NCBI GenBank assembly: GCA_973895155.1 | Contig: OZ316891.1 | Span: 1,913,324 to 1,977,323 of the forward strand | Length of the DNA stretch: 64,000 nucleotides | Reading direction: 5' to 3' | DNA from: Marsupella aquatica | Taxonomy: Eukaryota; Plantae; Marchantiophyta | Shown: piece by piece, positions 1-64,000 of the stretch | How positions within the stretch are numbered: the stretch's first letter is position 1 | How the letters are laid out: every line of letters begins with the position of its first letter | The notes under the pieces: generated by a model | What the model was told of the DNA's origin: nothing | Seen by the model: only the letters and a program-made list of their open reading frames with translations | Database searches by the model: none | Position numbers and translations under genes: made by a program

Positions 1-3000
1 CTCTTCAGGTTGGGACACAACCAAAATATCTGGTTTTTCCCCAACAACTGAACGAGATCGTGGCACATATGTGATGACAAGTGACCATTCCTCTGGGTTT
101 GGGGGGTATGGAATATAGAAACATTATTCCACATGACTTGGAAAAGTGAACGTCTTCGATGTTTGCCAATGAGATGGCTGGAAACTAGTGGCAGATATCT
201 TTAGCGGTGTAAATCCACACTCATCTTGAAGCACGGTAGGACTGTTACCTGCAAGGGTCACTTTGAACCACTTGCACTTGAAGACATACTCTTCAAACTT
301 TGATTGTGCATCATAAGAGATCACTAGGATCTCCTCTATCTTTCCATAATGTGGCACAACATCTCAAATAATATTTGTGTCATGGCGACTGTTGCGGGAA
401 TCTTGAGAGAATTGTCCTTGAACTCCATAATCAAAGGTACGACCCCTCTTCTCATCAAGGGAAGAAACCCTAAAATCCACCAAACCATAAGGACATGTTA
501 CAAAAATAGGCATAAACATATAACAATTAATATCACATGCCAAAAAATTATCTCTTCAATATATGTGGGTGTATTACACATAAATTAAAATCACCATAGA
601 TGAAAGGTTACTAAGGTACTTGGAAATAACCTGAAATGTCTCCCTTGTGTCTACATTGCCGTCCTTGTTGTAACCATTCTCAAGGGACCATGAACAATGG
701 TACGGACATCATCTATGATAGCTGGAAAATGTAATAGATTCTCTCCCCTCGCTACCATGTCATCCACCTCAACCAACTTCTCCTTCATGTAGTCATGGTA
801 CTTTGGAAAGATCCTTGGTCTTCTACTGGTACTTTTGGCATCCTCATAGAAATCCCTCCATTCTTCCATGATAGTGCTGTTACTCAACATGAATGTGGTT
901 AGTTGTTTCAACTCCACTGGTGTCAACATGCGGGTTTTGATAGCACCTGTTAAACGATCCTCCTCATCTTCCCTCTCCTCTACCCAAGTACGGGGAGAGG
1001 TACGATCAATTGTGGCCAATATGTTACTGCAATAGAACATACTCTCTGCTGCCAAGTATCCTGTAGCCATGCTTCCCTCAACCTGTGCCTGGTTACGTAC
1101 ATAACCCTTTAATACTGCCATGTACCGTTCCAACCAATACATCCACCGACAATGCACAGGACTAGCAATGGCCACCTCATGAACAAGATGAACAAGTAAA
1201 TGCACTTGGCAATCAAAAAAGGAAGGGCCTTTTCTAACTTGCATACCACCTCTGCTGCCAGTACCTCCATTCCCGGGATCTCTTCATAGTATATCTCCTT
1301 AGAACATGTACCCATCTCAATAGTTTTCCCAATGACCAAATGGCAGATCTTGCACTTCTGAACTTGCCAAACCTATTATGGCCGCGGGCAATATATGTTG
1401 CAATAACTGATGATAGTCATGCGTCTTGAGATACATTGGCCACTTATGATTGTCCTCCATCCCAAAGGCCTTCCGGAGATTGGCACCATAACCAGTAGGA
1501 AACCGCATGCCTCCTATGCGATTCCTAAACTCCCTTCTCTGGCCAACAGGAAGCACCCATGGGGCTGAAGGTCGATGTTCTATCCCTGTGATAGGATCAA
1601 TTGTGACCCATACATCTGGATGCATCTCAAGATCCTCATAAGCCTCCCTAAAGTTAGTGTCCTTTTCTCCACAGAAAGCCTTTATCAAAGCCTTTCCCAC
1701 ATTTCCCTCAATGTGCATGGGGTCTAATAGATGGCGGATCTTCAACTCTCCCCAATAAGGCAAAGTGGTTAATATACTCCATCTAGTCAACCTGCTACCC
1801 TCAAATTGCATGGGATCCTCCGGGTTTGCCACTCTATCAGCCAAGTCTTTCCAATGTGCAAAAGTTGTTGGCTCTGGTATATCACGTTCATCACCAAAGG
1901 CCATATCAATGGAGGAAAATAGTAGTGGGTCAAACCTCATCTGATGGCCCATTGGCAGAAACTTTGTATGCCCAAGATAAACAATCTTGTGAAGGTGTGA
2001 TGAGTACTTGGCTATATCACCAAGACTTGGGCCACAAGTGGAGCAAGCCTTGTAGCCTTGGGTTTGCAACCCACTCACAAAGCCAAATCCTGGTCATATA
2101 GACACACATAATATAGAATTAGCACATGGAAATGACGGGATAACATGCATTATCATATCATGTTGGATGTAAACAAAAAAAGTGTTGTAGTTTCATAGTT
2201 CTTACCTGGGTAGTCATGCATGGTCCACATACAAACCCCTTTTAGTTTAAAAACCCGTCATATGCCCATATTCCGTCCCATAATTTTTGGAGTTCCTCAA
2301 CCACTAATGCCAAATAGGTGTCCATCATGTTCTTCACCTTCTTTGGTCCTGGGATAATCAAAGATAGCAATAGAAAGCCCTTTTTCATGGACAACCATGG
2401 TGGAAGGTTGTAATTCATGAGAACCACCGACCAAATTGATGTAGGTCTCCCCTTCCCTCCAAGTGAATGAGGGCTAACCTCATCTAATGCCAACCCAAGT
2501 CGCACATGCCGAGGGTCACACTCAAAATCTGGCCATGTTGACTCCACATGTTTATGAGCAGGAGAGTCAACTGGTAATCGCATCACACCGGGCTCCAAAC
2601 GATGCTTCTTGTGCCATACCATCAACTCGGCCAAGTCAGAACATCTATACATGTGCAACAAGCGAGAAATTATAATGGGGAACCAACGAACTGCTTTTCT
2701 TGGCACCTTCCTGGTTAGCATGTTTGGGTCATACCGTGGCTCATGACATAGTGTGCATTTTGTCATATGGGCTTTGTCCCCATGAAATAATATGCAATCA
2801 TTCACACAAGCATGAATGATATGGTAATCCATGCCAATGGATGAGAGAATCTTCTTTGCATCCTTCCAAGTTCCAGGCAACACATTCTCCAAGGGTAACA
2901 TCAAGTCATGACAATATTCAAATATGTCTGATAACATAGAATTGCTTGCCTTATGTTTGGCCTGAATGTTCAACAACCCCAATATGGCTGACAAACGACT

Positions 3001-4759
3001 CAACCGAGCACCCTCAAAGATAGGTGTCCGGGCATGTTCCTCAGCCTCCTTCCATTGTTGTTGTCCCTCTGGAGTATGTTGTGGTCGTGGGTCATTTTGG
3101 GGGGCAGCTCCTTCAACACTAATGTCAGGGACACCATCTTCAACATCAACCATGAAGTCATCCATGGCTGTGTCCTGGTCATGCATGACCTGGTCATCAG
3201 TCTGAGGTGTTGCTTCCTCATCACCATGATCACTTACATCATTACTTGATGAGGAATCATCCTCTGATGGTTCTCCCTCTTCTGGCATGCCCATCTCCCG
3301 ATATGCTGCTCTCAACCTTCGTGGTAACATTTGTTGAGATGGTTGCACATTCTACGCACGACACAACCAAAAAACCTCTTGATATATATTTCACCAGGTA
3401 CAACAAAAACAGACTTCAGACCATTCATTCAAGACAAATTAACAATCAGTTTTAAGGATTGATTGCATGCATTCACATTAAGAACTTAAGTGAAGGGCCA
3501 CACCAAAATTATACTACTCCAAAATGAGGCCAGAGGACATGTATATAATGATAAGTGTGAAGTACACACAAGGTACAAGAGGATGTATGACATGGCTCCC
3601 TAATCCCACTCATAGTGTGTGAATAACTCATCTCCAGCTCTAATAGTCCTAGTGGCAAGAACTAAGCAATGGTCCTTATGATATGTCATTCCATATGGTG
3701 CCGGCATTGGGCCATCAGTAAAAACCCACTCACAATTGGCCCTACACTTGGGTCGAGTCCCCATAGTATTATTTATAAAGCCAGCAATATTCCCATTACA
3801 TACGGGATCACCGTCTATCACCCGCTACTCACTGTACCTTCTAGTGCTACCATGAAAAGTATACATCTCTAGGGCATATGTTTTCCACTCACGATGTTGT
3901 GCAAGGATCATGTTCCAGTCTCTTCTCTTGTAGATGGGTCCACCGTATGGGAACAAAGTAGGACCCTCTCTGCCACGAGCACTTGACCCACTCCCATCAT
4001 CCATGATGATATCCTCACAAGAAAATACTCCATATCCGTGTCTCTCTCCAAGTGTGGAAGCTTTCACAATCCAACGTCTACCCCAAACCACAATCTCCTC
4101 ATCATAACCGGGAAAATAAGGCAAGCCAAGAGTCATAGGATCCCAATCTTTGATGATAGAGGCACACTTGCCAATGAATGAACAAATGCCCTACCTACCC
4201 TCAACTAGTGTTCTTGATGGGTCATTGGTTGCTCGTGGCCTCCTCTTGGACTGGGGCCTAGACCGGGGTCTTCGTGTCTCAGTGGGCACATGAGACTGTT
4301 CCTCTTCAGTCCCATGATTGGTACTGATCCCTACACCCAAGGCTTGTGAAAGTGCATTGCCTATAGCATCTAAAACTCCTTGTGATGGGACATAGGGTGG
4401 TGGTGTCACCGGTCTACGCATACGGGATCCCTATTCCATGCAAAAACCCACAAAAAACCATATGTGTAAACATTGATTCACTTATGAAAATATGAGGGAA
4501 AAAAGGCAAACAATTGAAATCCACGTACCATATGGGATGAAGAAGCCCCCGGAGTAAGACCCCTGTGACGTCCATATCTCTCAATATGTTGAGCACACAC
4601 ATAAGATTTTTGAGAAACTTGGCCCACACATCTGGTGCACTCACAAAGTCTCCAAGGAGGACCACGAGGACCGGTAACCTCAGGTTGAGGAGGAGGGGGT
4701 ACATCATCGGAGGAGGAGTACTCACTATTGGATAGTTCAGAGGAGGATGACATATCCAT
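1..4759 (-). pseudogene. CACTA Tnp2/TnpD-type transposase (Transposase_21, DUF4218 and DUF4216-like regions) with stops and frameshifts
   Basis: Motifs IHACVNDCILF, RHVRLGL, NYNLPPW, LLSLIIPGP, WTMHDYPG, LDPMHIEGNV, LKTHDYH, HLLVHL, RWMYWLER and FKCKWF. Putative exon 1 at 4759-4529 (CECTRC...HIERYG); main exon from 3351; introns at about 2205-2090 and 630-470; frameshifts near 2250 and about 1200-1350. Confidence 0.9.
3600..4430 (-). pseudogene. SET-domain protein exon carried inside the CACTA element (two in-frame TAG stops)
   Basis: ORFs 4191-4421, 3825-4136 and 3600-3821 are one reading frame broken only by TAG at 4191 and 3825. SET motifs occur in order: VKAST-x4-HGYGVFS-x2-DI, YGGPIY, GNIAGFINN, ANC, LVLATRTIRAGDELFTHY. 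Confidence 0.8.
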
Positions 4760-5699
4760 TGCTCGGGGGGTTGACTATCAACAATCTTAGGAACCACGTG
4801 CGATCCAAAATAGGTATTTTTCATATAAATTAGCTAAATTTTTAAAAAGCGTAGGAAGCAAAAGAAGGTATTATAAACCTATATTTGTAGAATATTCTCT
4901 AATATATACCTTAGAATAGGTATATATTAGAGAATAAAGTAAAATAGGTCATTACTATTGAAAATAGAGAATATTTTTAGAATATTCCCATTATAAAATA
5001 GGTGTGTTTATATTAGACTAGGATCTCACGTGGTACCCCAAAATATACACTAAGTTAACCCCCCGAGATCCACTGCCACATTACATTGCATGTAGGGCAT
5101 GATTAGAATCCCTCTCCGTCGGCCTAAAAATATCCTAAAACTAAACTGCAAAAACCCTTTTTTGTTGAGCATGAAACCCAAAGGAGAGTGTCATGCACAA
5201 AAATATCACATTGTCACCCTTGGGAAAATTGTAACGGTCTAAGCCCTGAATTAGGTTAGTGAATTACCTGAATGAGACCCGGGCTCAACAGTGCCTATAG
5301 GTCGTGTGGCTCAATGAACATGAGCCAAATCTAGAAGTAGGAGGAAAATACTGGAAACAAAATGTAAGTTTTGGATAGTCATTAGCATCTCTCAAGTTGT
5401 GGAACCCCAAACATAAGTTACACATATATATATTCTTGCAAAACAAAAAATGGCAAGGTGTATGAAAAATCTCCACTAACAACACTACATACATGTTATA
5501 CCTTTTAGATGCCTGGGTTCCCACAATGCATATGCATTAGACAAAAGTTGAGGAAGTAGTGATGTCCCTGGGCTGTATCATGATTACATGGGTTTTCCCC
5601 TCAATTGTTAGCATAAAAACCTCTTAGAACTTGCCCTCATAAGTTACCATAAAATTAACCCAAGTGTCCATGAAAATAGAACCTGTCTTTCCCTCCTAA

Positions 5700-6120
5700 G
5701 TTGGCCTAAACCCCAAAAGCCAAAACATAAACACCTCCTCTTACTCCAATACATATAAGCCAAACATTCATAAAATGAAATCCCCCTGGCCAAACCCAAA
5801 ACATAAAACACCTCATATTACCCTCCAATCTGAGCCCAACGTACCTTCATAAAATAAACCCTCCCCCAACCAAACCAAACGTCAAACATAAAATCCCTCC
5901 ATTTACCCTCCAATACACATAACCCCAACCTTCATAAAATAAAAACCCTCCCAACCAGGCAAAACCCAAAAGCCAAAATATAAATCCCCGTCTCTTACCT
6001 TCCAATATAACCCCCAACATTCTGAAATAACACTCCCCCCCAACCAGGCCAAACGCAAAAGCCGTAACATAAGACCCCTCCTCTTACCCTCCAATGTCAG
6101 CACTTTTAAACCCCCCAACC
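5700..6120. repeat. Degenerate tandem repeat (about 85-95 bp, about 5 copies) between the divergent transposon genes
   Basis: Recurring blocks resembling CCAAACCCAAAA(G)CCAAAACATAAA..CCTC..TTACCCTCCAAT. Confidence 0.65.
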
Positions 6121-6435
6121 CTTATATGATCACATGCAATGAATTACTTGTACCAAATTTAATGTTTATGACCCCTCTTAGTATCCCTACTCACAGAAAA
6201 TACACATGCGAGATGGGGGTTTTCGCAAACCCAATAGCGAACTCGTTTGAATAGTTGTATTCTTCGCAAAGATAGCGTTTGCGAAGCTGGTTGAGAAGGT
6301 AGAACCATCGCAAACTGCGATGCGAATGACTTTGCAAACCCTAACTCTACTGTCCTTATCATTTGCCGAGCGCGGACGAGGCGGATCCATTTCTTTCGGG
6401 CCTTGGGAGAGAGCAGCGCAGGCGAGGGAGGAGCA

Positions 6436-8548
6436 ATGGCAAGCAGAGGGGGAATTGGAGGTGATGGAGGAGCTTCTGGCAGCAGCGGAGGTAACCACTT
6501 AGAGGAGGAGGATCCACTTCAAAAGATCGTGGATGACCATTTCTCGGTTGCGCAGTTGAGTAAGATTGATTTCACCTCTCCAGCAGGGCTTGCATTGTTG
6601 AGTGCGTTATTGGGCCAGGCCTTGCAATCTGGTCTCAGTGCAGGGAAAGCAGCAAGAGAGGAGGAAGAAAGGAGGACAGCCGAGCAGAAGCCGCTGAGAA
6701 GAAGCGAAAGAGGGATGAGAGAGCTCAGGCTGGAGTACTCTCCCCTCAAGCCTTGGAAAAGAAGAGGAGGAAAGATGAGAGAGACTTGATGAGGAAACAG
6801 AGGGAGGAGCAGAGAAAGAAGGAGGAGGCAAGGAGGAAGCTGCCTCTGATTACATTAGAGGATGAGGGAATTCCCACAGAGCTTGCTTACAATGGGGCCA
6901 AGAGCACAATCAGACACATTGTGTCCACAAATTTTGCAAGAGGAGTCGAGTGGGGCACTCTCTCCAAGGCAGAGCAGAAGCGAATGATCAATCAGGTGAA
7001 AGATGCATTCCAAAATGGAGGAGAGATGGATTCACAGTGGCTTGCTGATAAAATCTCAAATTCCATGTCACAAGCACGATACCATGACAGGATGAAGATC
7101 AGGGCTCACCTGAGAGATCTGGTGGAGTACAGGAATTTGGGGAGGCCGCTGCAGTTCTTAGAAGATATCTGGCAGGCCTTCTATGCCACGGAGGTGAAGT
7201 TGAAAGCAGCCAGGGTCCTGAATGAATTTACAGAGAAGTTGACAAAGGCCCAGAAGGCAAAGGAGGTCGGGAAGTCTGACCGTGACCTGAAGATGATGGA
7301 GCAGAAGGTGGCCCAGCTGCAACAGGTTGTAGCAGAGGTGGGAGATCTGCCCAACAAGTTCTTGAAGGCAGTTGAGAGAGTCCGAGAAAGGCCCAACATC
7401 ACCCACAGGCTTGGTCAAGGTGGCCTCCCCGGCCTCAAAGCAGCATTAGTGAGTGCACCGCCCTCTCCTCTCTTGACTTCTTACTCCTCCAATTTCTATT
7501 CCAACACACCTGCAATGCCCCAACTCTTTTCTACTGTGGCACCAAGTACTTCCAATTGGAGTTGTTGTGTCAGATTAGGTCACGTACATTTGCTTCCCTT
7601 TCGACTTTTTGTCATAACAGAGTTTGCGAAGCAATTGCGATGCACGTCGCTTCGCAAACCTTGTTATTCACTTTTTTGGAAATAATTTTGCGATGCCCTT
7701 GTGAAGCCATGCGCATCTCAATTACTTTTGCAACCTAGTTTTCCCTTACGTTTGCAAAGCTTGAGACTTCGCAAAATTCAAAAATTTGAATTTTTGAAAA
7801 TTTCAAAACGTTCAAGTGTTGTTTGAGGGTCGTAAGTCCCCATGCCACCCTTGTAAAACCACCCCCAACCTAAGCCCCAACCCCACCAGCACCTAATTAA
7901 CCCCTCTAATTGTTTTAAGGCATTTTGGCTTGCCGTTATTGCTTGGTTTTGACCAATTGTGCCGGTTTTTGTTTTGGTTAGTACAAGAGGTACAAGAGGA
8001 AGATCACAACGCCTGAGATGGAGGTGGGCTAGAAACATGGGAAGGAGCATCTCTTTCGGCAAGTTGATCAATTATTGGTGAGCGTTAATTTTCAGGTTAA
8101 TGTGTTGATTGCATTTATGAAAAATTCCCTCTTATGTCATTCACTTAATTGTAAGGTTCTATATGACTAATGCATGGCTGGTTTGCTAATGTAACAGAGA
8201 CCGGATGATGATGGTGACTCCCATACCGAGGGTGATAGTAGCGATGAGGATGAGGAGGGGACAGGGGAGGGGAATACTGCTCCTGCTAGTCGAGTCAGGC
8301 CAACTAGCATTGGAGAGCAGTCATTTGCATCAGCACACTCCACTGATGTTGCGAGTGGTAGTGCGGTAGGGGATGGGGATGGTGATGGTGATGGTGATGG
8401 GGATGGGGATGGTGGTGGTGATGAGGATGAGGATGAGGAGGGAGACCAAGAGGAGGAGGAGGCCCCGGTCCCCCCCCAAGAGCACTCAAGGGCAAGGAGA
8501 AGGCCAAGGGGAAGAAGTCAAGGAGGGGCAGGAACTCTCCTTTCTAGC
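6436..8548 (+). pseudogene. CACTA accessory ORF2 (TnpA/Ptta-like by position), coiled-coil with an acidic tail, frameshifted
   Basis: ATG at 6436; frameshift near 6753 into the 310-aa ORF; donor GTGAGT at 7449; probable exons at about 7983-8077 and 8198-8548 with an Asp/Gly/Glu low-complexity stretch. Lies inside the CACTA terminus. Confidence 0.55.
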
Positions 8549-8829
8549 TCTATCTAGATAGGTGCCTAGATTACCCTAGAGACTTAGGTAGTTCACATGT
8601 ATAGGGGGATTAGCATGGACATGCAACTTTTAGCTAAGGGTTCTTACCCTTCCATTTTGTAACTTTTGTACATTTAAATGAGTAATGTCATTTTAATCGC
8701 GGCATTCCGGTCTACCTACATCCCTTTTCTCCCTGACTCCTTCAACTGTATGAATTGTCTCCCTAAACCACTAAACCCTATTATACCCTAATACTTCAAA
8801 AATACCTTTTGCAAAACACTTGAGAACTA

Positions 8830-9335
8830 GATGTCATCTCAAATAGCCAAGACACAACCATCACAAAACGTTCTAAACGCTCATCCTCACAAATTTTGCG
8901 ACATTTTTTCAATCGCAAATATGCGAACACATGATTTCCGCACGTTTGAGATGTGTTTAATTTTGCAAATGTAGCGAACATAAATGTATCGCAGTATTGA
9001 GAGAAAGAATGGCTTGCAATCTACCGATGTGTCCTAAATCGCAATCTGGCGATGATTTAAGCATCACTACATTAGCGTTTGTCGGCGAATCACAAATGCT
9101 CCTATAGTTCCTGCTTCGCAAATATTGCCGTAGGTATGGCATCGCAGTTGTGCGATGTTAAAAGAGTCGCAAAGTGCGAAGCTTTTGTGAAGGTCCGGTT
9201 GCGAAGGTGTGGGCATGGAAAAGAGCGAAGATGTTGAGATGTGCGGCCTTTCGCAACAAGGAGTTGGCCAATATTGTTTCCTTTGTTGCATGCGAGGGAG
9301 GGTGTTTCGCAAAAGAGGGTCATTGTGTTGTAGTG
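8830..9335. repeat. CACTA subterminal repeats and terminal inverted repeat
   Basis: Many TCGCAA/TTGCGA/GCGAA motifs in both orientations, ending in TGTAGTG. Confidence 0.75.
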
Positions 9336-12300
9336 TAGTATGCAAGAGACACAATTTCAGAAGCAAAAATTCATAAACAACTCTTTGCGCAAGTGAACTC
9401 ATTAAATTCCAAATAGACATAAGATTCACATTTCATTTCAGTGCATACTTAAGTACATCCCAACTTTATTCAAGTATACAATTGAATCAAAATTTAATAA
9501 TTTTGAGCCGCCAGAAAGTACGTCTAACTAAAACAAAAAAACAATGGTCAAGGCTCTAAGCCAAGAGAGTGATCTACACATCTTTTCTTTCTAGGTCTCA
9601 CAAGAACAGCATCCTGGCCATGCAATGATGGCCCTGTACTATTAGAGACACAAGGTGTAGTAGAGCTCACGGCTTGTACTACATCAATAGCCATTTTTCC
9701 CTTCACCATATTTTTCTGCCCCACATCTATGCTATGTGCAACAATCTTAGAAAGATTAGGAGAAATTGGAACCAAAAACATTGCTTTCTGTGAGTGACCT
9801 CTTCTTTGCAAAATCTGAAGAGCCTCATATTGCATGTTTTCCAACGTGCTATTGACTTCATGAAGCTTCTGAATTTCTGCTTTCAAGCTTACTTTCTCTT
9901 GCTTTAGTTGTTTACTTTCTCTCTACGTAAGGCACTAGAATTACACATCTTGGCTACCAACGCTGGCCACAACTGTTCACAAAACATAGACTCGAGCTCT
10001 ATGAAAGACTCTTTAAAGTCCTTTAGCTGGCCCAGAAACTTTTTTGAAACATCCTTCAATTCATGTTTGTTTTCCATGGCGTAGTCCTGCTCTGAAAGAA
10101 ATTTCAAACCTCAAATAATCACATTTCAGAAGTATGCTTGCTTCAAATCATATTTACAATCTACCTTTGGAGAACTTTGTCTAATACTCACAGGCTGGGT
10201 TAGTCCATAATACAAGGTGTACAATACGAATGTACACAGCAGTAACAGTTTGTATACTTACAGACTACAGTGACGGCAGTTAGCTTAGACGGCTCAGTCA
10301 ACACAAAAACAAGGGAACAAATTATAAAGCAGCTAAGGCAACAGAATGATGAATGCTCCAGCCATCCAGCGTCCCCTCTGACATACATATTAGTACAGAA
10401 GAGAGGGACGACAGAGTTCTCCAACCCATAAATCCATCGAGAGATATACTTAATGGTTTAATGGATAAACCGAAGAATGGGAGCTTGAAAGGATAGCGTG
10501 ACAGGATGAATGGGCAGTACTACTATCACTAGATACCTGGGCTTTTCCGAAATGCATGTCAAAAAAGGAGGGCTACAAGTTAGGCAATCCGTTCGTCGTC
10601 ACGGGTCGTTTTCCTCTAAGTGGGCTGTTGGAGCACTTGATTCCTATAGTAGAGTAGAGCTGCTCCCGAAGCTGCTGGGGAGTGGTGATTGCATGCATGC
10701 ATGCTCGCTTGCACTAACAGACCCACCCTCAGGTCTAGTTGGCAGTGTGGTAGTATTTCGACGTCTCACCTATTCTACGAAAGCTTCTTGGGGCTGGGGT
10801 AGGGGACAACGGAGACATCTTATTGGCCATTGTCTCAATAGAAGGCAATGGGAAGAGCTGAATAGAAACTTAGCAGCGACAGCTCAACCGAGAGAGCATC
10901 TCAGAGATCAAGAACAAAATAAAGAGAAAATAAAGAGAGCTCACCAGAACTTTCGCTGCTGAGTGAAGCAGTATTTCAGTAAGGAGAGACCGAGAATGAA
11001 TTGAAATCAATCAGCAACAAGCAACTTTGTTGCCACCACCTTCGATCAGCAGCAAGCAGTTTCGCTCCACCTTCGATCAGCAGCAAGCCCTTTCGCTCCA
11101 CCTTTTGCTGCTGAGTGAAGCTGAATTTCAGTAAGGAATGGAGAGGCCGAGAACAAATTCGAGCAAGCAGCAAGCAGGTTGAATTGAATTGAATTGAAAC
11201 TACGACTGCTAAACGGAGCCCCCAACACAAATCAGGTTGAATTTAATTTAATTTAAACTACTACTGCTAAACAGAGCACCCAACACAAATCATCCGAAAT
11301 ACAGCAGTATACGAGATTGAGCCAGGTATCGACTGTGGATTGTTGTTTACTGCTCCAAGCTGATCGAATGCTCGATGCTGAATTTTGAATGCTCTTCGTG
11401 ACTACTTTAGACGTTGATTTCTCTCACTAGTGTTTAAACACAAAGGCCATATTCAGGGCGTCGTCCATAGTCCATATACAAGGCCGAGGTAGTTTGCAGG
11501 GATACCAGGAGAAAAGAGGCGGTGGGAACTGGGACTACAATAATCTACACTAAATCCATTGAAGCCCGTTGCACACAGCACGTGTCAAGTGTGAATTTTG
11601 TTTTATTACCCAAGTGAGTTCAGGACCTGCAAGGTCCGGAAAGGTTCCGGTCCTTGCCTTCACATTTCCTGAGTTTATGCCGTTAGGACTGGCAGGGCAG
11701 GAGGTGACGGCATCTTTCTCTCTTTCACTAGCATGCTGCCGACTGTCAGTTTTAGGGCCGCAAAGGGTAGGACCGACTCCATGCGAGTTGGCTCCAGTGA
11801 AAGGCCCAGCCACTGATGGACCAGATTAATTGATAGGCTTTTGTCTCATACCAATCACTAAATACATGACACTACGTTGATGTCATCAAAGTGCTGTGCA
11901 TTAATTAATTGCGTGTGAATCTAGGGAATCAATACTAGGTACATCTCACATTCAGCTCAAAACTCAATCTTGAGGCTCATTAAGAGCCTCTGTACACAGC
12001 TGCCCACATACGCGATCAGGCAGGTCCAAGTTTTTTCGAAGTACCAATAGAGTATTAATGAACCCCACTTTTAGGTGGGGTGAATGACAAAAGCTGTATC
12101 AGCGCCAACAGAATTTGAAACTCTACACTGAGCTCTACACCTCCTGGACCCAGTGAGCTGCTCTACCATGCAGCCTTGGGGCAGCTTGTGACCCAATACT
12201 TAAAGTGATACCAGGTTCAGAAAAAGTGGGCAGTGGACAGCTAGCTAGGTACATGGCTAATCCTAATCAATGCTAATCACATTGATTAGCCTCCATAATG

Positions 12301-13559
12301 CTTTTCCTCCTTCATCATTTCACAGGCCACTTAATTTACTAAGAAAGGGGTGTGATTTGTTTTCTAAAAACTTGCCTGCATTGTTGTTTCAATATAGAAT
12401 CCAATAAAACACCAGAGGGACCCCTTCCCAAGCACTTTTCTCAAGGTCCAATTGCCAGATTGTACTTGCATTACTCAACACCCTTTCCTGCACACAAGAT
12501 GCTGAGCAAGAGATGTAGCTCCCGATGTAGCTGTGTAAAAGATGACATTGCATAAAAAATTGATGGCATTATGCAAAGTATGTAAAATAAAAGAATTTGT
12601 TGCAAAACAGAAGTTGTGTTTAGGGTTCTTTTCTGAATAAAAGAGGTTGCAATAAAATATGATGTAATAAAATTGAGACATTGTTGCATAAAACATATAT
12701 TAGTAAATTAATCCAATTTTTTGATAATATGGCTATGATAAAATCCAAAGGATACTTTCTCATGGTTTGTGGGTGTGGAAGTATGATTGCTCATTTTGGC
12801 TGGTTGTTGTTCCCTAATTGTTATCATCTTAGATACAAACTGTTGTTATTGTTGGCTGTGAGGGAGGCTGAAGGTTATGAACGCAAAATGGATGCCGGTG
12901 GCCAGCTCATCTTGGAGTCTAAGCATGGGTGCAAGCACAACATGATGGAGTAATATTTTTTTGCTTTCTAGTTTTTTCAATGGATAAAAATCTATTTTTA
13001 GAAGTTCTTAGACTAATTTTTGTTTTGGTTTTAAATTTTTTCAGTTGATTTCTTTTAGATTAAGTATTTTTATTTTTATTTTGAATTTTTGAATTTTTGA
13101 ATTTTTGAAATTTTGAAATTTTTTTCTGAAACTTTTTGGTCTTTTTCAAGTAAAGCCCGCAAAAACCCACGAGAAGGGAGGCCAAAGCAGCCAAAACAAC
13201 AGCCAAAAAGGCCAAGCAACCAGGGCCAAGGTCCCAGTGAACAAACTAAGACAAGAGGCACAGGGCACATGTGATTTTTAAGGGTGACCAAACCTAAGGT
13301 GGGACTGTCAAATGTCTAGAAGCCATGTAAGTCACTAGACCCCAGACCGGTCTGCAGTGAAAGGCCACTACCTTCTAAAAAGCCGCCATCTAGAAGGTGC
13401 TCAGCTAAAAGCAAAAACAATAGTCAAATAAACAGTTCTAAAGAGCCAAAGCACACCTCATAGCCTAAAAGAGCCGCTGCTGGCCCAAGGTAAGAGCCCA
13501 ATAAAAGCAGAACACTGAGTCACCATGTCACAAAGGCATCCTTCCTACCTAGACACCTC

Positions 13560-14000
13560 CTTCTCTCAATGGTCATCGCATCCTTGGCCAGGAGGAGCCG
13601 CGAGTACTTGCGGCCAGGGCCAAAGTATCACACAGCCCATGAATGTTGTCAGCCATTTCAGATAGGACTAGATTTAAATGAAAGGATGTCTTTTGAGGGG
13701 GTTGAAAAGCAGTTCATTTCCATAGTGCCCACAGGACCTGATACACAGTGAAGGCCACAATTGTGTGCATGTAGCGGGGGCCTTTGAAAGAGCCGAGCAG
13801 CTCTATAATGTCTGCTAGAGGCCAAAGGATAATACCAGGGAAAGACTGGAACGCCAAACTCCAGCATTTACTAGCAAATTGAAACTCAAAGAAAAGGTGA
13901 AGGATGGACTCCAGTTCCGTAGGGCAGATTAGTATGAAGGGCCGGGGTTGTCCCTCTTTCTCTCGATCATTTTGTAAGGACCATAAAAATAATTTTGACA
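13560..14000 (-). mobile_element. Non-LTR retrotransposon (LINE) ORF2 C-terminal fragment
   Basis: ICPTELESILHLFFEFQFASKCW resembles zf-RVT (C..ES..HLFF.C.FA...W); it is followed by VLWALWK*NELLF, resembling W.IWKERN...F. Confidence 0.65.
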
Positions 14001-17000
14001 TCACTTCCAATGTCTCACATTGTTTTTTGTGTGATCAGGCACATGATCTCTTGGAAAAAATGATCTTTGACTTGGACAATATTATACTCTGAACTGACCT
14101 CCAATTTATAACAATGTTTTGTGTACGTGACTGATTTGCACTAAATTAATTAGTCACAACAAAACAACTTCTAACACTTCCAGATTGCTAACTTTTGTTT
14201 TGTTTTATAAATTAAAATGTACTTTGGAGTGCAAGGTGGTGAGGCTCTGTACTAAAATCTGCATTATTTCTGTGATACTCCACTAAGGCCTGATTGGACG
14301 TGACTGGCTAGATTGCCCAAGATACCTTTGGGAGATAGTGCAAAACAAAATTGACCAAGAAAGTCAAACAAATAAAAGTACAATACTGTATCGCAGCAGG
14401 TGTTGTCACTAATCACATCATGTTCAATCTTTCAATTCAAGGAGGATTTTGCAAAGGCAACTAAATACTCCAGCTTGAATCCAACTTAATTGCTATAATA
14501 TTTGTATCGCTTGGAAATGCTCTCTACCTAGCCTATGAAATTGGTTAGTATACATGGTACCATACATGGTAATACTTTGATCAAAAATAGTATTATCAAG
14601 TATGTCAATGTTGGCATTATCATTAAATGTTTTGTTGAGCTCATTTTTACTTTGTTTAGAGAAGCAGTTCAACCGTCATTCAATATTGTAGGAGTTGAAT
14701 GATTTCGAGAATGATTGTGCATGGACCAAAAATATTAAAATGAAAATGTGTTCTAATTAACCTTTTATGCAAAGATGTAATTGAGTCTGTACTCCAGTCT
14801 GTAACACCAACACTCCATGGTTGGATCTTATTAACAACTTCACAAACCATCCTCAAACCATCCAACATCACTAGCGAGATCACTAGATTGACATTTTATT
14901 GACTAAGATTAAACCAATCATCGGTTTGCAACTTTGTATCAAAATGACTTGTCATGCATTAGTGTCCCGATTAGTGTAAAATGTAAAGTAACAAAGATAT
15001 TGGCCTTGCATGTTTCATTCCTTCTTCAATCTGTTCTGGGTACTCTACTTATGATATCAAGGTTTAGATTGCATTTGTAGCTCCATAGATTACTTTAATA
15101 ATTACAACTTTTCATTAGAGTATAATATTTAATGGACACCATCAACATTTCATGGGGCTCATACTGAGCTTCCAAATGATTTCAAATATGAATTATGAGT
15201 ATTTATATATTTATACCTAAGTTTTTACAAAGCATTTCTTAGATCAGTCTTTGTAATGCAAACAACAATATTATCATTGCAATGTTTGTTCCTTCATGTG
15301 TTTTGGGTAATCCTAGTCGACCTGTTGAAGCTAGGATATATACTTAATAGCTAACTATTTTGAGTACAATGTATTTTCTGACTAATAACAATTTCTCAAA
15401 AAAGAATACAATTGCAAGGTTAACATTACAATTTAATGAGGCCCTCCATGGCCAGCTTCAAACAAGTTCAAACATCAATACATTAGGAGCTTTATTCACT
15501 AAGTTACAGTTGTTCTTCGGTTTTGAACTTTCTATAAATACATGGATATATAACCCGATGGATAATTAGTTCTCAATATTTGAATTGTAATGCAAAAATC
15601 AATTATACTATATAATTGCACTAGAATTCTTATGTTTTGGGTACTTTTAGTCTGTTCTTGGGGATACTTGAAATAAATGTGTTAGTACCCATTGTGAATG
15701 CAATGTATTATCTACATTATAGCCTTTAGTTTTTCTCATAAGTGACACATCACTTGTGACAAAGTATATGTCTGTATTTAAATGAGTCTGGCAAAAAACT
15801 TCCAAAGTTTTGTGGAAGTCAGAACAAATAGGGTATGTTTTATAGATTGGTCAACTTCAAAGAACAAATACTTAGGCCTATTTAATTGAAAAAACACTCC
15901 TTTAAAGGATTTTTTCACTAAAAAATCTCATAAAAAATAGTATAATTTAAAGAAAGAATTGGTGTTGCAATAAACAATTCACTAAAGCATCGCATGTGAT
16001 GTATGGCACTCCATCTAGTGACCCCCCCTGGAACTTTTATATACAATTGGGACAGGAATTGAGAAGTTAACAGCATGTTATCTGAAATATTTGGTCAGCT
16101 TTAAAATGAGTTCAATCAAACATCAATAGTTTTTGAGTTTTATTCACTATATAAGTTACAACCATTCTTCTAGGTTTGCAAGTTCTTGCTATAAAACATG
16201 GCTAGTAACTATCAATATTTGTAATAAATGCAAACAACAATACTTGTGTTGCAGTCACTTTGCATTCCTTCTTTAATTTGGTTGGGTACTTCTGGCATAT
16301 TAATTTTGTTGGGGATGAAATCCATTCTAGGTACCCATTTTCAGCATAATATCTTATCATTCTAGATTATAACCTTTTATCCAAAAATTAATACTATATA
16401 TGAAGTATTGCTCCAACATTCCAAATTAAATGAATCAATTTAAACCATTTTGAAAGAAAACCTACACGTACCCTAAATACTGAAATGAATACAAGATACA
16501 ATATTGATATTGTTGTTTGTATTAAAAATAATAATCTCCACCTTTGGTTGCAAAACTTGGTGCTACTCTCTTCTTCTCCCTCTTGAATAATCCTTTAGAT
16601 CTTGTCACATGTAATGGGGGGGCCTCTATATATAGTCAGACCCGGAGAATGTGCCCAGAGGTTCTGGCATCATTGTTCAATTCGAGATGAAAATATGAGA
16701 GCCTAAAGACAATATCAATCACTCAATCTATTAACGCTCTTTGCAATTATACTTGTGTTGCTATTTGCTTTTGATACAATTTGCTTGCAATTTGATTTTG
16801 AATATCACTCATTGTTCGAATTGGGTTGTTGAAAACAAGATAAGTAGTCAAGATCTTGTTTAGTCTGAAAACATCAGAGGTTGAAATGATCTTTCGCTAG
16901 CACTTCGATACTTAATTTCAACTGTAAAGCACGGCCTTGCCTCTATGTGTTTAGGCCGTTTTGAGTTTTTTCTGGAGTGCAAATTCAATCCGGATTCCCG

Positions 17001-17329
17001 GGCATTGGCTCGCCCTCCAATATGGAAAACCAAAGTGGTATAATACTTCGTGTGATGAGGAACTTGAAATTGATGTTGATAACGTTGTTCAGTGGTTCCG
17101 AGAACACTCTGGCCGGGGAGAATTACCGCCACCGCCTCTAGGTCACCAGATGAAATACACCTGTCCAATACTAACCATGATATGCTTTGACTTGTCTTGT
17201 GGAGAAAATTAACCATTTGTGAGAAATTAATACATGGCGGTAATAAACCATTACACTTATTATCAATGTCGATCTATGGCAGTTTTTGATCATCCAGCTG
17301 TCACTTACCTTCAGCGTGTAGCTAGTCAT

Positions 17330-17542
17330 ATGTAAGTACACTTGGCCAATCCCTGAGTTCCTCAGAATTCACTAGTCATTCGCGCGTCGTTCTGATTTCC
17401 TTATTTCAGCGCTGGTCACTCGTCATGTGTAAGTATATGTAAGTACCCTTGGCCAATCCCTGAGTTACTCAGAATTCACTAGTCATTCGCGCGTCCTTCT
17501 GAGTTCCTTATTTCTGCGCTGGTCACTCGTCATGTGTAAGTA
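17330..17542. repeat. Near-perfect tandem duplication (about 108 bp x2) upstream of the ARI gene
   Basis: TGTAAGTA..CTTGGCCAATCCCTGAG...GGTCACTCGTCATGTGTAAGTA occurs twice. Confidence 0.9.
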
Positions 17543-17766
17543 CTCACGTACTAATATCCTTGGTAGCTCACACACACTGGTGGTCCTCCTGGAGTTTGGG
17601 CCCTTCTGGAGCCTATTTAAGCCAAAGCAAGCCCGTCAAAACTTCACATGGTGATCGGGAATTAATTCCAAGCTGTTGAAGAATCTTCCTTCGCTGATAG
17701 TTTATCCACTAGTCCTGCGGCGTTGTTGGCAAGTGTCAGGATTAGGGCACTTATCCTTTTAAGCAA

Positions 17767-19245
17767 ATGGAGGATCCTCTCGATTGGGCATCGGATGGAG
17801 AAGACGACCTCCTCTATGACAGTGAAGAAGATGGCGACATCCTCTATGAGAGTGAAGAAGATGACTGGTGTGAGAATGACAAGAACAATGAGCAGTCAGG
17901 CTATGAAATCCTAAGTCAGGGGTACATCCAGCAGCGCCAGGAAGACGTGGTTTCTACGGTCACCAGGATCCTACCATTCTCGAGGCCTGAAGCTGTTGTT
18001 CTTTTGCAAAATTTGGATTGGAGGGTCAGTAACGTGCTTGAGGAATGGGCTGCAGATGACTACGGAATTCGCGAATTTGTGGGGCTTGTCCAATCCCATC
18101 CACAACAGGAAGAGGAAAGGAGATCTCTTCCAGACATGACATGCGGAATCTGCTACGAGTCGCACAATTTGGAGCGAATGAAATCGGCCGCGTCGTGTAG
18201 ACATTTCTTCTGCGACACATGCTGGACGTCATACATTCACACCTCCATTGAAGAAGGTCCAGACTGTTTAACTCTGCGCTGCGCTGATCCGTCCTGCAGC
18301 GCTGCTATCATGGAAGACATGGTTCTGTCGTTGGTCTCACAAAAGGACGGAGCCAAGTATGCAAAATTTCGGCTAAGAGCGTTCGTGGAAAGCAGAATAA
18401 CGGCCAAGTGGTGCCCGGGTCCGGGGTGCGAGTATGTTGTGGATCGTAAGCATCGTGCTGAGTCGTTGTCCATTCTGTGCAAGTGCTCCCACAAATTCTG
18501 CTGGAATTGTTTGCAGGAGGCTCACCGGCCTGCAGATTGTGAGACTGTTGCAAAGTGGGTTCTGAGATCTGGTTCAGAATCCGAAAACTTGACCTGGATT
18601 CTAGAGAACTCCAAGGCTTGTCCCAAGTGTCAGCGACGGATAGAAAAGAATGAGGGGTGCATCCATATGACCTGCCAGGCACCCTGCAGGTTTGAATTCT
18701 GCTGGTTCTGTCTTGGAGATTGGACGAGTCACGACGAAAGAATCGACGATTGTAATAATGACGCTGCCTTGAAACAGGGTCAGCTTGATGCAGCACAAGA
18801 ACGAAGAAACATGGCTAATGACTATAGTTACACGCATTTCTATGAACGCTGGGTTGCGACTGAGTCTTCCGGGACTAAAGCCCTTGAAGTTCTTCAGCAC
18901 GTGCAGTCCATGATAGTCGACAAGCAATGCCAAACTAAGTCCGAATTGGAATTCTTGAATAAAGCATGGCTGCAGATCGTCGAGTGTCTCCAAGTTCTGA
19001 AGTGGACGTATGCACATCGCTACTATCAACCTGACCATGATCAAATGTTGGAGTACTCGCAGGAGGCAGAAGCATTACTGGAGAGACTCCAGGAGTGCGC
19101 CCAAAAGGAGGTGCAACAATTTCTTGACGGTCAAGAGACTCAAACTAGTCTCAGCGAGGACCGTATTAAACTTGTAAAATTGACGACTTTAGCAGAAGAG
19201 CATTTTGAGCACTTTGTACAATACGTGGAGAATGGACGCGCGTGA
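17767..19245 (+). CDS. ARI: ARIADNE-family RBR E3 ubiquitin ligase, single exon, 492 aa
   Basis: Acidic N-terminus; RING1 CGIC...CRHFFCDTCW; IBR WCPGPGC...CKCSHKFCWNC..EAHRPADC; RING2 CPKC..RIEKNEGCIHMTC..C.FEFCWFC; Ariadne domain LKWTYA. Confidence 0.93.
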   Translation: MEDPLDWASDGEDDLLYDSEEDGDILYESEEDDWCENDKNNEQSGYEILSQGYIQQRQEDVVSTVTRILPFSRPEAVVLLQNLDWRVSNVLEEWAADDYGIREFVGLVQSHPQQEEERRSLPDMTCGICYESHNLERMKSAASCRHFFCDTCWTSYIHTSIEEGPDCLTLRCADPSCSAAIMEDMVLSLVSQKDGAKYAKFRLRAFVESRITAKWCPGPGCEYVVDRKHRAESLSILCKCSHKFCWNCLQEAHRPADCETVAKWVLRSGSESENLTWILENSKACPKCQRRIEKNEGCIHMTCQAPCRFEFCWFCLGDWTSHDERIDDCNNDAALKQGQLDAAQERRNMANDYSYTHFYERWVATESSGTKALEVLQHVQSMIVDKQCQTKSELEFLNKAWLQIVECLQVLKWTYAHRYYQPDHDQMLEYSQEAEALLERLQECAQKEVQQFLDGQETQTSLSEDRIKLVKLTTLAEEHFEHFVQYVENGRA

Positions 19246-22200
19246 GCAGATATACGGAAAAAGTTGAAACGAATGTCACAGCTTGTACACGAATGTACAT
19301 TTTGGCTCTGAGTATGACTCTGCTATACATTTTGGCAACGTGTACACGAATGTAAAGCTTGTACACGAACGCTTGAGATTCGAATGCCACAGCTTTGTCC
19401 ATCGATCTTGATCGAGCTCGAGCTCGAGCTTCTTAGGTTTCACAAGCAGGCTCATGAGATGTATAGCAAAGTTAAGAGGACGACACTACGTACTTGGCAG
19501 CGATGATAAGCTCTGCAGGAGCTAGTTTTGCATCCGTTGTCTTGCATCTACAGTAGAAAACTGCTGGTTTTATTGATAGAATTGGAACAGATACAATTGC
19601 GAGAAAGTTGCGAGTCTGCGCGCTTGTATCGGCTGCCAGACCACATTTTGGTTTAGAGTATGGTTAAATATTACTCGTTCTCACAATTAGAGCCCACTCT
19701 GATCTCGTCCTGGTGAATACAAATAATCGTGCTTCAATTGATCTCTGATAAGCTTGAAAAGAGAGCGGTAGCAGTTTTGTATCGCTTATTATGCCACTGT
19801 TCCTTTGAGAATCGCGTGATGTCGTTGATTGTTCTACCTTTAAGAATGTGGAAGATTACAAGAAGCAGAACCCCCGCGTGGAATTATCCCATCTTTCCCA
19901 GCATGCTGCCACCTAGCCTGTGGCGTGCACATGCACTTCCTTTTAACCCACCTCCTTATTCCACTCAAGGAGAAATATGTCCCAGCACTGCTGTGAATTC
20001 ATTCATTAACGACGTGGTAGAAATTGTTGCCGCGACCTTGTGTCATCCACATTGACAGTGTTGCGTCTGTTGCGGGATTTAGGACTGCGTGTCTAGCTGT
20101 AGCGTAGCAAGAGATGACTAAATTCAACGAGATAGGTTGCAGCTGGGCAATGTCCGTTTGTGAAAGCTGTTACGAAGAAACCGTTATGGCCAAAAATCAT
20201 ATTCCGCTCGAGTAAACTGCACTCTTCGAAGCTCTGTCTTTCGGTCGACCCGTGGTTATCTAGGGTTTAAGTAAGTGATTCAACTTGTTCCAAATTTGCG
20301 GGCTCTGAACCATGTATTCCGATATATAGTTTGGGAGATTTGTGCAGGAGTTCGGAGTTCATTTAGACGTTAGTTTACATATTGCATGCCATTGGAAGGG
20401 AGGGTATCGGTACTATAGCTATCCTTTTAACTCGAGTATCCCAAATCTTTCAGATTTCTCCACTTTCACCTGCAGAGATTCAAAAAGGCTTCTCTGCTCT
20501 GAGTCTAGCTTCCGTGGTGTACTTATAGTCTGGTTGTGTACAATCGTATATACTGCAGCCAAGTACGTAGTCTTGCAAGAGATGACAGGAAGGCACTTGG
20601 AGTAAGTGTGCATACTGCCCACGATTAAAGAAGTATTTTCTGGATGTACATGAAATGGTAAATCGCCTAATTAGGATCGGAGGATGTTTTTACTTTAGTT
20701 GTCCTCAGGGAAAACCAAAAATTCTCAATGACTCGAGATTTAACATAGCTTTAATTTCTGGAACCACATATATACATACTCTATAATGGAATATAGCTTG
20801 AATTTTTGGAATTTTGGAACGTATAGCCAGGCTCGCTCATATGACTCCATAATCGAGCTGCCGCAGAAACTCTCAGGTAGAGCTTTGTGTGAGGTCGTAG
20901 AAACAATGGATCAGCATATGTGGGTGCCTAGCTGTTCCGTTGCTTGATCGTCTAAGAGGCATGCAGTAGCTTATCGAACAAGCTGATGTTTTGGAATTAC
21001 TAAACACATATAGTGTCCTATGTAGATTCTTTGTCCAGAGGCAACTTAAAACCGTCCCTCTCAAGTCTATCAAATGCTACCTAAAGTGCCTCTGGGCCCG
21101 TCATACCAGTCCCTGAAAACTGAGCTTGTGCATTGACTTCTCTCAAGGATGCATTATAGATTATTCGCTATGCCCCATGCATCCTTCAATAGACTTGAAA
21201 AGTAGTCCCTAAGATGGACGACTGGCTTGGGGAGTACTGTATCAGCCTCAGACTGCGATCATAAGCACGTAATCACTTTCCTCTAATACGGAATATCAAT
21301 ATCAGGACCTTCCAGTGGGGGTATTTCTCGCGAAATTTCGCAACACTACGCAACACTCGTTACGCGCGTGTAACTAAGTGACGCACCATCCAGATGCTTA
21401 TGCTCAAAGCTTCACCGTTTCATCCGTCTGAACTTGATTCTTGACCAAATATTGGCACTGAGACGATGGGGATCATATCCGTTGTCAAGGGGAACCCCTC
21501 AAAATGTACCCAAATTTGAAGACCTATGACTATGCCTGTCTAATGAGTACCACATGAAAAGCCAAATTCTTCACGGCATAGCCGGTCATACACTAAGGAA
21601 GCAAAATTCATATGACTGTACAAGGAAGAACCTAGTGTTGCACTGTCACCTTTAATTTAAAATAAAACGGGAAGAACCGTACCTAGTTTTCAACGTAAGA
21701 ATTCTAGGTTAAGAAGAATTTAGGCCGAGTGCACAACATACTACAATCCCATTCTCCAATCTTGAAAAGTTTGCAATACACACAAAAGAGTTGGTTACCC
21801 TTTGCATCAGGAAAAACTCATCCAATTAGCGTTCCACCATGAAATCAGATCCAGCAGCTAATAGGGATTCATGTGACAGAGGATTGTGCTTGATGACAGC
21901 CGGGATGACAGCATAATTGGAGTAGTAAAGCCAATATTTCACTGTAACTGCTAAGTATTGGGATAATCAATCAACCAAGTGGTTTACATTTTAGATTTTT
22001 TACTATTATGAAAAAAAAGCATAGTATTGTGAGGAAATTAGTGGTCTTTTACTTCCATGAGAAAAATGTATGATTGGTATTGTGAGTAATTGTTTTACTG
22101 TTTGCTTCACCTTTATTACAACTACCCGCTCTGGCAAGCATTGACTACAAAGGATAACATCATGAAATTTGGCAATTTTGGAAGTTCTTAGAATGAAGGA

Positions 22201-22551
22201 GCTGTCACCGGATCTAACTGTCCCGATGAGATCTAGAAACTAAGATCAAATGGCCAATACTCAATGACATCCGTCAATATGAAAGTCTGAAAGTCCCCAC
22301 TTATCTCCTTCCTTTTAAAACCCCTCTGTAGATTTTCATGTCTATTTTCAAGTTATCTCAAGTAAAATGAGCCAAAGTTTTCTAACCTGAAATCTAATCC
22401 AGACTGCACTTAAGTTTGGATACTAGAAAAAGTCAACTAGTCGGAGCAAAATGGGACTAGAGTTGTAGTGAAGCCCATTTGAGTGGAACATATCTACAGT
22501 GCATGGCCATAAAGACAAAATTTTGGATCCCCTCTAGATGTGGTCTAATCC

Positions 22552-22860
22552 TGTTGGGGATAATTCTTATCCCGAGACACCATGCACATGTGAACACCAT
22601 ACAAAGTAGTCAACACAGCAAGTACCTGGTTCACCTCATGATCGAGGCTACGTCCACGAGAAAACAATAGACCTTTACTTCTCTCTTGCTCAACTTTAAC
22701 AATGAACTGAAGATCCACCAGGAACTGGCATCAGCCCTGACTATATACACAACAACACTATTGCTAACCTTAGCTAAGTCTTAACCTGAGTTAGTCTAAC
22801 TGTGGTTAACTCAAGAGTCACAAGACTAAGAGCAATATCTAACAAACCCCTCAGTGCAAA
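22552..22860 (-). mobile_element. Copia-like 3' LTR with adjacent polypurine tract (remnant)
   Basis: TGTT...AACA ends (22552-22844). Internal GGTTCACC...CTACGTCCAC motif, typical of reversed Copia LTRs. The - strand reads GCACTGAGGGGTT immediately before the LTR. Confidence 0.45.
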
Positions 22861-24764
22861 ATTCCCAAGTTGTAAGCTTACTAGATGGAAAACCCAATGC
22901 CAACTAGGATTGAGATAGGATTGCAATGGGTTTTGCCCAATGAGTCCTGAAGTTCCTCCCTCTAGTTGTAAAGTTTAACACTTTGTAATGGACAGATCAG
23001 ATCCAATTAACCACAACTTGCCCTATATAAGGGGAAGTGTCCAAGACCTCTCCCTTTCTTTCACATTCCATCACTCTTCTCCTCTAGCATGCCAGTTTGC
23101 TTCACAAGGAAAACTCTTCATTTAATGGTAACTAAGGGCAACCCGTAGCTTAATTTTGAAGGGCAGTTGTGATTTAATGGAAACACAAACTTCCCCCCTT
23201 ATCTAAACTGCACTTTTTCTATACACATAAGTCATTAAAATCAAAAGGCTAGATCTGGTTTCTATGGGTGGCCAAAATTCACCAAATTCCATCTCCACCA
23301 AGTTAGCCACTCTTTGGGGTCTTTATTAGCCAGTTTCCCACCAAATCACAGGTCCATTAGCTACAATCTGATGGTTCTCCTTTAAATCTTGGGAGATCTA
23401 ACTGTCAGGGAAAAACCTAATAAATTTACATAAATAATATTCTTAGCATCTCCACAAGAACACCATTTCCAAACAGCGAACTTAAAAACTATTTCTAAAT
23501 TACCCTATGCTGGCCCCACATCCTTGGTGAGCAAGGCAAGTTATTCGTCGTTCTGCACTTGTCACTCTTTTATACACTACCCTTCGAGCGACGGCTGCGA
23601 TCGTTGTAATTAATCTATACGCAATCTGCTGCACAACGCCCGCACTCCTTGTGATCATTTACGGGCCACATAATCTAATCTGCCTGAGTAGAAGTGATTG
23701 ATGCACGTCGAGATCGCCGGAAGAGTGGTTTGGTCCTGTTGCTCCTGTACATGTCGGTGGGAACCTTTGCATTACTCCTCTGATTTCGTTGGAGTCATTT
23801 CGTTGAACACGTTTTCGAGATCTGACGTTGAATTTGAGCCTCGGTGAGTTATCGGTGCCGACAGTGAATGTCGAAGTCGTACTCGTGTGATAAGGAAATT
23901 GAGATCTTCCTTTGGAGCTTACTTGCGAAGTGTGAGGTGTCGAATTTGGTGCAGTAGAGACCTTGTTTATTTTCCTCTTGCTCTTCGCTCTGGTTCATGC
24001 ACATTCTCGTTACCCGGGCAGAACTGTCAGTGGAACGGATCTGAAGTTCGGCTAGGTGATCTTGGATGTTCAGTTGATTGCCTGGTCTTTTGGGTTCACT
24101 TTGATTTTTGTTTGTCAGTTGGGAAGTTTTGTCTTGTGGGTGTCCTGTCCAATCTAAGCTTGGATCTACAGGTCTGATTTTCGTTTGGAGGTCCTCTGTT
24201 TCCATCTGGTAACTACCAGCTGCGCTTCGTCTGTCGATTTGTTGAGCTTTTCTTCATTTCCGTTTTCTGTTGTTCATTATCGTCTCGTGGGTCTTTAATC
24301 TCCGGTAGGTCACTTGTATGTCTGCCTGATATCGCGTCCCCTGACTGGCTTGGTGACTGGGAAAATATGGAAGACTATCGAATCTCTGCCCACATGGGAG
24401 CCTTGTCGTCGTTCCTGCACTCCCGGTTGTACGTTATTTTAGTTTCATGAAGTGTCTACTCGAGAGTTTCGTTACAGTGTTTTGAGTTGTTATTTTGGAA
24501 TTCTGAATGTTGTTAGTGTCGAATTCCCTCTCTGCTGTGTGAGGACCTTCTCTTTCTGACCTGATTGAAAACTTCGACAACATGGGAGCTCGAGAAGGAA
24601 AGGGGAAGCTTTCTATGCCCTTACTAACATCTTGTTCGGATATGTTTTATTGTTGTGTTCAGGACTTGTTGATCACTGTAGCCTTTGTTTTGGGTGGTGG
24701 AGAAGGAAGAAGTTGTGAGCTGTTGGCGGAAGCCCGAGCTTGTTGAGGGAGATTTTTGACAATC

Positions 24765-25046
24765 ATGTCGCACCCACCGCACCATGGAGCACCGCATCAC
24801 CATCCTCCCCCTCCCCCTCATCACGTTCCACCTCCTCATGTGCATCATGCTCCACCTCCAGTTCCCTTTGTGAGTGGGCACTTTCCCCCCCCTCATCACA
24901 CCCACGTTCCCCCACCTCATTATGGCCATCCTGGTCCCGTGCATTCTGGCCCCGTGCATCACGACCCGCACCACCCTCCAGGCCCCGTCCATCATGACCC
25001 CCATCACCATCCGGGTCCCGTGCATGACCACCAACATCGCCACTGA
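24765..25046 (+). CDS. Small His/Pro-rich protein (93 aa)
   Basis: GC-rich ORF starting MSHPPHHG. Flanked by spliced-gene signals: donor GTGAGT at about 23844, acceptor TTCAG at 24662, and a 3'UTR intron at 25067-25496. Confidence 0.7.
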   Translation: MSHPPHHGAPHHHPPPPPHHVPPPHVHHAPPPVPFVSGHFPPPHHTHVPPPHYGHPGPVHSGPVHHDPHHPPGPVHHDPHHHPGPVHDHQHRH

Positions 25047-26534
25047 GCGATTAACAGATCAACCTGGTGAGCACTTGTGAAGCTTCCCTGAGCTCGATTC
25101 TCCTAGTCAGACTCTGTGGATGCTCATGCTTGATTCCGTTAATTCTGGAGTTCTCTCCTATGTCGAATCTCACCACCAGATTCTACCATATGAATTTTTC
25201 TTTCATCTGGAGTTCTCTATTCCATGTAAAATCCAACCACCAAATTAGATTTGACAAGTGTTTCTCTCTCGTCTCGATTTCGATAACCAGTTATGTCGTT
25301 GACCTTGTCGTATGTTTTCTGCAAATGCAAGTTCTGTCAAAAGGCTCAAGAAACGTGTTTGATGTTCCTGGTAATTTAGATCTGTGTCCCTTTGATAAGT
25401 ATACTTGTCGGTTTCTAGCTAGCTACCTCTGGTCAGATCAAGTTCTGCCTTCTGCTCAACGAACTGATCTGTAATATATTTTTGCAACTTATGCAGGATC
25501 TTCTCCCTTCTCATTGGTCCTGTTGCTCCTGGGCACCCAATAGCCCGATGGTCTCGTCTGGTTGGGAGGAGTAATTATCTCCGTTGTGGTGATACGAGTT
25601 TGGAGATGTTTCGGCATCTGAACAGTGGGAGAGATAGGTTGTGTAAATTACAGATAACTAGGAGCCTGGGTGAAGCTTTAGAACAAGGCAACACGATAGT
25701 CTTCAAGGTTCGATGGCGGACTGACAATTGGAGAAACATTTGATTTCGGTGGGCAAACTTGCACTTCCCCACTCTGTTCATCTCATACTCTTGAAAAGCT
25801 TGTCGTAGCTATTGGCAGAAGAGAGCACCCGTTGTGGGGTCTGTTCATTCTGTATAGCAAAAAAATCACAGGTTGGGAATTATAATTCCTAATCAGGTGT
25901 GCGGAAATCTTCGCGTGAAGAACTCTTCTGTTTTCCAGTTCTGTTTTGTGGAATCTACTGTACCTGTCATCCCAGTCTATTAAACACATTCTTCTTGGTC
26001 ATGTCGTGCTGAAATCTCCCTGAAGTTGTTAGAGGCAAGATGGATGTTGTCATTCTTACTTTATGAGCGTGGGTGCCAATGCTTTGACTCACAGTTCTGA
26101 GGATTGGTTCATTAGCTCCAAATGAAGTTATCCAGCATTTTCATCCCACCGGGACTGAAGCAATGTATTTGTTGGAGTCTCTCCACTTCACATTTAGTCT
26201 TCCACATCATTTGTCGTTATGAAAAATCGGAGGTGTCTGTTGAGGAATTCATGATGAAATGCGAGTGCAACCCATTTCACCATCATCCTGACAGTAATTG
26301 TTAAGGACAAATTATTCAGCCTACACTTATCGTCGTGTGGCTGTGAAGACTTGAAGCATTCACCACTGGACTGCTTACCGAGAACGGCTCGAAAGATTCA
26401 AATCTTCCTTTTCCGTCCGCCCAAAATTGGTTATTTATTTTGGGTGGTTGATTGCCACTACCTTGTCTCCTAAAGTTTTTCTCTAGAAGGCAGATCTTCT
26501 CTTTGCGATTGGGACCATGTCTCCCGGTTATGCG

Positions 26535-26663
26535 TTTTTGCTTTTTGGCACTATGATATATATAGTACCCTAAACATATAGACTTGATAACTTCCGGTTC
26601 TGCGTTTTTGCTTTTTGGCACTATGATATATATAGTACCGTAAACATATAGACTTGATAACTT
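26535..26663. repeat. Tandem duplication (about 70 bp x2)
   Basis: TGCGTTTTTGCTTTTTGGCACTATGATATATATAGTACC.TAAACATATAGACTTGATAACTT occurs twice. Confidence 0.9.
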
Positions 26664-26929
26664 AAAAGTTTGGATGGCTTATCGCGCTATCAAACTCTGC
26701 CAAATGTCAGTGGTATATCACTGGCTTCACCGAAACTCAAAAGTACAAGCTGGCTACGCCGAGCAGCACACACCTGGTGGCCAGTTGTCCATGTTTCTAG
26801 CCACGAATTCAATTCCATACCCCGTAATGCTTCATCGACGTAGTGTGCTAGCCGAAGCACACCTCAACATGCGAGCGTTCGGGAAGGGTGGGGGCCAGGG
26901 GGCTCTCTCTCACACATAATCTATCTTTC

Positions 26930-29490
26930 AAAAATGATGATCTGTGTCCTCAACTAATAGGTCCGAATGATATAATTGTGTCAATCTTGCACCAAATTTT
27001 GTGGGGGAGGATTGGGACCAGGACGCAGGGGGCGAGGCGCTATATGAAGGCAATTGTCCCGTCCAAGGAAGTGCAAGCCTCGGCCCAAGTCCAGCGCTGC
27101 CTTCGTGTCTTGCACAAACCTCTTCTTCCATTGCCTGGCACTCGGCGTGGTAGAACAGAACGCCAGGAGGTGCCGTTGCCTGCAGCGAGTGGGACGACTC
27201 TCGCTCCAAAGTGGGGCCCTGACCGAACTCCACGGTCTGCAAGCTCGTACAATTCCTTACCAGAAGATTTTTGAAAATGAAGACAAGGCTCTCATTGACT
27301 CGGGCAATTTGCACAACCTTCGGTTATGCTCCAAGTATAACAAAGACAGTTTGCGAAGCTGGCCAAATGACTCGGCCAACTCTCGTAGCCCCTTCACCCG
27401 ATTATTTCCAATGTGACCAACGTCCCCAGTTCGCACGGGATTCTCTACAAGATTGAAGTCAAGGGATGGCATTCTTTGGATTGAAAGAATCAGAGGCTGA
27501 ATCCAAGATTGCGGGTAACCCTGCCACTTGAACTTAAGCTGCGCATGTCGTGAAACGGTGAATTGCGAGGTAAAATAGAAGGGATAGGCGATTCTGACGG
27601 CCAGTCTCTTGCTGCTGGAACACAATCTTCTCTTGGGCGTCTTGCCTCCTCTGTTTCCCCGGATTCGACCTGCCCGCCTAAATCTACTCCAAGGCGTTCC
27701 AGCCGCCACAAATTCTCAATGATGAACAAAACTCTCAATAGGACAAAACTAAAGCAAAGATTTACAGAACACTCAACATGACAAAACTAAAAAGCTAATA
27801 AAAACCAAAAAAAAAGGGATGGGAGCAAAGATTAACAAAACTGACTCTTAATAATATGACAAAACTAAGAGTGGCTCTCAATAAACACAAAATAGAAGTG
27901 AGGGTGGAAAAAACTAGGATGAGGCAAAGCTGAACAACAGCATCTTGTTCTGCAATATTTTTTTTTTCTCTTATCTCTATTTATGTTCAAAGAACTGGTA
28001 ATCAGGACAGTGTTTTAGTATTCCTGATCAGGCTTGATCATCTCATGAACATACACTGTCACATAACTAGCCACAGTTTGAGAAAATTCACAGCATTTTG
28101 TCGTTTCCAGATTGTGGCATTAGGATAATATCCTAATGCCACAATCTTTCGAGACCAACTCCTTCGTAAGAGCGTATCCACAGATCCGTTCCCATTTTAC
28201 AACAGTCTCACTGCGGGGACTCGCAATACTATGTCCCAGAATCCTGAGCTGCCCATGCATTGCGATGGTGCCTTCGTTGATTACATTGACCAGAAAGCGG
28301 CTCTTCAAATTTAACCATGCCAAGTCTTGCTCTGCCCGAGACGCTTTCCAGATAGATTTTACCAGAGATGAAAAATCCCTGCAATATCCAAAATTTCTTC
28401 ATCGGGAGGCTTTCGAGAATCGTAGCACACCTTCAACTTGACCCAAAGTTTGTAATCAGAACTTCCGTCCACATCTTCGGCTTTTGCCAGTCAACTCAGA
28501 AGATCCAAACAAACGTGGTGTTCATGTACGCCGGGCTCCTTGCTTACAAAACCGGCCAGAATTTTTACAAACAACGGATAGCCGTCACATTTCGGTATTG
28601 CTTCCTGGACAACAGGTCTTAGACCATGGGGTCTTTCTCCCCCTGGAAGGCAGTGACGAAACAGCTGTTGTGATTCTTCTGAGCGCAAATATCCGACCTC
28701 AAATATCTTTAGATGGAGTGTCAAGCCGAGAAGTTGTGCAAGTGACAATTAGTTTACTGGAGCTCCCTTCTAGCCATTCTGCGCAGGCCATCTAGCTCGG
28801 CCTGTGACTCCACATTATCCAGAACCATCAAAACCTTTCTGCTCGTCAGCTCATAAAGCAGCTCGTACAGGTTATGAATTGAGCCAATGTTGGTTCCTTA
28901 CGTGCTTCTTGAATTTCTCCAAACCTGCTCACTGCCATGAAATTGTCCTTCAATAGTCCAGGGCTACAACGCATGTGACATCAAAGTTGTCACATGTGTC
29001 ATAGTAGACCTCTCGGGCTAGAATGGTCTTTCCTGTACCACTTTAACCTACAATAAAGATCGTGCATACTTTCTGATAGGGCCGACCGAAGTCAATGAAA
29101 TACTTTCAGCTTCTCTTGGCATCACCTCCGACTCGTGCGTGCGGTAGTCTCTTCTCCAGAATCTGGAGTTTCCAGTTTTAGAAACAAACAATGTTGTTTC
29201 AGTTCCAGGCAATCAGCTTTGACCTCATTTGTAATACGAAACACGATTCAGATACGAGCCAACTTACTAGGAATTAGTCCCATATCTTCGCTTTTTTCAA
29301 GTGTACCTCTGAAATCGTTGTGCAACTTGTCACCAAGTAGAGACCCATTGTGAGAAGTTCCATAAAAGAACATTCCTCCAATGTTCGATAGCAGATGTCT
29401 AATTCGCTCCGTTGCAGGCAAATTTTCTGGTAGTGCCCTAATTTACCTCTTAACAGAAACAGCCTGATCATGGGCCTAATCAAGTACCAC
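26930..29490 (-). pseudogene. NLR pseudogene (alpha/beta-hydrolase-like N-terminus, NB-ARC, LRR)
   Basis: NIGGMFFYGTSHNGSLL (about 29385-29335); P-loop IFIVG*SGTGKTILAREVY (about 29060-29005); kinase-2 KVLMVLDNV; RNBS-B SKLIVT; GLPL-like CDGYPL; RNBS-D FLDIAG; MHD-like IAMHGQL; LRRs LRELAESFGQLRKL and LCKLPES. Multiple stops and frameshifts. Confidence 0.85.
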
Positions 29491-30891
29491 CTACTTTGCT
29501 GTCCCATGGCCCCCACTCGAGTATCACTACAGGAAACTAAGAGGTTTCCCAAAAGCGAGACAAACTAAATTCCGTCCAGACCGTGGGGCGGCTGCATATT
29601 GCATTCTACGCTGTTTCAGCTTCTGTTTCTGTAACCTCTGACCGTAAACGAGACGATAAATTTCATGGTGTCGATGTCTCCGTCGAACCACCAAAAGCCA
29701 GAATTAGTAGAGCCAACTAACTGCACGATAAGCATGGATCTCAAGGTTCATGCCACTTTACAGTGCAGAAAATTGGTTGAGTCTCCATATCAACAGGACA
29801 ACGTAGCACCAACTGCGATTAGAGACTTAAAGACAGTTTGCTCATCGCGCAGTACAGAATACACGAAGGAGACTCAAACCAAGCCAAGGATTGCTTCTTA
29901 CGTACAATTTCAACAACTAATACTCTCCGTGCAAGAGGTTGATCGAAGATGTAGGCGGCGCATGAGCTGTATGCGGAACACATGATAGCCTGAATGAGCA
30001 GAGTCAGGAACCCCTTTCACATCATACTTACTCTCACCTCAAAAACAAGAGTTTTTAGATCACTATTGTGGAGAAGGATCACAACCATGAAGAAGTCTTA
30101 ATCTAATCACACCAAGAGAAGTAAACGTAAGATAACGCGCATATCTACTGTTTCAAGCATTGTAATGACAAGACAAGCGGTGAACTATTTCAGTCAGAGA
30201 ATTTGGAAAATCTCTAAAAATTTCCGTAAGCTATTACTCATCATACTTGGTTCTCCCTTCGCAATAAGAGTTGCTACTATGATTAGATTCATCAAAGTAC
30301 AAATGGTTTACATCATATCCAGAGTTAAAGTCACACCGCGCCCAAAGCAAGAAACGTACGAAAGTGCAATTTACCTACATTTCGACTAACAGATATCCGT
30401 GTTCATTGAGACGGCAGACGCTGATTCGTCCGCTCCAAGGAACTAGTTTTATTGTAAACCCTAAACTATTCTCTTCGAAAAGGTGATTCTAAATTACTCC
30501 CACAAAGAAGAGTAAAACCACGAGCAGAATCTGTTTGCAGCTCCAGAACTTTCATGGGGACCATTTGAAATGGAATTCATAGCGGAAATGTCGAGTCTCG
30601 AGGTGAAATGTCCCAATAAAATTCGCAGCGCATCGTAATGGGTCAAAACTTCGACGATGATATAGACCTAACCATTATATTCCTAGCTTCCCGGGGAGTC
30701 ACCAGCCACATTGTAGAATACCCAAAACACACCGGCTGCCGTGGCGAAACAAACAGCAAATCCATCCGATCCACTGCTCTCCTCCACTGCACATACTTTA
30801 CACTCAGACTAAACCCTAAACCCTACCTCCTAACTATTTCCTTTCTATCTCCTGTAAACGACGTCGTTTAGAAATGCGTAAGAACAGGCTG

Positions 30892-31407
30892 CTATTCCTG
30901 CATAGTTCGCGTCGATTGCCTCTTTGTGGCAACTTTGACCTTGATCTCGTCCGACAATTTGGGTAACGTAAGGCTCGGGTCGGCTTGCAGAGCCAGAGGG
31001 GCCTTCACCATATGGATACTCTGCTCCAACTCGGCTGCAGCTTCCTTCCTTTCCGTTGACTTCTTGCTCTTCATTCGGCTCTCCCAGAACTTCGACTCCC
31101 GCTTCACCCGCACCTCCTCGATCTTCTTAATTGCCTTAATGGTCTGCTCCACCACATTCCTGTCATACCTCTCAGGCCTATTCCGCCTCCGCTCAAGCTC
31201 GAACGTCGTATCCTGCGCGAGCTCCTTCCCGTGCAGCTTCCTGTACGCCTTCGTCCACTTCACCTTCCGTGGATTCCTCTTCATTTTGAAATTCTTGTGA
31301 CATTTCGACCTGCAGAACCGAAACACCTTCGCATCATTACGCACGAAAGTAATCCCATGGCCGGGATACACCGTCGAGGAACAGAACCAGCAGTTCTCTA
31401 ATCTCAT
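30892..31407 (-). CDS. RLP24: Ribosome biogenesis protein RLP24 (eL24 paralogue)
   Basis: [56 protein letters not shown]. Confidence 0.96.
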
Positions 31408-31660
31408 CGCTGCGGCTGTCGCGGTTCCAGCCGATCACTCTCCTTCCTTCTATTTCTTCTCTCACCCACTTCAATCCGCTCCAATCTGCCCAAATCCGCG
31501 GCAAAAGTGGCAGTAATTGGGGTCTAGGAGACGATCAACCGAACCGAAAACCGAGAGAATTCTCGAGCAGAGGAGGTGATCTTCCAGAAACAACACCTCG
31601 TGATCGAAAGAAGAAGACCGTCAGAAGGGAATGAGGTTTCTGCTGTAACCCTACACTCCG

Positions 31661-31669
31661 AAACCCTAA
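31661..31669. promoter_or_regulatory. Telo-box (AAACCCTAA) in the RLP24 5' region
   Basis: Exact telo-box about 250 bp upstream of the ATG, typical of plant ribosome-biogenesis genes. Confidence 0.5.
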
Positions 31670-34600
31670 AAGCGTTACAGAGAGTTTTGCTTTCGTGCTC
31701 GGACACAAATTCACAGATGCTCGTATATTATTATTATCAAAGCGGTTGGCTACGGGGAAAGAGAAGCCCGAATGGACCCGTTTGAGAAACTGCTCAGATG
31801 GAATCGCACGATCTGCATGGACCCCAGCGAAACCTTCTATTTACTCATATAATATATATTGCAATGTGAAATCGCTATGTGAAATCGAAACGGGAAAAGA
31901 CGAGGACCATTGTTGGAAACAGTTTTTAATTAATTAACTCCCCCAACCCCCAAAGTGTTAGGAATTATAAATCACTTTGCCAAAGAACCCAAAACGCAAA
32001 TTTAACCCCATATTGGGCCACACGCAGGAGCCCCAGTAAAGTCCAATAAGAGCGATTAGGCCAGAACCAGAGAATCCTATATTCTGTGGAAAGGGAAACC
32101 GGATGGACCTCTGGGTTTGCAAAAATGCTAGGATTGACTTGCGCAACCCACATGGACCTCACTGGAACCTTCTTGCTCAGATACTACATATGACCTGGGA
32201 AAGTGAAATCTAAGCAGGAAATTGAGACCACTATTTTTGGAAACTGGTTTTTTACTAAACTGTCCCCAAACTGATCCATATTAGTTTAAGGACCTCTTGG
32301 TTATGTAAAGTTTAATGTTATTCAACAAGTTGGAGCAATGATGAGTTGTATATTGGAATGAGTTTGAATAATTATGTCCGTGAGAGGACAAAGATTAAAT
32401 GAGGATTTAGATTGAAGTGAGTTTTAAGGTAATGAGCACAATTTCATTGAAGAAAAAAAAAAGATTACTCATGGTTAGTGTCCATGCAAAATATTCCCTT
32501 GGTATTCCATATCCAAAGTCCTTGCACTATGTTATAAAAGCAAACGTGTTTCTTAGATCCTTTGGTATTCCTCTATCCATAGTAGTCAGAGGTTTTTCTA
32601 CATTCCTTTGGTATTCCCCTATCCATAGTAGTGGAATGGTTTCTTAGAATACCTTGGTAGATGATACACAACTTGAAGAGTTTCTTTCAACCCGTGTTTA
32701 TTTTAAACATATGACAAGTACATAGAAAGTTTAAATAATTGATAAATCAATCACAATCCATTCAAAGGTTATTTCTTTTACCTAGTTTTTACAGTTGTCT
32801 TTGTTTATTTGAAGTGTTATTTTTCATTTTAATGGTGGACCTTGCCACCCAGCAGTCTTGGTTCCCAAATGCGTACATGAAATTCCTCGAGTAAGCAACG
32901 CGGTGCCTCTATCACCACCAATGACAACTCTCATATGAAGCCGCATTTGCTCCTTAACACGATCATCGCTCAACAGTGCTTACAATTTGCATAGGCAACC
33001 AAAGACGTTTGTAAGTAACCCCATCATGATTTAGGATCCCTGGGCAAGATCATTGTCTTGCCTCAAACTCAACATTTGTTAGTAAGTAGGTTAGTGAATA
33101 GAGCCTCCCGTACCTAGGTGATCTTGCCATAAGTTGAAGCTAAGGTTGACACCCACTATTTGTCCACAATAGTCCCTCTGTTGGGTGTCGCCCAAGCTTC
33201 CCCGGCCACTTTCTATCCGTCACTGGCTGACCGCCCTGTCCCCAAGACATGTTCATGGCCCAAATTAATAGCTAGCTTGTCCCTAAGCTTTCCTAAGCTA
33301 GCTTATCCCAAACAGCGGGACCAGTTTGGCCCCGACTCTAGCAACCATCTCTAAGGCTCCCACTCAGCTGAGAGTCTAGTAAGGGGCCAATGCACATAGA
33401 CCTCAACACTCATGTCTACTCTGCAATTCCTCCCCTCGCAAGCTCAATTGGGAAACTGAATGTGGGTTGACTGTTGTTTCGGCAGGATTTGGCAAGTGAG
33501 CGAGATAGTCCCCAAAAACCTCAAGAACCAAAGGCACCCCAAGACCCAACTACTCCTAGGAGGGTGTATTGATTTCCTCAAGAGTTTTTCAACGCATCCA
33601 AGAAGTCCTCCAACTGACTTCTCATTGAGAAGTTATTGTCGTCTCTATTTAACGTTTCCCCTTAGTGAGTGGTGTGTGGCCGTAGGCAGAAGGAAGCTTC
33701 AGTGTCGTTTTGGTGGGTGGAATGTTGGAAATGGGCAAGCGACTACCTCAAACAGACGAGTTGCCAACATTCTTAAAATTATGGAAGCTAAGGAGTAGGC
33801 GAAGGGCAGCGGATGTTTTCTCAAGATTCTGGTTGTGGAGAGTGTCGAGGTGACTGAAAATTGTGTTTCACTGAGAGCCTGAAGAGGTGTGACCATTTTG
33901 AGCCCAAGAGTAGCTGCAGCAAAGGAGCAAAGGCGATGTAATCAAAGAAATCAAATTGACATGTGTGTGACGATGATGACATTTTGATTTGGGCAGGTGA
34001 GCAAACACATTTCTTCAGTCCAAACCAGAGGTGGGCATCCCACTATTACATTTTGGGACTTGGTGGTGATTTTTCTTTGAGGTCTTTAAGTGGTGCAATG
34101 CCAATAACTCTGTAACTTACTGCCCCCCTTAAGTTGTTTGATTTTTATTGGGAGCAACCTGCCCCAGAACGCTGTTTGCAAGGGTCCCACCCTACCTCAC
34201 TCACCCCTGCAGAACCACATTCAATCTTCAATCGGCCTTGATTGAACCACCCACTTCTGCGACGCTGCCCCACCACAAGTCCTCCTTGTTTAATGTCAGC
34301 CGTCCTTATGGGGGATCAGACGGCCCACACCTGCAACTCTTGTTTGATTGCATCCATCCAGTCGGGGATTGGTCGGCCCTAGTAGCCTGCCACAAACTGT
34401 TAATTGTCACGGGTCACCCATCCCCACCCGCCGGGTGATCCAGCTGCACCTTTTTTCAGCCATTAGATTGGATTGATCCAACGGTCCTTGTCGACCTGCT
34501 CTTAATTGACCGATATTGACTATAGTCGTCTGATTGCCTAGATTTGACGGTTATGATTGAGCAATACACTCTCACCCAGTCACACTATCGCGCCTCTGTG

Positions 34601-35949
34601 TTGCGCTTGTAGCTGTGGATCCCCAAAATCCAACAGTCCTAATTGAAGCCTGATGAAGGGCCCTATCACAGAGAGAACGGTCCCCCATCAAGAATCTATT
34701 GTAGGCTAATCACCATTAACATCCTAATTAATGGCAGTTTAGCCTAAGTAACTAGGAGTTAACCCAAGAGTAGAGTTACCCCTAACAAAAATCACTTATA
34801 TATCTTTATGTGCATAATGAAGGCATTATAATCATGTTAATGTACTCATAATGCCCTAAGAATACTGAGGGCGGTAATGTTAATATTCGAGGGCATTGTG
34901 AGATAATATTTTAAGAGCGATAATGTTATGTCTAAATTTTGGAGCCATTATATCTCACAATGCCCTCCAAGGAATACAGTAGCCTATTTTACATGACTTT
35001 TGGCCAAAACTTCAGTTCCCATTCAGGTCATTGGGTGGTTTTAAAGTTTGCCAAGCCATTCACACTTTGCCACGTTAGCTCTTTTTAGGGTGGATTAAAT
35101 CTCATTATTTTATACCATACATTTATATGGTTTACATCTACAACTATAATAAGTGATCCCGCCTTTTTTCATCCTTCGTCCCATTATGAAATCCAGAATC
35201 GAAGGGAATCAAAACTGGCCGTTAGATATTTTAGAGTATTTCCATATCCATTTGATTAGCACTTGCCCTCTCTAGCGAGGCCTCCCAGACCCATGCCTTC
35301 ATTATGGACCCCCGGGCTAGCAATATACATATAGAGCATCAATGCTCGCAATACCTCGCCGACCCTCATGATGCCTCACCCTGCCTCACCCTCCCCTCGG
35401 TCCGAATGCACTCGCCCCTGCCTCTTGCCCTCCCCTCGGTCCACGCCCTGCCTTGCCCTTCCCTTGGTCCAATGCGCTCGCCCCTACCTCTCGCCCCCCG
35501 GCCCGACTCCCTATGGATTGGCCCTCATTGCATTGTGCAATGCACGGGCATAGGGCTCGTACTATATAACTTTCTTTGGAAAATGAAAACTCCTACCATG
35601 GAGAGCAAAACTTTATTGATAACAATAAACAGTTACTTCAATAAGGGTAGTCTAAGTGACCTAATCCTGTGAAGAGTGTGTGTATGCATGATTGATGGAG
35701 GGTCAATCTATAATATCTAATGTCTGTAATATCTATGTCTAATATGCCTTGTAAGTAGTGAACATAAGTGCCATGCGGGCCAATTTACTACAATCAGTCC
35801 TACACATTCAATACTGTATAAGCCTATGTCTACAAGTAACTACGACATTATTTAGTTCCCCAACTTCCTAATAGAAATTGAAACAGTGCAGTTGTTGACA
35901 AACTGCACTTTAGTGAAAATTAAGTGCATGCACAAGATTCACAACAACA

Positions 35950-36460
35950 GAGCTAGGCTAACAAGAAGCAATGCCAACTTGTTAGACAAATGGACCCTTG
36001 CGCATATGAAAGATGGGCTCGTCCTTCCCTGTTTGACTATACAATTCAGACTTCTTGTCGGCACTTCAATACTCAATGAAACGCATGGTATAGTCCCATT
36101 ATTGTTGGGTCGGATATATGCTACTGTCCTTACAAATCTGCTCAAAAAACTTGATCAAGATTGACGCACATTCAGCCAAAGAGAGATCCTTGAATAGAAC
36201 ATTGGCATCTCACCCTTTATACTCTTGAAATCGATTGACTGCCCATTGATCCATAGGAGCTCTAGGATTAAAACCGCCCTTTGCAAGGGTCTTTTGGAAC
36301 TGCGGATCTTTTGCAAGCAATTTTACAACTGCCTAGCCCTCAATTTTGATCACGATCCGGTCCTCCTTAGGCAGCTCATTTGCATGTAACCTGTCTAAAC
36401 TCGCATTCACCTATTGCAGCTCAGCCATACAACTTTCATCAAACATGCAATCATTCCAGG
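35950..36460 (-). pseudogene. DUF3504/Crypton-like (tyrosine-recombinase-associated) coding remnant
   Basis: Manual translation gives DQWAVNRFQEY...DLSLAECASILIKFFEQICKDSSIYP/PTIMGLYHAF, which resembles the T.WAV..F.EW...L..F...RKKDG..Y.P.SL signature. Contains stops and a frameshift. Confidence 0.45.
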
Positions 36461-38425
36461 AACTACTCATTGTGTTGTCAGAGATAGTAACACCTTTCAT
36501 CAAAGACATTCCTATGCTAAATGACGGCCTCTCCATCCGAATCAGCAATGCACAAACTATCCATCCAAATCAGCAATGCACAAACTAGCCCGGTCCTCCA
36601 ACACCTCAATTCACCAATCTGTAGTTGCGCATGGACAGTTCATGGCAACAGCAGTTAGAGGAAATAAAATCATTCTCGTTGAAATTTGTTTGTGGTATCT
36701 ATGAATTACAATTTCATACAATCTAAAGTATGTTCCAACATGGCCGCAACCCTTCTGACAACTTTACTAGAAAGATCATTCAAGGCAAGCTGGCTGTTTG
36801 GTAGCTCAATTGTTATCGAGCGTTTATCGAGTGCGTTGTAACAAGCGGAAAAAGGGTTATGGGTTTTTGGCAGACTATAGACTGAGTATGTTTTTGCATG
36901 AACCAGGTCTCTTGCCATTGCATTTGGCTTGGAGTAGGAAATGCAAAGCACTATGGCTCAATAGAAAGATTGCAGCAAGACAAGGAGATGGAACAAAAAG
37001 TTTTCCTATCAAAGTTGACACTTTTCTTGTTCAATATGGAAGTGACAAGGTGTATAAAGCGACAAAATTAAGTTTGTTTTACGGCTTGATTTTCCTTTCA
37101 AGGGGAGTCATTTTGTGTGTTTACACACAAAGTGCGAATACATTTGTCTCGATACCCCCCATATTGCGGTTTTTTCTCGTCCACAGTCGTGGCTGCAAGC
37201 TGCACAACACTGCCAGTGCAATTTGCGTGCTCATTTGCCCTCTGCCCACCACCGGTCGGCCGCCCTGGCCACACCCTTCACGGCCCGCTTCACGGTCCCC
37301 TCTCGCCCCTTCACGTTACGGGCATCGGTTGACTATAAGAGCTTTTGGGCCAATCTAAATGTGCCATATCATCATTTTATGTCTCATGATGTGACTATAC
37401 AGTTTTGACGCATGCATAAGTAGTTTTCTTGAATGTGCAAAGAAAGTACACTCACACTGTTAAACATACTGGACGGATCCTGTTTATTGTCTAAGTATGC
37501 TAGAACATTTGTGGCCTATTTGTCGCAGGCATGCCCTCAACGTTGGCCAATGGGCTTGGACCATTACATGTATAAGGTATCCCGTATGCCTCCCAGAATA
37601 CACGGGTCGACATATGGTCGACCTTGATACGCAGTAATGGTCCATCGCAGTATTTTAAGGTCATGTGTTGATAAATATTACGACCCATCTCCATTGAATT
37701 CTCAACAAGTGTACCTTTCAATATTGCATTAAGGTCATCAGGGTGATATTTTGCTTTTTGGGGCTTTAGGCTACTACCAGGTTAGCACTTTTGGCTTTGA
37801 TTATATCTCGTTACAAAATGATCATATACTACTTAGACTTTTTATCCTTTTTATCCCATTAAGGGACTGGCCCGGTCCTTAACTGTATACATTACAAATG
37901 GTACTAATCTCTCTGCACATTTGAGCATTGAAAACTGTGTGAAAATAAGGTAACTCTGAGCCAATCAGAACTCAGCACATGACCTGTTAGTAAGATGAAG
38001 GACGTATGTATCCCTTTAAGAGAATACGGTCTCCCCTATTTCTCCCCGCGTACCTCGTAAAGGCTACCGTACGTCCTTAATCCTAAACATTATTCCTTTG
38101 CTCCCCGGATATACAGTAGTCACAACCTCGCGACTGTGTATGCAACCACGGGCAGTACTCCCCACGCCCACGCCATCCCCAATATTCTGTGCTGCAACTC
38201 GGCTGCAGCTTCGTTGCAGTCTGTTGACTTCTTGCTCGCTCGCCAATCTGCTCTCTCAGCTCTTCGACTTGCGAGTCTTTCTGCAAATCCGCGATCGTTT
38301 GTTAGGAAGGGGTCTCACTAGGCTAGGGACCGATGGCGCAGCAGAGTATTGGATCGAGGAAATTTGACAGAGGAATAGGAGGAGGAGGAGGAGGGGGAAG
38401 TTTTGGAGGATCAATTACAACGACA

Positions 38426-40477
38426 ATGCCTACCGTGGTGGGAAATTTAGGGTACGTGAAGGTGGTCCCTCCGCCTGATCTGAATAAGAACACGGAGTGG
38501 TTTCTCTACCCGGGTGTCTGGACGAGCTATATTCTCATCATCTTTATCGGCTGGCTCCTCATCCTCTCCGTCTTCAGATGCTCCGCGGGCTCGGCTTGGA
38601 CTGCTGTCAACTTGATTCACTTTGCGGTAACGGCTCTTGCATCCGATCTTTTGATGTGTTATCGTGTTGCCGCAATTGGGATTGACACGTTGCGGACCGC
38701 TAGCCCGATTTGACTTTTAGAGCCATCGCGCGAATTTTGTCTTGAGTGAGTGCCGTTTTCTTGTATGTGTGGGGACTTCGATTTGGAGGGCAATGAATGG
38801 GCGAAGATGTTTTGAGGATTTTCTTCGTCTCTTTTAGGGTTCTTATGAATCCCGTACGTAGTGCAGAACAGAGTACAAGGTGCAGACGTTGATGGTGTAT
38901 TGCTCTTTCCCTTCTCCGCGATTTGATTGTGCAGGTAACATATCGATTTTTCCATTGGAAGAAGGGCTCGCCTTTTGGTGAAGATCAAGGAATGTACAAC
39001 AAATTGACATGGTGGGAACAAGTAGACAATGGACGGCAGCTGACACGCAACCGAAAGTTTCTCACGGTGGTCCCGGTTGTCTTGTGAGTACTACTTATCT
39101 CAAGTTCTTCTGAATTTTTGTATACTGTCACATGGAGGGATTTGGTCTGTTATTTTCTTGTGTTTGAGGTGGGTTTGAGTAGAGTAGCAAGGTGCCGCAG
39201 CTTTTCTTCCAGCAAGATTGTGTCGCTATGGCGTCTTCGTGACTGTCTTTCTCTCTGGATTCCGTGAGAATTACAGCTCTTTCCGTGACAATTTTCTCTC
39301 CAGTTTCGTGTCTTCCGTGCGAGGCTAATGTTTGTCCAATTTTACACCTGCTTGCCTGGAAGCCAATGTTCATCAGGGGACATTCAGCAAGAGTCCCAGA
39401 CACGTTTGAGTTACATTACTGCTTACTCTCGGGCATTTTTTATATGTCCGTTCTAAAAATTGTATCAATTCCTTATCACGGACTATTTCCAAGACAAATT
39501 TACTCAGTCGCAGTTCATATCAACTTTCACTTGGACCCTGTAGAGTTTTGTTGTGAGGAAATTTCAAATATGGATGAGGAATCGTTGTGTAAACGAGGTT
39601 TCCACTCTGTGATCGTAGTCTAGAATACACCTATACAGGAATCATTGACCAGCTCATAATGGTGACCTAGTGACGCAACTGGTTGCGAGGATTGGCTCGC
39701 TGATTCTTGAAGTGCACATGTCCTTCCTTTGATTATACTCTCTCTATTTCCTCACGGCTGGACAAAGTTGAGTCCGTGTTATCCCGTCAATCTTCTTGCC
39801 ATGGACAACTGCTCCAAGTCGGTCATGGCAGCCTAGATATTGTACAACTCCCCGGGAACAAGTCAGTACGTGTAGGTATTTTAGGGTATGTCTCAGTCAC
39901 CAGCACTTTGCCGAGTTCTGCTAGGCAAGATTATGCATGACGGTTCGAAGTAGAGAATGGTTCTCATCCGTTGTTTAAAGTAGAAAGTTAGTACAAGCGC
40001 TGCCTGCGGGATGAGTTGGGTGGAGAGTATGCCTTAGCTTATTGTACCTGTCTTGATGGTCTGTAGAGGCGGTTACAAATCTCTTGAGGTTTGCATACCA
40101 AGGTCAAATGTTAAGCTCCTTGTCAAGGTGAATCTCGCTTGTCTAGTTTTAGACATTTTCTAGGGTTTTTCGCTCAGTCTGTGGATGGTGTCGGGTTCTA
40201 GGTTATCAATTACATTTATTGTGTTTCTAACCTAAGATATTGTTATGTGCTCTAGCTTCTGCGTTACATTCGGTGGGATTTTCTTCTTGCACTTGTAACT
40301 AACGACTTTTTATGTATTGAAATTGGGTGCAGGTATGTGATAGCGTCTCATACAACGGGCTACAGGAGTCTGTTTCTGCTTTTGAACACGATTGCAGTTT
40401 TTGTCCTCTTAATCGCCAAATTTCCGAACATGCATAAGGTTCGAATCTTTGGCATCAATTCAGACTATCCGACATAA
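38426..40477 (+). CDS. ORM: ORM1/ORMDL family serine palmitoyltransferase regulator, 3 exons (38426-38626, 38935-39083, 40333-40477)
   Basis: PPPDLNKNTEWFLYPGVW, FHWKKGSPF, LTWWEQVDNGRQLTRNRKFLTVVPVVL and IAKFPNMHKVRIFGIN. GT-AG junctions are in phase. Confidence 0.95.
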
Positions 40478-41820
40478 AATTGCCTTGACCGCGATGGCAC
40501 TCAGGTGCAACCGTCCGGCTAGGGTACTTTTATCATGGGACTTCTACCTGAGAAGAGTTGTTGCCCTATTACGACAGGGTTGGGGGCAGATGAGTCTGAT
40601 GCCGGATTGCACTTGGTGGACAGTGGAGAAACTGACGAGATTAATCACGGTCTATGTTTAAGCATATACTTGAAGACCAGGAGCTCCCAACTAAATCATG
40701 TTCTATACCTAGTTAAATCCTAGATTTCTCATAATGTCTCCGCTTTTGTAAATTTCCTTAAACTCGTTTCCGAAAATCCCGAGGCACATACGGTACATGA
40801 AGCTGTCTTAACTTTACAAGTATAGCTGACATCCGATGTAGCAATGAGACTGGGTCAAACTAGCATTCACCGCCTGAAGTTCATATATATATTCGGAGCC
40901 GTTTATACTAGTTGATGGACAGTGTTTGTTCTAAGGTGATGCACATCTAGAGCATCGTTCCCATTTGGCTTTTGCAACCTAGTTTTGTGTTTGAGGTTGT
41001 AATAAGTGACGTTGGAGATCTAAGGGTAGCTAGCACAGAAGTTAACTTAGTGCCCCTGCTCAATATAGTTGATTTGAAAATGCAGCCCAAGGAACTTAAT
41101 AAGTTCGGCCTGTGTTTGTAATTTGTACATTTGACTGATTAAAGTGACAATACTCGTGATCTCCATATTGTAAGAAAAGTCTGGTTGATTGTTTGCAAAC
41201 TCATTGTTAGCTTCTAGCTTGAACGGAACTTCTCGTGCTGTTCTTGCAAGGGAAAGTTTCTCAGCAGTCAACCCTATGTTTCTCTTTGGAAGTCCATGAC
41301 TACTCTCCGTAGAAGACTTTTGGCTTGCCATTTGAGGCAGGCTCACCGAATGCCTCGGAGGAAACCATGGAACTTTAGGAGTACTCTGTGCTTGCGATGG
41401 CCAGGTGAAGTAACGTTAACCTTCTAAGGTTGGAGGTCCTTATGCTACACAGGACAACGTGACAGCTCCAGATTAGATAAGTAAGCCTACAGTAATATTG
41501 CAGTATCTCTGTTGTCGAATTCGCTGACATTCTAGGACAAGAAGTTGGTGAACTTTGTTTCTGGCGGTCTTGCTAGTCTGTGTAAAGGTTTCTCACTGGG
41601 TGCACTCTTGATATCTGAGCAATCGTCGTTTCTTTTAGTCTCGCTAACCTGAATCAAGTTGCCTTTTATAGTACCTTTGCTCCATCTAAGATTTAGCACT
41701 GTAACTGTTATTTCTCAGTTCCAAATTCGTTTTTGTCTCGTATGGCTTTGTATCACTAGGTGATGCTTTTGCTCCCATAGGACAAGGACAATGGTCCGAG
41801 CATCAAAACCTACTCAAAAT

Positions 41821-41868
41821 CAACGGAATCAGATAATACATCTCAACATGTATTATCTGATTCCGTTG
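41821..41868. repeat. Perfect 21-bp inverted repeat with a 6-nt loop
   Basis: CAACGGAATCAGATAATACAT-CTCAAC-ATGTATTATCTGATTCCGTTG. Confidence 0.95.
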
Positions 41869-44398
41869 CCATGCCCGAGGAGGTTGGATTCTACTGATGG
41901 ACGGGTCGTTTCACAGATATGGTATTAACTCACGCCTCACATTACTTTATGGCATCGGCAAGAAATGATTGGTTTAAGTTACTGTCAACAGCGGGTTCCA
42001 ATCTTCAGATATTTTTGCCTTGAAAGCCGAAAGGAGACCCGTCAACAGAACGACCTTCTGCTCCGGAGCATGCCATCTTATGTAGGGTGCAATTATCAGA
42101 TATTGAAAGTTTTGCTGCTGCCAATTTTATTAATTCTGCTAGAGTTGTAAGCCAGGATGTCTATGGCCCTGGAACTGCTTTTCCCACTTCAGAGCACTGG
42201 AAAATGTGCTAAGTGTGTTTAGCTCTCTGAATGTGGTTCCCGGGTGGCACTTCGCCGTACGGTGCAATTCATGCTACTGAGTCCTATACTCTCAGTTTCT
42301 TCTAGGATTTCCACACATGAAAGGAACAACTGAGACCCACGTCTAAGGCCACTCCTATATCCTCCAAGTATTCTCAACTTTGAATGAAAGCACTGTTTTA
42401 CTGTAGGCTTTCATTCGAAACTGCTCTCCAGACCTTCACAAGGAAATTTTGTCAAAAGGAACTATGGTTTTCCCCTCTTTGGGCGGGAGAAATGACTTCT
42501 AAAGAATTCTCGATGTACTAAGCACCTTGGATTGAAGGCTTCACCTTTCAAGATGAGCACTCTGTATTTTGTTTGAGAGACTGCAGCTTGGGTTGAAGAT
42601 TGTACTAGAATGTGACCGGCAAGGTAGTGTTGTTACACGTTTCACCTACCTAAAATCTACATTGTGGAATCACTGTTCCAAAATATGTTTTTCTACATTA
42701 TCCACTCAACGATGAAAATTTTACGGATTGTTAAGATCAATCATCAACTTGATATTGATTGTCCATCAACTATCTGTCTCATCAAAACAATACATTGATC
42801 CTTCGTATTGGCCACAACGTACAGGCAGCAGACTGCCAGTTTTGATCCTTTTCAATGATAAGAAAGCATGTCTGAACCAGGATCGCGAGTTATCGATTTG
42901 TGGAATCCAGTTATTGTTTGGACCGATCCAGTTCTTGGGTTCCTCCGTCAGGTTAGCACACCCTTTCTGGTGATAATCATGGACTCAAAAAGAATCAATG
43001 ATGACCCAGAGTGGATGGTACGCTGCCTTTTAGCATGGTCTCCATATTCGTTCCCAACTCCATCCTTCGAACGTATTTTCTAGACTACAGTAAACTGTTT
43101 TCTTCTATGGGACGAGAACCACTGCAGAATAATACTTAACTACTTTTTCCTCAGCTAATCAATAATAGTCCTAACTGGAAAGTATCAATCTTGGATTCGG
43201 TGCAGATTTTTGAAAGGTCAGAATTTGAGTTTGATTTCATAAAATATTAGCCCAATGTACATGGGTTGCAGTGTCATGCTAATGAGGGTCATAACATGAG
43301 AAACTTATTTCTGGTGTACATATTTGGCTTTAGTGCTATTTTGTTATTGACTGAACAAGGTCAAGTAGTTCTGTTGGGACTTGCAAATCTCTAACCTTGA
43401 GGGTAGGATAGTGATACGAGTGTAATACCCAAATCTACAGGACAGGGTGTAGCCGGTAATGGAAAGTACAGAGATGGAGAAGTTCATTCATTCTTTGTGT
43501 GAGCTCTCCGGTCATGGATCTGATGTTCATTCAGTCTTCATGTGAGCTCTTTGATCATGGACCTAGTTTATCATCCCTTCTAGGCCTCTTACTGGAGTTG
43601 GTTCTCAACCTCCGGTCAGCCACGCCTGATTGTGGTTACATCTCCTCTCGTCCTCTTGTTGAGCTCTTATTTGCCCTTCAGAGTTGGAATAAAGTTGCTA
43701 GGCCCTACCCTCCTTATAAAAACCCAGAGTGTTAGCTGGTTGATGACAAACAGGACAACCTTGCTTTTTGGAGTGAGAGAAACAAAAAAAATGTGTTGGA
43801 TGTGGCTCCAGGAGAAATTAGTGAATTTTTCGTTTAGTAACATCCTCATGGAACTAAAAATGTCCCCTTATGTGTCCCCTTATGTGTCTTGTGAGTACCA
43901 CAAGGAGGGTGCCATATGGATTATCGCTGGACGTCTTTTACATAACGAGTGGGGTAAGAGTTTGGTTGTGCCTTGGTGATCCAGACAATTTAAACCCTTG
44001 ATTAGAGAGGGTAGGCTACACTTCACTTTAAATAAAGAGCTGGGATGGTATTAATAGGCTTTGGTCAAAACTTTACTCCACATATCAGCATTTTTGGGGA
44101 CCCGTTGTTGTCTATAGGATTGGGGTAAGTCCAGTATAAGCCAACTGTCAAGTCAATGTAAAGCTAAAGTGGACCTGTCACTTGATATGGACCATTGTGA
44201 TGACATCTTGGGGGGACCCATTCATTGTAGTCCACGTAGGGTTGGGAGAAGTCCAGTGCAAGTGAAGTGAGTCTCAGTTTCATGTAAAGTCAAAGTGGAC
44301 TGGTCACTTGATATGGACCATCTTGATGGCATCTGAAAGCAAAATCTTGAAAGTGACTGCTAAATTGTTGTCATTGCTTTCTTTGTAAAGCCTCCTCT

Positions 44399-44420
44399 CC
44401 CCCCCCCCCCCCCCCCCCCC
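44399..44420. repeat. Poly-C tract (22 nt)
   Basis: Homopolymer run seen directly. Confidence 0.9.
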
Positions 44421-44689
44421 ACAGGTGATCCAAACATTCCCAAACAAGTTCATTTCAAGACATATTTGGTATTGAGTCTATTTTAGAACATGAAGTAAGT
44501 GGGCGTTTGTTGGAAAAAGAGTTCACAAGCGCCCATGTCCACCCTTGGTTACAGAAAAGCAAATGGACCTGTTTAGAACAAGAATGGGGCCTTTGGTGGA
44601 AAAAAATCACAAGCCCCCTCTCCCCCCCCCCTAACCTTGGTTGTAAGGATGCAAATTGGCCAATTCAACAAGCTAGGAGTTTCAAAGTT

Positions 44690-45340
44690 CAGAATTTGGT
44701 GGACCTTAACTCAGTAGCTATAGTTACTAACACAAAAGGTTCCACATTACAGAATAATTAGTAGTACATAACTTTTCACCACATGCCATTGGCTAAAAAA
44801 TTGATGGGCCTTAACTCAGTGGTTAAAGTTACAGACACACCAAAAGTTAATGACTACAAAATTCATAGTCCATAATTTTTTGCCACATGCCATTGTCTTA
44901 GAATTTGATGGACCTTAACTTAGTAGTTATGGTTACGGATGTTGAGCATAGACGACATTCACAACGGTAAGCCCATATTCATTCAATGCATAAGTAATTA
45001 ACTCAGAAACCGAGATATGTGGTTCACCTCAACGTTCATAGGAACATACGAGAGGTTTATTGTACTCTAGGCCTTTCGGTTCTATCAAGTCTCTACAATA
45101 TAAGATCTTTTTATTTCCTCAAATGGTTCCATAACAATGAATTTGAATTACTATTATCCAAACAAATATCATTTGAGATATAGTGTATAACCTAATTAAC
45201 TTAACCTAGTTCACAACTATAATTAACCCTAAATAACTATGGTTAAAGTCATAAACTTAGACCCAAGGGTAAAAATACCTAACAAGTGACACAAAAGTTA
45301 TGGAGCCATTCTATAATTTTTTGCCATATGCCGTTGGTCA
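44690..45340. repeat. Degenerate tandem repeat (about 105-110 bp, 3 copies); the third copy is interrupted by a solo-LTR-like insert at 44940-45284
   Basis: Recurring TTGRTGGRCCTTAACTYAGTRG...CACATGCCATTG. The insert has TGTT...AACA ends and a GTGGTTCACC motif, and the repeat unit resumes after it. Confidence 0.55.
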
Positions 45341-47705
45341 CCATAGAGGCCATCCAACAAAAATAAGGAAAAAATTTAATTTACTAAACCTTATGAAAAA
45401 AGTTATGAACATTTGTTTATGGACAAAAGACATTTTGAAGCTTTGAGTGCATAGGAGCCGTCGTCCCTACAAGGACTCTCTTCGCCGGACCGCCTCCAAT
45501 GTGCCAAATTCGGCGTACTGACCGAGCTGCTGATGGAGAGATTCACTCCGTTGCCCTGATCGAAGACCTCTCTGCCTTTGTCCGCTTGCCGTAGTTGCTA
45601 TTCAATTCGATTTCGAGAGTGGATTGCAGTTTACCGCTCTCAGGATATTTGTCACCATATCTGATCGGACGGCAAGCCCGTCGCACATGCAAGTATGCAC
45701 TAAAAGCAACGACAGCAACGACAATCATGAACACATGAAATCAAATTTAGACCGTTGCCGTTTGTCCCGTTTTTTGGCTCCCCGAGGATCGAGAGCGAGC
45801 ATGCTGAGAGGCGGACTCGATCACAAACTGGTTAACCGGCATATATATGGGGCATGGTCGAGATTCAATCGAATCAGTCGAGCGTCCCTGCTTCCCGATT
45901 CCGATTAGAGTGGCGGAGGTCCATTCGAGTGGTCACTGTGTCGGATTCTCACGTGAATTGATCTACCGCCCTCAATCCTCTACTCCTGTAATCGTCCCAG
46001 AAGCGAAGTATAATAATTGCCGGCGGTTGGGTCGAGGCGTTAGAATCAACCGCAGGCATTGATGTCGATTGATAATCTGCTAGGAGTGGTATTGGAAATG
46101 TGCTGCAGCGCGGTTGAGGATTTGTCATTTCACTTGGCTGAGCTCTGATATCAGTAAATAATGGTGTTGCGGTAGTCTTCGTACATTCCAGGTACAGACT
46201 GGACACTGACGTACTGGATGGAAATTCTTTCTTGCCTAATTTCAAAAGTGTCTTGTGGATACTCTTCTCATGTGGCTCGATGCGAAAAATCAGTGAAGTT
46301 GGCCATGATCGGAATTGTAACAATTTTTGGTAATTGATGAGGTCGGACATAATCGATCGTTGTCACTCGCCTTATTTTGGGCCAAAGTATCAGAAATCTG
46401 ACAGGTACATGACATCCGTGATCAATTGCTTCATTAATGCATTTGGTGACCCAAGGAAATTTCAAATACTGACTTGACCATCGCTCTGTCTAGTCTAGCC
46501 AAGAGATGGGGAATGAACCTTAGTGCTGCTAAGCTTCCAGCTAGGACTTTCCAGGGATTTCGGTCCACTTCTTCAGTACAGTCATTCTCACAGCATTCAT
46601 TGCAAGCAACTCAGCAAACCTGCTCGTAGATCAGCATTCGTGATGTATATCGTTGGGAACACTGTCTATCTTCGTTAGGATCGCCAGAACTTGACTGCCA
46701 TTGTTGTTGGCCATGGTACATGTTTACTTCTTTGCGTGATGTCGTATACCGTGTGTCGATCTGAAACCGAATCAAATGGAAAAATGGTAAAATCAGGATG
46801 CGGTGACCTGTAGAGAATGGACAGAATGATGACGAATATAGTAAAATATACTTCACCCGCAACCAGACCTCGCGCGTGCATGTCGAAGACGAGGAACTCA
46901 GAATTCCAGATCGACGCACTCCGACCAATAGTTGTGAGACCTTCATGAATGCAGTTGTCAGCCTTGCAAGTAGCGTATTTCGTTTCATAATAGGTCGGAC
47001 TCACAACGTCTGGTGGGTCTGTGTCTGGAAGTTTGTTGTGAGATCTTGAGTTCCATTAAAAATGTTATAGTTACCAACTCCGGCACGCCTTGAACCTGTT
47101 CGTGTTGAAATCGAGCCGAATCTGTCTCCGAAAATTTTCTCGACACCGCAAGGGTTGAGATTACAGAGCAGATTGGGACCTTTCAATTCCATTGCGCGTC
47201 CCTCTGTCGCACAGGAAAGCAGAGGTTAGCTTAATCTAATTATACGCAAACTTGCCGCAGTATGACGGTGTATAAACTTTTGGCTATTCGTTAAATACCT
47301 GATAAAACATACAAGAATGATCTTAGTATGTCAAATTCTAAGCTCGCAGTCTTGAAATCCTCGATATTTCGATTGGCTTTATGTTGCACCTGCGAAACAG
47401 GCTGGAAAAATTATGTCTAGTCCTATGCCTCCACTGACTGAGCTTCGAGTACGTAGGTCTTTCCTTGTTAGTAGAACGGAAACTTGCTAGAAGCCTATAT
47501 TGACCGTGGAAGATTGACCCTCAATCTACGATATGGCCGTCCTGGCCGTTATTGTTGCCGATGCTTGTTCATGTCGTTTGAGTATTTCACGGATATTTTC
47601 CCATGTGTACGAATCGATGAAAAAGAAACTCTACGTTGGCTGACAGGTAATGGAACAGCTGTGGCACAAATGAGGATAATAGGTACCTGAACAGCTGTGG
47701 CACAA

Positions 47706-50700
47706 ATGAAGATGATTCTCTTGCTAGTAGCATTTCTGGTCGGAATCCTCACTTCCTTGCAGTCTACTGCTCAAGGAGCCTGTAAGTTTCTTCTCCTTTT
47801 GTTGATTCAAGGGCAAGAATTTTGATTTCGATTGTAAAATTGAGTCAGGAATATCTCTACTTTCTCGTAAATTCATTCTACGTACGAGCTTGCAAAATGC
47901 TGAGGTTAGATATTTGACCTGAGAAGTCTTAGATAGATAGTATGACAAAGATGAGATTAAGTAGTGTTGATTACAATTCAACAGACCTCATTCAGATTAT
48001 TGTTGCAGAGCTAGCGGACGACAATTCCGTTCTCAAGTGAAAGCGAATCGACGAATGAAGTACAAACAACTAACTTGAGTTTCTGGTGGTTCCGACCTGC
48101 AGCATGCCCGCTTAATTTTGCCGACATTCCGCAACCATCTCCGTATTGTTTCAGCTCCAATTCGTTTGATTCGCAATGTTGTTACGAATCGTATTCCCAT
48201 TTTGCGGTTGCCCTGGCAAGAAACACCAACTCATCGGCTGATAGACGGCTATTTTTGGATGCTCCAGAGCAGAATGCTTGTGCTATGGATGCCCAAACGA
48301 AAAATCTTATCCTTGATAACTGTGGCATAGCACCACCACTCTTCACAGCCAATAACGGCCCTTGTCTGTTTGCCAAAGAGAGTGAAGTGGAGGCCAACCT
48401 AGTTAACACTCATGTTACGTTTGCTTCTGTATCAGCCACTTGTGCAAACGTTCAACAAGGAAATGGATGCCCACCATGTAGCCAAGTTTACTTTGCTGCC
48501 ATAGAGGTATTGGTGAACCAGACAGGGAATGACTCTTCCGGGGCATCTGCTAAAACAAACTGCGGGACAGCTCTTCTGGTATCTTTGGCAAGTCGCAGTT
48601 TCGATCAATTAGTCTGGCGAGATTCTCTTTACTCATGCCTTCAGATACCCTTGACGTCAGTACCAGGTACATATATGATGCTAGCATGAAAATACTGACA
48701 CCGTTATATATTCCATTAGATGCCAGTCAGTGTATTCTTTGAATTGATAACGAGGGACCATGAGTACTTTCAAGCCACGTTTAAAACGCATGAAACCTGT
48801 CTTTTACGTGTCAGCATAACCGAGAATATAACCCACTGTCAGATGGCATAAAACTGATTGTTGGGACCATGTAACTATTATTGACCTCGCACTGTTTAGC
48901 TTAAAGATTCCAACACTGAGGAAGCTTGTTCGTTAATGAGGAAGTTTCTAACAAGTGGGTTTCACGTAATGGGCGGTCATTGACATTTGGTGGACTGGCA
49001 GCTTCAAGCTCTAAAGGTACTTCCTTCCCTTCAAGAGTTTATAATTACGGCAGGGTTGGAATCAAAGTGTTTCTTTCAATGAAGGTTGGATTTGCTTGCA
49101 CCCAACATTTGTAGTCTCTGGTATATTAAACTGCATTTTTCTTTAGTTGGTAAACCTGACGAGTAGGCAATTCGCTGGAAACTGATAACAATAATTGTGA
49201 TCTCCAGACTAACTCGTTCTTTTGTGTCTTCCCCTCGACACAGGAAAGGTGACATCTAAATTGGGTCTGACTACTGTGCTTGAAATACTCTTGGGTGTTT
49301 CTGTCGCGTTGATATTCCTTGGAGCCATCTTCTATTTTAGGAAAAGACATGGGTTTGAAAACCGCTCTGCTGCTGGTGGTGGTGACAAGGATGGTAGTTC
49401 TGTAGGTACTGCCTGCACTTAACATGCTCCAAATTCAGCCTCTGAAATCTGAAACGAACTTGTTAATTCAGTCGCTAGATCAAATTAATGCAGGTCATAA
49501 ACAAAAATGACGGTGGGAAGTGATGGATCATGGTGGCAGTCAAGCATGGCGTTCAAATTAGAGCTCATTTATTTTTCTGGGAACGATAATTGCACACTAA
49601 GCAGTCCAGAGTGCATGTCATTATCTGATTGAGCATGAAAACCTATGGGTTTGCAGATAGTGATCCGATCAAACCAGGTGAAGGGCCTGCTAATGAAGGG
49701 ACTTTGTATGAGTTCTCTGCGAAAGAACTCAGTAGAGCAACAGATGGCTACAGTGAGACGAACATCATCGGAGAGGGAAATTATGGCAAAGTTTATAGAG
49801 GTACCCTTCCAAGTGGGCAACTGGTGGCCATCAAGCTCATCATGAAAGATGAGAAGTCGGAGTCCTCCTTTTACAAGGAAATTGAGAACCTCTCCCGAGT
49901 TCGCCATCCAAATTTGGTGACTTTGCTTGGCTACTGCCAAACGGCCGACAAAAGCTTGCTTGTGTATGAGTACTGCCCGAAAGGAAGCCTCTGGTACTAC
50001 CTATTTGGTAAGCTTGAGATCCAGGAGGTTTCCTGGATTGTTCTTGCCCTGTTGTTTATTATCCTGACAAGAACAATTTTGAGGTAGTTTCAAGGAAAGT
50101 TCAATTTTAGTCACGGGAACTTGTGTGCTTGAACCTAGGTGGTGGCCCAAAGCTCACCTGGGGTCAACGCCTCAATATTGCTTTGGGGAGTGCACGTGGA
50201 ATAATGTATCTGCACATGAACCCTGGTGGATATATTGTTCATCGAGATATAAAGGTAATTTATTATTCAGACTTCTGTGAAATACATGACCCAGTTACTT
50301 CAATCCTCTTCATATATGCTCTAAAAAGTTCTCCTACGTCTTCAAGTGCTAGAAGCCAACTTTGTCTTGTAACTAGGTTCGTTTTGAAGGAATTGATTCT
50401 TGTTGATCTCCTTTCTCTTGATATCTTACCTTTCAGCCGACAAATATACTTATGACAGACAGTTATGAGGCCAAAGTTTCGGACTTTGGGTTGTCAAGGT
50501 TCATACCAGTTGAGGAAACTCGTGTTTTCACTGCGGTGAAGGGAACTGCTGGGTACTTGGATCCTGAGTACGTGAATCAGGGAACTTTGACATTTTCCAG
50601 TGACGTATACAGCTTTGGAGTTGTGCTCCTGCAACTCATATCTGGCAGACGGCCAATCGATTTAGATCCTTTGACAAGTCGGGTGTCACTGGTCAGAATG

Positions 50701-51526
50701 GTAATCTTTTGCTGATTCTCTAACCTGTTGGTTTCGTTGATAGACGTACTATGGTGACCCTTCGTCATAATAATTGGAATTTTATGACAAAATCTCATCC
50801 AATCAACTGTCAATATGATGACAGCGTTGCTAAATCTGGCAGGTTCAGTTTCAATTATTTTCTTTTCTGTAATTCAATTTCTACGTTGATAACAATGTTT
50901 TGTATGAAACAATTTGCTTTTCAGGCAAATCTTGTCATGAAAGGGGAGGCAAAGATCTCAGACCTGGTGGATCCAAGCCTAGAGAATGTCTATTCAGAAT
51001 TAGCTTGTCGAAGAGTGCTTGAGATTGCTGTCAAGTGTACAGCGGACTATAGAGTTTACAGACCAAGTATGATAGAAGTACAGCAATATCTCGAAGAAGC
51101 TTGGGTTCTCGGTGGCTCTCCAATGTCTTACGAGACGACCCCGCCGAAGAAGAAACCGGAGATAGGAGGAAACTATTCTCCCCATTCAGCACGGGTGAGA
51201 TTCCAACTCTGATTTAATTCAGGCTTTATCTTGTATCTTGTATCTGGCAGGCTCTGACTGTAAGTTAGCTCTCAATGCGTTTTCAAAACTTAAAAGGAAA
51301 GTAGTACAAATTGGAAGTTAAACGGAAAAGCAGATTGTGGAAATGGTATTCTATACAGAGCACCCCTGAACGATAGAATGGAAGAATTCATTGCCTTCCA
51401 GTTTTGGTTGATTTCACATGTGTGGGTGTTGTTGCATTCACCTAGGGCGAGGAGAGGCCAGTTCATCCTTCGCTACAGTCTTGGCAGGGAGCCTTTGGAG
51501 TAACAGGGGATGACCTCGACAGGTGA
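47706..51526 (+). CDS. Receptor-like kinase with a Cys-rich SPARK-like ectodomain
   Basis: Signal peptide MKMILLLVAFLVGIL (exon 47706-47781); ectodomain CPLNF..C..CC (48103-48666); TM exon at about 49244-49405; kinase motifs IGEGNYGKVY, VAIK, HRDIK, VSDFGL, GTAGYLDPEY and SDVYSFGV. The last exon (about 51446-51526) is tentative. Confidence 0.88.
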
Positions 51527-53049
51527 TCTTGTGGCCATCTCATATACGAAAGTACGTTCAGGTCAAGGTTCCAGCCTCTAATATGGTCCTACCCAATCTT
51601 TAGTCACCAGTTCCTCCTTGTCTTCCAGACTTCAATTCCTGTGCCTTGAGGTGCACTGTCATCTTGTATTATTTAGTAAACATAGCAGCACTCATCAAGT
51701 TTTCAATCTGACTGTTGGAAACTCTTCAGAAATTCGGGCACTATGTGGTTATGTGATGAGAATGTAGGTCCCCAGTAGCATTGTGTTGTTTGAATTCATT
51801 TGTAATATTCTGGCATCCTGTTGGCAGATTTGTGCATTCACATATTTACTGGCACGCTAATGTTGTTGAGATTTTTATCGGGAAACGTTGCCTGAGAGCA
51901 CCCGGGAGAGCACCAGTGTACCATCTATTTAGAGATTCTGTAGTAAGAGAAGTGGTGCGATGGTAGGTGTTTCTTGATGACTATATATGCAATGAGCAAA
52001 TTGGATCCAAGAACATAGAAAATTCTAACCACAAGCTTACAGAGAATTTGTGATACTGTACCTGAACAGCGATTATTGTGGATCAACAATATAAAGTCTC
52101 AAAGGCTGGCCAGGGAATTGACAATTTTTTCAGAGCGAGACAATTGACAATACAATGATATTTAGTGACGTTTAGCAAGTTGTTGGACCACTTCATGTAC
52201 GAGTCTATTGCCCCCCTAAGAGACCCACATACTTCCACACTTTCTCCAGCTCTTCTATATGTCTGTAACGACACATAATGTAGCGCACAGGCGGCATTGA
52301 AGTACATAGCCCACGTACATCCCGTCCTCCCTACACACCCCACACAACAATTTTGACCTCCCCCAATTTACAGGAAGTTGAAGCTTAGATGGACCTTGCC
52401 CTTGCACCAAACATTCAATTTGGACGGACCTCCTCAGGGCGACAGAAAAAATAAGTTGCCTGGACTGGCTGCCTAACCTGAGTAGATGATGGCTTGAAAC
52501 ACTTCTTAGTTACGGTTGGCACTCAGAACATGATGGGAATCAAACAAAATTGGTTTGTTGGAAACCTCATTCAATGCCCTTTTTAACGAGCTGGAGCGCG
52601 CTGGACATAGAGACATTAAAAGGTTGTGCAGAAACACTACTGGAAAGATAATCATCCATAGTCACCAGGTAGATTTTAATTTACATGTTATTTATTAAAT
52701 CTTTAATGGTGCAAATGTTTGATCTTTTAGCCACTGACCATTTTCAGAAGCGTCATTTGGCATTGTTTGGTGTAAGGGTTTAGCCCATGAAAAGCCTCAT
52801 GTGTTGAGTCCTCCCAAATTACTCTCAATTTAGTTCCATCTAAGTGGGTTCTTACATCAAACAGGAAGACTTTGGGTACTAGGTTCACCTATAATTAGTG
52901 ATACCTTTTGCTTGTCTTTTAAAGTGGAACCTCTACAAGCGAGTTTAGTGTTAGCTCCTTTGCTACCTAAATTGGCTGAGACTCAAGGGATATTACCTTT
53001 GATACCTAAAGTAGCTAATACTTTGTTTTGCCTAAGGCCAAGGGTTCCT

Positions 53050-53140
53050 GTGGACATAGCCTCTAAAGACGTGTACCAAACCGCGGATTCCTTGTGGACA
53101 TAGCCTCTAAAGACGTGTACCAAACCGCGGATTCCTTGTG
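53050..53140. repeat. Perfect tandem duplication (44 bp x2)
   Basis: GTGGACATAGCCTCTAAAGACGTGTACCAAACCGCGGATTCCTT occurs twice. Confidence 0.9.
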
Positions 53141-54204
53141 TCCAGTAGTACTTCTGTGTTTGTTGGATCCAGAGAAAAATTTCAGGCAGTGTTTAACCTT
53201 TATTAGAGTGTTTGATTTCAGAGGACAGTGTGAAAAGGCCATGCATGTACAGACAAGTTAGGTAGTTTTTACCCTTACCGCTAGAGTTTTATGTCAGATG
53301 AGTGTTGAGTTGGAATGGTCAGATTTTCAACCGTAGCTGCATGGGTTAAAGGTCATCTAAAGAGAAAATTCCTATTATAGTACTTGGTGTCTAATTGGAA
53401 GGAATTCGGATAGACACACAAACTTTGCAGACTACAATACCCAGGAACCCTACAATGTCATGATATTGATGTGTAAGTCAGAGGTTCGACAGTTACATAG
53501 TAAGCATGGTAATCAAAGGGACCTAGCTCCTTTAGTTGGAATATTGAGAATGTAGGCTACTGCATGCTTAGATAGAGTACTATGGAAATCCACTCAGAAC
53601 TGTTCAATGCATGTGTACATGTCCTATGTGAAACAAAGGTGTAATGTGCTAAGTGGTAAATTATTTTCAACATTATTTGTGTCCGTCAGGGTTTACGGTG
53701 TCCCTCCAGGTAGCATGTCAAACTTTTGAGTCCATCGCAAATTTCTTCAGATAGTGTTTAACCTTAGAGGAGAGTATCTTTAATTTTTAGGGTTCAGGGT
53801 TTTCTTTAGCGTTGGTCTACGTAAGGTAAGGTAGCAAGTCACTTTGATGGCATGGATGTATGTTACATGTAGGTCTGTGTAAGGTAAGGTAGCAAGTCAC
53901 TCTGGTAGTATGCCTGGAGGTATGTTACATGTAATTGCACTTGAATCTCGAACTAATAAAGGGCAATCAAAATTTATTGGACAGGTTTACTTTCTAGAGT
54001 GAAGGTAACCTGTAGACCTTGACTCTAAGTGAAAGCATAACTGAAAGTGAGGGTTTAGACAAAAAGTGAGGGTGCAACCCAAAAAAAAAGGATGGGGCCA
54101 AAGATGAAAAAGAAATAGGCCAGAATCCTTCATTGTGCAAGGTTTTATATATATATATATATTTGTTTATTGTAAGAAATGGGTAACTCTGGCTAGTATA
54201 ATGA

Positions 54205-54300
54205 ACACAGTTTGATCTTCCCTAGTTTCAAGGTCATGTACACAGTTTGATCCTCCTAGTTTCAAGGTCATGTACACAGTTTGATCCTCCTAGTTTCAAG
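54205..54300. repeat. Tandem repeat (about 34 bp x3)
   Basis: ACACAGTTTGATCCTCCTAGTTTCAAGGTCATGT units. Confidence 0.9.
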
Positions 54301-55912
54301 ATCCTGACGAGGGCCAGATTAAGCCACCAGGTTCCACAAAGGGAACTAAGTAACCAAGATATCAATGACTAACTTGTCCCAATCTCACATCCTTTGTACC
54401 TATAGCCAACGCAAATTAATCTTGGGTAAGAATTGGGCTACACGTTTTGACTACGAAAGAGGCTAGTTGAGCTGTAGTATTAGCATGGTTGGCCAGATTT
54501 TGAACCTTGAACAGTACTGGCTATGGTTTGGTCGTGAATATCTAGAGCGAGCAGCAGTGAGCTGTGTCGCCAGTCTGCCCATCTAGCTCGCCAAACGGAT
54601 GGGTGCCTGGCCAGGCTGACTGATTGCCCAATTCCGTCCATCAAGACTATGGCTGCCAAATTACTCCGTACATCATCGATCACCTCACGATAGTTAAGCT
54701 TCAATTGTCTACGGAGCAACGACCTTCAACGAAATCCAGCATTATTACACATTACTGTGAGCTGGATCGCTTCACTCCCCGCCGTTTCAATTCAGAAGCC
54801 AGAGATCCCCATCAAAACCCACAGCGACACGACCATCAACGAATTCAGTCGATCGAAGAGCCTCTCTCGACGAAACGAACGCAAAACAATGCAGACTTCG
54901 TGATCTCGATCTCTCATCCATCATGTTCTAGATACTGAACTGAACTGAACTCCACCAAGAAGGGCCCTAACTAATAAACAGGACAAGAGCGACTGTCATG
55001 AACATGTCATGAACATTCAGACAGACGAAGAAGCCCAACGAGTCAGTAAATTAAACGCAGCCTTCATGACCTCTCTCATTTTCATCTTCGAGCGAGATCC
55101 ACCAAGAAGGGTCTTCCGCGGCGCAGCTAAACACATAAAGCAGCAGCTGGCTCGCTAGCTGGCTGGCTGGCTGGCACACAGGAACTACCTTCCCCTTCTC
55201 GTAACGACAATCTGGTCAAATCTAGTCAGATCCAACTCTCCTTGAATGAGTATGAGTAATGAATGACATGTCAAATTGTACAGCGTCAGATGCCAGGCAT
55301 CCTGTAATCGCGAAGCTCAGTAGCTGTCTGAATCTGGGTATTTTACGTACAGGACGCAAAGCAAGTTCGGTGCATCTTGCCACTTCCCTACCTTTTCTAC
55401 TACGTATTGAAGCATAGTTATACAAGAAGGATGAATTTCGTTTATTGCGTCAAATGGAAAATTGATTGGCGAATATTGTTCTAAGCTTGATTTTTCGTTA
55501 TTAAAAAATTGGGATTTTACTGTATACAGTGTGGGCGCTACGCCTCGATCTTTTGTGAGCGTACGCTCTCGGGGCCTGTGAAGCAGATCTATATAAGGGC
55601 TTGTCTCTTGGATTCGCCCAACATTTTGTATTGAAGTCGATCTCCGCATTAGGCTCGAACCTGTTTGATTCGATACTTAGACAATTGAGATATCTACACC
55701 GCAGCTAGCTTCGAGATCCTTAGCTACATTGTGAGATTCGGCGTCGTATTCGTCATTGCGGGGCAATTTCGAATGTTGAGAACCGACAACATGTGCAACT
55801 GTGAATGATTAGAATTGAGAACGTGGAAGCCGCTAGTTAGTGCAATTCTCCATTGAAAGCAACCGGCGAGCGAGCTAGAGGCGAGTCGAGCTTTTTCGTC
55901 GGAATCGAAACA

Positions 55913-56287
55913 ATGGCGTCGTGGAATGAATTCTTTAGGATGAACAACTACAACTACAACCACCGGGCTCCCGAGTGGATGACTTCAGGGTCGGGATCGG
56001 TGGCGTCGCAGGTGATCCGGTACCCAGCGCAGCCTTATGATGACTACTTCTACGGCGCTGCTTCGGTTGAATATCCCCGTGTGATTACAATGGAGCTGAA
56101 TGTTCCCATCTGCTGTGAGGGATGCGAGGAGCGGGTCCTGTCGCGTCTCATTGACATAGACGGAGTGCAGTCCGTGAAGTGCGACCAACTCAAACAGAAG
56201 GTCACCGTCTCGGGCACTGCTGCGCCAGCGGAGATCCTGGCAGCTTGTAAGAAGCTCTTCAAGCGCTCGAAGTGGTGGTCTTCTTGA
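55913..56287 (+). CDS. Heavy-metal-associated (HMA) domain protein, HPP type (no CaaX), 124 aa
   Basis: MELNVPICCEGCEERV...GVQSVKCDQLKQKVTVSG. TATA-like CTATATAAG at about 55589. Confidence 0.88.
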   Translation: MASWNEFFRMNNYNYNHRAPEWMTSGSGSVASQVIRYPAQPYDDYFYGAASVEYPRVITMELNVPICCEGCEERVLSRLIDIDGVQSVKCDQLKQKVTVSGTAAPAEILAACKKLFKRSKWWSS

Positions 56288-57944
56288 GTCGATCCACGTA
56301 CAATCATGCACTTTTGACCGATGACCAATCGAATTTCCAGGGAAAAGGTCGACAAATCTAGTACTGTCTAGCCATGAAGTTACTCAAGACGCCTGCGATG
56401 ATGATGCAGTTATTATAGTTACGCAACGGTGTACTGACGAGACGGCCTTGATGCATTTGGAATACCGTTCGACTTCTGTTCCCTCGACGTCTACATGATT
56501 GGACATCCGCCACCTGAAGTCGGTCGCGAGGTTGGCAGCCCAGACTGCTGACAATTCAACGCTGCCTTCAATAGAATCGCAAGAAGCCACTGACTTGCGT
56601 CATGCAACCGAACGATAGAAACCAATTGGATTTTATGTGCATTCCACTGATGGAATGCTTTTGTCAGGCCGAGAGAATTTACATCTCTAGCTGGCTTTGT
56701 CTAACTTGACTTTGTCGAGTATCGAGCGACTTCAAATCGGACTTCAAATTTGACATGAAGCATCGATCCGTCAGACCGCAGTACGTGAGTCCGAAGTGAG
56801 CTACTAAAATCGAATCTGCATTCTGCCTCTTTGCGTTTGCACTGACTCAAGGCTCAGAGTTTCAATTCTCGAAATGAAGGGACTCGATAGTGTTTCTGAT
56901 GGCTCAAGGCTTCTGATCGACGGGATTTCCAAATTTCTAGACAGGATAGTCAATTGTCTGACTAGACGATTCACGGCTTTCAGATAGCCGTTATATTGAG
57001 AGGTAGAGTATACGATTCAAGGCTTAGCATTGATTCCGAGATAATTCCGAGTGTTACACGAAAGAATTGTTTCGGAGGCATCAATAATGCTCAGCCTCCC
57101 GATTTCCCGACTCCCGAATTCCTTGAGCGACACTACTCTAGGGTTTAGATTTCTTAGTTATTCAATTATTTTTAAGGGATTCTGGCATGAGGCACACTAG
57201 CTAGTGTTGAGGCTTATTTAGTTTCCAAGAATTGTTTCGACAAAGCTGCCGACAAATCTATTCATTTGTTGTAGATCAGGATAGGAAATCGTCCCACGAT
57301 TATTTGTAAACAGAATGACCAAAAGAACGGGACATCTGCTGATTTTCCTTATTTTCCATCATTCGATCAGCAGTTTCTTGGTTTACGTAACAAGTAAATC
57401 TGTGCCTCGGCAAAACTGTCTTTAATTTCGCTATGACAAATTTGTAATGCTCATTCCAGCCAGAAAACTGAAATAGCTCCACTTCGTCAGTTTTCTATAC
57501 TACATACAGGAATGAATGCCCAGTCGCTACTAGTTTCGTCTCAGTGTCTGAAATTTGAGACAGGGGTCCGGACCCAAGATCTTCAATCCCGTCTTCAATT
57601 TCTTGATTACATGTTAGGCTAGCTACTATAGGTGCCTTTCAACCATGCAGATTCTACCACTCGTATGCAGATTCTTTTTCCTTTCGAGATTTCTTGTCTA
57701 CGTAGCATCCGATGTAATCCGAAGTGATCGCTCTAATCAAGACCACATATGAGGGAAATATTGGGAAGACTGATATAGGGAGGTTGAATATCATAATTCA
57801 ATTTCGAGCTCAAGAATCAGAATACTCTATGGTGAAAGAACGTTCAAAGAAAGCAGGCTGGGGCGTCACTTCCAAAACTTCCTACATGAAGCGAAAACGG
57901 GTCAATCATTGTAAAACAGCAAAACTCATGGCCCCTATTTCCCA

Positions 57945-58320
57945 TATCCAATTGCCTCGCTAACAACAACCTGGTTAGTAACCCCTTATTTTTCAATAAT
58001 TATACAATTTCCTCGCTTACAAACACCTGGTTAGTAACCCTTACTTTTCAATACAATTGCCTCGCTAACAACAACCTGGTTAGTAACCCTTATTTTTCAA
58101 TATACAATTGCCTCGCTAACAACAACCTGGTACTAGCCTCCATTTTGGGGGACTCCTCGTTTGGTTAGCGAACTACTATAGCTAGCCATCTGGAGTCCTA
58201 AAAAAATTGAAAAATTGCCTCGCTAACAACAACCTGGTCCTAGCCTCCATTTTGGGGGACTACTCGTTTGGTTAGAGAACTACTGTAGCTAGCCATCTGG
58301 AGTCCTAAAAAAAATCAAAA
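57945..58320. repeat. Complex tandem repeat (AATTGCCTCGCTAACAACAACCTGG core, 5 copies)
   Basis: Three units of about 52 bp followed by two units of about 108 bp with the same core. Confidence 0.85.
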
Positions 58321-59339
58321 ACTATAAAATTCAGCAAAAAGCAAAAGAAACTTAACACCACTAGTGACTCACTAATAATTTTCTCATCTTTATAAATATT
58401 CCTTTTTGCTGGCGTTATACAATACCTCAGTGAAACAAAAACAAACTAAGGGGTGTTTTATTCATTTTGGGGTAATAGTTAGAAGTCTAACTACCCTTTA
58501 ACCTGGCCTTTAACCCAAGTTCTTTTTCTTTAATGTACTAGCTTGGGTGCCCCTGCTTTGATGATGAAAAGAAGTGAGTACATTCAAGCATGCTGCACCA
58601 TTCATTTTTGGAGACTTTAGTTACATGACTTACCTGTCCCCACCCCAATCCCTGCTTTTTGCTGACACCCCCAACTTTAATTACACCCCCCAATTCACTA
58701 TCTAGAGGCTTCACTCTAGACCATAGGCCCTTAAAAGTAGTGAGATAGTGATTATATAGCTACAGTAGATAACTCTAACATACTAGCCCAAGTGTCAGTT
58801 CTTTAACATAAATAGCTCAGGTGAGGACATTCACGCCTGCTACCCCAATCATCTCTAGAGACTATCCGGAACCCCATTTTCCACCCTCATCCTCAACTTC
58901 AATTAGACCCCATAGTCAGCCCAAAGTCACATAGTCTAGAGACTACATGATTAGATGCCTCTTTGGAAGTTTCATTTCATGACATAATAAATGTGATACA
59001 TAATATAGGTTACCTGTGTGTAGCCATCTCCTTGTTGTTTTCATAATCTATTGCCCAGAAACTTGTGATAGGTAACTTTGTTCTATCCCGCTTTAACATA
59101 ATATAAAGACGGTTTGGGCTGGGGTTCTAGTCTGTTCCCAGAGTGCTCAGAAAGCTTCCACTCTATCTCCTGTGAGCTTTTGTTAACTTTCTGGTCATAG
59201 AGTTATATCCTAGTAACCCCCTAGAGCCTAGTAAGCCCATGACTTCATGCCTACCTCCGTTAGCATTTCTTCACCTTCTGTTCAGAGGGTTACATCCTAG
59301 TAATTCCCTGGTAAGCCCATGCTCTCCTTATCCTATAAT

Positions 59340-60135
59340 TAGCAAAGCTTACTGCAGTGACTAAGGTAAACCATGGTAGCTTCTATCTTTATTTTATAAG
59401 TAGTAATTAAAGCTTACTGCACTGACTAAGATGAACCATTGTAGCTTATGTCTTTACCCTTTAAACCACCACTAGCCATGACAAAAACAACCTGGTTACA
59501 CCACAAAATGGAACGGGAGAGGAGAAGAATGAGAGAAAAGTGAGAGAAAGAGAGAATTATTGGACACCTTACCCATTCTTTTATATGGCTAGTGGTGGTT
59601 TAAGTAGTTTACTGCACTGACTAAGGTGAACCATGGTAGCTTCTGTCTTTATCCTATAAGTAGTAAAGCTTACTGCAGTGACTGAGGTGAACCATGGTAG
59701 CTTCTGTCTTTATCCTATAAGTAGTAAAACTTACTGCAGTGAATAAGGTGAACTATGGTAGCTAACGTCTTTATCCTATAAGTAGTAAAGATTACTGCAG
59801 TGACTAAGGTGAACCATGGTGGCTACTGTCTTTATCCTATGAGTAGTAAAGCTTACTGCAGTGACTGAGGTGAACCATGGTAGCTTCTGTCTTTATCCTA
59901 TAACTAGTAAAGCTTACTGCAGTGACTGAGGTGAACCATGGTAGCATCTGTCTTTCTCCTATAAGTAGTAAAGATTACTGCAGTGACCAAGGTGAACCAT
60001 GGTAGCTTCTGTCTTTCTCCTTTAAGTAGTAAAGCTTACTGCAGTGACTAAGGTGAACCATGGTAGCTTCTGTCTTTCTCCTCTAAGTAGTAAAGCTTAC
60101 TGCAGTGACTAAGGTGAACCATGGTAGCTACTGTC
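59340..60135. repeat. 61-bp tandem array (about 9 well-conserved plus 2 diverged copies)
   Basis: Unit AAGTAGTAAAGCTTACTGCAGTGACTRAGGTGAACCATGGTAGCTTCTGTCTTTATCCTAT; it shifts by 1 nt per 60-nt line. Confidence 0.95.
59461..59603. mobile_element. Non-autonomous TIR mini-element (MITE) inserted in the 61-bp array
   Basis: TTAA-ACCACCACTAGCCAT ... ATGGCTAGTGGTGGT-TTAA. An uninterrupted array unit has a single TTAA at the equivalent position (CCTTTAAGTAGT, about 60019). Confidence 0.75.
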
Positions 60136-61065
60136 GTGTGACGTAGGCGAAGTTCGTTGGGCGGGTATGGTATTGCGTGCTGGCTCTCTCTGTTCCATGG
60201 GCGACGAGTGTCCTGAGCGCCAATCGAGCCTCGATGGATTTCGCAAGAGATTTGTGCAGCACGGCTTTGTGACATCCGCAGATGACTGTGATGAGTTTTT
60301 CCTATCGACCAATTCCCGAGACTGTCACCACCTTCTTTCCATTCTTAAATGTTGTTGTGGGTCTTACTTTTCTCCAGTTCCTCATAGCCTGCTCCCACTC
60401 TGTCGCTTGTCGATGTCGCGTTTTGGTCTCGAAGATTTCGTTACCGCCTTTCCGTTCCTAATGCGTTCTGATCTGCAGTCCCTGATAGTTTCCGCTTTGC
60501 GGTAGCTCTTGTGGATCTGGACCAGTTGTGCTGATGCCGGAGGTGCCGACCGCGTGGTGCTCTGTACCGTTACTGGTTCTTGACAATGTGGTGAGTGCGC
60601 ACCGGTTGCTTGCTTGCTTGCTTGTCCGGGAGTAATTGCTGCCTCCAATCGAGAGTGGCTTGATAGAATTGCGCTGAAGTTTGAATTCCCAGGGCTCTTA
60701 ATTTGACGCTGTGGCGTTTTGTTTGTGAACCGAAATCTGCTCTCGTCTGCTCTCATTGATGAATGGCCTTGGGAGAGGGTTTGCGATCAGCTTACGAGAG
60801 GCCCTTTCAAATGAGTTTGGAAGATTGCGGTTGGGCCCTTTGACCCACAGTAGGAGCTCCTGATTGCGGGAAATCCGAGCTTCACTTTGTGATGAGGAGG
60901 GAAGTTTAGGGCGGGTTGTGTGGGAACAATGCATTTGATGTACGGGAAGGTGACCTGATTTCCGACCTGATGTGGTTTTTATCTTTACCAGGCCGGCGTC
61001 AATTTAAAGTTTGAAAGTGTCCACCGGGCGATCCCATTTTAGGGTTGGCAGCCGAGCAATTGAGA

Positions 61066-63630
61066 ATGGAGTCTGATTATCCGTTGGTAGAAATCAGCAC
61101 AATCGGACAGACGGAGGAAGATGTTAATAAGTCAGGAACAGTTTCTTCTGCTACTACGTTGGAGAGGGTAACAGAGCGGCGGGCGATGCTGAAGGCTATG
61201 GGACCCAGGCCAGGCCTGGAGGCGGTGGAGCAGGCCAGGCATGCCATTGAGAAAATCAATGCTCAACTTGAGGACCGGTTGGAAAGCACCTATCATGCGA
61301 CTGCGCCCATCGGTGTGAATGTTGCCGAATGGAGGGAAGCACAGGTGAATTATTTGTAAATACTTTCAATTTAAAACTGATTACCAAACGGAGGGAACCC
61401 AAATTGTGGCATGTAGAATGCTTTAATTTTTAAGACAGCAATTTTGATGTCAGTTGGCTCTTGATGAATTTGACTCAACCATGCAAGAGGGTCAACATAG
61501 ATTTAGAATCCATCAGATGATCATCCATTAACTGACCCAATGAATTGAGCATACTTAGCACAATTTGGCTTGTGCATAGTAAATTAAGAAGCAGTAAAAT
61601 GTCTAAGATTTTCCTCTCAATTGCGACACCTGGTGAGCCTTACTCCCATTTACTGAAGTATCGGGTACCGAATTCGGAATTTGTCTTTGATAACGCTTAT
61701 TGATGCGTAGCATTGTCGGTGTTCGGTATTGCAAAGCTGTATTCTTGTCCGCGCTCTTGTGATCCAGAGCTCCCCCATTCTCCCTGGGATGTCGTTGATG
61801 TTGAGAGCTGGAAATTTTTTCGTGCAAGAGGTTGAATTGCGAGAATCAGCAGAGAAGGAGAAGTCACCTTACGAAGTTATCATTGAATTGGACGAGGCGC
61901 ATCAGTTGTACGAAGATGAACTGGAGCAAGAAGAGCTAGCCTTGGACGGAAGGGTCAAATACGAGCCAGCAGCTGACGCTGACGATGGGAGCGACACCTA
62001 CGCCGCTGGTCTCATGCACGATGCTTTTGAGAACAAGCGAGACGGACTGGATTTGAGCCGGCGCAGCATGGTGCATGTTCCTGAGTTTTTTGGGCGAATT
62101 GTGTCTCTCGTCAGGCTAAATCTTTCCAGCAACCAGCTCCAGGTCCGTTTGCATTGTTTTCGTGGGATATTTGGAACTCGCCGGATCATTTTCTGCATTT
62201 TGCCGACATTTTTTCTCCTAGAGAGCACTGTTGACATCTGTTGTACAATTAAAACTCGGTTGCCCCAACTATCTTCAAGCGTGGGGAGTGTGAAAGCCAT
62301 GGGACTAGGTTGCACACCTGTGTCGTGCTAAAAACCTCTACCTTCGTTAGGCTCTCCTTCTTCTCTGGCTTAGATCTTGCCTAGACCACCACTGGATGCA
62401 AGGCCACTTTCTGTAAGCATAATCTGGACATTAGCAAATTTGGACATTGAGAGCTGTCAATTCGTTGGATTGGGTCTCGGTTCTCCATTGTAATCTTGTG
62501 ACAGGGCTTTCATCACTGATTGAAACTCTCCTACTTTGGTTCTCGTGTGGGCAGGTCCTACCGGACTCTATTGCCGGCCTTGTGAACCTCGTGGAGCTGA
62601 ATCTTCATTCAAATAACTTGAAGGCTTTGCCGGACTCAATCGGGCTGCTGACAAAGTTGAAATATTTGGATATATCCAGCAATGTGATGAAACGTCTACC
62701 TGACAGTCTTGGACGGTGCAGGTAAACCGGGCAGTCCCCATATTTTCGTAAGCGACTGTTTATTCGTCCTTCAAATTATAGTTTAAACCTGTTAGTAGCC
62801 TCGAGTCAAGCTAGAAACTGCCAACTAATCAGCTGCCGTTGGTCACGTTTCCGAACTACTTCAAAGGCAATTCTTTTGGTTGTACCGTGGAATATTTTGA
62901 TGATGGATTTGTCTGATATCGTGTGGTTTGATGTTTTCACAGCTCATTGATGGAGTTCGATGCTAACTTCAATCAAATCGACTTCATATCCACCGATTTT
63001 GGGTTGCTCTTAGTAAACTTACAGAAGTTGGATCTTCATCTGAACAAGTTGAGCTCTGTGCCGTCCTCATTCTGTGAACTCTGGTCCCTCAAATATCTTG
63101 ATCTGCATATGAATAAGCTGAGGGGCCTTCCTTCAGCCATTGGCAACCTATCTCGGCTAGAGTACTTGGACGTGAGCAGCAACTTCAACGACTTGGTTGC
63201 CCTGCCAGAATCCATCGGCGACCTCGTTTCTCTCGAACATTGCAATTTGAGCTTCAACCAGATTAGGGAGCTGCCGGACTCCATGGGAAGGCTCGAGAAG
63301 CTTAAGAAGTTGAATTTGGATGGCAACCCCATGGTTGTTCCACCAATGGAGGTGGCGGAGAAGAGTCTCGAGGCTGTGATGGAATACATGCGGGAAAGGT
63401 GGAGAAGAAGCATCGAAGTTGACGATCAGGTATCTGACGGTGGCAATGCTGCCCCCCCGGCAGGTGCCTACGACTACAATGCATGGCTTCCTACCTGGGC
63501 TGCAGCATCGGTCAGCTCATGGTTTGATGGTTGGTGGGGCAACACTGAAGCTGCGCCTGATGGAAGACCCGGGAACCGTGTTGAATCTCAGCCCGGTCGG
63601 AGGAATGACTTCTTAGAGCAACAATTGTAG
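61066..63630 (+). CDS. PIRL: Plant intracellular Ras-group-related LRR protein (PIRL), 4 coding exons
   Basis: N-terminal LGPRP-like motif ([14 protein letters not shown]); REsAEKEK..Y; LRRs [11 protein letters not shown]; GNP motif [13 protein letters not shown]. Exons at about 61066-61344, 61830-62142, 62555-62721 and 62943-63630. Confidence 0.92.
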
Positions 63631-64000
63631 GTCTCACTTGAAGTGTAGACATAGTGTGAAGAGATGTTGTGATAGATTTTTTACATATTTAGATCAAGGG
63701 AATGAGGCAGTTCGGGCTACCAACGTAAATCATGTTCTCACTATCCTATATTGTGCAAGTCTTCCTTGAAGCAGGTGCCTAGCTCCTTGGACGGGTTCTC
63801 GATGTGTATTTTGTTGGAGATTTTCTTTCCTCTGCGTCCGTGGAGGCTCTGCATCTACGGTTTGAAGCTTTTACGTGTACAGTTAAGAAATGATGATCTC
63901 TGTCCCCAGAAAGGATCAAATCATATGAATTTACAGATGCAAAGTTTCGTAAAGAATACGCGTTGATGGGTGACTGTTGTGATGCTCAGAAACCTTCTTG

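Follow-up and report, generated by a model that had tools for sequence, protein, structure and literature searches.

What is a SET domain doing between two exons of a transposase gene? The question arises from a 64,000-nucleotide stretch of Marsupella aquatica DNA (contig OZ316891.1, positions 1,913,324 to 1,977,323; hereafter the window), in which an initial annotation, made from the sequence alone, placed a SET-domain lysine methyltransferase inside a CACTA transposon and proposed it as a new built-in gene of the element.

The window element is a copy of a CACTA/EnSpm DNA transposon, with a CACTA terminus, an inverted repeat, subterminal motifs and a Tnp2-type transposase that combines PF02992 with PF13960 (DUF4218) (Table 1). 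The nearest longer relatives of this transposase are CACTA transposases of Riccia and flowering plants, and the window copy is frameshifted near 1219-1345, where it carries indels relative to other copies. The second end of the element falls beyond base 1. Termini like the one in the window begin related elements in five metagenome loci with four different flanks (L007/L039, L010, L030 and L041), and contigs from two sequencing runs (X1 and X5) end at 9335-9336, matching the element edge. The pentamer TCGCA/TGCGA occurs 14 times in the 536 nt from 8800 to 9335, compared to 62 times in the 54,665 nt of the window that lie beyond the element, and 10 and 16 times at the two ends of the complete relative L030. 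Such clusters are likely to mark putative binding sites for an element protein. The same pentamers also cluster at 6150-6400 and 7550-7800, flanking the first exon of ORF A.

ORF A, an accessory gene that diverges from the transposase, lies upstream of the SET exon in 8 of the 13 loci with at least 2.5 kb of upstream DNA. In the window it is damaged by a frameshift near 6690 and a TAG in its exon 2. Its product holds conserved lysine-rich stretches and matched neither a Pfam family nor a known fold significantly (model pLDDT 55). It is possibly a TnpA-like gene. Between the two divergent genes, where their promoters should lie, positions 5780-6110 hold three to four degenerate repeats of 85-92 nt.

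Table 1. Parts of the CACTA element in the window, from its terminus inward.
Feature	Position	Strand	Basis or detail
Terminal inverted repeat (CACTACAAC...TTTTGCG), CACTAC terminus	9308..9335	-	sole element end within the window
Subterminal region rich in TCGCA/TGCGA	8800..9307		motif clustering
ORF A, accessory gene oriented divergently	6436..8557	+	predicted exons 6436-7448, 7982-8077, 8198-8557
First coding exon (exon 1), 77 aa, C-x-C-x2-C-x13-H-x4-G	4529..4759	-	spacing as in CACTA transposases
Predicted GT-AG intron, 98 nt, phase 0	4431..4528	-	Sphagnum P0002 and Calypogeia P0089 models join exons here
SET exon, 276 aa: variable linker, conserved N-terminal extension, SET core	3600..4430	-	core ~4079-3612, stop 3600-3602
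Non-coding spacer	3352..3599	-	predicted 3' UTR of SET form and 3' part of transposase first intron, AG end
Transposase exon 2, Transposase_21 first part, phase 0	2245..3351	-	PF02992, E 5e-31
Further transposase exons: Transposase_21 second part, DUF4218, C-terminal piece	127..2093	-	Pfam

The initial annotation had pieced the SET domain together from three short ORFs, and its particulars were borne out. The minus-strand stop-to-stop frames 4191-4430, 3825-4190 and 3600-3824 form a single frame, interrupted solely by TAG codons at 4191-4193 and 3825-3827. Reading through them gives the motifs GYGVFS, YGG, GNIAGFINN and GDELFTHY, and the frame stops 3 residues past the catalytic tyrosine, without post-SET cysteines. 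The minimal domain is all present, but it is not the whole product: the prediction is a protein of 353 aa encoded by two exons (77 + 276 aa), with the domain at its C-terminus and a conserved extension of ~45 residues ahead of the first SET motif.

Both profile and fold place this domain among SET proteins. The read-through, with X at the stops, matches Pfam PF00856 at 28.1 bits (E 2.8e-6), above the cut-off of 22.4 bits, in a check that the annotation had proposed. An AlphaFold2 model from a 65-row alignment (pLDDT 90, pTM 0.85) gave 323 Foldseek matches in the PDB at E≤0.001, exclusively SET structures, with LegAS4, SET8 and MLL at the top. Among the 50 VIA matches listed, SET/PR proteins account for all but a few with Z≤8.1, the best having Z 12.0 and an rmsd of 2.6 Å over 124 residues, and giant-virus SETs match the model with similar strength. 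As modeled, the exon product certainly has a SET fold. Because Set1, EZH2, SET7/9, SET8, NSD2 and LegAS4 are effectively tied (VIA Z 12.0-10.9), the fold names no substrate. Sequence searches against PDB entries returned nothing at E≤10 with the single read-through (phmmer) and weak matches with the family profile, LegAS4/RomA being closest at E 1e-3. PHROGs and NCBIfam each matched just 1 of 65 family members, weakly.

The SET exon recurs well beyond the window. Of 101 candidates from a word search, 52 proved to be relatives. The named ones, 58-76% identical, belong to species of Sphagnum or to the liverwort Calypogeia fissa, and a single cluster comprises 360 sequences. A full scan of 1.84 billion proteins yielded 83 representatives at E≤0.001, down to ~28% identity, and 5 of the 20 that we looked up are Riccia sorocarpa models. 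Annotated relatives of the exon thus named occur in Sphagnum, Calypogeia and Riccia, including a Riccia model (P0138) whose SET is just 43% identical and continues directly into Transposase_21. Scans that reach close relatives only gave 6 pattern matches in viral_contigs and 15 in genome_contigs, none confirmed.

We then compared the surroundings of the exon in metagenome loci. The SET is held by 41 of 42, which were used (L042 had no real match and was dropped); since they derive from few metagenomes and mostly one family, the 41 are not independent. Transposase exon 2 lies downstream in 21 of the 25 loci with at least 400 nt on that side, the other 4 being truncated SETs cut at residue 187-240. 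Of 20 loci, 17 have exon 1 upstream; the SET of the other 3 begins at residue 127. The placement between transposase exons 1 and 2 that had been read from the window alone therefore holds across loci. One locus contains a whole element of 9,893 bp (L030:6045-15937) with both CACTA termini, one bearing a single change, and with ACA on each side as a 3-bp target duplication. Four public runs gave 1,007-5,748 contigs per run on window positions 1-10500, over the SET exon and the transposase alike, a depth of contigs that does not equal copy number. The SET exon is intrinsic to this bryophyte CACTA family, which has reached high copy number, and it is transposed together with the element as a whole.

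Two kinds of rearranged copy also appear among the loci. The three SET fragments that start at residue 127 (L022:3285, L034:10000 and L037:10000) have no element sequence upstream; in our reading, they represent a piece that was truncated or transduced and now lies in host DNA. At L019:2387-2449, an internally deleted derivative has transposase exon 3 nearly abutting the right terminus, with the 3' part of the SET exon kept.

The window copy itself is decayed. In all four runs, both stops are read as sense codons (Gln, Trp) in 98-100% of the depth, and the second asparagine of the "NN" motif (place 3769) is serine. Both TAGs and the "NN" belong to this copy and not to the family, so the suggestion that an NH-to-NN change might alter the activity of the family's enzyme falls away. 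An open SET exon was present in 4 of the 20 loci with enough DNA, and many named SET gene models are full length.

Between families, the SET is under purifying selection (dN/dS 0.15-0.20). By the Nei-Gojobori method, the SET core of the window compared to 30 distinct loci has dN 0.178 and dS 0.898, a ratio of 0.198, and codon bootstraps of three SET pairs gave ratios of 0.15-0.19 with intervals inside 0.09-0.30. Exon 1 gives 0.16-0.20 (0.199 for the window against the loci), the transposase exons 0.115-0.18 and the linker 0.445 (both window against loci). ORF A, at 0.135-0.165 (0.165 for the window against the loci), is under purifying selection as well. Among close copies, the ratio is 0.74 for the SET and 0.51-0.85 for the transposase; within the SET, private changes give 1.2, a neutral value, and changes common to at least four copies give 0.59. 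Near-neutral close copies with few open SETs are expected for dead insertions when selection acts on active master copies only, and this pattern adds no support for SET function. Taken with the recurrence across 41 loci, these results leave none of the findings that would have undone the original proposal: there is a SET match, it is not confined to one copy, and its evolution between families is not neutral.

How would the element express a SET exon embedded in its transposase gene? The donor at the end of exon 1 is a phase-0 GT in all 19 loci. The SET exon is preceded by an acceptor AG in 21 of 25 by script (three read AA and one is shifted by an indel), and its stop stays at the same position in all 26 loci. 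For transposase exon 2, which starts in phase 0, the preceding dinucleotide is AG in 20 of 23 loci, and there the spacer measures 139-150 nt; the window's spacer is unalignable between families by blastn, save near the acceptor. Because the phase of exon 1 matches that of the SET exon as well as that of transposase exon 2, alternative splicing is likely, and we hold with good confidence that one transcription unit gives rise to two predicted splice forms. The first would join exon 1 to the SET exon to make a 353-aa protein consisting of a zinc module, a linker and the SET domain. In the second, a 1,177-nt intron containing the SET exon would be removed to make the transposase. The SET is thus probably an alternative terminal exon that has the transposase's first coding exon in common, a feature that the initial annotation missed. 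There is precedent in Arabidopsis Spm3, in which, according to the accessible text, one gene makes the transposase and the anti-silencing protein TnpA by alternative splicing (bioRxiv 10.64898/2026.08.24.746577).

The spacing of the cysteines, histidine and glycine of exon 1 is found in 5 of 5 CACTA transposases carrying PF13963, and distant SET models, Riccia among them, keep the motif, one of them scoring weakly on PF13963 (E 0.03). The window exon itself has no Pfam match and an exon 1 profile scores PF13963-bearing transposases at a weak 5-7 bits, so that homology to the core of the CACTA transposase-associated domain, which exon 1 resembles, is likely rather than proven. No other N-terminal CxCxxC-H module is present in the transposase, and exon 1 is likely common to both proteins. 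As a counterpoint, transposase exon 2 has a methionine at codon 8 and could start independently. A search for full-length transposases of the family starting at exon 1 returned models from Riccia and flowering plants only, and one Riccia transposase model (P0209) begins at the exon-2 equivalent, which is compatible with sharing or no sharing.

We next considered whether the product could be an enzyme. Among homologues down to ~25-30% identity, the two G-x-G glycines are each kept in 59 of 62, the glycine of Y-x-G in 61 of 63, the tyrosine that follows it in 63 of 63, the SAM-binding asparagine in 56 of 64, the G-x-E residues in 54 of 58 and 55 of 57, and the catalytic tyrosine in 51 of 56. The canonical N-H-S motif is absent: 61 of 64 homologues read N-S, with serine in place of the motif histidine. 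After the catalytic tyrosine, the near family has only 3 more residues and distant members mostly 2-18 (1-27 among the 45 rows listed), leaving no post-SET segment to close the SAM and lysine sites. The family also has extra invariant surface motifs unlike host SETs (L-F-P-Y, D-G-D-P and N-x-A-G), and its motif set of N-S without post-SET appears to differ from those of host enzymes. Under the Phe/Tyr-switch rule, a small residue two positions before the catalytic tyrosine would permit multiple methylation; the family has Thr, Ala, Val or Cys there, so multiple methylation would be allowed.

The missing post-SET segment and the lost histidine speak against activity. In SET enzymes, the motif histidine contacts SAM via its backbone. 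The best solved relative, LegAS4/RomA, reads YINFS at this site and trimethylates H3K14, according to the part of the source available (PMC10653858), so loss of the histidine is tolerated in an active enzyme. The same part of that source describes the post-SET segment as aiding SAM and substrate binding in most SET enzymes (PMC10653858). LegAS4/RomA, SET8, SET7/9 and giant-virus SETs resemble the bryophyte domain in having a SET fold without zinc pre- and post-SET clusters, and LegAS4 also lacks the motif histidine. However, identity to LegAS4 and these minimal SETs is just 18-28% with weak scores, and LegAS4 has a post-SET segment and ankyrin repeats. On balance, the conserved motifs suggest that the predicted SET product is an active enzyme, which we consider reasonably likely.

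If so, it would act as a SAM-dependent lysine methyltransferase. The zinc module, likely common to both products, would target the SET either to the DNA of the element or to one of its proteins, for example that of ORF A. The SET protein would then mark chromatin at the element's own copies, keeping them transcribable or shifting them away from host silencing. Given activity, such targeting, with a histone substrate and an effect that opposes or redirects silencing, is somewhat favored. A separate accessory gene weakens the case for the SET as anti-silencer, since ORF A could itself fill that role. The model as a whole, a decayed copy of a bryophyte CACTA element whose splicing would make a zinc-module-SET protein that serves as a self-targeted histone writer favoring transcription, falls a little short of an even chance. 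More tentative still is its broadest form, that a moss and liverwort transposon lineage splices a zinc module onto a minimal histone methyltransferase, without a close host SET relative, as enzymatic, self-targeted anti-silencing.

Other explanations must be weighed against this one. The broken state of the window copy and of most fetched copies would suit a passenger fragment of a host SET gene, of the Pack-CACTA type and functionless for the element. Yet no canonical host SET is evident among the 83 matches (E≤0.001) from 1.84 billion proteins, the nameable minority being the family's own bryophyte models; purifying selection is seen at dS ~0.9; and the SET occupies the same position in moss and liverwort elements. 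We regard a passenger as extremely improbable, and a one-off host capture was rejected because the SET recurs across copies and species in a fixed layout under selection between families. A catalytically dead or weak SET fold might instead serve as a binder or decoy, covering a histone tail, titrating away a partner of a host methyltransferase or tethering the transposition complex to one type of chromatin. Such a role would account for the absent post-SET segment, the serine at the motif histidine and the extra surface motifs, but a pure binder need not keep the glycine motif, the asparagine and both active-site tyrosines, all of which are kept family-wide. This seems quite unlikely.

Two further possibilities accept an active methyltransferase and change its target or its effect. 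The substrate could be a non-histone protein, whether the element's own transposase, the ORF A protein or a host silencing factor, with methylation tuning transposition. The SET protein has no reader or pre-SET domain, ORF A offers its lysine-rich stretches, the zinc module in common could bring the splice forms together, and the tied folds include SET7/9, an enzyme with many non-histone targets. Set against these points, the closest solved structure by both profile and Foldseek is a histone H3 methyltransferase, a weak match by profile (E 1e-3), and published transposon SETs are called histone methyltransferases, by homology only in the text accessible. We think a non-histone substrate unlikely, if still worth consideration. 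Alternatively, an active histone methyltransferase could restrain the element, by placing a repressive mark on its own copies or because splicing to the SET diverts transcripts from the transposase, and so limit harm to a haploid host. The layout makes the two splice forms mutually exclusive, EZH2 is among the tied top folds, and H3K27me3 can mark transposons outside flowering plants, as the available part of one preprint describes (bioRxiv 10.1101/2022.10.24.513474). But the family reached high copy number, judging by the 360-sequence cluster and the thousands of contigs in public runs, and the element regulators VANC and TnpA, as described in the accessible text, activate rather than repress (bioRxiv 10.64898/2026.08.24.746577). 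Self-restraint is, in our estimate, a rather improbable outcome.

Our preferred reading, a self-targeted histone writer, has partial parallels in known systems. From what is accessible of the sources, SET genes are carried by HarbingerS and Phytophthora MuDR families (PMC12730594) and by Helitrons as well as Plavaka elements of red algae, which belong to the EnSpm/CACTA superfamily (bioRxiv 10.1101/2025.02.11.637652). The general idea of a transposon-borne SET is therefore already known, and the initial annotation, right that the SET is built in across copies, overstated its novelty. HarbingerS, MuDR and Helitron elements resemble ours in bearing a SET lysine methyltransferase gene but belong to other superfamilies and hosts, and the accessible descriptions mention no exon shared with a transposase. 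Plavaka is closer, a CACTA-superfamily transposon with a long-kept SET, PAG2, described in the available text as a putative chromatin modifier. By that description, PAG2 is a separate gene in which the SET is fused to an N6-adenine DNA methylase, within a three-gene PAG1-3 cassette of 17-19 kb elements, whereas in the bryophyte element, of ~10 kb, the SET exon sits within the transposase gene itself, which is of the canonical plant type (PF02992, PF13960). A cassette of the PAG1-3 type is absent from the window element and L030, and by Pfam the full-length members show the SET alone, with no methylase domain.

In maize Spm and Arabidopsis Spm3, as in the organization that we infer for the bryophyte element, one transcription unit of a CACTA transposon yields transposase or regulator. 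Spm makes TnpA and TnpD from one gene, and TnpA is, in the text available, a DNA-binding protein and not an enzyme; in contrast, the alternative product of the bryophyte element adopts the fold of an enzyme, and ORF A is an additional gene in divergent orientation. What is new here is the host group (land plants), the canonical plant transposase and the nesting of the SET exon in the transposase gene. We found no paper on a land-plant CACTA element with a SET exon, though Repbase, subscription journals and preprint supplements, which lay outside the search, may record one; the accessible parts of PMC11982613 and PMC12973397 contain nothing on such a SET.

The plant anti-silencing factors described so far in the accessible literature, VANC and TnpA, are DNA-binding regulators, and transposon SET genes are known there from algae and oomycetes by homology only. 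The bryophyte family offers a candidate writer of ~350 aa, represented by intact members in the sequenced genomes of Sphagnum and liverworts, such as Sphagnum CAK9871772.1 and Calypogeia CAM6127501.1. Land plants thereby become a direct test bed for whether histone marks on transposons are written by the transposons themselves. Many models named "SET domain-containing" in Sphagnum, Calypogeia and Riccia are transposon exons and would inflate counts of host chromatin genes.

The history of the lineage can be sketched from a midpoint-rooted SET tree of 61 of the 65 rows, four short rows being omitted. The window, Sphagnum and Calypogeia SETs form a supported clade of 14, within which moss and liverwort (Sphagnum P0002 and Calypogeia P0089) are 77% identical, while Riccia sequences, P0108 (40%) among them, fall outside at 37-42%. 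Such a tree would be compatible with several ancient lineages of the element, or with its horizontal exchange among bryophytes that grow together, an exchange that is possible.

Several minor features were recorded along the way. A 1720-aa Sphagnum balticum model (P0215) joins a WRKY domain, a piece of the family's transposase exon 2 and a DEMETER-type glycosylase; it probably reflects annotations that were wrongly merged where an insertion lies close to a DNA demethylase gene. In the window, an intronless ORF at 17746-19242 (plus strand) encodes an ARIADNE-type RING-IBR-RING ligase (Pfam IBR) and is possibly a retrocopy. Another intronless ORF, at 30895-31434 (minus strand), is presumably ribosomal protein L24/RLP24-like, and a 54-nt piece of it recurs at 38184-38237. 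Finally, positions 59322-60215 contain a tandem array of ~11 copies of a 61-nt unit.

Follow-up and report, generated by a model that had tools for sequence, protein, structure and literature searches.

The window, the 64-kb stretch of Marsupella aquatica DNA that was analysed, contains one copy of a multi-copy CACTA element. The 5′ terminal inverted repeat (CACTACAAC..., 9320..9335, minus strand) starts at 9335, and 20 related loci, between them showing 18 distinct flanks, begin in the same way. The repeat at this end is that of a CACTA element; the 3′ end lies beyond the window. Only one related locus (L046) reaches a candidate 3′ end (16431), where the inverted repeat is imperfect and the flanks do not match in a check for a 3-bp target-site duplication. 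A second CACTAC-type motif at 9065 (plus strand) faces the repeat at 9335; it may delimit a mini-element of 271 nt or mark an end that was rearranged. No second copy of the element was found within the 64-kb window. The observed/expected ratio of CG is 0.27–0.37 over the element and 0.67–0.80 in the rest of the window, a depletion that would be expected of a methylated, decaying copy.

Scanning metagenome contigs with the first coding exon (exon 1) gave 68 loci, which come from few source assemblies and in some cases repeat one site. The layout across these loci consists of the terminal inverted repeat, a divergent gene (ORF-A), likely non-coding exons, exon 1, a short intron, a SET exon, a T-rich spacer and the Tnp2 transposase. 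Exon 1, SET and Tnp2 follow one another in this order both in the Sphagnum-type loci and in distant relatives. ORF-A lies on the plus strand (6436..8554; predicted exons ~6436–7448, 7976–8082 and 8195–8554), head-to-head with the SET/transposase unit, and is frameshifted in the window copy. Its first two blocks share 73–82% DNA identity with the Sphagnum-type loci, and its translation is homologous. ORF-A has no Pfam match at cut-off, and a TnpA-like role would be a guess. Degenerate direct repeats with a spacing of 85–92 nt occupy 5789–6101, between ORF-A and the exons upstream of the SET/transposase unit.

Two predicted non-coding exons precede exon 1 on the minus strand. The 3′ part of the first (5502..5540, donor AAG|GT at 5501) is conserved in the window and three other loci (L037, L044 and L046), and this exon-like block is deleted in some Sphagnum-type loci. 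The second, exon 0 (5268..5350, 83 nt), runs from CAG|TATTT to CAG|GT, with the donor GT present in 63 and the acceptor AG in 48 of the 68 loci. Exon 0 is 76–81% alike across three element types at a synonymous dS of ~1, and may for that reason hold a regulatory element. Exon 1 is therefore probably not the first exon of the transcript. An upstream peptide reading frame spanning both non-coding exons was considered and dropped, as no frame is open in all types.

A 306-nt MITE (4762..5067, no strand assigned) sits between the acceptor of exon 1 (next base 5072) and its ATG. It is flanked by an 8-bp target-site duplication (5075–5068 and 4761–4754), from the length of which we take it to be hAT-like, and it is very deep in the contigs of all four sequence runs. 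The MITE is missing from sister copies, in which 4753 joins 5068 and 314 positions are skipped (X1, X3 and X4). The sequence-only reading of this DNA had started exon 1 at ATG 4759. This codon lies inside the altered second copy of the 8-bp duplication, and the homologues start at ATG 4753; the comparison indicates that ATG 4759 is a by-product of the MITE target-site duplication and that 4753 is the homologous start. In another locus (L033:2238–4719) an insertion of ~2.5 kb lies right at the start of exon 1, near the site of the window MITE.

Elsewhere in the window, a single long open reading frame at 17746–19245 (plus strand) encodes an Ariadne-type RING-IBR-RING E3 ligase. Further frames presumably encode an RPL24-type ribosome biogenesis protein (30892–31434, minus strand), a protein kinase (49629–51212, plus strand), a heavy-metal-associated domain protein (55841–56287, plus strand) and an LRR protein (61711–63630, plus strand), each taken from resemblance. 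Tandem arrays with 61-nt and ~50-nt units are found at 59322–60215 and 57946–58319, respectively.

The first coding exon and its two candidate acceptors

The exon described in the sequence-only reading, 231 nt from 4759 to 4529 on the minus strand, codes for CECTRC...HIERYG, with ATG|GTACGT in phase 0 at its end, as had been stated. With the corrected start the first coding exon spans 4529..4753 and consists of a Ser/acidic leader followed by the motif C-x-C-x2-C-x13-H-x4-G. With three cysteines and one histidine, this motif may bind zinc. A C-x-C-x2-C...H pattern occurs near the N-terminus of 53 of 150 related transposases, and the spacing in exon 1 is the commonest among them (36 of the 47 fitting the pattern). 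Against a profile of the 53 segments, at least one of which is an internal Cys motif (P0067), exon 1 scores 15.8 bits over profile positions 30–61 only of 75; this score was reached by none of 2000 shuffles and, when the cysteines were held in place, by 4 of 2000.

The same exon had been equated with the transposase-associated N-terminal domain, for which PF13963 was the proposed search. Motif spacing and profile score fit a Tnp2 N-terminal module, but PF13963 matches neither exon 1 (E ≤ 1) nor its homologues (E ≤ 5), and hhalign gives a probability of 24% over 13 columns. PF13963 itself matches 11 of 23 related transposases at E ≤ 0.05, 8 of them above cut-off, and misses P0063, P0100 and P0124, which have the motif. 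The distance from the motif to the transposase core, joined through 3351, would be 148 residues. In P0080, P0124 and P0100, the motif-bearing proteins without SET from the neighbouring clade, it is 150, 158 and 194 residues, and the median over 48 proteins is 102.5. Exon 1 is likely to encode the N-terminal Cys/His module of the transposase, and can be read as its core in a divergent and reduced form.

Downstream of the donor, a predicted intron of 98 nt (4431..4528, minus strand, 46% T) leads to acceptor 1, AATAG|GGA at 4430. The SET exon (3600..4430, minus strand) then contains a linker and the SET domain, and ends with ELFTHYEWD and a stop. The frame entered at 4430 continues in phase 0 and matches PF00856 (E 2.8e-6 with stops read as X), which upholds the proposed entry into SET, although in the window copy two premature TAG stops interrupt it (4193–4191 and 3827–3825). 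Sister-copy contigs in all four sequence runs carry other letters at 4192 and 3827. The same junction between exon 1 and SET is present in gene models of Calypogeia fissa and of Sphagnum species (P0016, with 343 residues and 360 members, and P0015 are examples). As the method of prediction is not given for them these models are not transcript evidence, and those carrying exon 1 are probably ab initio. The Calypogeia (liverwort) proteins P0002, P0003 and P0015 are 62–64% alike to the Sphagnum (moss) protein P0016 over the alignment.

The T-rich spacer (3352..3599, minus strand) is predicted to form the 3′ UTR of a SET transcript as well as the 3′ end of the long intron. It closes with the TAG of acceptor 2 (3354–3352), after which the Tnp2 body (PF02992 and DUF4218; predicted introns 2205–2090 and 630–470) occupies 3351..1 on the minus strand and runs off the window. 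CGTAG|AAT at 3351 had been proposed to enter the transposase. The frame from this point is open for 369 codons and matches PF02992 (E 5e-31), with DUF4218 further down, but the gene is split by a stop and frameshifts. With stops in the SET frame and a broken transposase, the window copy cannot make either full protein; it is dead.

The donor GT is present in all 57 loci that cover it (68 examined), against 353 of 360 other GT dinucleotides of the intron. All 57 continue into the intron; they are DNA records throughout and silent on expression. Within the Sphagnum-type loci, acceptor 1 keeps its AG in 32 of 37, as compared with 942 of 1099 AG inside the SET exon, and acceptor 2 in 10 of 10, as compared with 23 of 26 in the spacer. 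These copies are ~94% alike and the rates equal background, so that only the comparison between types is informative. Single AG and GT sites are common, with many YAG sites, but the three sites considered here are kept at the same codon positions across types separated by a dS of ~0.5–1.4. The window, the Sphagnum type and L037 share the donor and acceptor 1 at a dS of ~0.4–1.5 over exon 1 and SET. The conservation of acceptors across copies, one of the checks suggested at the outset, is thus seen between types and is no better than background within the Sphagnum type. No junction of exon 1 with an acceptor is present among the listed joints of contigs in the four runs, a result with no bearing on expression.

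Acceptor 2 reads TAG|AAT in the window, in L037 and in all nine Sphagnum-type loci that reach it, and no variant letter is listed at 3351–3354 in the run contigs. The site lies seven codons upstream of the sequence MLPRR, a position kept in four element types. In contigs of all four runs a further type matches the window up to 3354 and is then unrelated, T-rich on the coding strand; its likeness begins at the AG, 21 nt upstream of the first ATG. The seven codons before MLPRR keep their frame and an N-x-x-P-S pattern, and the single indel seen among them is of 3 nt (L019). One protein (P0051) reads MWPSQEMLPRR. The start of likeness at the AG together with the seven in-frame codons suggests that a coding exon in phase 0 precedes acceptor 2.

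The SET exon, its relatives and its putative activity

Ratios of dN to dS were calculated by the Nei–Gojobori method on single decayed copies. For three pairs they are 0.16, 0.19 and 0.34 over the SET core and 0.07, 0.17 and 0.24 over the motif part of exon 1, with 0.08–0.10 for the transposase core. The whole of exon 1 gives 0.77 between L049 and L037. These values indicate that the SET core is under purifying selection.

The SET motifs are G-x-G, Y-x-G, N-H-S and EL-x-x-x-Y, and most SET proteins have N-H. A post-SET element closes the lysine channel of SET methyltransferases. In 35 aligned homologues of the SET protein G-x-G, Y-x-G, the Asn and EL-x-x-x-Y are kept wherever covered, and the position of N-H-S reads N-S, N-N or N-T. 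The frame ends 3–5 residues past the conserved Tyr in complete homologues and there is no post-SET region. Of ten proteins scanned for PF00856, the four without a match lack part or all of the SET domain; scores of the other six are 21.7–31.6 bits and five exceed the cut-off of 22.4. Because the His of N-H and the post-SET region are missing, activity is uncertain, and that the protein is an active SAM-dependent lysine methyltransferase is about an even bet.

Structural comparison adds little. Two AlphaFold2 runs on the SET protein gave a mean pLDDT of 37.8 and 44.3, too low for use, and a sequence search of the PDB with P0016 returned only haemoglobin noise. A profile search of the PDB gave two weak matches (E 1.2 and 1.4), both bacterial SET proteins that are also without the His. 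Neighbours by features in the Atlas are SET clusters, giant-virus and haptophyte ones included; as to the origin of SET, these offer a lead only.

Named protein relatives come from Sphagnum species and Calypogeia fissa. All 41 matches to the SET frame look like the window family, with no named host SET gene among them. Viral contigs gave no match that would bear on the origin of SET, and GTDB gave one weak match (L069, 32% over 64 residues). Among 150 transposase relatives the SET profile matches three (P0061, P0063 and P0066), which are 49–51% identical to the query transposase; P0063 has the motif, a SET part and Tnp2 in the order of the window. In a midpoint-rooted FastTree tree, built from 85 of 153 cores passing the length filter (158 proteins given), these three fall into one clade with the window family (support 0.953). 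The same clade holds P0060, P0062 and P0064, without visible SET. The simplest reading would be that a SET sequence was captured once, long ago, by the first coding intron of the transposase gene. The dS between the window and the Sphagnum type is ~1.0–1.4. Horizontal transfer between mosses and liverworts is possible.

Competing readings of the locus

Comparison of the loci indicates that a conserved, predicted SET exon is nested between the first coding exon and the transposase body. The order of the parts, the splice signals, their phases and conservation, and the selection on exon 1, SET and transposase are directly supported. We consider it likely that the first coding exon of the CACTA element has two alternative splice partners, one behind each acceptor. 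Splicing to the near acceptor would yield a Cys/His-motif–SET protein of ~350 residues that ends at the SET stop, its transcript probably being polyadenylated in the T-rich spacer. Use of the far acceptor would remove the SET exon within an intron of 1,177 nt and restore the usual Tnp2 layout. For the function, which we put at about even odds, the SET product would be a SAM-dependent lysine methyltransferase whose targets, chromatin or proteins of the element itself, would be modified in favour of the element, and the shared motif would serve in binding or assembly. The observation as first written is partly confirmed, and its interpretation is partly supported by these comparisons, which favour exon 1 as the transposase module, two conserved acceptors and a selected SET block; one promoter for both products and a methyltransferase targeted by the shared module are conjecture.

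The seven codons upstream of MLPRR also bear on the proposal that exon 1 belongs to the SET gene only. The transposase would then start at Met 3330, without the Cys/His module, and its mRNA would reach acceptor 2 from a non-coding exon or an internal promoter. A start there is possible, as every locus extending that far has Met 3330, with no variant in the run contigs; candidate non-coding exons are conserved upstream, and none of the 14 protein matches to exon 1 is a direct exon 1–transposase model. That the codons before this Met stay in frame with just one 3-nt indel, and that SET-free relatives have the motif at a matching distance, makes the proposal unlikely; moreover, two proteins (P0053 and P0054) are called from the later Met. 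Still less probable is a single long protein of motif, SET and transposase, in which a donor within the SET exon would bypass the SET stop. Fused models do exist (P0013, P0061, P0063 and P0066), but P0013, P0061 and P0063 leave SET at differing points that cut the domain, and only P0066 retains the SET end. All 12 loci that extend to the SET stop have it, and the SET exon has no strong conserved phase-0 donor: among 20 GT sites kept in three types, those in phase 0 match the donor consensus at no more than 4 of 7 points in every type, as compared with 5 of 7 in all three types for the donor of exon 1.

If splicing is as proposed, the SET product might nonetheless be without methyltransferase activity, serving as a binder of a histone tail or host silencing factor, or using the shared motif to regulate the transposase as a short, dominant form. 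This reading is compatible with the splicing part of the preferred one. The changed N-H motif, the missing post-SET region and Pfam scores that straddle the cut-off speak for it, the other motifs kept throughout the homologues speak against it, as does the lack of the same His in the bacterial SET proteins that are the only (weak) matches of solved structure; overall it is somewhat unlikely. Passive capture, in which the SET block would be a host fragment that rides along and does nothing for the element, is scarcely credible. The window copy and many sister loci have stops and frameshifts, as such a fragment might, but purifying selection at a dS of ~0.4–1.1, retention of SET across transposases just ~50% alike and the family likeness of all the SET-frame matches tell against it, and the dN/dS values largely refute it. 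The SET block appears old and selected, and the argument for an integrated system over passive gene capture has held in this respect. A fuller version of two-way splicing is rather doubtful as a whole: a bryophyte CACTA clade, possibly transferred between mosses and liverworts, would hold a switch by which the Cys/His module is joined to one of two partners, the transposase or an active lysine methyltransferase that the module brings to the element's own chromatin, the element would write its own histone marks, and splice choice would balance jumping against self-protection.

Known systems and significance

SET cargo is known from other transposons. It is carried by Helitrons and by the accessory gene PAG2 of red-algal Plavaka elements (EnSpm/CACTA) (10.1101/2025.02.11.637652). 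Like Plavaka with PAG2, the present element belongs to the CACTA superfamily and has a PF00856 SET domain as conserved cargo. PAG2, as described there, is an accessory gene beside the transposase locus and combines a DNA methylase domain with SET, whereas the SET exon of the window lies inside the first coding intron of Tnp2, lacks a methylase domain and is likely joined to a shared exon; the two are likened by description. The HarbingerS and MuDR families of Phytophthora are likewise DNA transposons that encode a SET domain (PMC12730594), but they are of other superfamilies and in other hosts, and the available text makes no mention of a shared exon. A transposon-borne factor proposed to act on the chromatin of its own element also recalls the anti-silencing VANC proteins of VANDAL elements, which belong to the MuDR superfamily; no SET is reported for these in the passages at hand, and their activity is shown where that of the SET protein is predicted (PMC12730594; 10.1101/2025.02.11.637652).

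Alternative splicing is similarly established in CACTA elements. TnpA and TnpD of maize En/Spm are spliced from one gene; the passage concerned also places separate TnpD and TnpA genes head-to-tail (PMC13547354). In Arabidopsis EN/SPM3 and EN/SPM7, alternative splicing of a single gene supplies both the transposase and an accessory protein, and Spm3 TnpA reportedly makes its elements hypomethylated at CG sites (10.64898/2026.08.24.746577). The Spm analogy drawn in the sequence-only reading is therefore apt in form, one CACTA gene providing transposase and accessory product, with the splicing predicted in the present case. It fails in the second product, which is TnpA in those elements and a SET protein here, with the separate ORF-A head-to-head upstream (PMC13547354; 10.64898/2026.08.24.746577). 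Among the literature matches listed, drawn from articles outside Repbase, there was no land-plant CACTA element with a SET exon and no nested layout, and the available parts of PMC4158355 and PMC11982613 contain nothing on SET in CACTA. As far as these sources extend, SET cargo and alternative splicing of CACTA genes are already known, and a SET exon nested in a Tnp2 gene appears new.

Transposon-borne writers of chromatin are rare, and the cases with SET in the same sources are oomycete Harbinger and MuDR, Helitrons and red-algal Plavaka. If the element reuses its N-terminal module on another protein, as it seems to, it would offer a handle on the role of the uncharacterised Cys/His module of Tnp2. 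Should the predicted splicing be true, the element would be able to produce an enzyme of its own for methylating proteins. A CACTA clade of land plants whose SET exon is under selection may provide a testable case in bryophytes, for the residue methylated, for specificity towards the element's own family and for the control of mobility by splicing.
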